From the NCBI GenBank assembly GCA_964016885.1, contig OZ024740.1, positions 345,278,001 to 345,342,000 on the forward strand: a DNA stretch of 64,000 nucleotides. Reading direction: 5' to 3'. Below the pieces are notes generated by a model, which ran no database searches, was not told the origin of the DNA, and saw nothing but the letters and a program-made list of their open reading frames with translations. This stretch comes from Eledone cirrhosa (Eukaryota). The number at the start of each line of letters is the position of its first letter. Position 1 is the stretch's first letter. Shown here one piece after another: positions 1-64,000 of the stretch. The translations under genes and the position numbers were made by a program.

Positions 1-241
1 AAATACAATGCCTTTTCTTTTTCCAAATGACAATAATAACGCTAACACAAATATTAGAAAGCAATATGATAAAGTGATTACAATAATATACATCCCCCAT
101 ACTTATTCATATGTACGTGTTTGTGTTTGTGTGTGTGTATGTTTGTGTGTATGTGTGTGTGTGTTTGATTGTGTATACATGCTAGAAATGCGGAGGGTAG
201 ATCCCTTCTAAAATAGAATAAAAATATAGGAATGTGCTCAC

Positions 242-444
242 CTGAGAATTTACTGTGTAAGTAGTCATCTTTACAAATGAACTTGTTCTCATCCAGTACA
301 TATAGTTCTTCTCCCGTTGATAGTTGCTTTCGACAAACCATACATGTGAAACACTTGAGATGGAAGACTTTGCTACGTGCTCTCCGAACCAAATCATTGG
401 GTGAAATACCCTGTGAACACCCTGCGCATTTTGTGCCGAATCTC
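242..444 (-). CDS. Lhx1/5: Internal coding exon of a LIM-homeobox transcription factor (Lhx1/Lhx5, Lim1), second LIM domain
   Basis: Translates [67 protein letters not shown], near-identical to LIM2 of Lhx1/Lhx5. Minus-strand acceptor TTTATGTTTACAG|G (AG at 446-445) and donor CTCAG|GTGAGC (GT at 241-240). Length 203 nt = 1 + 67 codons + 1. Confidence 0.96.
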
Positions 445-487
445 CTGTAAACATAAATAAAAATACATAAATAAAAAGGTCTATAAG

Positions 488-880
<393 letters not shown>

Positions 881-2157
881 TTTATTGAGATATATTGAGA
901 GATTGATTGAGTGATATGTAGATGGGTAGAATTTAAAAAAAAAATACAATTACGCAATTACGTCGCATTTGGAATTTAGTGCCTTTATATGGTTAAAGTC
1001 CAGTCGTTAAAATTAGTTGAAAATCAGAATGTTTATCTGTTATATGTATGTATGTAGGTATGTATGTATCTATTTATCTGCTTTAAAGGTTTGAGGTACT
1101 TATGCATTATCAGTAGATCTCTATGCATCAACACCTTGAAATCCTTCAGATGGCCGTAAATATGAAATTTTTACAGACACAGGAAGAGGTTACACATGTT
1201 TAACTTTATGAAACCAGAGGTAATGCATACATAAGTTTGTTTTTTTCCCTGTCCATACAAAACCCAAAGACAGGAAAAAAAAGAAAATAATAATAAAGGA
1301 ACGAATTTAAATAAGAATAAAGTTAAACAATGGGTCTTTTAAAAAAAGAAATCTTAAGAAATGTCATTTATGAAATTACTTTGCAAAGTCTATCAACGCT
1401 TCAACAACAAAACTTCTAGCGGTCCAGAAATACTGGTATATATTGTGACGGTGATTCAGACTAGCGAAGTGATTATTGTTCTCCTTGAATCATTTGTTTT
1501 CAACACATATATATGCCTCCTGAGTTCGTCTATTCATCCTCTCTATCAAAATGTTTGTTTCCTCTCTAATTCGGCCCTCCTTCGATATTTTTCTTTTTAT
1601 TTATGTCACTGACATCCGCTTTATCTCCCTTCTTTTATTTATTTATTAATTTATTTACTTATTTGTTCACTCATTCATTTATTTATTCGTATATTTATTT
1701 GCTTCTATTCATGACGATCTAGTAAGTACATCCCATTTTCTGCCATCACACTCAATCTGCTGTCCTCCAGCATTAGGCACAATCACATATGCTGGCCAGC
1801 AACTAGCCAGCAACTCAACCAAGTGTTTCTTGTTGGATATATATGCACCAGGAAGATAAAATAACATTCAGTAAAGCTATTCATATGTAGATATATTTTT
1901 TGCGAATCATTCTTTCTCCCCACCCTTCTCTCTATCTCACTCCTACCCTATTTCTTTTATCCCGGTTTCTACCCATTCATTTTTGCTAACATCAGGTGAA
2001 TAACTAAAAAAAAACAACACAAAACAATGTTATCACTCAAATCACACACAACACACGCTAATTCATACACACATCCTTACACATGTGTATATTTTTTTTA
2101 TAAGGTATACACTGTCTAGTACGGCAGTTCAGTCCCTTTCATACAAACATATATATT

Positions 2158-2261
<104 letters not shown>

Positions 2262-2819
2262 AGGAAAGCCAGAATGAAATAAATAAATAATGTAATGATC
2301 TATAGGACCGAAACATATATTATAAAGAAAAATATTAGAACTGGATAGCAATGCATTTCCAAAATTATATAAGACACCAAACCCCTCTCAAAAATCACCA
2401 ATAATAATATACTTGCTATATTATAGCATACATTTAAGAGAATAAATGAATCAAACGATTAGAATTTTACAAGTGAAATATAAATGATATATATAATATA
2501 TTGGATAGGATAAATGAATTTGGGAAAGCAAACAGTTCATGAATTCTTCTGTTTAAAATTTAATAGTTTTGAAAATATTCGACGATTATTTGAGTGTAGA
2601 AAAGAGTGTATGAAGCCGCTATGGTGAGAAATGTGTGTTGAAGCGTATGATTGATTGTGTCTGATCAGTAAAAGGTAATACAGAAGACTTCGTGAATATA
2701 TACTGGCAATGCCTTGAGGATCATAAGAAAGCTAAATATAGCTTACCAAACGTACTTGGTGAGCATATATATATACGACATGTAGCGAGGTTATCATAGG
2801 AGTACAAAACGAAGGCTAG

Positions 2820-3305
2820 CTATAACATAATCGCTGGAAATAGCTATGCTAAACCTTCACGTTTTCACTAGCTGCTGTTTTCTGTTGCCTCACTACGCAG
2901 TCACTCATTACGGCGATGCTGCAGCCTGGCAATTGCATTCCAGTTAGTAAATTTGATAGATATCAAGGCAACATCATTTTCCAAACCACAATCGCTCACA
3001 TGCACATTATATGAACATTCTGAAATCTGAATTTGACCAAATTTTCTGTGCACCTTGCACAGGGCGCTAAGATTGTCACATCACAAGGATTTTTCAAATC
3101 GACCCACGTTGAGCAATAAAAAATCGATATCAAAATTATCGGTAGCAAAATTGATGTAAGGGAGATAACTAACTTTATTGACAATCCTTATAAAGAGACT
3201 GCTTATTTTGACAGGTTGGGGACAAATAATGTTCTCCCTTTACTTCCTAGCTGTATATTCTTAGCATAATTTCAAACCCCGAGCAACGCCGGGTAAATCT
3301 GCTAG
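2820..3305 (+). mobile_element. Non-autonomous Helitron-like element (3' end clear, 5' end uncertain)
   Basis: Subterminal hairpin CCCG-AGCAACGC-CGGG (3278-3293) followed about 8 nt later by CTAG|T (3302-3305), the canonical Helitron 3' terminus. The start coordinate is a guess. Confidence 0.55.
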
Positions 3306-4077
3306 TATTATATATGAACATTTTGGAACATCATCCATCGACATCCTTATGATTGAAAGCAATCATATATATTAATTGAAGTGATAAACGTTTACCATGT
3401 AAATGATATGTTCATCATCCTTCAAATCTTCCCGCTTTCCTCACCAACACACACCCACTTTTAATTACGCGTCAGACATATTAGATCTATAGTAAATTTA
3501 CGAGATACAAATACATGGTTTATGTTGAACATCCCCTTGAAATGTCAGACATGTGGTCAAATGATCCTGACCGCATGTTTTGTATTCAGAAACAAAGTTA
3601 AGAGAATGACTGCCGTATAAAAATCGCCCTTATTTCTTTTTTATGCTTTGGTTTAGAGAATATATCTATGTGTGGTTTTTATGAGGGAGGGGAATTTAGC
3701 TGCTATATCTAGCAGGTCAAGTGGTCATGCAAGAGTTAGCACGTTGGCTCACAAATCGTGGTAGTAATTTGACATGTCGTACCGTCGTATCGTAGACACA
3801 GACTACTTTCGTAAAAGCAGAACCGAGACGTTGTTCATTGTGAAGTTTCATAATGAATGTTCAGTTGTTTAGTTCTATGACTACAAGCGTAACGTAGGAG
3901 AAATAACCAGACGGTGTACAATGATGACTGTTTCAAAAAGAATTATCCACACGTGACATACAAATATGCGTCAGAACTAGTGAAGCGACAATTAAAGTAA
4001 CAATTACAAAAAAGTATTTTACTACATGTATACGCACACTAAAATAGACATACAAGCATACACACACACATGCACAC

Positions 4078-4143
<66 letters not shown>

Positions 4144-4574
4144 TTGTAATAAACAACATAAGACAATTATTCCATTTACCAAAGGTTTCATGAAGACAGA
4201 CGAGCTCAACAGAGGCGTCTGAAATTTTCATTTCAGTTTCTTCGAGAACTTGCACTAAACGTCATGTACAAAATATAATTTCAATATCCCATGAAAAATG
4301 TATTTACACAATTACTAAGGTTGCTCATTTCTGTTATTTATTTTTTAAACCTCGCTTTTAACTGTGATTTTGAAAATTCATGCACCATTGCAATTTACTT
4401 TGCATGGTAAATTGAATGTAGGTCTATTATTTATATATCAATTGTATCACTGGTTTCTCCACTGATGGATATATGTGTACATAATATTTAACGCATATCT
4501 AATGACAACAAGAACAACCTGTGTCCCGATACTGCACACACACATTCCTCTAAATATATATAAAGGTCAAAACT

Positions 4575-4780
4575 ATTTTCTGGGCAAGATGTCATTGTGG
4601 AAGACCAGCACTGGCCCAAGCATAATAGTCTCCCCTCTCCATACTATCAATGTGGTCCAAGCGAAAGACAAAAGGCGATACAATTTTGCAACAATGACGT
4701 AACAACATATTCTACAGGTGAGTGAACTGGAGCACCGAGAATAAAGTATATTGCTGAATGACGCAATGCATCACCCGATG
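4575..4780 (+). mobile_element. Degenerate CORE-like SINE fragment (related copy at about 37420-37575)
   Basis: Both loci share TCTACAGGTGA...AACTGGAGCA...ATAAA...GAC(G/A)CAA(T/C)GCATC, which resembles the CORE-SINE domain. Confidence 0.5.
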
Positions 4781-4782
4781 TG

Positions 4783-4824
<42 letters not shown>

Positions 4825-5589
4825 TTCAGTACAGCATTGACGAAGCTTTAGAATACGGCCAAGCTAGCGTATATGCATAATCGGTCCGTAGCTTGAGCAC
4901 TCAGATGAGGAAAGACCCCAGAGTAATAACATTACGGTCAGACAGCTTAGCAAATCAGATATAGCGGTCGGCAGTCCAGCCGTATCACTAGAGCAACGAA
5001 AATACAGGACCCAGGAAAAGATTTTATACTGACACGGACATAGCGGTGAGGCTGAGTGCAAAATATATAACTTACATATATAGCATCCAACATCAGCGCT
5101 AAGTTTCTGTAAATCCAAGATCGACAAATTCCTATTGCAGGAGTCTGCAATATAATGGTTTTTGACGACAGAACATAGGATTTATATATATATAAAAATT
5201 AGATTAAGGATGTCATGTCTGAGTATGTCAGAATCATGCACCATATTACCTGTGGAAATAAGCTCTAAGATTCCAGGTAGTAAATCCGAGCATTTATATT
5301 AAATTAAAAGTAAGATGACGTATGTATATAAAAAGTAAACAAACCAAATAGTTACAGGGAATAATTTGTGAATATATATATATATATATATATATTAATC
5401 TGACTAGGTTCCTCTAATAGTAAATATTTTTAACAGTTATATGTCTATCAAAGCTGAAGGTAACCAGTAAACAACCTGCCTGCTAACTTACTCGCTATAA
5501 CATGTCTTTCATACTTTACCTAATGGAGGATTAATCGAACGTCATAACAGAAATAACTAAACATACACACGCGCACACACACACTCACG

Positions 5590-5665
<76 letters not shown>

Positions 5666-5670
5666 TTTAT

Positions 5671-5860
5671 CCCGGGTTCAATCGGGGGTAACCACAGTAA
5701 GTAAGGTACTCAATACATAGCAGAGTATAAATATTTGATATATAATATAGAAATGGCTTGTAGAGGACTAGAACTGTTTCATTCGGGAGAAATCATCAGG
5801 AAAGGCTTCCTAACGATTTCTCCCGAGTGAAACAGTTATAGTCTTGTAGAAGCCATTTCT
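5671..5860. mobile_element. HHR-bearing palindromic PLE-like stub, family A copy 1
   Basis: Flanked by (TA)n and (CT)n. Inverted arms at 5749-5802 and 5807-5860. Plus strand reads GGCTTC-CTAACGA-TTTCTCCCGAGT-GAAACAG-TTATAGTC-TTGTA-GAAGCC; the minus arm keeps an intact CTGATGA. Confidence 0.75.
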
Positions 5861-5866
5861 CTCTCT

Positions 5867-5969
<103 letters not shown>

Positions 5970-6915
5970 TTATCGGTGAGTGACTGTGAGGGTGTCGATG
6001 ATCACCAACATATATTCTGATATCGGCGAGAAGCTATCTTAATCATTGTGTGTGCGTGCGTGTGTGTGCGCATGTACTGCTTATTCACTTGTACGCTGTT
6101 TTCTATCGATTTTATATGTTGTGCTATTTATAAACTTAATATATTGCTTGTTTAAAGAAATGACATTTAACATGAAGTACACACATTATCGATGATATGC
6201 TTTCTATTTTGAATACAAACTGCGATGAACTCTACAGCAATGTGTTGTTAAGATTTCAGCGTTTAGTTTTAATACTAAGTTTAAACTGTACTATGAAGCG
6301 GATTGAACTGTTAGTACTGGTTAACGTTTGGAACTCTAAGAGGAGTAGCTGATGTTTCTAATTTCCATCTCAAGTTATTTGTTTTTATCTTCTCGGTAGG
6401 GTTGCTCTATTCAAGAATTATTACCAACGTAAGAATCAAAATGTTTCTTCATAGATTATTCCGGACAAGAACTAATTCTCCGTCCTAAATTTTGTGATGG
6501 TTCGCTAAGGAAAAGGTGACATTCTTTCAAGAGGAACTGGCAAAACTTCGCTCATATTATATTGATCTCGATCATTCTTCGAGCTAAATATATATTTTTC
6601 TCAGCTTCTGCTGTGTTGAAGTTAAAAAATCTCAAAAAAATAAAGGAAAGAAAAAAGGATTCAAGAATAACAATAGAACAAAAAAACACAAAAGCATTAA
6701 CAACAACAACGACAAGAACAACAACTAAGAAACGACGCAATTCACAAACTTAGATATAACAGGTGCATTCATACACTTCATTGACTAATGCATATTATAT
6801 TTATAGATTGTTTCTTTAATTCACCTCATTTCATCAGTGCAATTAATCTGACCTAACAACGATCCACGTCTATGATAATGTAGTAGTAGTAGTAGTAGCA
6901 GCAGCAACAGCAGTG

Positions 6916-6969
<54 letters not shown>

Positions 6970-7729
6970 TGAGGAGGATGAGGAGCTCCTTTTGTTTTGG
7001 CAACGGAGGAGGCGATGATATTTCTGGTTGTGGTGATGGGGATGATGTTAGTAGATGTGATGTGCTTCCTGGTGATGTCACTAATAGCGGTAGATGTGAT
7101 AGACAAAAGGGATAAATGCTTACATCGCATAACTTGCGTGGAGCATCTGCTCTTCTAGCTGAGGAATGGCCGTGGCCTGTTCCAGAAGGCTTTCGGCCCG
7201 GAGGCTATGGGTAATTTCGATGATTCTCAGCTATCGCATGCATAATGGATCAGGCTCTGGATTGAATAAATCGTCAAGATTGCACCAACAAAGAAGTGTG
7301 AGCAAATTTCTTGAGACTGATAGCTATGGCGAATGAGGTTGAGTTGTGGACAATGTTTGCAATGGAAGGTGAATGTGGAGAAAGAGGTGCTCTCTTCCCG
7401 TTAAATCTCAAAATGTGGGTGAAAGAAGTGAAAATGGCAAGAGTGAATTAGTTTAATCTTAGGCAATTCGGAGAGAGCACACGCCATTCGTGATCAGGGT
7501 GGTTGCGTATATCTAGGATTCATTTATTGATTTATTCATGATGGGTGCTGCATGCTTTCCTGAATGGTATACTACGTATATCTAACATGTATACTATGTT
7601 ACTATGTATTCTAGTTACCCATTTTTTTCACTTCTATGTAAGACACTCATTGCAACTTATCTTTGTAATGTCTCCTTCATCAAATGTCCTTGTGGCAAAT
7701 CAAACAATCCATTATAATAATTATTATTA

Positions 7730-7922
7730 TTGGCATAATCGGTCAAACATTAGTATTTGTTCCGGGTCTTTAAGGTCTGTGTTCAAAACTCACCGAGGTT
7801 TGCTTTGCATTTCATCCTTACGTGTTCGATAAAATAAAGTACCAGCAACGCACTGGATCGATTTAGTCGACTTCCCCCTCTCCTCAAATTTCTGGCCTTG
7901 TGCCTATATCAGAAACCATTAT
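7730..7922 (+). mobile_element. tRNA-derived SINE (main family)
   Basis: A-box-like TGGCATAATCGG, B-box-like GTTCAAAACTC, shared body GATAAAATAAAGTACCAG...GGCCTTGTGCC, and ATT-type tail. Confidence 0.8.
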
Positions 7923-7944
7923 CATAAAGTAGTAAGAGTAGAAT

Positions 7945-8037
<93 letters not shown>

Positions 8038-8049
8038 CAGTAGTAATAT

Positions 8050-8093
<44 letters not shown>

Positions 8094-8152
8094 ATAGTAG
8101 TAGTAGTAGGAGTAGGGGTAGGAGTAGGAGTAGTAGTAGTAGTAGTAGCAGC
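7945..8152. repeat. (CAG)n/(TAG)n trinucleotide microsatellite (similar tracts at 6878-6968, 9813-9925, 29090-29182, 32130-32295)
   Basis: Direct reading; source of the poly-Leu/Val/Tyr/Thr pseudo-ORFs. Confidence 0.95.
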
Positions 8153-8356
8153 ATTATGATATTGGGGATATGGGGCATATATTGAGTGGTGGAGGGTATG
8201 GAGAGTGAACTTTGGTAGAACAGTAGATAATACAAGTAAAATGGGAAAATCCGAATATAATTAGAGGTATAAAAAATGGTGGTGGCGTTAGGGGTATATA
8301 AATGTTGGGGGTGAGGAACAAAAGGAGAACGTATTGAAAGGATATGACATGAAAGC

Positions 8357-8982
<626 letters not shown>

Positions 8983-9822
8983 TAGAGTGTTTTTGAGTGG
9001 GGCGAGCAGGGGGACATCGAAAAGTGGAGAGAATAAGAAAAAAATGAACTGGAGAATGTTGAGATGTTGAGATTAAAACCTGGAAATAGAAAGAAAACTT
9101 TAGGGCCCAAAATATTTTATAAAGTTTGGTGTGTGAGAATGTCATTCAGATTAATCTATCTCTACTCTATCTCGAGTACTTTTTTCATTTTTGTGTACTG
9201 AATGGAGAACAAAACTTGAAATAGCTGATATTCTGTATGCAGAATGTAAAGGAATGTAACATTAAATAGAGTAAGTCATCTAAACCTAGAACTTGTCATA
9301 TCTGTTGATTATCTATTCGAACAGATGTGATTTAAATTCAAAGGCATTCCAGTCATGGCCATTCCGTCATTTTAAAGAGTATGTAGATCTACTTTACATA
9401 ATGTACTATTGATTTATTTTATGCAGTTGTGTGATTTGGATTTTATTTGTAGCAGACTGAACGACAACGTAGAAACTTCTGTCGGCTGGTATGAAATGAT
9501 AGATGACGAAAACGTCAATGAGAAATAGAAGAGATTGGAATTGGATTGAAGAGAATACAAAGGGCAACGAGAGAAAAATGTGCAGAAATAGAAGAGATTG
9601 GACGTAAAAGGCAAGGAACGAAAAAAATTGAAAGACGCAGACGACAGTTAAAATGAAAAAGATAAGAAACTACTGGTAAATAGATGAGAAGTCGGAAGAT
9701 CAAAGCAAAAACAAAAAAATAAGGTGGAGTCTGGGAATTATATACAGCAAATAATAGACAGAATCCCGATACAGAATAACTTTATAAGCGATGGAGTATT
9801 TAGAATGAAATGTGTAGTAGTG

Positions 9823-9883
<61 letters not shown>

Positions 9884-9884
9884 C

Positions 9885-9926
<42 letters not shown>

Positions 9927-10372
9927 TTTCGTTGTTGTTTTTGTTTAGTTCGACAAGAGCAATGTTCAACTTATCCGAATTTTTTACGGTGGTTCCTTAT
10001 ACATTTTTTCAGGCATAACGATTGTTAACGACAGTAAGGTGTAACATCAGCAAGATTTGGTTGAGGCACCATGTACAGGTTCTCCCCAAACGATGCTGCT
10101 GTTATTGTTGTTATTTAAGCAAAGAGAACTATTCTATGTTATTGTTGTTGAATATTTCCGCCCTTTGCATTTTATATATTTTGGCAAAGAGGACAATGAC
10201 GGGTCGCTTTGTTGGCAATTATTCATACGTATCAGTCACCTGGGAACCATAGAAACTGAATTTCCGCCCCGCAACGATAAGCAAACAAGAACAATCACCA
10301 TTATTAAACCAGTTATAAGCAACCAGTCAATCAATATATATATGTGTGTATATGTGTATGTGTGTATATGTG

Positions 10373-10475
<103 letters not shown>

Positions 10476-11680
10476 TCATTAATGTTCGTATTTAAAACGG
10501 AAAGAACCACGCATTTCGGCAAAGTAAAATATACGATGGATATCGGTTAATTTATCAAATTATTGACTCTTACAGGAGGAGTTTATTTATTTCTTTAATT
10601 TACACCAGAAATCTTTTCGCAATTCCAGGACAAGGAACATCCAGTAAGTTTCATTAATTTAATCAAGGACTGTAAATGTGTGTATGTATATATATATATA
10701 TATATATACACACCCAGAGGTAGGGATTGTCCTATTAATATTATAGCAGCTCTTTCCGTCTAAAATCTGAAAGCTTCCGTTTATGCTCTTGTAACGCAAG
10801 TGCAATTATAATCAAAATAAATGAAACCAGATAAATAGATGACGAGTTAAGAACCTAAGCCATGAAAGAACCAAGAAATACACGCTCTGAAGAATGTGCT
10901 AGAAATAGCACTGTAGCATTTTTTCAGATATCGTGTCGACATTCTGATGTCAGCAAACAAAATTCCTGAATTATTTTCTGATATTTTCAACTCAGGATTT
11001 TAACTGGGGTTTAACAATGCCTTGTGGGATTTAGTTGACAGTCACCATTAGAACCTAAGGTCAGCTCTACTAATACAAAATTTAAGAATTTCCATTAGGA
11101 GCAGTAACACAATAATTCAACACGTGTGTGAGTGTTTGCGTATGTGTGTGTTTGGGTATGTCTGTACTAGTATTTGAGTGTAAGCGTTTATAAAATTTGA
11201 AATATGTGAATCCCAATGCAAATCATTATAATAATAGTCGATACCTATAAATATGATTTAAGAGTATCGAGTAAAGTACCTTAGAGGCACTTTTCAAAAT
11301 AACTTGCTGTTCACTTCAGCGTTGAGATGTATTATTCGATATCAAATGGATTGAAACATTATATATATATTTTTTTTATTCACATTATTTATAACGGCAC
11401 ATATATTTATTCATACACGCTCATACAAATGTATACTTATTCAAGCATGCACATATGTATGTATTCTCTGTTGTTATTGAACATATATATATATATATAT
11501 ATATGTCATATTAAACAGTCAGAAGATCACATTCTCACGTATCATGTACACGCACATGCACAAACAGATATTTATATACATACATATATGAGTATATATA
11601 AGCGTGCGCACATACACACACTTACACACATACTTACACACACACACACATATATAAATGTGTGTGTGTGTGTGTGTGTA

Positions 11681-11872
11681 TCCCGTTTCAATCGGGGGTA
11701 ACCACAGTAAGCAACGTACTGAATAAATAGTAGGAGAATATAAAAAATGTTAATATAGATATGGCTTCTACGGGACTAGAACTAATTCATTTGAAGGAAA
11801 TTATCAGGAAAGCGCCCATGATTTCCTTCGAATGAAACAGCTCTATTCCTGTAGAATCCATCTCTATATTAA
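11681..11872. mobile_element. HHR-bearing palindromic stub, family A copy 2 (third, more decayed copy at about 32815-32945)
   Basis: Same TTCAATCGGGGGTAACCACAGTAAG start and same inverted arms as 5671-5860; retains GAATGAAACAG...CTGTAGAA. Confidence 0.75.
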
Positions 11873-11880
11873 ATCTTATT

Positions 11881-11925
<45 letters not shown>

Positions 11926-11926
11926 A

Positions 11927-11990
<64 letters not shown>

Positions 11991-11996
<6 letters not shown>

Positions 11997-12316
11997 ATAT
12001 TAACAAATGGAAACTATATTTATAAAACCATATTTATTTCATTATACATATTTCAAGGGCCACCAAGGTAAACTATGGTGCGCTTTCATCAGATAAAATA
12101 TAATATAGGTTAGTTTTATAAATAAATATTGACATACCCTTAAAAATGCAACCATTCTGGTTGGAATCTCCTGTATAATGAAATAAATATGGTTTTATAA
12201 ATATAGTTTCCATTTGTTAATATATTGTATTTACTCCAATAATTTGTTGAGTGCTTTATATCAGTTATAAAAATATTTTACTTGTTGTATCCCAACAAAT
12301 TAAATATAACCTCTAC
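11991..12316. mobile_element. PLE-like stub with 58-bp perfect inverted arms and a long-stem-II HHR core
   Basis: Arms at 11991-12048 and 12172-12229. Minus strand reads CTGATGA-AAG-CG-CACCA-loop-TGGTG-GCC-CTT-GAAA (12051-12092), with a degenerate cleavage site. TA tracts on both sides. Confidence 0.7.
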
Positions 12317-12335
12317 ATATATATATATATATATA

Positions 12336-12418
12336 TTTATTAAATTTTAAGCAAAGAATCGCTGCGTTCACCCTTATCGAGCTCTTTTCGGATTTTAGTC
12401 TTCACATTTATTATTACT
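12336..12418. mobile_element. Internally deleted copy of HHR family B
   Basis: TTTAAGCAAAGAATCGCTGC...CCTTATCGAGC...TTTTAGTCTTCACATTTATTATTACT matches both ends of 19788-20003. Confidence 0.75.
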
Positions 12419-14306
12419 ATGTATATGAACATAAATACACAATTATATACATACATTTACTGAAAAGAAAATAATATATCACCAGTGATTATATTCTAAA
12501 TGTAATGTTTCTGGAACAATATGTAATTAGGGTTTAAATTTACTTATTTTACTCTTTAATTTTAAGAAAACATTTTTTAATTGTGTCAAACATTTGTTTT
12601 ATAATAGCAGATCTGGTTTCATTGTCTCTTGTTCACCATTGTTATAGCTGTTGTTTTTCTATTGTTGTTGTTACTGCTTATGGTGCTGCTACTACTGGTG
12701 TTGCTGATGATTTTATTGTTGTTTTAAACCGAATCATGGTTTAATATGATGGATTATACAGATGTTGCTTATAACAATTGTCTTTTTTTCTTTCACTTTT
12801 AGATGTGAAGAAAGGGCCTGTATCCATAAGCTACTAGGGCCCTCGAAAACCTGTGGAATTGGTCATGTTGATATTCCATTAAAACTGTTACACGTCGACG
12901 CGTGTGTGAACGATTTGAGGACGAAGAGATTTCTATAGGGCCGTCGTTCTGGGCTTAGAAGGACTTGGCGTTCTGGTTAGTGTAAGACCTGCTTGATGGA
13001 CACAATTATGTACATATACGTAACGAGAGGGGTGTGACATGTTGACATGTTTATTGGGAGGTGCATTATAATTATATTGTTCATTCGTGATGATGACGCG
13101 TTGTTATTCTCATTTAGGCCCAGATCAGATGTGATCGCGAACAGACTTTCGTGATATATTTTACAGCCAGGGATAGCCATTCTTTTTCAGTGTTGCCTTA
13201 AATCTAAGACCACATTATCCAACGTGCTCTTTGCAAATACGGTATGATGTGGTACCTTTTAAATTAGAAGTAACTGCTGCTTCTATCGGGGCGAGATTGC
13301 CTTGGCTCGTTTTAATCATTGACAGAGGTGACTGGTGCAAGGTTCTGATGGTGTTTGCCGGGATGGTTAGAGTGTTTATAATGATTATCATGAAGATATT
13401 TGAAATGATTGTAACGGTGGAGCTCGTAGCCACCACTGATGTTTGTTAACACCATCATCGTCTGTTATTGTACTCCTGACATCGATAATAATTTTATTGC
13501 GTTATACTTAAATATGTTTGAATATATATGGAAGTGCTTGCTGTTTAGTCCCATGAGGTCATTTGATCAACAAATATATATATATAAACAAAAAAACTAT
13601 TCCTAATATATGCGCATTGTCACGAATGTGGTGGAATGCTAACATTGATTAAATAAACAAAAATATTCGAGTCATATTTATTTTATCAACCACGGAAGCA
13701 TGGAAGCCAAAGATGATTCTAGCAAGATTTGAACTTGTAACTATAATTAAGCATATTATTTAATGTACATTTGAAAAAACGTGACATATATGATTGCATT
13801 AAAATCTTATAAGTATATTCACCCAGATTTGCTGATTTTTAATCATGTTCGTTATATCATCGGAAATGACAACAATACTTACAGCATAACCATCTATTTA
13901 GACGGACTTGTTATAATATCAACTTCACTTAATCACAGACATAAGACGTCTGCTATTGGCGGTCACACATTGTAACATGCTTCAATAATTATTGGTTGTC
14001 GAAACAACAGAATGAATGATTATATGGACGGCTAAGTGGTGACAGGGGCTGAAATGTAAGTGATGATATGGGACCTAAAATTATAGTTATTAATGTGTAG
14101 GGTGTTGATCAGTCCAGCCTTTGTGGTGTTGCCTGGAGTGGGAAGAGGAGTAAACCGGCCATGGAGTGTTAATTCGCTATGTTGGAAAATTCGTAATGAG
14201 AATTAAATCAGTGAATACACACTCACTCACCCACACACGCTAACACATATATAAATATATGAGTACCTGTGTATATGCGAGTGAGTGTGATCGTGATGAG
14301 TGTGTA

Positions 14307-14401
<95 letters not shown>

Positions 14402-14509
14402 GTGTGTATGTGCGTGTATTCTCATGTAAATATGAGTATGTGTGTAAGTGTATGTTCGGGAGTGTGTATGCATGTCTATCTATCTATCCCTCTATATATA
14501 TGTATATAC

Positions 14510-14545
<36 letters not shown>

Positions 14546-15699
14546 TTATTTATGAGTGTAAACAAAACGTACAATTAGCTCGCGGCACGAAAATAAAGGT
14601 CATTTTCTGGGAGAGACAATAACGAATCTATGTATGTGAGTGTGAGACAGATTATGTGTGAGTTTGTTTTTTGTAAAGAGGCACGTGTTTGTTGTTGTTG
14701 TAGTTGTTGTTTCTTTACCCGCCTATTTGGAGACGCGTGTGCATTAATGTTTAATTATATGTCTGAAGAGTATGAAAGAGTCAAGTAGAAAGATATTAAG
14801 CGACAAAAATCTATATATGCAATTATTTATTTATTTATTCGTTTACTATTAATAACCCGGCTTCGAAATCTGACAGTTGATATCAAATTTAAAACAAATA
14901 AATACAAACAAAAAAAATGGTTAGTTATTTTTGATTTTGTTGTTATTTAGTTTAAGGTGGGCCCTGAATGATCGTAATTATGATCAAAAGTAGCATTTCA
15001 GTTGAGACAATCTTAACTGCTGAAGATGGTAGAATGTATCTAGAGAAGCAATTTGGCCACTATTCTTTGCAGAATGATTGACCGCATGTGATTAATTAAC
15101 CCAACGGAATTTTGATTGTATTTACACCCGGAAATATACATTGTTCATCTAGTAATGACGGTAGAAGAGAGAGAGAGAGAGAAAGGGAGATAGAGAGGGG
15201 GGAGAGAGGGAGAAAGTGACAGATCAGAGAATAACTCTAAAAGAAAACAAACAACCGAGTAAATTGCGTCATAAGAATATATTAATTAATGTACTTAATT
15301 TATGTCATAATTTATATATAATTAAACTCAATACATTTTTTGTTTGTGTGTGTGGTGGGGGGGGGGGGGGGTAAAGTGTACTGAATAAAGTCTAGTATAT
15401 TATGTGCAGCTATCTCATCCGGTCTGAATGGGTTAATTACAATGTTGAGAATATAACATTCTACACAAACTAGGTTACATAGGAATATCTTATTGGTGAC
15501 TGGATCTGCTAAAAACGGCAGCCAAATCTTACAGTTTAGCCTGATGTCTCCAAAAGGTTTGGTGAACACGGCTTGTCTGACTGGAATATATAAAGAAAAA
15601 GTCAAAATCCTCACTGGAACCCGGAGGCTTATCCCGGTTTCCTGACTGGTATGATATTAGGTATATATATTGATTTGAGCAATATATAAGTGAAGTGAC

Positions 15700-15904
15700 T
15701 TGGCAGTATCGGAAGAGCGTTAGACAGTATGCTTTGCAGAATAGAGTTACGTGCCTCTACTTTCTGAGTTAAATCCCGCTGAGGTTAGCTTTACCTTTCG
15801 CCCTTGTTGGGTAGATAAAAGTACCAGTAATGCACTGGAGGTGATTTAATTGATTATCCCCTACCTCAAAATGTTTAGCCTTGTGCCTAAACCAGAGACC
15901 ATTA
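15700..15904 (+). mobile_element. tRNA-derived SINE (main family)
   Basis: TGGCAGTATCGG A-box, GAGTTAAATCC B-box-like motif, conserved body and tail. Confidence 0.85.
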
Positions 15905-16282
15905 CACACACACACACACACACATAGATATATTCATTTATTCCGGATCATCAAACAAGTCTAAATTGTGTCTTGTGTGGTGATCCTGTGAGTGCGTATG
16001 CAATACTTAGCCATAATGATTGACTATTTACTCTACTTCAGTTTCGAGTACTCCTTACTCGCATCCGTCAACTGTAATAGGTCAGTTGTGTTATCAAATA
16101 CATGACTTGTTGAGAATATATTTTGGTGAAACAGAGTGATTCTTATCACAATCTCCTCCACCTCCCTCCTCCATCTTCTTCTTTAGTCTTCGAGTAAAAC
16201 TTCACCTACCCTTTAAGGTGACATTCCAGTAGTTTCTGAGGTGGAAATAGGCTGGAACCAACAACCACAGTTTCACTATATA

Positions 16283-16313
<31 letters not shown>

Positions 16314-16344
16314 ATATGTCCAAATAAATACATATATATATATA

Positions 16345-16436
<92 letters not shown>

Positions 16437-16965
16437 GCTATGAGAGTGTGTCTGTGTGTGAGTGTGTTGTGTTTGGTTGTATTTGTGTAATGTTTCTATT
16501 TCAATCATTTGATTCTAATTTTTGGGGGAAATAAGGAAACGCTTGCTGTTGATGCTGTAGTTGCTGGTGATTGTTGCTCTTCTTTCGTAGTCGTTGTTAT
16601 TGTTGCTGTTAATATTATGTTGGTAAGTGTGTGCTGGTGGGCTTGTAACTAGGAGCCGAGCTCTGTTTTTGAGGACGCCCATCTCTAAAGAGACGTTTGA
16701 TCACCGAGTCGATATGACTCCTAGAACATATGATAACTGCGGGGTATCGGCTCGTTATAACTCTACTAGACAGCTATGCTTCAAGGAATCGCAGACATTT
16801 AGGCAACTAGCAGAAAAGACGTGAAGAGGAGGGAAGTGATGTGAAGAAAAGAGAGAAAAATCCCTACACACACACACACACAAACACACACACATACATA
16901 TGTATATATGTATATTTACGTACACGCGCCCCACTCCACACATATATTTTTGCGTTTTTGAATGA

Positions 16966-17023
<58 letters not shown>

Positions 17024-17053
17024 CACGCATATATATATATATATATATGTAAG

Positions 17054-17186
<133 letters not shown>

Positions 17187-17653
17187 GTGTGTATATATGT
17201 GAGGAAGATGGAAAAGAAAAAGGGAGTAGTAAGCGAAAAAAAAAAAACACCAGAAATTAAACACAAACAAGAAAAATGATATCAGTGGGGTAAAGAGGGA
17301 CTGGAATGCATAGTAAACGAAGTGCAACGCTAAACGCTAAAACAAAAATTCTACTTCTCATTATAGAGATTTGCTTCTATAGAATTCAAAGAAATACTCA
17401 GAGATTTCGTCTCGTCTTGTTATACGTACTTACCGGCAAAATATTTGAATATCTTTAATATTATTATTATTATTTGTGTTTGTATTATGTTCTTTCTTAT
17501 ACTATACATTGTCTAGACATGACATTAAACATAAAACGTCAATACACTTAGATCATATGTACACATATACAGGAAAGTACAAATCAGAACCCACATTAAA
17601 ACGGACATATACACAAACATACTTAAATATATGTATATACACGTATGCAGATA

Positions 17654-17840
<187 letters not shown>

Positions 17841-17842
17841 AC

Positions 17843-17876
<34 letters not shown>

Positions 17877-17909
17877 CTGTGTCTGTGTGTGTATAGACAC
17901 ACATACACG

Positions 17910-17942
<33 letters not shown>

Positions 17943-17944
<2 letters not shown>

Positions 17945-18629
17945 CACTGATGAAGGACACACTTTTTTCATATGTAACCCCTTTGCAACTCCGCAGCGCC
18001 CTTATTATCATATTTACACATATTTTTTCCTCTGCTGCTACACCGTCTTTTTCGTTCTATGTATCTTTACCCTTTCTAGCAGTCTCTCTCTCTGTTAGCC
18101 TCTTCCTCACCCTTCACTCACTCATTCTCTGTCACTACCTCTCCTCCTCCTCTTTCTTCCCGTTTGACCTGTGCGTAATTCTTTTCTCTCGCACGCTCGG
18201 CCAAGCTGGTCGGAATTGTTTCTCACTCTCGTCTACGATTTCACAGAACTTATGTTTACCGAATTCGCAGACCAGACCCCTTCTTCCTCCCGTTAGACCT
18301 GTGCGAAATTCCTTCCTTGCTCCCATTTCAACCAGGTTTGATGGTCTTTATTCTCTCGTTCACAATTTCACCGAATTTAAATTCATAGAAATTTGGGACT
18401 TGTCTCCTTCTTCCTCACTTTCTGTTGCTTCACCATTTTGTTTGTTTACACTCGCGTCCCCTTTATTTACGTATCCCAACGACTTTTATAAGCCGTTGCT
18501 CGCGCCAACCGGACGTATATGGTCTTTAAAGCGATGAAATGCCTATGATGGTTGGAAGATCACTGATGAAGGACAAACTTTTTTCATATGTAACCCATTT
18601 GCAACTCCACAGCGCCCTTATTATCATAT
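17943..18629 (+). mobile_element. Element bounded by 71-bp direct repeats (pLTR-like) that begin with a truncated HHR core
   Basis: Repeats at 17943-18013 and 18559-18629 (3 mismatches) start ATCACTGATGAAGGAC. The interior has a degenerate ~127-bp duplication. TA-flanked. Confidence 0.6.
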
Positions 18630-18697
18630 ATATCGAGAATGACACAGCTAGAGACTAAGTCTCTAGCTGTGTCATTCTCGATAAAAGCACTGGATAT

Positions 18698-18740
18698 GTA
18701 ATCCTGAAGATTTCTAATAAGAATGAAACGCGTAGATTAC
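18698..18740 (+). ncRNA. Type I hammerhead ribozyme (minimal, palindromic stem III), copy 1
   Basis: GTAATC-CTGAAGA-T-TTCT-AATA-AGAA-T-GAAAC-GC-GTA^GATTAC. Stem I is extended by the 16-bp pairing ATTCTCGATAAAAGCA/TGCTTTTATCGAGAAT. Predicted cleavage after 18734. Confidence 0.9.
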
Positions 18741-19007
18741 TTCCCTTGCTTTTATCGAGAATCTAATTGTAATACGTGACGTATTCTATTCTATAGCGAT
18801 TAGGTCTTCAAAATGTTTATTATAAACATACAGAATATTTTCGAATATTCTATGTCTATATTCACATATATATCGCTATTTCAGAGCATTTATTCCAATT
18901 TCTAATTTCTGCCGGACCGGCAACCGCTCTTTCAAACCAGTTCCTGTACACAGCTAAGTATTCTATAAGTCTCTAGCTGTGTCATTCTCGATAAAAGCAC
19001 TGGATAT

Positions 19008-19050
19008 GTAATCCTGAAGATTTCTAATAAGAATGAAACGCGTAGATTAC
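19008..19050 (+). ncRNA. Type I hammerhead ribozyme, copy 2
   Basis: Identical to 18698-18740 at an offset of 310 nt. Predicted cleavage after 19044. Confidence 0.9.
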
Positions 19051-19203
19051 TTCCCTTGCTTTTATCGAGAATCTAATTGTAATACGTGACGTATTCTATT
19101 CTATAGCGATTAGGTCTTCAAAATGTTTATTATAAACATACAGAATATTTTCGAATATTCTATGTCTATATTCACATATATATCGCTATTTCAGAGCATT
19201 TAT

Positions 19204-19363
<160 letters not shown>

Positions 19364-19757
19364 AAATAGTTAGACAGATATAGATATTCATTGACACACG
19401 CGAGTGTCACACACACACGCACACGTACATATATATTGTATATATATGGTTTCGTAGCATGGTCAGAGTTCATGGGCTGGAACATATGGTAAAATATAAA
19501 ATATATACATATACGTGTGTCAATGTGCGTGTGTCGAGAAAACGAAAAATCAGTGATGCATCTGAACTCGATTTATTGTGTGTTACAATTGTTTCCCCGG
19601 CAGACAGCTCGAGACGTGATCATTGTGTGGATCTGTCTGATTGTAGACCTGCAGGTTCGACGGACACGTCGAATGATTTCGGAGCATATTTTCCCATATA
19701 TATACATATATATATATATTATATATATATATATAATGTATATATATATATATATAC

Positions 19758-19787
<30 letters not shown>

Positions 19788-19789
<2 letters not shown>

Positions 19790-20003
19790 TTATTAAAATA
19801 ACAGATTAAAGTTTAAGCAAAGAATCGCTGCTTTCACCTTTAACGGGATCTTCTGAAACTAACAAAGTCAATCTGTAAACGCAGAAGTGAATATTTCAAA
19901 AAATGTTGCAACCGGATTTGCTCTACGGTTCTTATATATTTGATATATATTTATCCTTATCGAGCCCTCTTTGGATTTTAGTCTTCACATTTATTATTAT
20001 TAC
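19788..20003. mobile_element. HHR family B, longest copy
   Basis: TA-flanked on both sides; homologous to 12336-12418 and 36952-37067. Confidence 0.75.
19801..19876 (-). ncRNA. Type I hammerhead-like motif with CAGAAGA core variant
   Basis: Minus strand reads ACAGATT..AGTTT-CAGAAGA-TCCCGTTAAAGGT-GAAAGCAG-CGATTCT-TTGCTT^AAACT..AATCTGT. Stems I, II and III all pair; U4 is replaced by A. Confidence 0.65.
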
Positions 20004-20035
20004 TATATATATATATATATATTGTTATACTTGGG

Positions 20036-20095
20036 GAGGGTCATATTTGTGTAATATTACCAATATTTTGGCAATATTACACAAATATGACCCTC
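20036..20095. repeat. 28-bp inverted repeat in a TA-flanked insert
   Basis: GAGGGTCATATTTGTGTAATATTACCAA / TTGGCAATATTACACAAATATGACCCTC, one mismatch. Confidence 0.85.
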
Positions 20096-20157
20096 TGCAA
20101 TATTTGTTTCGACACACGATTTCATATAAAAAACCTCGCAAAACTAATTCATCGCCG

Positions 20158-20251
<94 letters not shown>

Positions 20252-20275
20252 GTATATACATTTGTCATTTATATA

Positions 20276-20375
20276 CAGGGTGTCCCCAAAAAATGTATAC
20301 ACAATTCAACAGTATTCTAATAAATATTGCCTATTTTGGTAATAAAAGTGTGTATACATTTTGGGAGACACTCTC
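20276..20375. mobile_element. Tc1/mariner-type MITE
   Basis: TA|CAGGGTGTCCCCAAAAAATGTATACACA ... TGTGTATACATTTTGGGAGACACTCTC|TA; imperfect ~27-bp TIRs and TA target duplication. Confidence 0.75.
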
Positions 20376-22162
20376 TATATCAAAATATCAATATTTATCC
20401 AATTCCTCTATTAGGAAAAAAAAGTATAAATGAGCTAGATAAAACAAGGTGATGACTTAAACTGTTGAACCCTGACTGTGTGTGTATCTTACATAACATG
20501 CGAAGAGGATTTCAAGCATAATACTTTATATGTTATATGAACAGTAAATCTGATAATCAACACAATAAGTTTGTAGATGATGAATTAATAAAATAACATA
20601 AACATATATTAGCTAGCTCTGAATTGCAATGGTCCGGGCGCTTTGTTGCTTATCAGAAGTTTTAATCTCATTGAGGTGATGACAGATAAACAGTATCTCT
20701 CATCGTTGTGGTTGTGTTGTAATTATTATTATTGTTGTTTTTGTGTTGATAATGGTTGTGCTGCTGCCCTCCCATGAGACAACACATACCAAAGGCTCAC
20801 CATAAGCAGAATGAACCCACACCTATCAACTCTTTGCAAACAAAACAGACCTGATATAGTTCTATGCAACAGGTAACAAAATAAAAGAACTATTGTGGAT
20901 GTTAGCTGACGCACAGTGGTGAATGCCTCGTCGAATATGTTGGCAGATTTAAACAAGTATGAAGAATTAATGTATTTACAGCGCTGGTGTTTGGTCTATA
21001 AATTGTCATTGGAACCTACAATCATAGGTGCATTGTGTTATGTAACACAATTTATAAAATAAGTTTCTAAATGCTTAAGAAAGAAAAACACCCATATTTG
21101 AATCCACGACATCCAATCGATTAATATCGATTAGTGATGATTTTAAAACATTGAGAGCTTTCTCCATTTAAGTTTCCAAGAATGAACATATGTACACAGT
21201 TAGATACTTGCGTATGGCATACACACAAACATACCCACAAGGAGGAATCTAACACATACCGCTGTACCATAATAGCTCCCAAACTCAATACGCGGTTATT
21301 AGTATATCTACATACATAACTACATATATGAGTACATTATCATACACGCTCACAAATCCTTGAAACTGTTTGAACTGAACTGTTCGAAGACCATACATAA
21401 ATGTCGAAGAAAACACATACACATATACACACATACAGAAATGCATACATGCATAATACATGCATACATATGTGGCCTTTTGCGTCGATGTGGTAAAATA
21501 CCAATGGAAAACTGTTGATTCTGAATTAGAATCTGGCTTTCTCTATTAATGAGAAATCTGAAAAGTAACCACAAGTACATAAATCCATAAATATATACAT
21601 TCATGCTTATATGCAATCATACAGAAATACACAAAGACAGAAATATATGTATATATAACTACATGCATACATAGAGGCATTTGCGTACATTTATACGTAT
21701 AAATACAGCATAGACATACGCGTGTGAATTTATAAGTTTCTGTATGTGCGTGTAGTGAGTTATTTATTGTACATAAACCCATCTATATAAGGCTAATCTA
21801 TATCAAGTATTTTGCATAAAGACACAGCCATTTGCAATATGAATTATAAACATTGAATCGATTGTGCCAAAACAAAATACAAAAAAAAAGAAAATCATAT
21901 GTAAACAATTACTACCAACAACTGATTATGATGATATCAGCAAATATGATATATTTATTTTATCTTCACGGATGTCCCAAACCAAATAACCAAAGCGTGT
22001 ATTTAGCAATACAAATATCAACATTATATTTGTAAATATAGATATAAAAATGATATTACATGCATAACGTAAAGCAAAATTAGTGCAGTTGTCTCATATA
22101 AGGATATTACATCCAGAGAATAACTTTGGTACTTCCTCCTCCCCCACTCACTCTCACTCAGT

Positions 22163-22254
<92 letters not shown>

Positions 22255-22968
22255 CTCTAGCTATCTATATCTCTTTATATATATATCTGTAGGTGTGTAT
22301 GTATATATAAATATACGTGTGTGTGTATGTGTACACACATACGTATATTTATATATATTCTTGGAAGCGTTGAGTGAGCTATGAATTATTAATATTAAAT
22401 GAACTTAAATTAACGGCTTCAACGTAGCGATTTTTTTTTTTCGAAAACAGTAGCTTATATGGTCAACGTATTAAAGTTGAACATATAAGTTGCTGAATAT
22501 AGAAGAAAAGCGGTGGGAGGGGAAATCACACCTGCCGTATAACGTGCCGTACTCTTACCATTTCCCTAAAAGGAGTCTCGCCATACTTTCTGATTTTTAA
22601 GCTTTATCAATCAGTCAGAATTGTAAATATACTATCCATTTTAGAACCAGTGAGCGAGGTGTGAAATTGTGTATTAAGTTAACGGCGTCGACGCAGGTTT
22701 TTGTATCCTTCTATCCATCTATCTACTTTCACATTTTTTCGGGGGTATGTGTTACCTATATGAACTGTCTCCCACTATTGGGGAAAATCGACTAATTTTT
22801 AAATTGCATTTATGATATTTTACACGTTTTTATTGTATGTAAACTTCCCCCTTTGTATTTGTCCCCTTCTTTTGTGCCCCTGCGGCTAATAAAGAAACAT
22901 ATCTATCTAGCTATAACTCTATCAATCTATCTATCCATCCATCTTGTCTTCGTCTCACTCTCTCCTTT

Positions 22969-23046
<78 letters not shown>

Positions 23047-23717
23047 GTGTGTATCTATGTGTATGTATGTTTCTATGTATGTATAAACATGCACTCATAT
23101 AGACAACCCCTTAACACAAACATACGCATGCACGAATATTTCTGCTGCCTACTACTCTATTCCTGTATCCATGTGTGTGTTTATGTGTGTGATTGTGCAT
23201 ATATGTGTGTGTGCGTATGTTTTTCTGGGTGTGTATAGATAAGAGATCAGTTATTCAATGGAGGTAACTATTCTCTTACTTAATAAAATCCCACATAGAA
23301 ACACTTACAAAAAGGAAGTGAAGAAAACCTAGCATATACAGAGAGAGGCTGTTAGTTTTTGCCCAAGCAGGCACCTGTATCAACAAATTTTACTCGCTTC
23401 TTGCACAAATAAGACCCAGTAAATTGTTGGCGAAGAAAGTTAACAGTCTTAAAGACTGTACGTACATGCGTTTAGCAAGCAATACATTCACAAACAGACT
23501 CACACGCACACGTACAAACACACATATAAACCTATGTCCGTGGATACGGATAGACACACACTCATACACAATAACCCACCCACACACTTGTGCGAGTGTG
23601 TAAGTGTGCGTGAGTGAGTGTATATATATATATATATATATACATATATATATGGGAAAGTAAAAAAACAACAACACAGGAGTTAAAGTTACGAAAGAGA
23701 GTGGGGTGTGTGGGTGC

Positions 23718-23750
23718 CACGTTTCGGGCATAAGCCCTTCATCAGGAGAG
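23718..23750 (-). ncRNA. Partial hammerhead core in a TA-adjacent pLTR-like fragment (23654-23760)
   Basis: Minus strand reads CTGATGA-A-GGGC-TTAT-GCCC-GAAACGT; no stem I partner or valid cleavage triplet seen. Confidence 0.55.
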
Positions 23751-26339
23751 TGGTGGGAAAGAGAAGGAGGAGGAGGAAGGGGAAATAATAAAATAAAATG
23801 TGTATGTGTGTATATATATATATATGAAGGTAATCAATTGTAGAATATGCCTGGTGACATTATCTATTGTTGAAGATTATTGCTAATACATAAAATATAC
23901 AATCAGCGGTGCAACATCCTGGAATCATGTTCCAACCTGTTTCTTCTTCCCAGAAGGTGAAAGGACAATGCTGATAGGAAAGCAGACGCACACTTCAGAA
24001 TAACCGCAATAGAAGCAAATGTGGTTAAAAAAAACATCAATTAAATTATATATTGTTTCCAGAAAAATTAAAGTAATTGGAAGGGGAGATAATGCCAGAT
24101 TCTACACCCCTGGCTTGTCAGTATATCTCAGGCGCGCCTTACGGACAAAATAGGCTAAACCACTTCCACGAAGAATATCCAACAATAATATTTGCATTAC
24201 CCACTCTTTCTCCAATCCATTGAACTAATGCCTCAGGTGGAATACACTCCTTCCAATTTTGATGAAGAAAACAGCAGTTTAAGTGCCGAGGACACCCATT
24301 GTCTCAACGGGAACTGGCATGAAAAGGGGGCTGTTGGTCAAATTACTCCAGTCAGCATGCACTACTTTAATAACGAATAGGTCTGATTGTTGAAGTGTTG
24401 ATGTTTTGGGGAGAGAATAGGGAACGGTTACATAGAAGGATGAGCCTAAAATATTAAGGACGAAGGGAATCATATGAGGCACAACGATGGCAGTTGACGG
24501 TGCTTGCACGAATGATGAGATGGCATTGCAGTTATGGAAGCAGAAAATGGTTCGCAATTCTTATGACGGAAGCATATAACAAAAAATAAAATAAATAAAA
24601 TAAGTAAAATAAAAAATATATATTTTTTTAATAATTGGATTGACTATTACTGCCGATTTTGAAGTGCAGTGGGTGCAAATACAAACAAGGAAAATGCTTT
24701 CAAAAGTGTGCTGAATCTGGTCAACTCTAATCGACAGCTGATGAATGGTATATTCACAGTGCAAAGCCTATGTATTCTGTATGTATGTACGGATATGCAT
24801 ATTAATTTATGTATGTATGTACGTATGGATGTACGGATATACGTATGTATGCAGGTATGAATGTATACATGTATATATTTAGCATTAGACACATCAAAAA
24901 TATATTCGTAAATGTAGATATATAAACGAAACATATTCCACGTACATCTCTAATAAATAAAGCACACCATCTATGGCCATGCCATACTTTTATATACCAA
25001 TAAATAAATTGCCGAACGGATGCTGGATTCTTCGTTTAAGTGAATAGCGTGTGAATTAAAATATATTTGGCTGTTATTTCTAGTTGATCTGTTGGTTTAA
25101 TGTTGATGCTGTTGATATTGCCAATTTTTGATGTGTATTTAAATAGAAATGGTCAGTTTCGAATGTCACGCTTCACTTAACCTCTTTTCTTCAGTCATTT
25201 CTCCTCTCCTGCCTCTCTGTATATTCTCCCCATCCCTCTCTCTACTATCAACTGCTGACCAATGTTTATACATACGAGGCTTTTAAAAAAACAACCACTT
25301 TTCTTTGCGTTACTTTTTATCTTTAATATAATCATTGCATGTTTCTTTTTCGCATTTGTTGTTATTATTTCAGTGTTTTGTATTTAAATGTGAATGCTAT
25401 GGATCAGGAACAGGCGGTTCCTTGAAGACTGATAACATGAGTAAAATAAAATAAAAAGAATTCTTAACAAATAAACACAAGCAAACACATTTATGGACAT
25501 GTATATACACATATGTATATGTTTGTATGAGTGTGTCTGTAGCGAAATCCTATGTAGCTATCTTATTTTCACCAAAATAGTCTCTTTTATAAATTATATT
25601 TTCAGAGAAAAACCCTCACTGTATTGCCCTGTATTTTCTTTAATGTTTCCTTAATATGAGCCCTGATTGGCTAATAAAGAAATTAATATTTTCACCAAAA
25701 TAACGGCCATTCAGCTCATCCTGTACAAATAACTAAATTTGGTGCACAAAATCCTGCCAAATAAGCAAGCACACTATGAGGACGCCTTACACCAATAAAG
25801 GGGAGGCGTGTGTGTGTATATTTTTTGTATGAGAGTGTGTATGTGAATTTTCGCATCCCTTGTGTGCGTGTGTATGCACGTTCCTGCGTGTGTGCATGCA
25901 CGTGTGTACCTGTGAATTATTTTTGTGTTTCTTTATGTGTGCATGCATGTACACATATGAGCTTGTGTGTGTGCTCGTGCGCGTGTTTTTGTGTGTGTGT
26001 CATTTGTGTATCGTTGATGTGTGTGTGCCTGTGTGTGTATTTGCGTCTGTACCGAGTGAATAAACATTGTATATACTTTGATATATACCTCTATTGTGAA
26101 TCACACTGTGATAAAGCCACTATTAATTATCTTATCAACTAATACCTATAATTCTAATAATAATTTCACGTATATTAATGCCATAATTACCAAGTTAATA
26201 TAATAAATTTTTCTTATTCTTTTGACAATGTTTGTAAACGTCCAACTGCTTGAAATGTGATTAGATAATAATACAAGGGCGAGCACAGGTTATAGCTTTT
26301 TCTTCAAATATGATACGTGTATAATTGTAACAATCATAA

Positions 26340-26635
26340 TTCAAACGGAAAAATTAACGTCCCCTTCTTCCTGGGCGGGTCGTGGAGACAGAGTTCTCAT
26401 ACTTCCAGTGAGTCCTCTCAAAGGTAACCGTTTGCAACTGATCCTACTGTATTCCCACGCGAGACAAGCGAAACTCGTGGATGTAATCAAACCTTGCTCG
26501 GGGTTTACTCCTAGGTCACCTACCAGCTGGTTTTACCCGTAAAATATGTCCAGCGATTCTTTCTTGAGACCATCTAACCATATGTCAATAGTATCGGAGC
26601 TGTGATCTCTCAATTCAGAGAAGTAGTGGTTCTAC
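26340..26635 (-). mobile_element. Degenerate 3' end of an RTE-clade (Rex3/Expander-like) LINE ORF
   Basis: Minus translation VEPLLL*IERSQLRYY*HMVRWSQERIAGHILRVKPAGR*PRSKPRARFDYIHEFRLSRVGIQ*DQLQTVTFERTHW matches the RTE C-terminal pattern VEPLLLxIERSQLRWxGH...GRRPRGRPRxRW. Confidence 0.8.
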
Positions 26636-26746
26636 ATAATTCTGTGAATAAATTACCTATGTAGTGCTTTTTTATAATTATAGAATAGGACATCTCTCCA
26701 GCTAGGTCTGGTTCTCGAAAGGTGCATTGTGAGATTGAAGCAATAA

Positions 26747-26925
26747 ATGTTTCTACTTTTGGCACAAGGCGAGCAATTACCCAGTGAATTACTGGTACTT
26801 AATTTTATCGACCCCGTAAGGATGAAAGGCAAAGTCAACCTCGGCAGGATTTGAACTCAGAATGGCAAGGGCCGTAACTCCATGCGTCAAAGCATGGCGT
26901 CCGACCCTTTACCGATACTGCCAAT
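26747..26925 (-). mobile_element. tRNA-derived SINE with 12-bp target-site duplication
   Basis: Full A/B boxes on the minus strand; TTGAAGCAATAA at 26735-26746 and 26926-26937. Confidence 0.9.
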
Positions 26926-27186
26926 TTGAAGCAATAATGAAACCTAACATTTGTAGTGCACGACTTTTAATCTGACATACGAATTGTGAGCTCATACACC
27001 TGTATATTTTTAAAGTAATGCGTGTGTGTGTAGAAAGATAAGCAGCTAGATAGGTAAGATAGAAAATATACTCTCGACCAGCGCTTTTCTTATGTTATAT
27101 CGGTAAGGAATCTTTACACACATTCATACACAATTATTGAGACAAACGCATACAAATATAGAAACATACCAATGTACGTACATATG

Positions 27187-27251
<65 letters not shown>

Positions 27252-27684
27252 CATATATACAGATACATATGTAAACATGTAGTTGTATATTTGGGCATTT
27301 TTTCATGCTGCAAAAAGTATTTTTATTTAAAAAAGGGAAGAAAAGTAAAATAAAAAGACCATGCAAACGATGAAACATACACAGCACAATAAAGATTCAC
27401 CAACATCTAAATGCATAAATGCATAAATTAATACACATTCAATGGAAAGTAGCTCTAGGCTATTTTATACAGTATTCATGACGATTATATATAATTCAAT
27501 AATCATGATAATAAAAAGAACAAACAGAACTACAGAAGCAGCAACAACAGCATCAGCAACAACAACATCAACAATAATATTTAAAATACTACTACAACTA
27601 CTAATAATAATAACTATTATTATTATTATCATCATTATCACCATTAATATTATCATTATTGTTATCATTATTATGTTTACATTA

Positions 27685-27746
27685 AAATAAAGTACCAGTA
27701 ATGTACTGGTTAATTGCTGGCATTGTGCCTAAAATAGAAACAATTA
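27685..27746 (+). mobile_element. 5'-truncated SINE tail
   Basis: AAATAAAGTACCAGTAATGTACTGG...TTGTGCCTAAAATAGAAACAATT. Confidence 0.7.
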
Positions 27747-28957
27747 GTATGTTTACATTTTTGTGTTTTCCTTTTGTTGCTAAGCCTGTCTTCAAATAGC
27801 ATGATACTATTGCCTGAAGCAGCAATTGAGTATATTTGGTAATTTGCTTATAAGATTTGATAATACATGTAAGCCACAGTAAGATTGTTTAAAGAGGATT
27901 CTAAATTAGACGATGAATGTTTCATACCTATTCTATATATTTTTATAGCGGCATTTATTGGTCCAAGAATATGATTACGTTATTCCAGCTTCGACACTAC
28001 CGAGTTACAGGTCCCAGCAATAGCACAGACCCCAAGAAAGGGTCCATATTTCAGAATCTTTTACGAGATTAAGCGACTCGTGAAATCGTCGACAAATCCT
28101 TTCGCATCGCATTCTCACATTGGCCGTCCTTTGCAAATATTTCTAAATGAGGATTGGTATTATTGTTAAAAGAGCGTTGGGGTTAACAAAGGTAGCATAT
28201 TTAATTTCACTCAATGAAACTTCAGTCAGTTATATATAATTCTGAGTTCCAATTTAGCTGACACTAAATTATATTTCATGTAACAGGGATAGGGTATGAT
28301 TTTCATGATAATATGTACCAATAATATATAACTGTTTATTTAACTGACAAGATATTTTCTTGTAAAAGCAATGCTACTTATGCAATGAACCAATATTCCT
28401 GTCCAAATAATTGTTTACTTCTGTAGAACTTAAAAAACAAGAAACTCTCCCCGCAAAATTAAATATGCCAAAAAGAAGTAGAATTTATCTTAACTAGTTG
28501 ACAGTCGGGTGGTACCAGAAAGATTAATAACTGCTTGGACGAGTATAGGAGCTATGTTTAGAGGGCGAATCGCTTCAAAATTACATGGAGCAGGGGCTGT
28601 TTTTCTCATGTTTACAACAAAATCCTCTTACATTTTTTTTATTTTCTATTTTCCATTTTTGTTTTTATATTTTCTCCTCAAGGGCGTAAAATTAAAAGCT
28701 GATGATCAAATGACGTTACTGTCAGCATTAACTAATTTAATTAGTAGAGAGAAGTAGATGATAGAAGTGGGGACTAAAACATGTAGGCATAAGGTATCTG
28801 TTTAATGTATGTTACGGATTTAGATTTTATTAATGGTTTTCTAGGATTTGTTTTTTTTTCAAAGGTGTATGTACATTTTTTATTTTTTCACTGATGTTTT
28901 TTCCTTCATATATATATATGTAATTATGCAGACGTACACACTCATATATATACACAC

Positions 28958-28995
<38 letters not shown>

Positions 28996-29116
28996 TGTGT
29001 CTTTTATTTCTATTTCGTGAGAAATCGTTTAAAGAAGTGGAAAAACTCCATAAATATGAATCTTACATTAGTTTCTATTTTTAATTTGTTAGTAGTACTA
29101 CTACTACTACTACTAC

Positions 29117-29182
<66 letters not shown>

Positions 29183-29677
29183 ATGAGTATTTTGAGGAAA
29201 CAAGATGGTTGCCGTTTCTACGTCATTTTTTTTTGTACTTTTTCGTACAACTTTTAACGGTATTTCTTTCTGCTGTATTTTTTTTTTTTTTTTTCAGATT
29301 GATTTAGTGATGTCAAAGAGGGAGCAGCGTTCGTAATCTCTTTTAATAGTTCTGAATCATTTATCCTTGTATAATTACATTTACACGATGAGTAAAGAGG
29401 CATCTATAAATGTTTCTTTTTTTGCGGTAGTAACTCTCTTCGCACCAGATTTATGGTTTCACACTTCCTCCTGGATCAAATATGACGCCTAGACGTATGA
29501 AGGTCGACAAAATACATACCAGTAATACATTAGTGTGTAATTTTATTGACTGTAATCGACAACATTATTTTATACGGTAAACAATTTCAACTTAACACCC
29601 GCCTTGTCTGCAGCCAAAAGGGTAATTAATAAATAAAAGCACATAATGTTATATGAAGACACACACATACACCCTCG

Positions 29678-29708
<31 letters not shown>

Positions 29709-29744
29709 TATATATATATATATATATATATATTGGATGAAAGC

Positions 29745-29782
<38 letters not shown>

Positions 29783-29793
29783 GAGAGAGAGAG

Positions 29794-29856
<63 letters not shown>

Positions 29857-29964
29857 GACTAATTAAATATGTTGTTTGGTAGGTTAACTCATATATGATA
29901 GATATTCTAAAGCTGAATTGAACAATGAGTCAACCTCAATTTTGTAGCCACGGCGTAGGCGTCA

Positions 29965-30120
29965 ATATGCTAGAAATAGCAGCCAATTAATCTTGAAAGT
30001 ACCCCCACCCTCACCGACACACAAAGACAAGTAAATGCTGTCCGGAGTACACTATGCTAAAGGGAGGAGGATGGGATAGTCGTGGCTGGAATGCTTTTGA
30101 TCATAGGTTTGCTTAACCAG
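29965..30120 (-). repeat. Dispersed repeat family (fragments also at about 3685-3730, 9335-9370, 25060-25090, 31560-31630, 32055-32085)
   Basis: Recurrent ATTTAGCTGCTATTTCTAGC and TCAAA(A/G)GCATTCCAG(C/T)CA motifs in both orientations; family identity not determined. Confidence 0.55.
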
Positions 30121-30476
30121 CAGAATTTTAACAACTTGTGTAGTGTAATAAAACACACACACTGAAACAGCAACAATTTATGCTTTGTTTATGAGCAGGA
30201 TCAAAAGTCATAAACCTTACCTTGGTTATCTTGTAAACTTTATTATCTGGCTTTACTATAAAGAATTTTTACTGAATAGATAGGAAACCGAAGAAAATGC
30301 ATTGGTGTTTTATGTAAAGACACTTTTCGTTAATAATTAAAACGCACCCGGGATTCGATATTCCAGGGTCGATAGAATAAATACTGGGAAGAAGTGTGTG
30401 CCTATGTTCATGTTCACTGATCCCGATATTCCATAGTAGCCCAAGGAAGCAAGTAAACATGTAAAATGATTCACAC

Positions 30477-30533
<57 letters not shown>

Positions 30534-30580
30534 AAGTAAAAGCGAAGTAGTTTCAGATGTTCAAGTCCTTTAATAATAAT

Positions 30581-30654
30581 GCTGTGATATATATTTCAAT
30601 GACGACACTGGCCACACTGTTCTGTGTGCGAGTGTCGTGACATCATCAGACAGC
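30581..30654 (-). ncRNA. Type I hammerhead ribozyme with extended stem II (minus-strand mirror copy)
   Basis: Exact reverse complement of 30751-30824. Confidence 0.78.
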
Positions 30655-30750
30655 TTGTTACATAATAAGGTTGTTTCCGAGGCAATCCAAATTGAATTGA
30701 CATGTCGATTCAATTTGGATTGCCTCGGAAACAACCTTATTATGTAACAA

Positions 30751-30824
30751 GCTGTCTGATGATGTCACGACACTCGCACACAGAACAGTGTGGCCAGTGT
30801 CGTCATTGAAATATATATCACAGC
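30751..30824 (+). ncRNA. Type I hammerhead ribozyme with extended (45-nt) stem II
   Basis: GCTGT-CTGATGA-[TGTC-ACGACACT-CG-CACAC-AGAACA-GTGTG-GCC-AGTGTCGT-CATT]-GAAAT-ATAT-ATC^ACAGC. Confidence 0.78.
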
Positions 30825-30827
30825 ATT

Positions 30828-31010
30828 TGGATTGGCAGTATCGGTAGAGGCTCAGACACCATGCTTTCCAGCATAGTTACGTCCCTTTACGATCTGAGTT
30901 CAAATCCCGCCGAGGTTGACTTTGCCTTTCATCCTTACGAGGTCGATAAAATAAAGTACCAGTAATGCACTGGGATAATTGATGGCCTTGTGCCAAAAGT
31001 AGAAACAATT
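30828..31010 (+). mobile_element. Full-length tRNA-derived SINE nested in the palindrome
   Basis: TGGCAGTATCGG A-box and GAGTTCAAATCC B-box; inserted at ATT|ATT, splitting the right arm. Confidence 0.92.
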
Positions 31011-31130
31011 ATTATTAAAGGACTTGAACATCTGAAACTACTTCGCTTTTACTTATTCGATATTTACTCCGTCACTCCTATGTGGAAAAAGTACATTGAG
31101 TGCTTGAATTGAATTGCATCAATATTTACC

Positions 31131-31206
<76 letters not shown>

Positions 31207-31637
31207 TGTGTGTGTGTGTGTGAGTGTCTGTGTGAGTATATGTGTATGTGTGTTTATGGTTAATGTGTGCGCGTGTGCATGTGTTTCCCTGTGTACATAT
31301 ATATTGTGACTACTAGACATCAACATTCGTTGCCCAAACATAAGTTTCATTGTCTGACAATTTTGCATGTGTAAACTATATTATTAGACCATAGAGAATA
31401 TACGGGACATTGGTCATTGTTAAAAATTCTTAAATTAATGCTGCCGCTTTTATATCCACAAAACATACTTAAGATCAAAGTCGCTCCAACCAAAACTATC
31501 TCAATTTTAGGTTTCTGAAATGGTCTGTTATTTTATAAGACACTAGATTCTTTTGATGTTTAACCTTAAGTCAGGCTTTGTCGAGCAGACTTTGGATTCA
31601 AAAGTTTTGGATCCATAACCATTCTATCCTTTATTAA

Positions 31638-31826
31638 CCCTTTAGCATTTAAACCGGCTGTATCCTGCCAGAATTCTCTCTCCCCTTTCAGTTCAAACTG
31701 GCCGTAAATGGCCGCTCATACTGACATTAAGGTATTGTTCTCAAAATAGATATCATCAACATTTCATAGATTCGACATTATGTGAAAATAAAATAGTAAA
31801 TATAGAGTAATGTGAATGCTAAAGGG
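31638..31826. mobile_element. piggyBac-type MITE
   Basis: TTAA|CCCTTTAGCATT ... AATGCTAAAGGG|TTAA; 12-bp TIRs with TTAA target duplication. Confidence 0.88.
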
Positions 31827-32142
31827 TTAAGTATCGTTTTATATCTAAGATTAGTGATAAATATGACCACACATTTTTAAGGGTGTGGATATCTAACAGG
31901 CTAAGCGATCAGGTGGAATGTCGTCTGCATAATGACGTGGAGTCATTGTTCAGCACCAACGTAGCTTTTAGCAAATGGACCTATGCCAAAAAATATTCCA
32001 GTCGCTTCTTTTTCCTACCCTTTTTATACTTTTCTATGACAATGAGTTAATACTTGAGGAATATTTAGCTGCTATTTCTAGCAGGAAAATGACGGCATAT
32101 AATTTCACAGGTTCTGACATCTAGAGTCGGAGTAGTAGTAAT

Positions 32143-32195
<53 letters not shown>

Positions 32196-32202
32196 CAGTA
32201 GC

Positions 32203-32246
<44 letters not shown>

Positions 32247-32253
32247 CAGCAGC

Positions 32254-32297
<44 letters not shown>

Positions 32298-32753
32298 CAA
32301 CAGCAATAGTAGTATGAGATTAAGGATTCTTGACACTTTTTGGGGACTATCTGTTTCAAATTTGATTTTAAACTAGTTTTGTTGTTGGTGTTCTTTTTTT
32401 TTTTGTTTACGTATGTTGGAGACGAACGGTAGCAGGTTAAGGACATGTCCACAGGTCAGTTAGTCCTGGTTCTTCTCAACCACTGACTGGGTGTAGAGGG
32501 AGGAGAAGTTTTTCAACCGGTCAACATTCTTTACTAATAATACCAATCGCACACTCCTCCTTTTTCCCCCACTCCCTGCGTCACAAGCCTATTTCATCTC
32601 CCCCATTCTCTTTTTTATTATTTTTAGATTTTCTCTTTCATTGATTCACCCATCGGCTGACGGTCACTCCATCATCCGCGCATCCCCATACATCCATCTA
32701 AGTCTTCCTGACTGTACCCCCCCCCCTTCTCTCTCTCTATTTCTCTCTATAGG

Positions 32754-32800
<47 letters not shown>

Positions 32801-34271
32801 ATTCCGGAGTTGTGTTGGGGAGTTACCACAGTTATAAAAGGTACTCAATACATTGGTTGAATATAGGCATACATATTATATATAGGAATCACTTCTAAAG
32901 GATTAGAAGTTTATCTTTCGTATGAAATTCCTGGTGATTTCATATATATATATATATATAAATAATCCCTAATTTCAAGGTTGTACTCACCTACATATCC
33001 ATGAACTTATCTAGCCATCTTCACATCGATATATATTTTGGTGTACACAATTCATCCATTCTACGACCATACATCTATATATCTATGCATCTATACATTC
33101 CTGGTTGTAGATATCCAACCATCCATCTATCCATCCGTCAAACCGGCCAACCGTCTAACCAGCCATCGACCCTACACTGACCAGCACTCATCTCCTCCCA
33201 CTGAAATGACATTCTCTTCAACTCGTCTTTCATGCCCTGAACAACCCCCGACCCATCACCCTATTCACTCTACTACGTCCAGAGTGAGTACTGACACCCG
33301 CGATTTCAAATCTACCTATTATCTGTCACCAACACATCTACATCCACATACACACAAGCAAACACACACAAACCTACTCACACACTCACACAAATACTTA
33401 CGCACACACTTAGAGCTCCAACATCTCGACAATGAAGTGGCTGTTGCCAGGTTTGACACCTACTGTAGACCTGCCATAGTTCCCAGCAGGGAAGAGAATT
33501 CAACGACAGCAGTGTTCACTCAAGCCTGTCCAGTTTTGTTAATAGTTCGACCGTCACAAGAAAGGGAGGTCTGTTTTTCTAACACCCTCAATAATCTTAT
33601 ACATATATTTGCAAAAACGTAGATACACAAAAAACATACATATACGTACATAAACACACACACACACATTCATATAAAAACAAACATATGTATATGTGTA
33701 TGCCTATATGTGTGTCTGTGCAAATATATCTACTGTGAGAGATAGAAAGAGAGAGAGAGAGAGAAAGATAGATAGCGACGGAGAGAGAGAATTCCGCCAA
33801 TATATAGAGATACATATTGAAGAAGAAACAATCACATTTATCAATACACACACACAGAAACACATTGAGAAATGTATTAATATATTTCGTCTGCTATTTC
33901 AACGCGTCTCCCTGTAACGATGATTGAGTACTCTTACAAATTTTAGCACATCAACTTGTCAATGAAAAAGTATCAACATTCGTTATTTCTAGATATATTC
34001 ATTTATTCTGTTATTGGTTTCTGTCATTTGACTGTGAACTTTCTGGGGCACCTCTTTGATTTAATCGATCACATCGACAAAAGTACAGATTTTTCATGTC
34101 TCGTACTTCTTTTCGCGATCTTAATTTACAGATCCCACTTGTACCAAACTGCTAGGTTACTGGATATAACCTCACACATACACAAAATTAAATATATATA
34201 AATATATATACATATACACACACACACATATATATATATAGAGAGAGAGAGGGGGAGAGAGAGACAGAGAG

Positions 34272-34301
<30 letters not shown>

Positions 34302-34302
<1 letters not shown>

Positions 34303-34495
34303 GTGGGGTAGAGCACTGGCAGGTAATATCCGTAGTGGTAGAACACTCAGTCCATGGTACGAGTTAGGTAGAAGTGGTTACACAACAGTTAGTTCACCAT
34401 ACCGAGAACAATTGTTTCACCTTAGCGGATCCTCAGCTCGCCGCACAGGTGAAACAATTGTTCTCGGTATGGTGAACTAACTGTTGTAATTCTTT
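34302..34495 (-). mobile_element. PLE-like stub with 41-bp inverted arms (34382-34422 / 34447-34487)
   Basis: TA-flanked; perfect arms surround the 5' half of an HHR. Confidence 0.8.
34403..34440 (-). ncRNA. Minimal type I hammerhead ribozyme
   Basis: Minus strand reads CGAG-CTGAGGA-T-CC-GCTAA-GG-T-GAAAC-AATT-GTT^CTCG; palindromic stem III ACAATTGT. Confidence 0.82.
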
Positions 34496-34754
34496 ATTAT
34501 ATATATCATATATGCAACAACACAGCTCGCCATTTTTCATTCATATATATATATATGTATATATATGTATATATATGTGTGTATATGTATATATAAAATA
34601 AGATGGGACTAGCATGGGTTTCACTACGAGTAATAGAGAGAGACAGAGAGAGAGAGAGAGAAATATGTATACGTGTGTTTGTGTGTTCATGTATATATAT
34701 ATATGTATCTATGTATGTGTGTGTAGGTGTGTGTGTGTGTGTATGTGTGTGTAT

Positions 34755-34955
34755 GTGTGAGTAAAAGGTAAACAGAAATGACAACACAAACAGTACAGTA
34801 TATGGAAGGAATAGATTAGTTTCACGCTTGAAATAGCAGGAAGGGGGTCTCAACGTTTCGGACCCCCTTCCTGCTATTTCAAGCGTTAAACTAATCTATT
34901 CCTTCCATATACTGTACTGTTTGTGTTGTCATTTCTGTTTACCTTTTACTCACAC
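34755..34955. mobile_element. ~95-bp-arm inverted repeat, family C, with an HHR 3' half in the loop
   Basis: Arms at 34755-34849 and 34861-34955 (one mismatch). The loop reads GTCCGAAACGTT on the minus strand. Homologous to 60024-60150. Confidence 0.85.
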
Positions 34956-34965
34956 ACACACACAC

Positions 34966-35039
<74 letters not shown>

Positions 35040-36003
35040 TTGTATGCAAAGAATCGAACTTTCGAACGAGGCTCTGGTGAATTATGGAGTACATAGAAAT
35101 ATGTAGGAAACTCAAAGCCTCAAAAATATGTAGGAAACACTGTTGGATGTAATAAATGATTGCCTAGTTAATCAGTCTAGAGGGCATTTTAATCGACGTT
35201 TTAATCTGTTATATATATATAATTATATATAGACACACACTTCAATCAACTTACAAATTATAGGCGTAAGCTATTTTTTGCTGTTGGAAACCAGTTGGCA
35301 TATTGGCAGAATGAATGGAGCGTATGAATAACTGCCTGTGGTCTTTGTTTCGGCTGTGGTCATTCTAAGGGCACTGGTTAAAGAGGAATGACTTATTGTT
35401 GAAAATATTATGATATTTATTTCGGCCCTATGCATTCGGTGTTTCAATATCAATATGACCTACTTGGGTCAATTCCTAATTCCTCTCCCGTTTTAACACC
35501 AACTGGCTCTGGCTTACATTTGGTGGAGTATTTAGGCCAGAGACCTGTCTACAGTTGGGGTAGGTCATCTTCCATTCCGTCAGCCTCTGAAGCCTTGTCA
35601 TACTCAGGTTATTCTCTTTTTTTGCAAAACAGTAATTAACATAGAAGCTGGCTTGCATGAAATAGTAACTAAAACTCTGCAAAGAAACCGGCAAATGTTT
35701 TAGATACGAAAGTCTTAAATAAAATAAAGTCACGATGGAGACTGTGCAACTAAATAGATTTTGGTTCATGATTTGGGCCTAGGATGGTGTGTATATAGTC
35801 CTAGGTCTGCTGCATCAGGTATGACCTGGTGCTAAAACAACAATAAGCAATAATAAAACGTGTATACACAATACATATCACAATATATCTGGGTTTATGT
35901 ACGTATTTGTATGTTCATGTCATCATTGTTCTGTGATCACACATTCACATCAGTAATCAGGACACATAAAACCATTATTTGATATATACACACACACACA
36001 CAC

Positions 36004-36082
<79 letters not shown>

Positions 36083-36284
36083 TGCATGTATATATATATA
36101 CATGCATGCATGCATACATACATACATACATACATACATACATAGATACATACATACATACATACATACATATACACTGTCACTAGAAAAAGCACAATGG
36201 CAAGAGATTTTATTTTAAAAATATATACAACTTAGCCAACAAAAGCTGTACGCCCAGAACACTTAACACAAACGGACTTGCATA

Positions 36285-36524
<240 letters not shown>

Positions 36525-36565
36525 GTAAGCTGATCTACATTCCGAATAATGTATTTTCTGACCCC

Positions 36566-36836
36566 AGATGGACCTCTCAGGTAGAAATACAATTATCCCT
36601 ACAACACTATTAAAAATGACATCCATATGTCTGACGGTCTGCCTTTGTTTCTCTCTTTCTCTCATATATATATATATATATATACACACACGCAAACACA
36701 CACAAATGATATATATATATAACACGGAAAGAGAGAGAGAGAGACAAGGTTACAGACCGACGTACAGATAGTTAAATAGATGTCATTCTTGATAGTGTTT
36801 TAGGTTTAGTTGTATTTCTACTTGAGAGGCCTATCT
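36566..36836. repeat. Diverged ~58-bp inverted repeat pair (36566-36623 / 36779-36836)
   Basis: AGATGGACCTCTCAGGTAGAAATACA...TGACATC versus GATGTCA...TGTATTTCTACTTGAGAGGCCTATCT. Confidence 0.65.
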
Positions 36837-36907
36837 TCGTTGTATGAGGCTTCGTATTGTCACTAATGCTAAAACTGGGATAATTATATATATATATATA
36901 TATATAA

Positions 36908-37186
<279 letters not shown>

Positions 37187-37187
37187 G

Positions 37188-37220
<33 letters not shown>

Positions 37221-37251
37221 GTGTGTGTGTGTATGTGTGTGTGTGTGTGTG

Positions 37252-37370
37252 TGTGAATTTCGTATATCTAAAGATATACGGTATGTTTAAGGACTAGACA
37301 TTTTGAAATGCAAACCTATGAATTGAAAGGCTGACGACCAGCATATATCTTTAGATATATGAAATTCACA
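37252..37370. repeat. 27-bp inverted repeat next to (TG)n
   Basis: TGTGAATTTCGTATATCTAAAGATATA / TATATCTTTAGATATATGAAATTCACA; a CTGACGA lies in the spacer. Confidence 0.75.
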
Positions 37371-38213
37371 TACATGTAATTATACAGCTATGCCAGTAGT
37401 AACCTATGCATAATAATTTCCCCTCTCCATGCAACAGATATTGTCCAAAGGAATGTCAAAGGCCGATATAGCTTGGTACCAGAGACGTCACAAATCATTT
37501 CTACAGGTGAATAAACTGGAGCAACGTGAAAATAAAACATTTGACTCAAGGACACAACGCATCGCCCAGTCCGTGGATAGTTAATCCGACGGTCTCATCA
37601 CTAACCCACAAACACATAAAAAGTCATATATTGCGTCTATGAGGTACAAGGTTGGAGATGAATATGATATACAAAGAGAAGTGAGTGTACGTACATACAT
37701 ATTTGATTGTTTCAACGCGTCTTATTGCTCAATGGCATGCATACATGCTTAGCTCATGATTCAAAAGTTTAGAGCAAACACGAGATATAAAACGCAGTAT
37801 AATTACAATATATTTAGGTGTGTCTGTGAAACGTCATTCTTATGCAAGCGACTTTGCTGTCCAGATTTAGTATAAAGAATGAGAAATCACTGCAAATACT
37901 CTCTTTTATACACATGTATACACCAGGTCCGAACATAAAAAAAAAAATCCCACTGTCACTGCCTCTGCTTCTCCGTTTCTCCCGCTCTCCCCAAAGCAAA
38001 ATGGGACCACGCGTTGGCAGCCCCGCAGCCCCGGCAGACAGAAGAGAGGGAATTATGAATTTAAATAGCAATGCACATGTAGTAATTTGCAAATGTGTTG
38101 GGAAATATTGATAGCCATAGATTGTAGTGTACGTATGTGTGCAAATTCAAGTTATTAATATAGTATGCTTTCGAATGAACAACAGATATCCACAGGTATC
38201 ATACCTCCTGCTC

Positions 38214-38304
<91 letters not shown>

Positions 38305-38480
38305 TTTTACATATATTACCGGGCAAATTTGGAAAAGTGCCTTTATGGAAACCACGTTTCAGCGCTGCTTGTTTAGTCTATCGATTCTTAAACGTACATA
38401 CATTTATTTACCTATACATACATACAAACTTGTTAAGTGTGAAAGAGGGAAAAAATGTGGGGAAACCATATGTGGGGAAA

Positions 38481-38566
<86 letters not shown>

Positions 38567-38623
38567 CGCAGAGGAAACGGACAGGCGAACAAACACCTAC
38601 ACATACACCAACACACCCACACC

Positions 38624-38688
<65 letters not shown>

Positions 38689-39180
38689 ATCCCGTTTGAT
38701 CACAAACGGCCAATGGTTTTGCACCTAGAAAATTATTCTCCTAGATACGAGACGGAGCAAGGGGATTTTGAATAAGACCAGCAGTCGATATGTGTATATA
38801 TATAAGGGAGTGTGTGAAAGTATGTGTATGTGTGCTAGTAGCAAAGAACCAAAAGAACCAAAAGAAATATGAAAGGACCGTGGAGTGATTAAACAAATGA
38901 GTCAAAAGGGATTCTTTTTGTGAATATCAATGTAGCAAATAATTGAAATGGGAAATTTATGAGAGCAGAACATATACGACAATATATATCTTCATACGAG
39001 TGGTGGTTAATTGAAATGTAGTCTTTTATTTTCGTAATACATGTAAGTAGAACATTAGGAGCATTAAAAGTAAATACCCTGGCAATTATAATTATTTCGG
39101 AATATATATATATATATAAATGTGTGTGTACGCGCATATTTATTGGTATGCATATGTATGTCTACACACAGACACACACC

Positions 39181-39263
<83 letters not shown>

Positions 39264-40667
39264 GGAAATCCCTGTTGTAACGGAAGAGCTCAGCCGTCCC
39301 GACTCTTTATAATATATATATATATATATATCATTTATTAAACCTAGGTAGACCAGCAGTAACATCGGTAGGGGTTGAAACTGCCAAAGTCCATCTCAAC
39401 GGTTGAAGATTTAGGAGTTCTGTTTCTTTTGTTTTTATTTTCACTTTTTTTAAAGTAATTTGTTAAGGATTCCCCTTAAAAAAATATTTTTCGTTTTGCT
39501 TTGTTTTCGTTCGTTGTCTTCTCTTTGTTAATTTAGTTTATAATATATATATATATAAAATGTCCGAGTATAAGTAAGACGGATACTACAAAGAGTTTTG
39601 TGTATTAGAGAAAATGGAATTGCAGCATATAACCGCATTGTTTGTAACAAGAACGCACACACATATATACACATACACGAGCCCGTGCTTGCACATATGC
39701 ACATACACGTATTGCGGTCGCTAAAAAGATGCTAGAATAATCTCTATATCTTTTGTATTATCGAATCACTTGGTAGATTTGAATTCCCATATTTTCTAAT
39801 ATGTATACATATGTGCGCGCGGTGTGTGTATAGTTTGGGACGTTCGTACTTCGTTAGACAAAGGTGCGGTTCTTCGCAAGTTCAGCGGTCGCCAATGCGT
39901 GCTTATATCTCTTCTTCACACAACTGGAATTGAACGAGGAAGAAGTATGGTTCAACAAAATTTCGCACAAGTGATGCCATAAAGAACCATGCACGCAGCT
40001 AATTCTGTTAATCCAAAGCACTGAATGAGTCTTTATTTATCGATATTTATCTACCTTGCAAGGAGCTCGGCATCATTTGAACTCGGAACGCACTCTCACC
40101 TGAATAGTATACTAGGCGTTATATATATTCTGCCAAAACATCTATCGATCTATTCACCTATACCCATCCATTTATACAGACATCCAACCATCTCTTCCAT
40201 TCAGTTAAACATCCAGCCATCCAGCAATCCAGTCAGCTATTTATCCATCCATCTTTCCGTCTGTCTCTTCAACTTATCTATCCGTATATCTACGTTATAT
40301 ATTCCCCTCTACCACCAACATCACCACTACGTTTCTGTTGGTCCGACCGCCTGTCTATCAGAGATAAACATTGGAGAATCTTTAATTCCAGCTGAACTTT
40401 GGAAATGATAGCTAAGCTCGTACAGAAATACGCCACAAACAGGCACACACACGAACGCACTCACACGTACACACACACCACACACACATACACACTCACA
40501 CTCACACATACAAACACATAAACATACACTTTCACAACACCCAGACCCTCAAACATACGCGTACACGTACAGATACACACATACAAGACGCTTTCGTATA
40601 CAAAAGTATAGAGTTGAGAAGCAGCTTCAGAGAGTGGAAGTAGTGTAGAATGAAATGGACAGATATA

Positions 40668-40741
<74 letters not shown>

Positions 40742-40771
40742 TACATATAATATATATATAATATATATACA

Positions 40772-40962
<191 letters not shown>

Positions 40963-41509
40963 CGGGAGAGAGAGAGGAGAGAGAGAAATATATAAAGATC
41001 ATACACTCCTCTCACACACACATATAGATATATAGATATATATACATACATGTATATATATATACATACACACACGCAGAAAGAGAGAGACTGTGTGTGT
41101 GTGTATGTTTGTGCCTCTGTGTGTATGTGTGCTTGTGTGTGTGATGGGGGAAAGAAGCACGTCTCGATTTGAAGTCTGGATTAAGGAAATTCGGAGATCA
41201 GAGATTACAAGCAATTAGGCTGATGTAAGAGTGAGTGGCACTGATAGACTAGAAAGACTGGAAACGAAGCCAAGTGATTCTTTTTATGTACGTTTGTGTG
41301 TGCATGTGTGCGTGTGTGAGGGCAAGCACAAACAAATGCTTTTGAGTGTGCGTTTATATCTCTGTAGATGGATGGAAAAGAGATCTAGAAGACGGAGAGA
41401 GGAAAAGAGCCGCGAAACGAAAGGAGAAGAATGTTGATGGAAGATAAATGAAGCAGAAAGAAAATGATACGGAGAATATTCAGCCTAAGATTAACATGCT
41501 GTAAACTGT

Positions 41510-41514
41510 CTATA

Positions 41515-41581
<67 letters not shown>

Positions 41582-41582
41582 G

Positions 41583-41629
<47 letters not shown>

Positions 41630-41650
41630 ATATCTATCTATCTATTTATA
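41510..41650. repeat. (TATC)n tetranucleotide microsatellite
   Basis: Direct reading; a similar tract lies at 46310-46412. Confidence 0.95.
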
Positions 41651-41718
41651 TCTCAATCTAGCTAGCTAGACAGCTCTCGCTATCTCTTTCTCTCCCCTCT
41701 CTGTTTCTATCTCTCTCT

Positions 41719-41829
<111 letters not shown>

Positions 41830-42719
41830 CGTTCATACATACCTGCCTACATACACGCATACATATATATGAATGTATGCATGGATGCTTGTATGTGAGT
41901 ATGTATATCCGCTTTTCTAAATAATGTATAATTCAACTGTCTTTGTGCTGATGAAAATATATCCTATAATCCTACTTTGAACAAATACATAGTTACTAAA
42001 GATTGCTGCACCAAATGTAAGAGAATATAGCAAGAGCTTTCTTTTTATAATTAGTTTTTGTCTGATACGATATTTTAGGAATGCTTTGGACAACGAGATA
42101 TTTAAAAGTTGTTCTTCCGATAAAATAAAAATCCCAACGAAATTTAATATCTTCGTGAAGTAAACATTTCTACTAACAATATCTGCCAAATATTTCTAAT
42201 ATCGGGCCGTTTGTCATGAGCAATTTAAGGCAAAAATACCCACATCAACTAAGAAACATAGCACCCAAATGTACCTAAAATTGAAACTACGTGTCTTACG
42301 CCAGTGAGGAGAGGGTGATGAAAAATATTGTCTTGCATGTCTGAAATGGGACACATGAGATAGTGTTGGCTGGAACGCTTTGTTCTTAGTTCTCCCCGTC
42401 ATAATTGACCTCTGATTAACTATGATATATAACATAAGCCACGTTTGTGTGTGGAATAAACGAAGAGATCATTTTATTTACTCCTCACTACTTACTTGTC
42501 ACTTAAATCTACACCAGAGGGATAAATAGGTTAAGACTGTTATGGGGAGGTTTGAACTCAGAACGTAAAGCCATGTAGCTAAATGCAGCAAGTTAATTTT
42601 CCGACGATCTAATGTTTCTGACAATCTTCTGCTTTGACTTATGACTAAATAACTGCATAGCGACAGTCATAATATCACAAATATCATGCTTAAGAAATCC
42701 CAACATGCAATCCACACAC

Positions 42720-42767
<48 letters not shown>

Positions 42768-44011
42768 ATATATATAAATGTGTGGTACATGAATATATTT
42801 CATCTCGTATCTATTGAGCTTGATCTATTTAGGAAATGCACGCTGTATGAAGATAATGCAGTTCCACATTTGAACTACTGGACTTAATAGAACTGCCCAT
42901 CTTAACAGAAACACAGATGCGATAACCTCTGCTTATCATTAAAATGTTATTAATGCTTATGTGTACCGTAATACGGAGTTATATTCCAGTTTTTGTTGAT
43001 GCAATTGTTCCTTTTATTGTCCTGATGGTGTATATCTCTAATCGTTTCACATACTACTCTTCTGTCTTTTTTCAAAGCATAGAGAACCCGGGATTACGCA
43101 CCGAAACATAGGCAATATAGTGTGATTTGAGGAAGATTTGACTACGATGGAATTAAAAGGTCGAGCAACCGCACAGAATCTTCTTTGATGACTCGGAATT
43201 ACTGTAAGTATTAAGGACGAAAGGTCAGTGGCCAGGACATCACGTTATATTCAAATGAAAGAATAACTTAAAAGAGTAACAGAGCTCGTTAAGTTTCTGA
43301 AAATATATCAAAACTTCCCAATTCTGTGGAAGACAATAAAAATCAAATCATCAGATGTTCCTTATTTTTGGATGAGGGTATTTTAAAAAATTTACATTTG
43401 GTTCCATCTCTTGAGTATAGTGCATATAATACGTCTATAAAATAGCATTGTATTTGAATAGACAAATTTATTGGGGCAACCTAGTAATATTTAAGCAAAA
43501 CTGATGAAATTCAAAATTACACACACGTCGGAGAAGACCTATGAAGAAAGATGCCCATTGGCTTCCATTATGGATTTTAATCATACTGTATCTAGGGTGA
43601 CATGTTTCTGTGAAATATTTGGGCTTCTTTTAAAGATGGTTGTCTCTTTTTAGAGGGGTTTCATTCCTATTCCAGTGTGACTTTACGAATATAGATCTGG
43701 TTTCACTTGTTCAAAATAACACGAAATGTCTTAACGAATATACTACATAAATGCAGTATATCAAAGAACATACACACATATGCGTATATGTACACATGTT
43801 CACACTAAGAACAGCATGATCATATGTTCATATATACATATATAAAATGATGAGAAAGAAGGCAGATATTGATATGAATGATACGAAAAGATATAATATA
43901 GTAATAAATTAGTGAAGATAATTTGATATAGCCTACCATTGAAAATCTATCCATCATATAGCCAGAACCCCCCCCCCCCACACACACACACACACATACA
44001 TCTCTCTCATA

Positions 44012-44057
<46 letters not shown>

Positions 44058-44062
44058 CTCTC

Positions 44063-44101
<39 letters not shown>

Positions 44102-44169
44102 GATCGGGATGTAGGATCCAACACGTTAGTAATGTATAGGTATATTCATTTTATTATATGTACTTTCCT

Positions 44170-44242
44170 TACGGGGTCGATAAAATAAAGTACCAGTAAT
44201 GCACTGGTGCATTTGCTGGCCTTGTGCCAAAAAGTAGAAACA
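44170..44242 (+). mobile_element. 5'-truncated SINE with ~17-bp flanking duplication
   Basis: ATTATATGTACTTTCCT at 44153-44169 and 44243-44259 flanks the SINE 3' body. Confidence 0.85.
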
Positions 44243-44315
44243 ATTATATGTACTTTCCTGATGATTTTATGAATGAAATCGTTCTACTCCTGCAGTAATT
44301 ATTTCTATAATAAAA

Positions 44316-44396
<81 letters not shown>

Positions 44397-44579
44397 ATAT
44401 ATATATTTATATATATATATTGTGTGTGTGTGTGTGTTTGTCAGCGTGTTTGCGTGTATACATGCATTGCTATGCATACACATTCACATATTCGTGTTCG
44501 TAGTTATGAAAAGAAATACACGGATAAAAGGGAGACATTTTTATATATATACAGACATTTCTCTCTTTCACATCCACAT

Positions 44580-44712
<133 letters not shown>

Positions 44713-44751
44713 ATCAATAACAAAGAATATATATATATATGTGTGTGTATG

Positions 44752-44786
<35 letters not shown>

Positions 44787-45120
44787 GTGTGTGACTATGT
44801 ATGTATGAGGGTGTGAGTATGTGTGTGTATGTGTGTATGTGTGTGTATTGGGGGAAATGAGATAAACGGAGAGAAAGAGAGAAAGAAATCACGTGGACCC
44901 ACAGAGCAAATAGACAGATAGATGACAGCAACATGTGTATCATTTTTACTGCTAGTTGGTTTCACAGGAGGAATCCACGGACCTCATGTTGTTTGTCTGT
45001 CCAAAGAAGCATGCAATGTGCCTAAACATTGCCAGCACTGAAACTGACGTAAATTGTCAGACCACATAGACATGTATTCTTACATATATGCGTGTATGTA
45101 TGTACACACACACACACACA

Positions 45121-45190
<70 letters not shown>

Positions 45191-45214
45191 TACATATAAT
45201 ACACACACACACAC

Positions 45215-45249
<35 letters not shown>

Positions 45250-45284
45250 CACACATATATTCCTGTATGTGCATATTAATATCA

Positions 45285-45315
<31 letters not shown>

Positions 45316-45640
45316 TATACACACATTACCTGTTGCGTATCGTTTGACATATCCACCTACATACATAATACATTAACTCACACATATAGAAGTTGGCATC
45401 TATTAGAGTTGACTGATCGATCTTACGTACGTACATGTTTGCAGATATCGTCTTTAGTTCGAAACTGCATGTCACACTCTTTTCACATAGATGTCCATTG
45501 ATCTACAAGTATTGTTGGTGTTACTTTCCTTGTTTATATTGCTTTTATTTTACTGTATACATACATCCATGAGTAACCACCGTATTGCAGGCTTGTGTAT
45601 ATATACATATATACACATATATACACGACTGCATTTCGGT

Positions 45641-45705
<65 letters not shown>

Positions 45706-45769
45706 GATACACACACACATATATATTTATATATACATACATATATACATATTTATATACCCATACATG

Positions 45770-45875
<106 letters not shown>

Positions 45876-46012
45876 TACATACATATATATATATTTATAT
45901 ATACATACATACGTTTATATACATATGTATATATACATATATATATATATTTATTTATATACACACATACATATATATATACATACACACACACACATAT
46001 ATATATATACAT

Positions 46013-46084
<72 letters not shown>

Positions 46085-46341
46085 ATACATACACATATAT
46101 ATAATATCTATATATATATATCTGTTTTAACCTGATTAGTTATTTTGTTGTTTTGGTATTGTGTGGTTTGATTTTGCCTACCACAATTTTCAATTTGTCA
46201 AGCTATTTTAAACGTAATGTTATTACTCTAAGGTCCTACCCTGATTGAGTTCTTTGCTACTCATTCCTTATTATAGGTCGACTTTGCTTGGCCACAGCTC
46301 CCACTTATATATATCTATATCTATCTATCTATCTATCTATA

Positions 46342-46379
<38 letters not shown>

Positions 46380-46380
46380 A

Positions 46381-46414
<34 letters not shown>

Positions 46415-46685
46415 CTCTCTCCCTCTCTCTCTCTATATATATATAAAGTTATAACTTTGAATAATAGTCAGATAAAATTTACATAAGTTCCTAATTTGTC
46501 TTCTTAGTCTGTAGAAATTAACTACATTAATAAACATTCAAACAGAGCTAAGCTTAAAATGTTAGTTAACAGAAATAATAGATAAATGGTACGAATATTA
46601 CTTTATGAAGAACAGTCAGATTGAATATACCTATTTGTTCCTTCTTAGACCGTAGATATTAACTAGACATATATATATGTATGTA

Positions 46686-46801
<116 letters not shown>

Positions 46802-47114
46802 TGTGTGTGTGTTGTGTAATAGTGTACACGTAAACGTATACGTTTCCGGAAGCGTACATAACAATGACGTTTGAGGGAATTGGTGTGTATTCATGAATGT
46901 TTATTATTGTTAAATACACACGCTCACAGTCAGACACACAGAAACACTCATTTATATTTATTCATGCGCATATGTACATAATATGTAAATATACGGGCAT
47001 GCTTACATAAGTCCATATGGGCTATATATTTTTATGGTTATTTTCATATATTATTCATGTATTTTAAAAAAACACACAAAGATACGCAGTATACACGCGC
47101 ACATTCATAAATAA

Positions 47115-47187
<73 letters not shown>

Positions 47188-47238
47188 AATAAACATTCGT
47201 TGTACTGCCTCTCTGTTTTGTTCCTGTTCAAATTTTCC

Positions 47239-47287
<49 letters not shown>

Positions 47288-47311
47288 TCTAATATATATA
47301 TATATACTGTA

Positions 47312-47362
<51 letters not shown>

Positions 47363-48594
47363 AATAGTCGTTTCAACAGGTAGTTCCAGACAGGAACTAG
47401 GCTGTTTAACGGCAAGTCCTCACCCATTACCACTGTAGTCATAATCAACCATCCCAAGTACCGAATCTTGAAAAGTATCGCACATTTCAACCTTGGAATC
47501 TATTTAATTCCTTTCAGGTATGTTCTAACTCTGTAAATCTAGCATGAGTGGGAAAAAGATTATTTTGCTGGTTCGAAATGAATTCTACGTGCAGAGAAGT
47601 GGCGTCTCTAATATGTTCGAGATGAGCAGAGAGCGGCTAAACCGTTCTACACATGCCGTATATTGTTGGCTTGCAGAGCTTTTTGAAATCCTTTTTGTCA
47701 CGTGTAAGTGAGGTCCAGTTACTTGCCGAGAATCCATCCCGAACAACGACCCCCCCCCCCCCCCACCCACCCAAAAAATGACAGTCATTACATTACAAAG
47801 AACAATTGGAAATCATTCTAATTTTCGTATATATAATATATATATACACAATAGTGCCTCGTAAGTGGGGCTATCAACTACGATCAACGAAAGAATATCA
47901 TATATTCTAGATTAATCTGAGTACCAAGAGAAATTACCCTCATAAAATTCCTTGCCTCGGTGTACAAGCGGGAACCTAATGTAGGCTCATTTAGTCGAAT
48001 GCTTCACTACTCCTAAGCACCTTGCAATACACATACTGGATGACAACACGTTTATCTTCACATTCTTGTTTACTCTCTTTGAGTAATTATTAAAAAAATA
48101 ATTCATCACAATATTATTGGAATCGTAGTAGCAATAGCAGTAGAAGACGTAGTAGTATGTGTGCAATAACTTATTGTGAAATCTTCGACCTTCAAAAGAT
48201 TCAAATGGTCGCTGTTATGCGTGGTGACTTTTATATTGTCGGCAGTGTTAGCATGGTGGTGGTATAATAAATATATGGTAGTATTATGTCGTTGTTATTG
48301 ATGGACGTCGTGGTTATTATGGTGAAGATAGTATCGCATAAGATGTTGCGATACGCCTGAATCAGCAGTGCGTCGTGAAAGTAATATCATGCTAAATATA
48401 TGATGCATTTATGCATGTATGCATCATATACATGAACAAAATAAAAAAATAAAAAAACTGCTGGTGCGTTCTAATAACTTTGACAACTTCATTATGAATT
48501 ATCATATACGCAGCGCAGAAAGAAAATACGTTTCATTTTTCTCGTGCATTTGTGCACTAAAATATATGCCAATGTTATTATTTGCAGCAATATT

Positions 48595-48606
48595 ATAATA
48601 ATGATG

Positions 48607-48688
<82 letters not shown>

Positions 48689-48740
48689 CAACAACAACAA
48701 CAACAACAATAAAAACAACAACAACAATAAAAAACAACAA
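48595..48740. repeat. (TAA)n/(CAA)n microsatellite
   Basis: Direct reading. Confidence 0.95.
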
Positions 48741-49069
48741 CAATCATGCTAATGATGATAATGAAGGCAACAGCAACAAGAATAAAACCAATGTAAAGAA
48801 TTGTAATGTTATTAAAAGATGAACTCATATTAAAATGAGAAATATAACACATGAATATATTTGGTGTTATAAATACATAAACAAACAAACATACACATTG
48901 AGAATACCAACGTATATATAAACATCTCTATATACATACACGCGCGCGTGTGTGTGTTATATTAAAAACATGACCGCACATTACTTTTCTATGAATAGTT
49001 TTCATATTTCTATCTTAAATCTTGATGTTTCCTTTACAGAAATACATTTGCCATATCCCTATATCTACT

Positions 49070-49101
49070 GACGTTTCGTCTTCTTCAAAACCCATCTTCA
49101 G
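49070..49101 (-). ncRNA. Isolated hammerhead core (PLE pLTR-type), stem I not evident
   Basis: Minus strand reads CTGAAGA-TGG-GTTTT-GAAG-AAGAC-GAAAC-GTC. Confidence 0.45.
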
Positions 49102-49451
49102 ATAATATTAGTGGCGTACGTGCTTTGCTGTCATAACCTAGCATAATTGTATTAGTAAAATCATGGAAGCCGGATTTTAAAGGTGATTAATATTTGTAGT
49201 TTGAAGTTTATTTGATTAATTTCAGATATGTTGTAACTCTATGTCATTCCTCGGGTTACCTATGCTTAGAGATAAATCAAAATAAGCAGAATTACACTTA
49301 CTTTTATATTCGAAAATTTGACGACAAAGAAAGAGATGTATGTATTTCTCACTACATTTGTCATAGTAACATGTCAAATGTATGTATGTATGTATGTATG
49401 TACGTATGTATGTATGTATGTATGTATGTATGTATGTATGTATGTATGTAT

Positions 49452-50046
49452 GTTGGTGCTACTGGTAACATGTATCCCAGTACCACCTGTCTCATGGTCG
49501 GGTTGTTGGCGACTAAACTGGCAACCCCACCAAGGTTTCTTGGTGAGGAGGGTGACTTTGGACATCCTGCAGGACTAAAAACAAAACCTGTCAAAGGGCA
49601 AAGGAGCTCTTAAGAGTCAATGGCCATCCAAAATCACCGGGAGAGATGACCCCTTAGCCTTTGTCAAGGCAGAATTCTAGGAGAGGGAAAACTCTGGTAT
49701 AACACCTGCAACTCTGATGGTATCCAATGATGTTGACTTCTTCTTTTTGGTAAATATCATCTTGGTTAAGAGAGTGGGACTGGCTTTGTGCAGTGCCTTT
49801 GCTCACTATAAAAGCTTCACGGCACAGGCATTGCTTTATATCTGGAGATCTCTCTGCACTTGTCGTCACATGGTACCATGGGCCCAGCACTATGTGTCAA
49901 TAATTGTCACAGGTGTAGTGTTTGTACCAGCGTTTTCACGTCGCTGGCTGGACTAAAAAGTCACACTCGTTCAGCACATCGATAGGGGTTCTCCTAGATG
50001 GATATAAAGTAGTGGCCGTACTCGAACACGAGTTGGCAGCCACCAT
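49452..50046 (+). mobile_element. Non-autonomous bipartite RTE-LINE derivative, copy 1, in (TATG)n
   Basis: RTE 5'UTR-like motifs (GGCGACTAAAC; CTAGGAGAGGGAAAACTCTG) joined to an ORF end encoding a C2H2 finger CSVCTSVFTSLAGLKSHTRSAH (49914-49979, stop 49983-49985), followed by a (TATG)n tail. Confidence 0.78.
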
Positions 50047-50442
50047 GTATGTATGTATGTATGTATTTATGTGGTCTGGTTATGTTAATCACCTGATGTC
50101 TCATGAAAGGATAATAAATCGCAACACTACTCGAAAGAACGTATGTGATATGAAACATAGTGTGTAGAATTAGTTCCGGACTAAAAAAACACGTGGTGCT
50201 GCATAAAGATTGTGGCCCACAGGGTGACCCCCCGCCCTCCCCCTCCCGGTCTTATGGAACGGACAACTCTCTTTTGTCCCCTCTGTCATAAACCATGCAA
50301 ATCTACAGCTGGTCTTCAAATTCAGCTACGAAGTCACAGACGCAGATGGGATGACAATGAAGAATCAATAAGAGATTGCAATCGTCTATGAAGACGCTGC
50401 AATCCTCATGTATGTATGTATGTATGCATGTATGCATGCAAG

Positions 50443-50487
<45 letters not shown>

Positions 50488-51246
50488 GTATCTATGTATC
50501 TATGTATGCATGCATGTATGTATGTCAGTGTGTGTGTGTTTGTGCGTGTGTGTGATTGTGTGTGAATGCATTATGAATTTGTGTTGATATATGGTTGAAT
50601 CATCGTAATTGCAATCAATCGAAGATATTATCAATATTGTGTCCCCCACTCAAACATTAATGTTTGTTCTTATTTATAATACTACAGGTCGAATACCCCA
50701 ATGTTGCTTGCGTCTGATACGTGCTGTACTGCACAATATTCCGTATTTACTCTGTTCCTTTAACATCATTTTGTCTACGAGTTCTCCGGACATTCGATTT
50801 TACTCTTTAACATTTCTCCAGAAAGTGATATCATGTGTGTTCCGCTTGAACCCTTCTTAAAGCGTTACGTTCACAGAGTAAATCGAGAGGGAGGGGGGGG
50901 GGGGGCATAGATAATGAGAGAGAAAGAAAGAAAGAAAGAAGGTAATAAAGAAAGAAAGAAAGAGAAGTTAAGTTTTGGTTTATCATCGAAAGAAAAAGAA
51001 CACATTTCTATGGAAATAGACAACTATAACCACAATTTGAATTGTTGACATGGACAATGAAAATCAGTCCCTTCATAATCATGGATATTTTATAAATAAA
51101 TATATAATACATCTGCATATTTGAATATATATATGTGGATTTATTTACCTATGTATTTATGTATGATTGTATCTGTTTATCGCTCCCTATCTCTCTCTAT
51201 ATATACATACATCCATACATGCATACATGCATACATACATACATAA

Positions 51247-51277
<31 letters not shown>

Positions 51278-51370
51278 CATCCATACATGCATACATACAT
51301 GCATACATACATACATACATACATACATACATACATACATACATACATACATACATACATACATACATAC

Positions 51371-51978
51371 ATGGTGGCTGCCAACTCGTTTTCGAGTACG
51401 GCCACTACTTTACATCCATGTAGGAGAACCCCTACCAATGCGCTGAACGAGTGTGACTATTTAGTCCAGCCAGCGACTTGAAAACTCTGGTACAAACACT
51501 ACACCTGTGACAATTATTGACACATAGTGCTGGGCCCATTGCACCATGTGACGACAAGTAAAGGGAGATCTCCAGATATAAAGCAATGCCTGTGCCGTGA
51601 AGCTTTTATAGTGAGCAAAGGCACTGCACAAAGCCAGTCCCACTCTCTTAACCAAGATAATATTTACCAAAAAGAAGAACAAGTCAACATCATTGGATAC
51701 CATCAGGGTTGCAGGTGTTATATCAGAGTTTTCCTTCTCCTAGAATTCTGCCTTGACAAAGGCTAAGGGGTCATCTCTCCCAGTGAATTTGGATGGCCAT
51801 TGACTCTAAAGAGCTCCTTTGCCCTTTGACAGGTTTTGTTTTTAGTCCTGCAGGATGTCCAAAGTCACCCTCCTCACCAAGAAACCTTGGTCGGGTTGCC
51901 AGTTTAGTCGCCAACGACCCGACCATGAGACAGGTTGTACTGGGATACATGTTACCAGTAGCACCAACTGGTGACCTG
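51371..51978 (-). mobile_element. Non-autonomous bipartite RTE-LINE derivative, copy 2 (inverted relative to copy 1)
   Basis: Reverse complement of 49452-50046 with scattered substitutions; finger reads CSVCTRVFKSLAGLNSHTRSAH; embedded in (CATA)n. Confidence 0.78.
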
Positions 51979-52493
51979 ACATACATACCTACATACCTAC
52001 ATACATACATACATACATACATACATGCATACATGCATACATACATATATATATATATATAAATATAATTTCACCTTCTTCCAGTTCACTCAGCTGGCGT
52101 CAACCGGATTCCAGCAGAAGCAGCGGGAGACAACTATTTATGCATTTCGAGCTCTGTCTCTCATTAGGTCAGTGCTTCCCCTACTCTTTGCTGGAACCTG
52201 ACACATGCGAAAATATATAGTTTTTCGCCTGTGTAGTTGGGCTGATTAGGCCCATTTGCAAATGAATGTGTTTAAGCTATCGAAACTTAGAAGCAGAATT
52301 AAAATTTTACTTTGGGAATGTAATAATTTAGGGTGGTTAGCAAATATTAGATTTTATACTGACCAATGAAGATTTCTCAAGCTCGTAAACACCACTGTCT
52401 TCAGGAATACACTTCCGATATATTACTGTTAATGTACATCTGCTATGTATTACATATTTAACATAAACACACACATATATATATGTGCACACC

Positions 52494-52583
<90 letters not shown>

Positions 52584-52647
52584 AATAAGTGTACATATAT
52601 GTGTGTATATACGTAGACAAACATATAAGCATAAATATATAGAATGT

Positions 52648-52765
52648 TTATAAGTATACATATGCATATATACACATATATGTATATATATTTATACATA
52701 TACTTATAAGTATACATATGCATATATACACATATATGTATATATATTTATACATATACTTATAA
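52648..52765. repeat. 56-bp tandem duplication
   Basis: TTATAAGTATACATATGCATATATACACATATATG... repeated at 52648 and 52704. Confidence 0.85.
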
Positions 52766-52985
52766 ATATGATTCCTATAATTATATATATATGTATATCT
52801 GTGTGCGTAAACGTATGTGTATGTGTATGCAATGGAATGTATTGTTCTGGTATCTGAGTCTTAAAATTTTGAATTGTCATATGTCTTGAAATTGTGATAA
52901 GTACAAACGAAAACTTAATGAAACGGAATTGGATCTCACACTATTTTGACAGGCATGTATGTAATGGGAAGGCAAAGTAACAGCA

Positions 52986-53024
<39 letters not shown>

Positions 53025-53068
53025 CCTATTCCCGTATGCATTAATGACATGCACATAAACACTCAGAC

Positions 53069-53137
<69 letters not shown>

Positions 53138-53262
53138 TGTATATATACATGTGAGTATATAAATCTGCATATATACACATATATAATCGCGTATTCATTA
53201 TATATACACACATATGTACATACATATATACGTACACACACACACACATATATATGTAAACA

Positions 53263-53345
<83 letters not shown>

Positions 53346-53347
53346 AT

Positions 53348-53398
<51 letters not shown>

Positions 53399-54430
53399 CA
53401 TACATATCTCCATATGTACATTCCAACTTGCAAGCATACGAACACAAATACACCCACACAGAAAATACACTTCAGTCTTCCCGCCAGAATGATATAATAT
53501 TTCCGAACTTCATATCTTACCGGTTAATTACTTAGATCTACAGTGACAAGAAAGTTGTTGAGATCTATCATATATAGAGAGAACCATCAATCTTGATACG
53601 AGAAAGCAGATGGCAGATTAAAACCAAAAGAAAAAAAAAATACATGTGGGGTTGGGGAAATGAACAAACAGTTGAAAAATAATAATAAAAATACGAAATA
53701 AATTGATATATAATTAAAGAAAAATTAAATAAAATTCAGACTAAAACAAAACAACTTCTTCTATTCTTCTCTTCTTCCTATCTTGTATTCTTTATTTCGC
53801 TACTTTTGTCTTGTTTTCGTTTTTTGTGTGTATGCATTTCATCGTTTCAAACACGTGTTGAATACGTTTTGACCGGATGCACGTGTTATATTTCGTGGCA
53901 TCCATCTTTTTTTCTTCCTAAATTTCTTTTTTTGGATGGTGTACATTTGTCTGCTTGTTGTAATATAATGGTGTTTTCCTCAACGTTGTAACATTTAAAA
54001 GATATTGGCTTCTCAGATAGATGCCAAACAATGCCATGTTGATTTGTTTTGCTTTCTACATGCCGCTACTGCTGCAATTTTTTTATCTTCTCGTTTTTCT
54101 CTTTACACACACACACACACCCGCGCGCGCACACACACACACATACATACATACAGTACGTATCATTTTCTATTCTCATTTGTTGAGACTTGATATATAG
54201 GTTTGTAACAGTGCGTTTGTATTATCTAAGTGTATGTTTGTGTCTGTAAATCATAGAGAGAGTGGAGAAGAGGGATAGAGGGAAAATGAGAGATAAAGAG
54301 TCATTTAGAAAAGGACTGTAGGTATACTATACAAGCTTGTGTGTGTTTCTGAATATATGTATGTACATTTATGTACACATATACAGACAGACACACGCAA
54401 ACATACACACATGTACAGTATATATATATA

Positions 54431-54587
54431 ACTGTTTCTACTTTAGGCACAAGGCCAGCAATTATTTATCGACCCCGTAAGGATGAAAGGCAAAGTCAAC
54501 CTCGGCGGGATTTGTACTCAGATCGTAAAGGGACGTAACTATGCTGGAAAGAATGGCATCCGACCTTCCACCGATACTGCCAATCCA
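54431..54587 (-). mobile_element. tRNA-derived SINE (internal deletion in the 3' body)
   Basis: Reverse complement of the 30828-31010 family. Confidence 0.88.
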
Positions 54588-54589
54588 CC

Positions 54590-54647
54590 GAGGATCATAT
54601 CTGAAACCGTTATATATATATATATAACGGTTTTAGATATGATCCTC
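54590..54647. repeat. Palindrome centred on a TA tract, with a degenerate HHR-like core
   Basis: GAGGATCATATCTGAAACCGT-(TA)n-ACGGTTTTAGATATGATCCTC. Confidence 0.7.
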
Positions 54648-54779
54648 AATATATTGATTTTACAAGATTGGCACTGTTTCATTCGCTTGATGATTTAAAA
54701 CGAATGAAAATTTTCCCTTCCTGTAGAAGTTATTTCTATATGAAATAGATCATATAAACTCTCTCTCTCGCCCTCCCCC

Positions 54780-54867
<88 letters not shown>

Positions 54868-54940
54868 CTCTCTCACACGTATGTGTGTATGTATGTATAG
54901 TTCATTTTCTTGGTTATGTCTATCGTATTTTACTGCATAC

Positions 54941-55037
<97 letters not shown>

Positions 55038-57063
55038 TATTTTATATATTTATATATACACGAACATATTTTATATATTCATTTTACGGATCCTGTAGCA
55101 ATGGTTTTATTTTATTTTTTTAAACGTTTCTTTTCTTTCTCTTTTGCCTCCTATGTATTATTTGTATCTACAATTTCATATACTTTTTGTTATTTACTTT
55201 GCTTTTGTTACTTTGTGATATGTTTACTGAAAAGACTGCGTACCTAAATCTCTCAAACGTATGTGTGCTTGATTGTATATGTTATTGTATGTGTTTGTTG
55301 CGTACGAAAATATGACTAGTAAAATATTAAGTTTGATAGCTAACAGATGTGCAGAAGCATATCTTTTTTGTTGGGCTGTGAGAGTACATTTGATTTCAAT
55401 GTGGCTGTGCGTGATCATGATTGTGTTTATATTTGTTCCTTTTTTATTGTTTGATTTCAGTTTTACTTTGGTCTTTAGGAAGAGGATGTGGCTATAGCTT
55501 AGCAGTGGTGGTGCTGCTGATAATTCATCAACTGCAGGAAAGTTATACGCATGAGGAGAGGAAAGCAAAAGTGTCGATGTTCTGAAAGGGTTGAGTGTAG
55601 GTTTTAGTGGTTAGAGCATGTAGGGCACATGGCACGTTATATGTGTTTGTAAAAGTATAAATGAGTAAATCAAAAACGCCCGAGAGAAGCTAAAACTGGA
55701 CCAGCCAATTCCAATGAACATTTTTGTAAAGGTAGAAAAATGTAGAAAGTGGAGCAACAGCTCATACATCATACTTAAACAACATCCTATGTTCACCCGA
55801 ACCGACTAAAATACAATCCAAATTGCCCTAGACCTCGCTGCACATTTTCTTAAACTACTGAAAATAGCAAACGAATCAACTCCGAATAACACTACACAAT
55901 TGTTTGTCTTGTCTGTAATAGCAGGTAAATAGCCTTCAATTTAAACCTAGATAGGACACACTGAATTGCGCTGACCAAAATAGTCAGTGAGTGGCCGAAT
56001 GACGGAGATAATGATGATTGATGGAAAACATTTCATTGTGTGTCTGCTCAGAGAAACTTTTTTTATTGATACATAAATTCATCCACACAGATATAGTTTC
56101 AACTGTAAATATTTCGTTGTTTAAGTCGCTAAATTGGTCGTGTATGCCCAGGAAAAATTAGCGTGAATTATTTGCCCAAGCTCACTGAGCTTCAATCCTC
56201 ACCGAGGTCAACTGCTTTCGATAAAATAAGTATCACACCAAGGCATTCGATTGATGGAGTTGCAAGAACACTGAATGAGATGCCATGTGGGGACATTCCG
56301 CCTCATTGCATTCTGAGTTCAAATCTCGCTGTTCACTACATGTGTGGTAGAAGCCATTCACCAGGCCTAGAGTGCTTTTAGCTGATTAGGTTCAGTTACT
56401 TGCATTCAAAATAAAACTATTGTTTGAGAATCCATCGCTCACTCTCTTCCCCTGTCTCAAATGCTCAGAAAAGCGTCATGGGCATTGCCTTTATCAACCT
56501 GACTAACATTAAAACGGTTACTAGAATTTATAACCATCATCAAAAGCAAGAACAGTAATTATATTATAATCGATATTATAATTATTACCAGTACCATCAT
56601 CTACATCATCTCTATTTTCTTCATCATCATAATCATCAACATCACCTTAATAATCATCATCCTTAATAATCACCATCCTCATCGTCTACAACAGCACCCT
56701 TCCTATTATCAGTTTCATTGCCATCGACATCATCCTCATTTTGATCATCTCGACCATCATGATCATCATTATAATCACAATGATATAAGATTATCAGACA
56801 AATGTGAGAAAAAATGGGAGCGAAACAACTTTATACTTCATTAAACAAATATATGTAGCCGCAAGACAAAAAGAAAGAGCAACAACAGCAGCATTAAGGA
56901 GGAGGCTGGGATCAAGTGACACAGTTGACCACTGGAGCTAAAAACAAGGACACGCACAATCATACATACACACAAACAAACACACCTACAGATACAAACG
57001 CACGGGCACAGGCAAACCAAAAAACAAAAATACATTTCAACAAAGAAAAACTTGTATGTAAAT

Positions 57064-57116
<53 letters not shown>

Positions 57117-57150
57117 TACATACACACACACACACACACAAACACACACG

Positions 57151-57222
<72 letters not shown>

Positions 57223-57495
57223 AAGAAGTAAAAACATAAAGTGGAACACAAAGAAATGGAAAAGTAAAAAAAAAGCCGAAGGAATTATTTCCCCTTAGGC
57301 TAATTTTTTCAGGATAAAGGAATAAAGGAATAAACAAGAACCTTTATAAAAGGAACAATGGATAAAAAACAACAAAATCAAATCAGAAAACAAAATCAAG
57401 TATATAACAATACAGAAAAAACAAAAAGCAATAATGTAGCCCTAGGTTATAAAACATTGAGGTGAAGTAATATGAAGAGTTAGGGAAAGATATGC

Positions 57496-57611
<116 letters not shown>

Positions 57612-57663
57612 CATATATATATATATATATGCATATATATATATGTGGGTGTGTGGGTGTATG

Positions 57664-57718
<55 letters not shown>

Positions 57719-58061
57719 AGTGAATGTGTGAAAGAGAGATTGGGAGTGAAAGAGATGCAATCTGACGACCGTCTGTCATACTTAGATAGACAGACCTTCT
57801 GTATAGTACATAAACAAGAGGACTTTTCTTGACAATATAAATTCACACAGGGTGGATCTCTATTGTCATTGTGCTGTGTGTTGTGTTTAGGGGTTGGGAT
57901 GTACGTATGTGTACGTTTGTGTATGTATTTGTGTGTGCGTAAGCATATACGTGTGTTCTCTTTCACGATATATATGTGGGCGTATGAATGTATGTATATA
58001 TTATCTATATATGAAGGTATGATATTTACCTTTATACTTATATACATACACATATACATAG

Positions 58062-58142
<81 letters not shown>

Positions 58143-58153
58143 TATATATATAT

Positions 58154-58322
58154 ATAGGAAAAGTGTCAGGACCCCGACGGCTGAGCTCCGGCCGTTTCGA
58201 CAGCTAGATCCGAACTAAAAAGGGGTAATGACTCTTTTCCTATTACCCACCCTACAATCCTAAGTAGCGAGTACTCTGCTGCATTATGGTCCACCTGGTT
58301 CCTTAGAACTCTTTCTTTGTTT
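58154..58322. mobile_element. TA-flanked PLE-like stub with short inverted arms and an HHR 3' half
   Basis: Arms at about 58154-58175 and 58222-58243. Minus strand reads GTC-GAAAC-GGC-CGGAGCTCA-GCC-GTC. GAGCTCAGCCGTC recurs at about 39286-39298. Confidence 0.55.
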
Positions 58323-58368
<46 letters not shown>

Positions 58369-59274
58369 GTGTGTGTGTGTATGTGTGCGTGTGTGCGCGC
58401 GTGTATGTGTGTGTGTATATATAAGAAACACGATGATGTTTGGTTTACATGTGTATTTAGTATTTCATTTGTTTGCATATGATGATCCCGATTTCTATCC
58501 CAAGCGTTGAAAGCGAAATTGTATAGTCGAAAACAATATGGAATTACGTCGAATGTTAAACCATTTAATAAACACGCTATCCCTGTTGTAAAACGTCCAT
58601 TTTTCTCGAGGAAATCACGGTCGGTAGATACATTCTGGTTTAGTGTAAGATTTAGGGTTATTGTATAACAGATTTTCATGTCCTAGTACATCAGATCCAC
58701 ATTAGGGCTTGTACACCTAGTAACGATGATGTTATTGAAAATAAAATAAAACCTCAATATATAAATTTATAAATATATATCCTTTCTGGTTTCCTTTTCA
58801 CTCATGAGCACTACTTTCTATACGACTAGATATATATATAAATTTATAACCGCATAAGTTTTACTTGATTATCTTATATATATATATATATATGTGTGTA
58901 TATATGTGTGTGTGTGTGTGCGCGCGCGCGCGCGCGTGTGTGTGTGTGCATTTACACACTGGTATATTTATGTTTATTTATATATATTATCATTTGTGGT
59001 TGTTCTGGGTACCATGCCAATGCAGCAATAGGGTAATTGGTACTGCAGATTAATATCAAAACCACATAAGACGGCTGCAGCCGGATGAAATCTGTCACTA
59101 CCGCAATAGTAATTGGTGTTGAAAAGATGTTGTCAAGCTGCGTGTGTTTAGATATTGTCTTAAAATGGTTTTATATATTTTACTTTATGGTTTATGTGGT
59201 GTCATATAGGTGAAGTGGGGTGGCGTTTTTGTATTAAGTTTGCTTCAGTTCTTGGATACCGTTGTTTGCTGTAG

Positions 59275-59382
<108 letters not shown>

Positions 59383-59613
59383 GTTCAAGAGTAACCAATC
59401 TTTAAGAGAGAGATGGAGATAGGAGAGGAGAGATTGGTGAATTAGTTAGTAGGCAAAGCGTAAAGGCATGTGCTCAATGTGCAATATGCAGCGGAAAGCA
59501 GCTAGGTGGCTGGGTTCATGCAGAAGTTAGGCGCGCAGAGCTGTTGACAATCTTTTAATAATGTCTTCCTTGTGAAATTTGTGGTCTTGTTTTGCTTAAC
59601 TAATGAATATATT

Positions 59614-59656
<43 letters not shown>

Positions 59657-59672
59657 AATATATATATATAGT

Positions 59673-59791
59673 AATTCACTGAATCACATGCACTATATAT
59701 GTATATATGTATATATATATATATAGTGCATGTGATTCGGTGAATTTCTTGTGATGGTACCAAAACGAGTACTCGAGGTACAGGCAGAGTA
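59673..59791. repeat. Inverted repeat around a TA tract plus a 3'-tail motif fragment
   Basis: AATTCACTGAATCACATGCACT ... AGTGCATGTGATTCGGTGAATT; minus strand ATACTC-TGCCTGTACCT-CGAGTACTC. Confidence 0.65.
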
Positions 59792-59909
59792 TATATATAT
59801 ATATTTATTTATAAAACAATAATGTTTCGTTTACACAATAAAATAAAATAAATACGTGTAGACGAGACAACACCGTTTTTATTAATATATGTATATATAT
59901 ATATTTATA

Positions 59910-60013
<104 letters not shown>

Positions 60014-60023
60014 TGTGTGTGTG

Positions 60024-60150
60024 TGGTGTAAAAGGTAAACAGAAATAACAGCACAATCGGTACAGCATTATGAATTTATTGGGTTAACACTTGAAATAGC
60101 AGGAACAGGGTTTAATGTTTCGGACACTAGTTCTTCATCAGAAGAAAGAG
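60024..60150 (-). mobile_element. Family C pLTR-like fragment retaining an HHR core
   Basis: Homologous to 34761-34863. Minus strand reads CTGATGA-A-GAAC-TAGT-GTCC-GAAAC-ATT (60113-60141). Abuts (TG)n. Confidence 0.65.
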
Positions 60151-61944
60151 TGAGCAACTAGAAAGATTGAAGGGACAGTGGGGGCTAAAATTGGAAAAAA
60201 TGTTTTTAAAGAAAAATGTTAGGTCCATTCATGTTGCCATCTCTTTTATATGTATATCTATATCTGTCTATATATATATATATATCGACAGAGATAGAGG
60301 GAGAAAGTGAAATAGTTTAATAGAAATATATATATTTGTATGCTTATATAAATACATATATATACACGCATTCATACAGATAGACGTACATACATATATA
60401 CAAACATACATAATGAATGTACATAGAGTGCAAAATTAATGAATAAATGAATGAATGAATGAATGTATGAATGCCTCAATGAATGACAGAAAGATTAAAT
60501 GGAAGATAATTAAGCAGTCCCAACGAATGGTTTACTATCATCATTTGTTTGCAGCAAAACATGTGACCATGACAAATATATATGGGATATCTTCCTCGTT
60601 ATTTGCTTTGTGTTGTTCAGAGTTCGCATGCACCCAATGTCAGACAATTATCATATAAACGCGTTTGCATACTGTTGATACTGCGACGGATGAGTCTTTC
60701 TGTTGGCTTTATCGATGTTGTTGTTATTGTTGCTTTTGTTTGTTTGTAGGTGGTGATGTATTTTGCTGTTGTTTCATATACGCTATTGTTCCGGTTGCTT
60801 TCATGTGAGGACATTCTATTTGTTAAAGTTACATAAAAATATTTATTTCTGTATTTCGCACACACATATACAAACATACACACATTCACGCACATACGCA
60901 CACACTTGCAAATATATTTATGAGAATATATGTTTGTGTATGTGTGTGTAAATGAGTGAGTATACATGTGTATATATCATTTTAATTTGCTCATTGTTTT
61001 GTTTGGATTATGTCATTTGCACTTCGATGAGATATATTCATACATCGTATTTGCCTTTGTAAGTATATATGAAAAACTGTAGTTTTGCCTAGCTTTAGGA
61101 GCCTTGGTTTTATGGAGGACTATTTAAGTTCTCTGTTGTAATACCAACACCGTCATGGTCGGTATTCTCTTTCATAAAACTACTAATAGATGGAATGCCA
61201 TTGCCAGTAGAAAAAATGACACAAATATATTTCAAAGGACCTAGTCTCTGATCAGGTGGGAGTGCTGACAACAAAAACCGCAATAACAGAAACGGTTCAA
61301 CATAATTTTTGACAAATCCATGATAGATCTATATATAATACATAACAGGCAAGTCTTTTTACTAGTAAAACAGCGTATTCCTAGATACACTAGAAATACA
61401 CGTGATGGTCGTGTTTGGAATGTATCTGACAGTAAGTCTGCTCCATCGGATCTGACGTGAGGTTTATACAAATATCATACTACATTCAGTCATGGGATAT
61501 TGATTGAAAAACCATTGATATCGATCTGTGTGTTTTGAGTTCTTCGCGAAACCAACGCTAGAGACGGTTTATTTATATAGAAATTATTTTATGTTTTATG
61601 TATATGTTATTTCTATATTTTTAATTCAAATTGAATGGAAAGGAAGGTTTGTCCTGGCATAGAAGGAACTGTGTAGAAAAGATGTATATTGTGAAAATGC
61701 CCACTGAGTAATAAATAATGTGCCAAGAGCTTAGAATATTCTTCATATATTGAATTGGCTGTCTGACCTCGCCTCAAATATTTGTATCTTTGACCTCAGC
61801 TATGTGAATACGTTAGAGATGCTGCTTCTCGAACCAATGTGCAATGAATTTATTACTATCTTGCACTGGCAAACTATGAACTTTGTAAAGAAATAAAACA
61901 TGAAGATCAAGAATAAGAGCAGGATCACTAACAATAATAACCAA

Positions 61945-62105
61945 AAATCATCATCTTCATCATCCTCATTATAATCATCATCATTATCACCACTAATACC
62001 AATACCACCACCATCTTCATCATCATCATCATCATCATTATAATCATCATCATTATCACCGCCAATACCAATACCACCACCATCTTCATTATCATCAACA
62101 TCATC
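61945..62105. repeat. (CAT)n-rich low-complexity region with a ~70-bp duplicated unit
   Basis: TTATAATCATCATCATTATCACC..TAATACCAATACCACCACCATCTTCAT occurs twice with minor differences. Confidence 0.8.
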
Positions 62106-63079
62106 AGAAGTATCAGCAGCAAAATTATTAACAGCAAAAATATAAAAATATAAATGTAAAAAGATATAAACAGCACCAACAAAGATAGCGTATATAATAT
62201 TTATTGGGTTATAAGTACAAAATCTACGAAGATTCTGAAAACTTAGGATCCATCCATTTCCAAAATATTTCTGTAAACAAAATGTTGACTTAATATTCAA
62301 CCGAAAAGATTGTGAGTGTATAAACAATAATCAAACAAACGGTGAAATTATGCATTTTTGAAATGGCAATAAAATACCCGGGTAAAATGTATTATTACAA
62401 TGGTTAATTTCGCCTCTTCCTGTCCTGACTTCAAATTATACATTTATAGTTTTCCCTTCTTTGAGGACGGATGAAATAGATTTATTACTGAAATTCATTC
62501 AATCGAACAATGCGTTAACCCTCGGAGAACTGGTTATTAAAAAAATGATAATTCTTATATTTAATCCAGGGTAAGCCCACGCAAAAACGAGTGTGGAGAG
62601 TGCAAGGAGGTTTAACTTTTCGATATTTTAACTCACTTGTGGTACTAATGTATATTTTAAGAAAGAATGGGACCGTTTCTCTACCTTTTTTTCTTTTCCC
62701 CGAATATAGTTATTTTCCTTTCTTGTCAAACAAATCCTTCTTTTTCAACCCAAACTTTACTAATTAGCATATACTATTTTCTTGAAAGCTAGGCTGAAAT
62801 ACAGTAAGTTAAATCAAGGGCCAAATGTATATATTTCCAACATGGTAAAGACACATTAAATTATGTGATCTTCCCTACAATCTTAAGATGCGCTACTCAA
62901 TGAATACAGTATTCCGAGTTCGTACATGAGTGTTACTTAACCATTGTATATATTTACAATATGTGTGAAGAATATGTGCTATAACCATATAGTCCAAGTT
63001 TAAGAAGCTATCCTAAAGAACAAAACATTATATTACAGAGATTTAAAGCTGTCCTGGACAGTAAGATTTACTTGACATA

Positions 63080-63310
63080 GCAAATTTAATTTCAAAAAAT
63101 TATGATGATTTTAATATCAATGGTTTAGTTAGACAAGTAGCTAAGTCCTATCATCGTTGGATTTCGTGGCACGTGGGATGGAAGGAAATCGTTATACACG
63201 GACATATGACCTAGCCAGAATGATCCATTTGTGAAAACGTGCTAAATCATGTCAAAGATGAAGTCTACAAACAAAAATTAAAAGTACCACATAAGCGTAA
63301 AATACTTACG
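63080..63310 (+). mobile_element. Possible highly decayed Tc1/mariner-superfamily transposase fragment
   Basis: Peptide remnants HRWI... and NHVKDEVYKQK resemble RWIGR...WGYLKxxVY; many stops. Confidence 0.3.
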
Positions 63311-63796
63311 GAAAACCGAGTGTGCTTTGTTATATTATGTTTTTGTTGAAGCTATATCAGGAAACACACTAATACCAGTTACAACTCCACCAAATTCCTA
63401 ATTGTGTTTACAATAAAATGTCGTTGTATCGAGTGAAAATGAATCTAGTGTATTATATCTTATTGAACATAGCATTAAGAAATTATTTCCGAAAATTACT
63501 AATTGATATAATTTTTTTTTTTATAACGGCTTACCTATGTAAAATATTATCAAACATACACTAAATCAATCCTCTACATGCATACATAGAAACTATTTGT
63601 GTATGGACCCGTATTTCCCGGGGAAGTCACCGGAGCACTGCATCGACATACAGCATATCTAGGGCAATTCTTAAACCCTGGCGGAGCCCATCTCCTCTTC
63701 AGATCTAAATACAGCAGATTTCTTCCAGAGAAGGACAGAATGAGAGAGGTTGGAAGTGAGAAAGAGATATAGAAGAAGAAACGACACAAGCACTAT

Positions 63797-63930
63797 ACTG
63801 GTACTTTTTTATTGACCTCGAATGGATGAAATTCAAAGATGATCTCGTCGGGATTCGAAATCAGAAAGCAAGGAGCCCAAAAGAATACCGCAAAGCATTG
63901 TACCCGACGTGCTGACGATTCTGTTAATTC
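63797..63930 (-). mobile_element. Old diverged copy of the tRNA-derived SINE
   Basis: TACTGGTACTTTTTTATTGACCTCG...GGATTCGAAATCAGA aligns to the family. Other faint copies at about 13670-13740, 42520-42610 and 56185-56330. Confidence 0.65.
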
Positions 63931-64000
63931 ACTGCCTTATACATAAAAACTACACATCTTATAATTGTATGCAATATGTTTCCATGGAGCAATGCTTTAA

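What the first reader, a model, noticed from the sequence alone, without database searches (positions are those of the whole stretch)
30530..31134. Giant palindrome encoding an intact long-stem-II hammerhead on both strands
Seen: ~173-bp arms with one mismatch and no spacer. Each arm contains GCTGT-CUGAUGA-[45-nt hairpin]-GAAAU-AUAU-AUC^ACAGC. Typical PLE and retrozyme HHRs have a very short stem II, so a 45-nt stem II with internal loops combined with a minimal palindromic stem III is an unusual architecture. Transcription in either direction gives one ribozyme and its exact antisense.
Basis: partly seen in the sequence, partly recalled or inferred. Interest (0 to 1): 0.75.

Follow-up and report, generated by a model that had tools for sequence, protein, structure and literature searches.

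The report
Head-to-head stub of ribozyme-carrying retrotransposon
This palindrome is the cut-short end of a repeat with over a thousand copies in the genome, present twice head-to-head, likely pasted in by a Penelope-type jumping gene's enzyme copying from two start points; the layout is a known one, and the predicted self-cutting RNA in each half would be blocked by the other half.

Summary
The palindrome and both hammerhead motifs are real, but the arms are 125 bp contiguous; they reach 173 bp only after skipping a 180-bp SINE-like insert in the right arm. The locus is one 5'-truncated, inverted insertion of a young non-coding repeat (unit 1.24-1.32 kb, one type I hammerhead per unit, 1,173 exact motif hits) in a (TA)n site, apparently inside intron 1 of a LIM-domain gene. 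Inverted copies with a one-sided tail are the known Penelope-like element (PLE) layout; this scan noted it before on other DNA. The long stem II is not special here: 29,781 such motifs occur genome-wide, including in ORF-bearing PLEs; U·U stem-II bases and palindromic stem III have published precedents. Possibly new: 24 of 24 resolved inverted pairs have one short and one long 3' end, and each end lies 6-9 nt upstream of a conserved RCUC...GAGY-RCU hairpin shared with two autonomous PLE families. This points to two-site, two-strand priming. Stem II carries a conserved C·C mismatch. Cleavage, expression and the partner enzyme are untested. Verdict: new member of a known kind; interest 0.32.

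The parts
30479..30529 (.). (TA)n target microsatellite, left
   Evidence: sequence; nearly all short and long ends of family copies abut (TA)n or (TC)n(TA)n
30530..30704 (-). Left arm: 5'-truncated family copy ending at the 'short' 3' end (56 nt past the cut site)
30581..30654 (-). Type I hammerhead motif, left arm; predicted cut between 30586 and 30585; sense to the host gene's strand
30701..30704 (.). 4-nt self-complementary CATG shared by both arms (microhomology junction, centre of the palindrome)
30701..30827 (+). Right arm, first part: 5'-truncated family copy
   Evidence: 100% identical to 41 of 44 listed genome matches, itself included
30751..30824 (+). Type I hammerhead motif, right arm; predicted cut between 30819 and 30820; stem II of 45 nt = 3 pairs (U·U, G·U, U-A), C·C, then a distal hairpin
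30828..31007 (+). SINE-like repeat (about 186 nt, here lacking ~7 nt at its 5' end), likely inserted later at an ATTAT site; ATT duplicated
   Evidence: 7 further matches in the window; the same site is hit in 6 other family copies with different duplications; 'SINE' is a recalled label, ARAGORN found no tRNA
31008..31058 (+). Right arm, second part, up to the position of the short end
31059..31135 (+). One-sided 'tail' to the long 3' end; holds hairpin A (RCUC 31066-31069 ... GAGY-RCU 31098-31104)
31134..31203 (.). (TA)n target microsatellite, right
   Evidence: sequence
246..446 (-). Context: LIM-domain exon of the putative host gene; an upstream LIM exon lies about 173 kb away on the same strand, so the finding likely sits in that intron

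Best explanation
The locus is a single 5'-truncated, head-to-head insertion of a young, non-coding, hammerhead-bearing repeat, likely mobilised in trans by an endonuclease-positive Penelope-like element (PLE). Shown: family of >1,100 arms; 1.24-1.32 kb tandem unit without ORF; (TA)n targets; two fixed 3' ends ~75 nt apart; inverted pairs always short+long; 0-6 nt overlaps at most inversion junctions; a conserved hairpin 6-9 nt 3' of each end, in the same order as in two ORF-bearing PLE families (hammerhead - short end - hairpin A - long end - hairpin B - ATG). Inferred: a PLE protein, probably a dimer, binds the two hairpins, cuts both strands of a (TA)n target and primes reverse transcription on each strand, one at the short and one at the long start site, on uncleaved (or circular) RNA from one source locus. 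Both cDNAs stop early and anneal at a short microhomology; here both stopped at the same CATG, which gives a perfect palindrome. A SINE later entered the right arm. The hammerhead's family role is likely dimer-dependent cutting of tandem transcripts into unit-length RNA. This copy is predicted to be dead: it lacks hairpin B and a second unit, and in either direction the antisense arm is transcribed first and sequesters the ribozyme.
For: Copy number: 1,173 exact hits, control 0. Unit 1,270 nt, longest stop-free frame 88 aa; 0 of 30 loci at the unit's 5' part hit either PLE protein and 28 of 30 reach the next hammerhead 0.7-1.1 kb on. Ends: 132 distinct arms = 53 short, 50 long, 25 continuing, 4 other; of 35 divergent pairs, 24 have both outer ends resolved and all 24 are short+long. 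Junctions: 14 of 23 distinct have 0-6 nt overlap, 7 have 1-20 extra nt, 2 are complex. The short arm reaches further 5' in 5 of 19 pairs, the long arm in 10, equal in 3, complex 1, which a pure fold-back copy cannot give. Paired arms differ 1.4% (18 pairs) against 5.5% for 6,056 unrelated pairs and share rare alleles 9x more often. Hairpins. Prediction test in another family: 42 of 50 hits have RCTC 8-9 nt past the long end; the GAGYRCT partner, not in the pattern, is present in 20 of 20 loci (19 places); a PLE ORF starts ~50 nt later in 20 of 20. Read-through folding: probability of stems I and II is 0.000, against 0.43-1.0 for the motif alone. Literature: PMC8557442 and PMC3846280 passages (inverted 5'-truncated copy, tail at one end, (TA)n targets); PMC11167929 main text (both strands cut and extended, two internal start sites bounding the tail, predicted dimer).
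Against: No cleavage, RNA or protein-binding data. The partner enzyme is not identified: best local alignment of the unit to autonomous family 1 was not significant (5 of 200 shuffles as high) and tblastn finds no ORF remnant. In autonomous family 1, only 3 of 5 loci with arms on both strands look short+long; L092 and L095 do not. 13 polymorphic differences between paired arms remain after removing 9 artefact columns, so one RNA molecule for both arms is not shown. PMC11167929 saw no difference in start site between top and bottom strand in vitro. Stem II has U·U (or G·U in the bulged register) where G10.1-C11.1 is usual, so activity may be low; in the 2026 preprint only 1 of 9 tested retrozyme dimers cleaved. 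End positions are uncertain by a few nt because of TA/AAT homology with the target. Loci came from top-ranked or first-listed hits, not a random sample.
Confidence: 0.85

Rival explanations
1. Fold-back/self-priming: one cDNA or an antisense RNA folds back at a short palindrome (here CATG) and copies itself, giving the second arm (model proposed in PMC3846280).
For: At this locus both arms stop at the same self-complementary 4-mer and differ at 1 of 173 sites; 3 of 19 pairs are near-symmetric; paired arms are far more alike than random.
Against: In 5 of 19 pairs the arm reaching further 5' is the short one, so the other arm holds tail sequence absent from its supposed template; in the other direction a copy would have to stop exactly at the short end. 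Priming on an antisense RNA template is not excluded by these counts.
Confidence: 0.1
2. The palindrome is a selected regulatory device: a sense/antisense ribozyme switch or dsRNA/small-RNA source in the host gene's intron.
For: It likely lies in intron 1 of a LIM-domain gene and would form a 125-bp RNA duplex.
Against: The arm is 100% identical to dozens of dispersed copies, so it is young; palindromes are the routine product of this family; a SINE interrupts one arm; the Rfam miRNA hits are below gathering score.
Confidence: 0.04
3. It is a MITE or foldback DNA transposon with terminal inverted repeats, or an assembly artefact.
For: Long inverted arms, no ORF.
Against: Copies have variable 5' truncation, fixed 3' ends, tandem units and unpaired arms; the arms here differ by a SINE, a tail and one mismatch, which an assembly mirror would not give.
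Confidence: 0.01

Closest known systems
Inverted, 5'-truncated insertions of EN+ Penelope-like elements with one-sided tail (PMC8557442, PMC3846280; passages seen)
   Same: Head-to-head truncated copy, tail on one arm, partial tandems, (TA)n targets, hammerhead near the 3' end
   Different: No ORF in the unit; tail ~75 nt rather than 30-40 bp; here both arms are truncated at one point, so no spacer
Animal non-LTR retrozymes (PMC7229834, passages; bioRxiv 10.64898/2026.07.22.740005, parts 1-3 of 5)
   Same: Non-coding tandem units with one type I hammerhead each; proposed PLE-dependent; axolotl motifs have 1-bp palindromic helix III or U·U at the base of helix II
   Different: Unit 1.24-1.32 kb against ~220-350 nt (PMC7229834) or 51-972 bp (preprint, whose tandem search stopped at period 1,000); mostly dispersed truncated or inverted copies; circular RNA not shown
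Metazoan PLE minimal hammerheads (PMC4209133, Results and Discussion read)
   Same: Long helix II, short helix I, palindromic minimal helix III, predicted dimer activity, opposite-strand pairs
   Different: Stem II 45 nt with a conserved C·C at the fourth position and no G10.1-C11.1 pair; its supplementary alignments were not seen and may hold similar forms
Anole Poseidon element PAc in vitro (PMC11167929, main text read)
   Same: Two internal reverse-transcription start sites bounding the tail; needed RNA lies 3' of the start; both strands extended; hammerhead cleavage not needed for insertion
   Different: PAc start sites lie inside the ORF in an AC-rich stem-loop; no paired-hairpin rule or one-site-per-strand rule in its main text

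Membership tests
EN+ PLE-type insertion | Inverted 5'-truncated copy adjacent at the 5' end | tested here: met
   window and 35 divergent pairs
EN+ PLE-type insertion | Tail at one end only | tested here: met
   24 of 24 resolved pairs short+long
EN+ PLE-type insertion | AT-rich/(TA)n target | tested here: met
EN+ PLE-type insertion | Target-site duplication | tested here: inconclusive
   both flanks are (TA)n, so a duplication cannot be read
Autonomous PLE | RT + GIY-YIG ORF | tested here: not met
   longest frame 88 aa; 0 of 30 loci hit PLE proteins
Non-autonomous PLE derivative | cis elements shared with autonomous PLEs of the same genome | tested here: met
   same hammerhead class and end/hairpin layout; of 30 of the 229 hits of a shared 20-mer, 21 run into autonomous family 1, 6 into this unit, 3 unassigned
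Non-autonomous PLE derivative | Specific partner enzyme | tested here: inconclusive
   two candidate families; alignment test not significant; clade (Neptune-like, from a four-Cys motif before GIY-YIG) not tested by tree
Non-LTR retrozyme | Non-coding tandem units each with a type I hammerhead | tested here: met
   13 full units of 1,235-1,322 nt, incl. a 4+6 hammerhead array; the window copy itself has no full unit
Non-LTR retrozyme | Linear and circular unit-length RNA | not testable with these tools
   no RNA run was available to lay
Type I hammerhead ribozyme | Core CUGANGA / GAAA / UH | tested here: met
   C17 kept in 1,115 of 1,128 copies
Type I hammerhead ribozyme | Stems I and II supported by compensatory change | tested here: met
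   19 hand-picked sequences: 92.7% paired, 14 of 16 pairs with two-sided change, covariation 0.576 vs 0.280 shuffled, 0/500; slid controls at most 47.8%; structure was written from the window sequence and relatedness is not controlled
Type I hammerhead ribozyme | G10.1-C11.1 (R-Y) pair closing stem II | tested here: not met
   U·U without bulge (35 of 67 sequences, mostly this family) or G·U with a 1-nt bulge; U·U precedent cleaves weakly (PMC7229834)
Type I hammerhead ribozyme | Self-complementary minimal stem III allowing dimer fold | tested here: met
   8-nt AUAUAUAU is self-complementary, duplex only -3.2 kcal/mol
Type I hammerhead ribozyme | Self-cleavage | not testable with these tools
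   needs an assay
MITE / foldback DNA transposon | Fixed terminal inverted repeats on all copies | tested here: not met
   variable 5' truncation and unpaired arms

The most novel reading that the evidence does not exclude
PLEs carry a compact two-hairpin cis cassette (RCUC...GAGY-RCU, twice, 75-95 nt apart) that docks the two protomers of the RT-endonuclease dimer. Each hairpin sets one reverse-transcription start 6-9 nt upstream and serves one target strand. This would explain at once the tail, the inverted copy and the strict short+long pairing, show how animal retrozymes hijack PLEs, and define a ~100-nt signal sufficient for trans-mobilisation. The C·C mismatch in stem II would be an undescribed tertiary or protein contact of this hammerhead class.
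Probability: 0.45. Interest if true: 0.6.

Novelty: new member of a known kind. Interest (0 to 1): 0.32.

Why it matters
The locus itself is ordinary transposon debris. The family is useful because the PLE insertion mechanism is still open (PMC8557442, PMC11167929), and that animal retrozymes are PLE-dependent rests on co-occurrence and pLTR similarity (2026 preprint). A young family with two sharp ends, a strict short+long rule and hairpins shared with intact 713-715 aa PLE ORFs in the same genome gives exact RNA substrates and mutations to test both ideas. Searches that found no paper on paired start-site hairpins, twin priming in PLEs or a C·C stem-II mismatch: (open-access library only; Repbase and the papers' supplements were not seen, and they may already describe the family or the stem-loops).

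Tried and rejected
Rfam: no hammerhead model matched; miRNA hits are generic hairpin scores. Expression: no RNA holder listed; laying contigs of 3 of the 4 listed runs (kind not recorded) showed only high repeat depth and one contig joint lacking the SINE. Rolling-circle evidence from the 4+6 array: rejected, since units group as minus-arm triplet and ABAB dimers (0.2-1.9% within, 5.4-7.3% between), i.e. later tandem amplification. Genomic fossil of cleavage: 2 of 13 copies lacking C17 start exactly at the cut site among 1,128; a control 3 nt downstream gave 2 junctions in 7 hits, so no excess; cleaved linear RNA is not a favoured template. Pfam and PDB sequence scans of the autonomous ORF gave nothing significant; the Atlas placed it with HTH_animal / GIY-YIG / RVT_1 clusters. 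Local alignment of the unit with autonomous family 1: not significant. The tblastn lines were blank through a wrong option and were repeated. The 1-nt-bulge register of stem II pairs only the first position well (65 of 67) and fails beyond; the two registers at the stem base cannot be fully told apart. Look-up of earlier findings by sequence: nothing.

Full report
Observation. The window holds a 125-bp inverted repeat without spacer and with one mismatch at 30578-30827. The left arm extends to 30530 (173 bp) and its remaining part matches 31011-31058, beyond a 180-bp insert at 30828-31007. The right arm then has about 75 further nt with no counterpart on the left. Both sides end in (TA)n. Rfam has no hammerhead match.

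The family. The arm has 1,061 first-look candidates in the genome; 41 of 44 listed matches are 100% identical. An exact 31-mer gives 1,173 hits, control 0. Tandem copies define a unit of 1,270 nt from cut site to cut site with no frame over 88 aa; 13 full units measure 1,235-1,322 nt. Of 30 loci (of 229 hits) at the unit's 5' part, none hit a PLE protein and 28 reach the next hammerhead. The family is therefore non-coding, with variable 5' truncation and fixed 3' ends.

Two ends, one per arm. Of 132 distinct arms held, 53 end 56 nt after the cut site (short), 50 end about 75 nt further (long), 25 continue into another unit and 4 are unclear. Of 35 divergent pairs, 24 have both outer ends resolved, and all 24 are short+long; the window is one of them. 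In related families, 5 of 5 inverted pairs read also fit. In autonomous family 1, 3 of 5 loci fit and L092 and L095 do not. At 23 distinct inversion junctions, 14 show 0-6 nt overlap, 7 show 1-20 extra nt and 2 are complex; the window has a 4-nt CATG overlap with both arms truncated at the same base, which is why it is a perfect palindrome. The arm reaching further 5' is the short one in 5 of 19 pairs, the long one in 10, equal in 3, complex in 1; a simple fold-back copy cannot give the first group. Paired arms differ by 1.4% (18 pairs; 9 of the 65 differences are an artefact column) against 5.5% for unrelated arms, and share rare alleles nine times more often, so both come from one source locus; 13 polymorphic differences leave open whether from one RNA molecule.

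Link to autonomous PLEs. An endonuclease-like frame near one copy has 58,526 first-look candidates. Seven fetched loci have intact 713-715 aa ORFs that the Atlas groups with HTH_animal, GIY-YIG and RVT_1 clusters (Pfam and PDB scans blank). This family 1 has a hammerhead with a 26-nt stem II and two 3' ends about 70 nt apart. In it and in our family each end lies 6-7 nt 5' of an RCUC...GAGY-RCU hairpin, with an A-U/G-C swap at the first pair between copies of the hairpin. A 20-mer at the second hairpin has 229 hits, control 0; of 30 examined, 21 run into family 1, 6 into our unit, 3 unassigned. I then predicted a second hairpin past the long end of a third family: 42 of 50 hits have RCTC 8-9 nt past that end, the 3' partner, which was not in the pattern, is present in 20 of 20 loci, and a PLE ORF begins about 50 nt later in 20 of 20, with a hammerhead of our class upstream in 18. 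Continuing copies without RCTC were not counted. Overall similarity of our unit to family 1 is not significant, so the actual partner is not identified.

The hammerhead. The pattern CTGATGA-N20-50-GAAATATATA has 29,781 hits against 64 in the control, in many families. In 67 distinct sequences held, about half from our family, stem II begins with three pairs, then C·C in 62 of 67, then a distal helix; lengths run 20-45 nt, and one 46-nt form is listed. On 19 hand-picked representatives, 14 of 16 pairs show two-sided change and no shuffle of 500 reaches the covariation score (structure written by me, relatedness not controlled); 17 of 19 have C·C. Our family has U·U at the base of stem II. PMC7229834 (12 of 26 passages) reports an axolotl hammerhead with that mismatch that cleaves weakly alone and better as a dimer, and another with a 1-bp palindromic helix III. 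PMC4209133 (parts 1-2 of 4) reports long helix II, palindromic helix III, opposite-strand pairs and low in vitro activity for metazoan PLE motifs. Only 2 of 1,128 copies start at the cut site, no more than at a control position, so templates are uncleaved or circular, in line with PMC11167929 (main text).

This copy. The insert in the right arm is a very abundant ~186-nt SINE-like repeat that enters ATTAT sites; six other family copies carry it at this same site with different duplications, so it is a later event. LIM exons at window 246-446 and about 173 kb upstream lie on the minus strand, which places the locus likely in intron 1 of a LIM-homeobox-type gene (gene name recalled, splicing not shown). 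In read-through RNA of either strand the antisense arm comes first and the computed probability of hammerhead stems is 0.000, against 0.43-1.0 for the motif alone. The copy lacks the second hairpin and a second unit, so it is predicted unable to move or cut.

Mechanism. Shown: family structure, ends, pairing rule, junctions, hairpin conservation, stem covariation. Inferred: PLE dimer binding two hairpins, double-strand cut in (TA)n, two primed cDNAs from two internal starts, microhomology joining. The layout is described in PMC8557442 (12 of 20 passages) and PMC3846280 (11 passages; proposes self-priming). PLE dependence of animal retrozymes is argued in bioRxiv 10.64898/2026.07.22.740005 (parts 1-3 of 5). 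PMC13282606 (7 passages) gave only repeat class counts. Supplements of these papers were not seen and may show the same stem-loops or hammerhead forms. Searches found no paper on the hairpin pair, on twin priming in PLEs or on the C·C mismatch. Three earlier notes of this scan on other genomes reached the same general reading; they are leads, not support.

Verdict. A real but ordinary inverted stub of a non-autonomous PLE derivative: new member of a known kind, confidence 0.85, interest 0.32. The family-level paired-hairpin rule is the part worth testing (probability 0.45, interest 0.6 if true).

Noticed in passing
window 18565-19250: Tandem dimer (310-nt period) with a short-stem-II type I hammerhead on the + strand at 18704 and 19014, ending in (TA)n; looks like a classical non-LTR retrozyme dimer.
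   Followed up: no
window ~11990-12300: Inverted short+long insertion of another long-stem-II hammerhead family (hammerhead at 12092, - strand); the + arm starts about 6 nt before the cut site.
   Followed up: partly
window 246-446 (-) and L242:~9000-9120 (-): Two LIM-domain exons about 173 kb apart, i.e. a very long first intron of a LIM-homeobox-type gene; the upstream exon's frame seems to shift near its 3' end in the assembly.
   Followed up: partly
G000:C1:130,881,870-130,893,900 (L128, L129): Divergent array of 4+6 hammerhead units of this family with later tandem amplification and an ABAB higher-order pattern.
   Followed up: yes
window 30828-31007; L028, L102, L114, L121, L122, L127: The SINE-like repeat repeatedly inserts a few nt after the hammerhead cut site of this family at ATTAT, an insertion hot spot.
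   Followed up: partly
G000:C2:169,702,638-169,703,572: Six hits of the hairpin-B motif of autonomous family 1 at 183-nt spacing: a possible short tandem derivative of its pLTR.
   Followed up: no
L091-L097: Autonomous PLE family 1 has a ~2-kb microsatellite-rich 3' region with a second, diverged hammerhead-like copy about 0.5 kb after the ORF.
   Followed up: no
window 34689-35021: Another long inverted repeat (161-nt arms, 88%), partly simple repeats.
   Followed up: no
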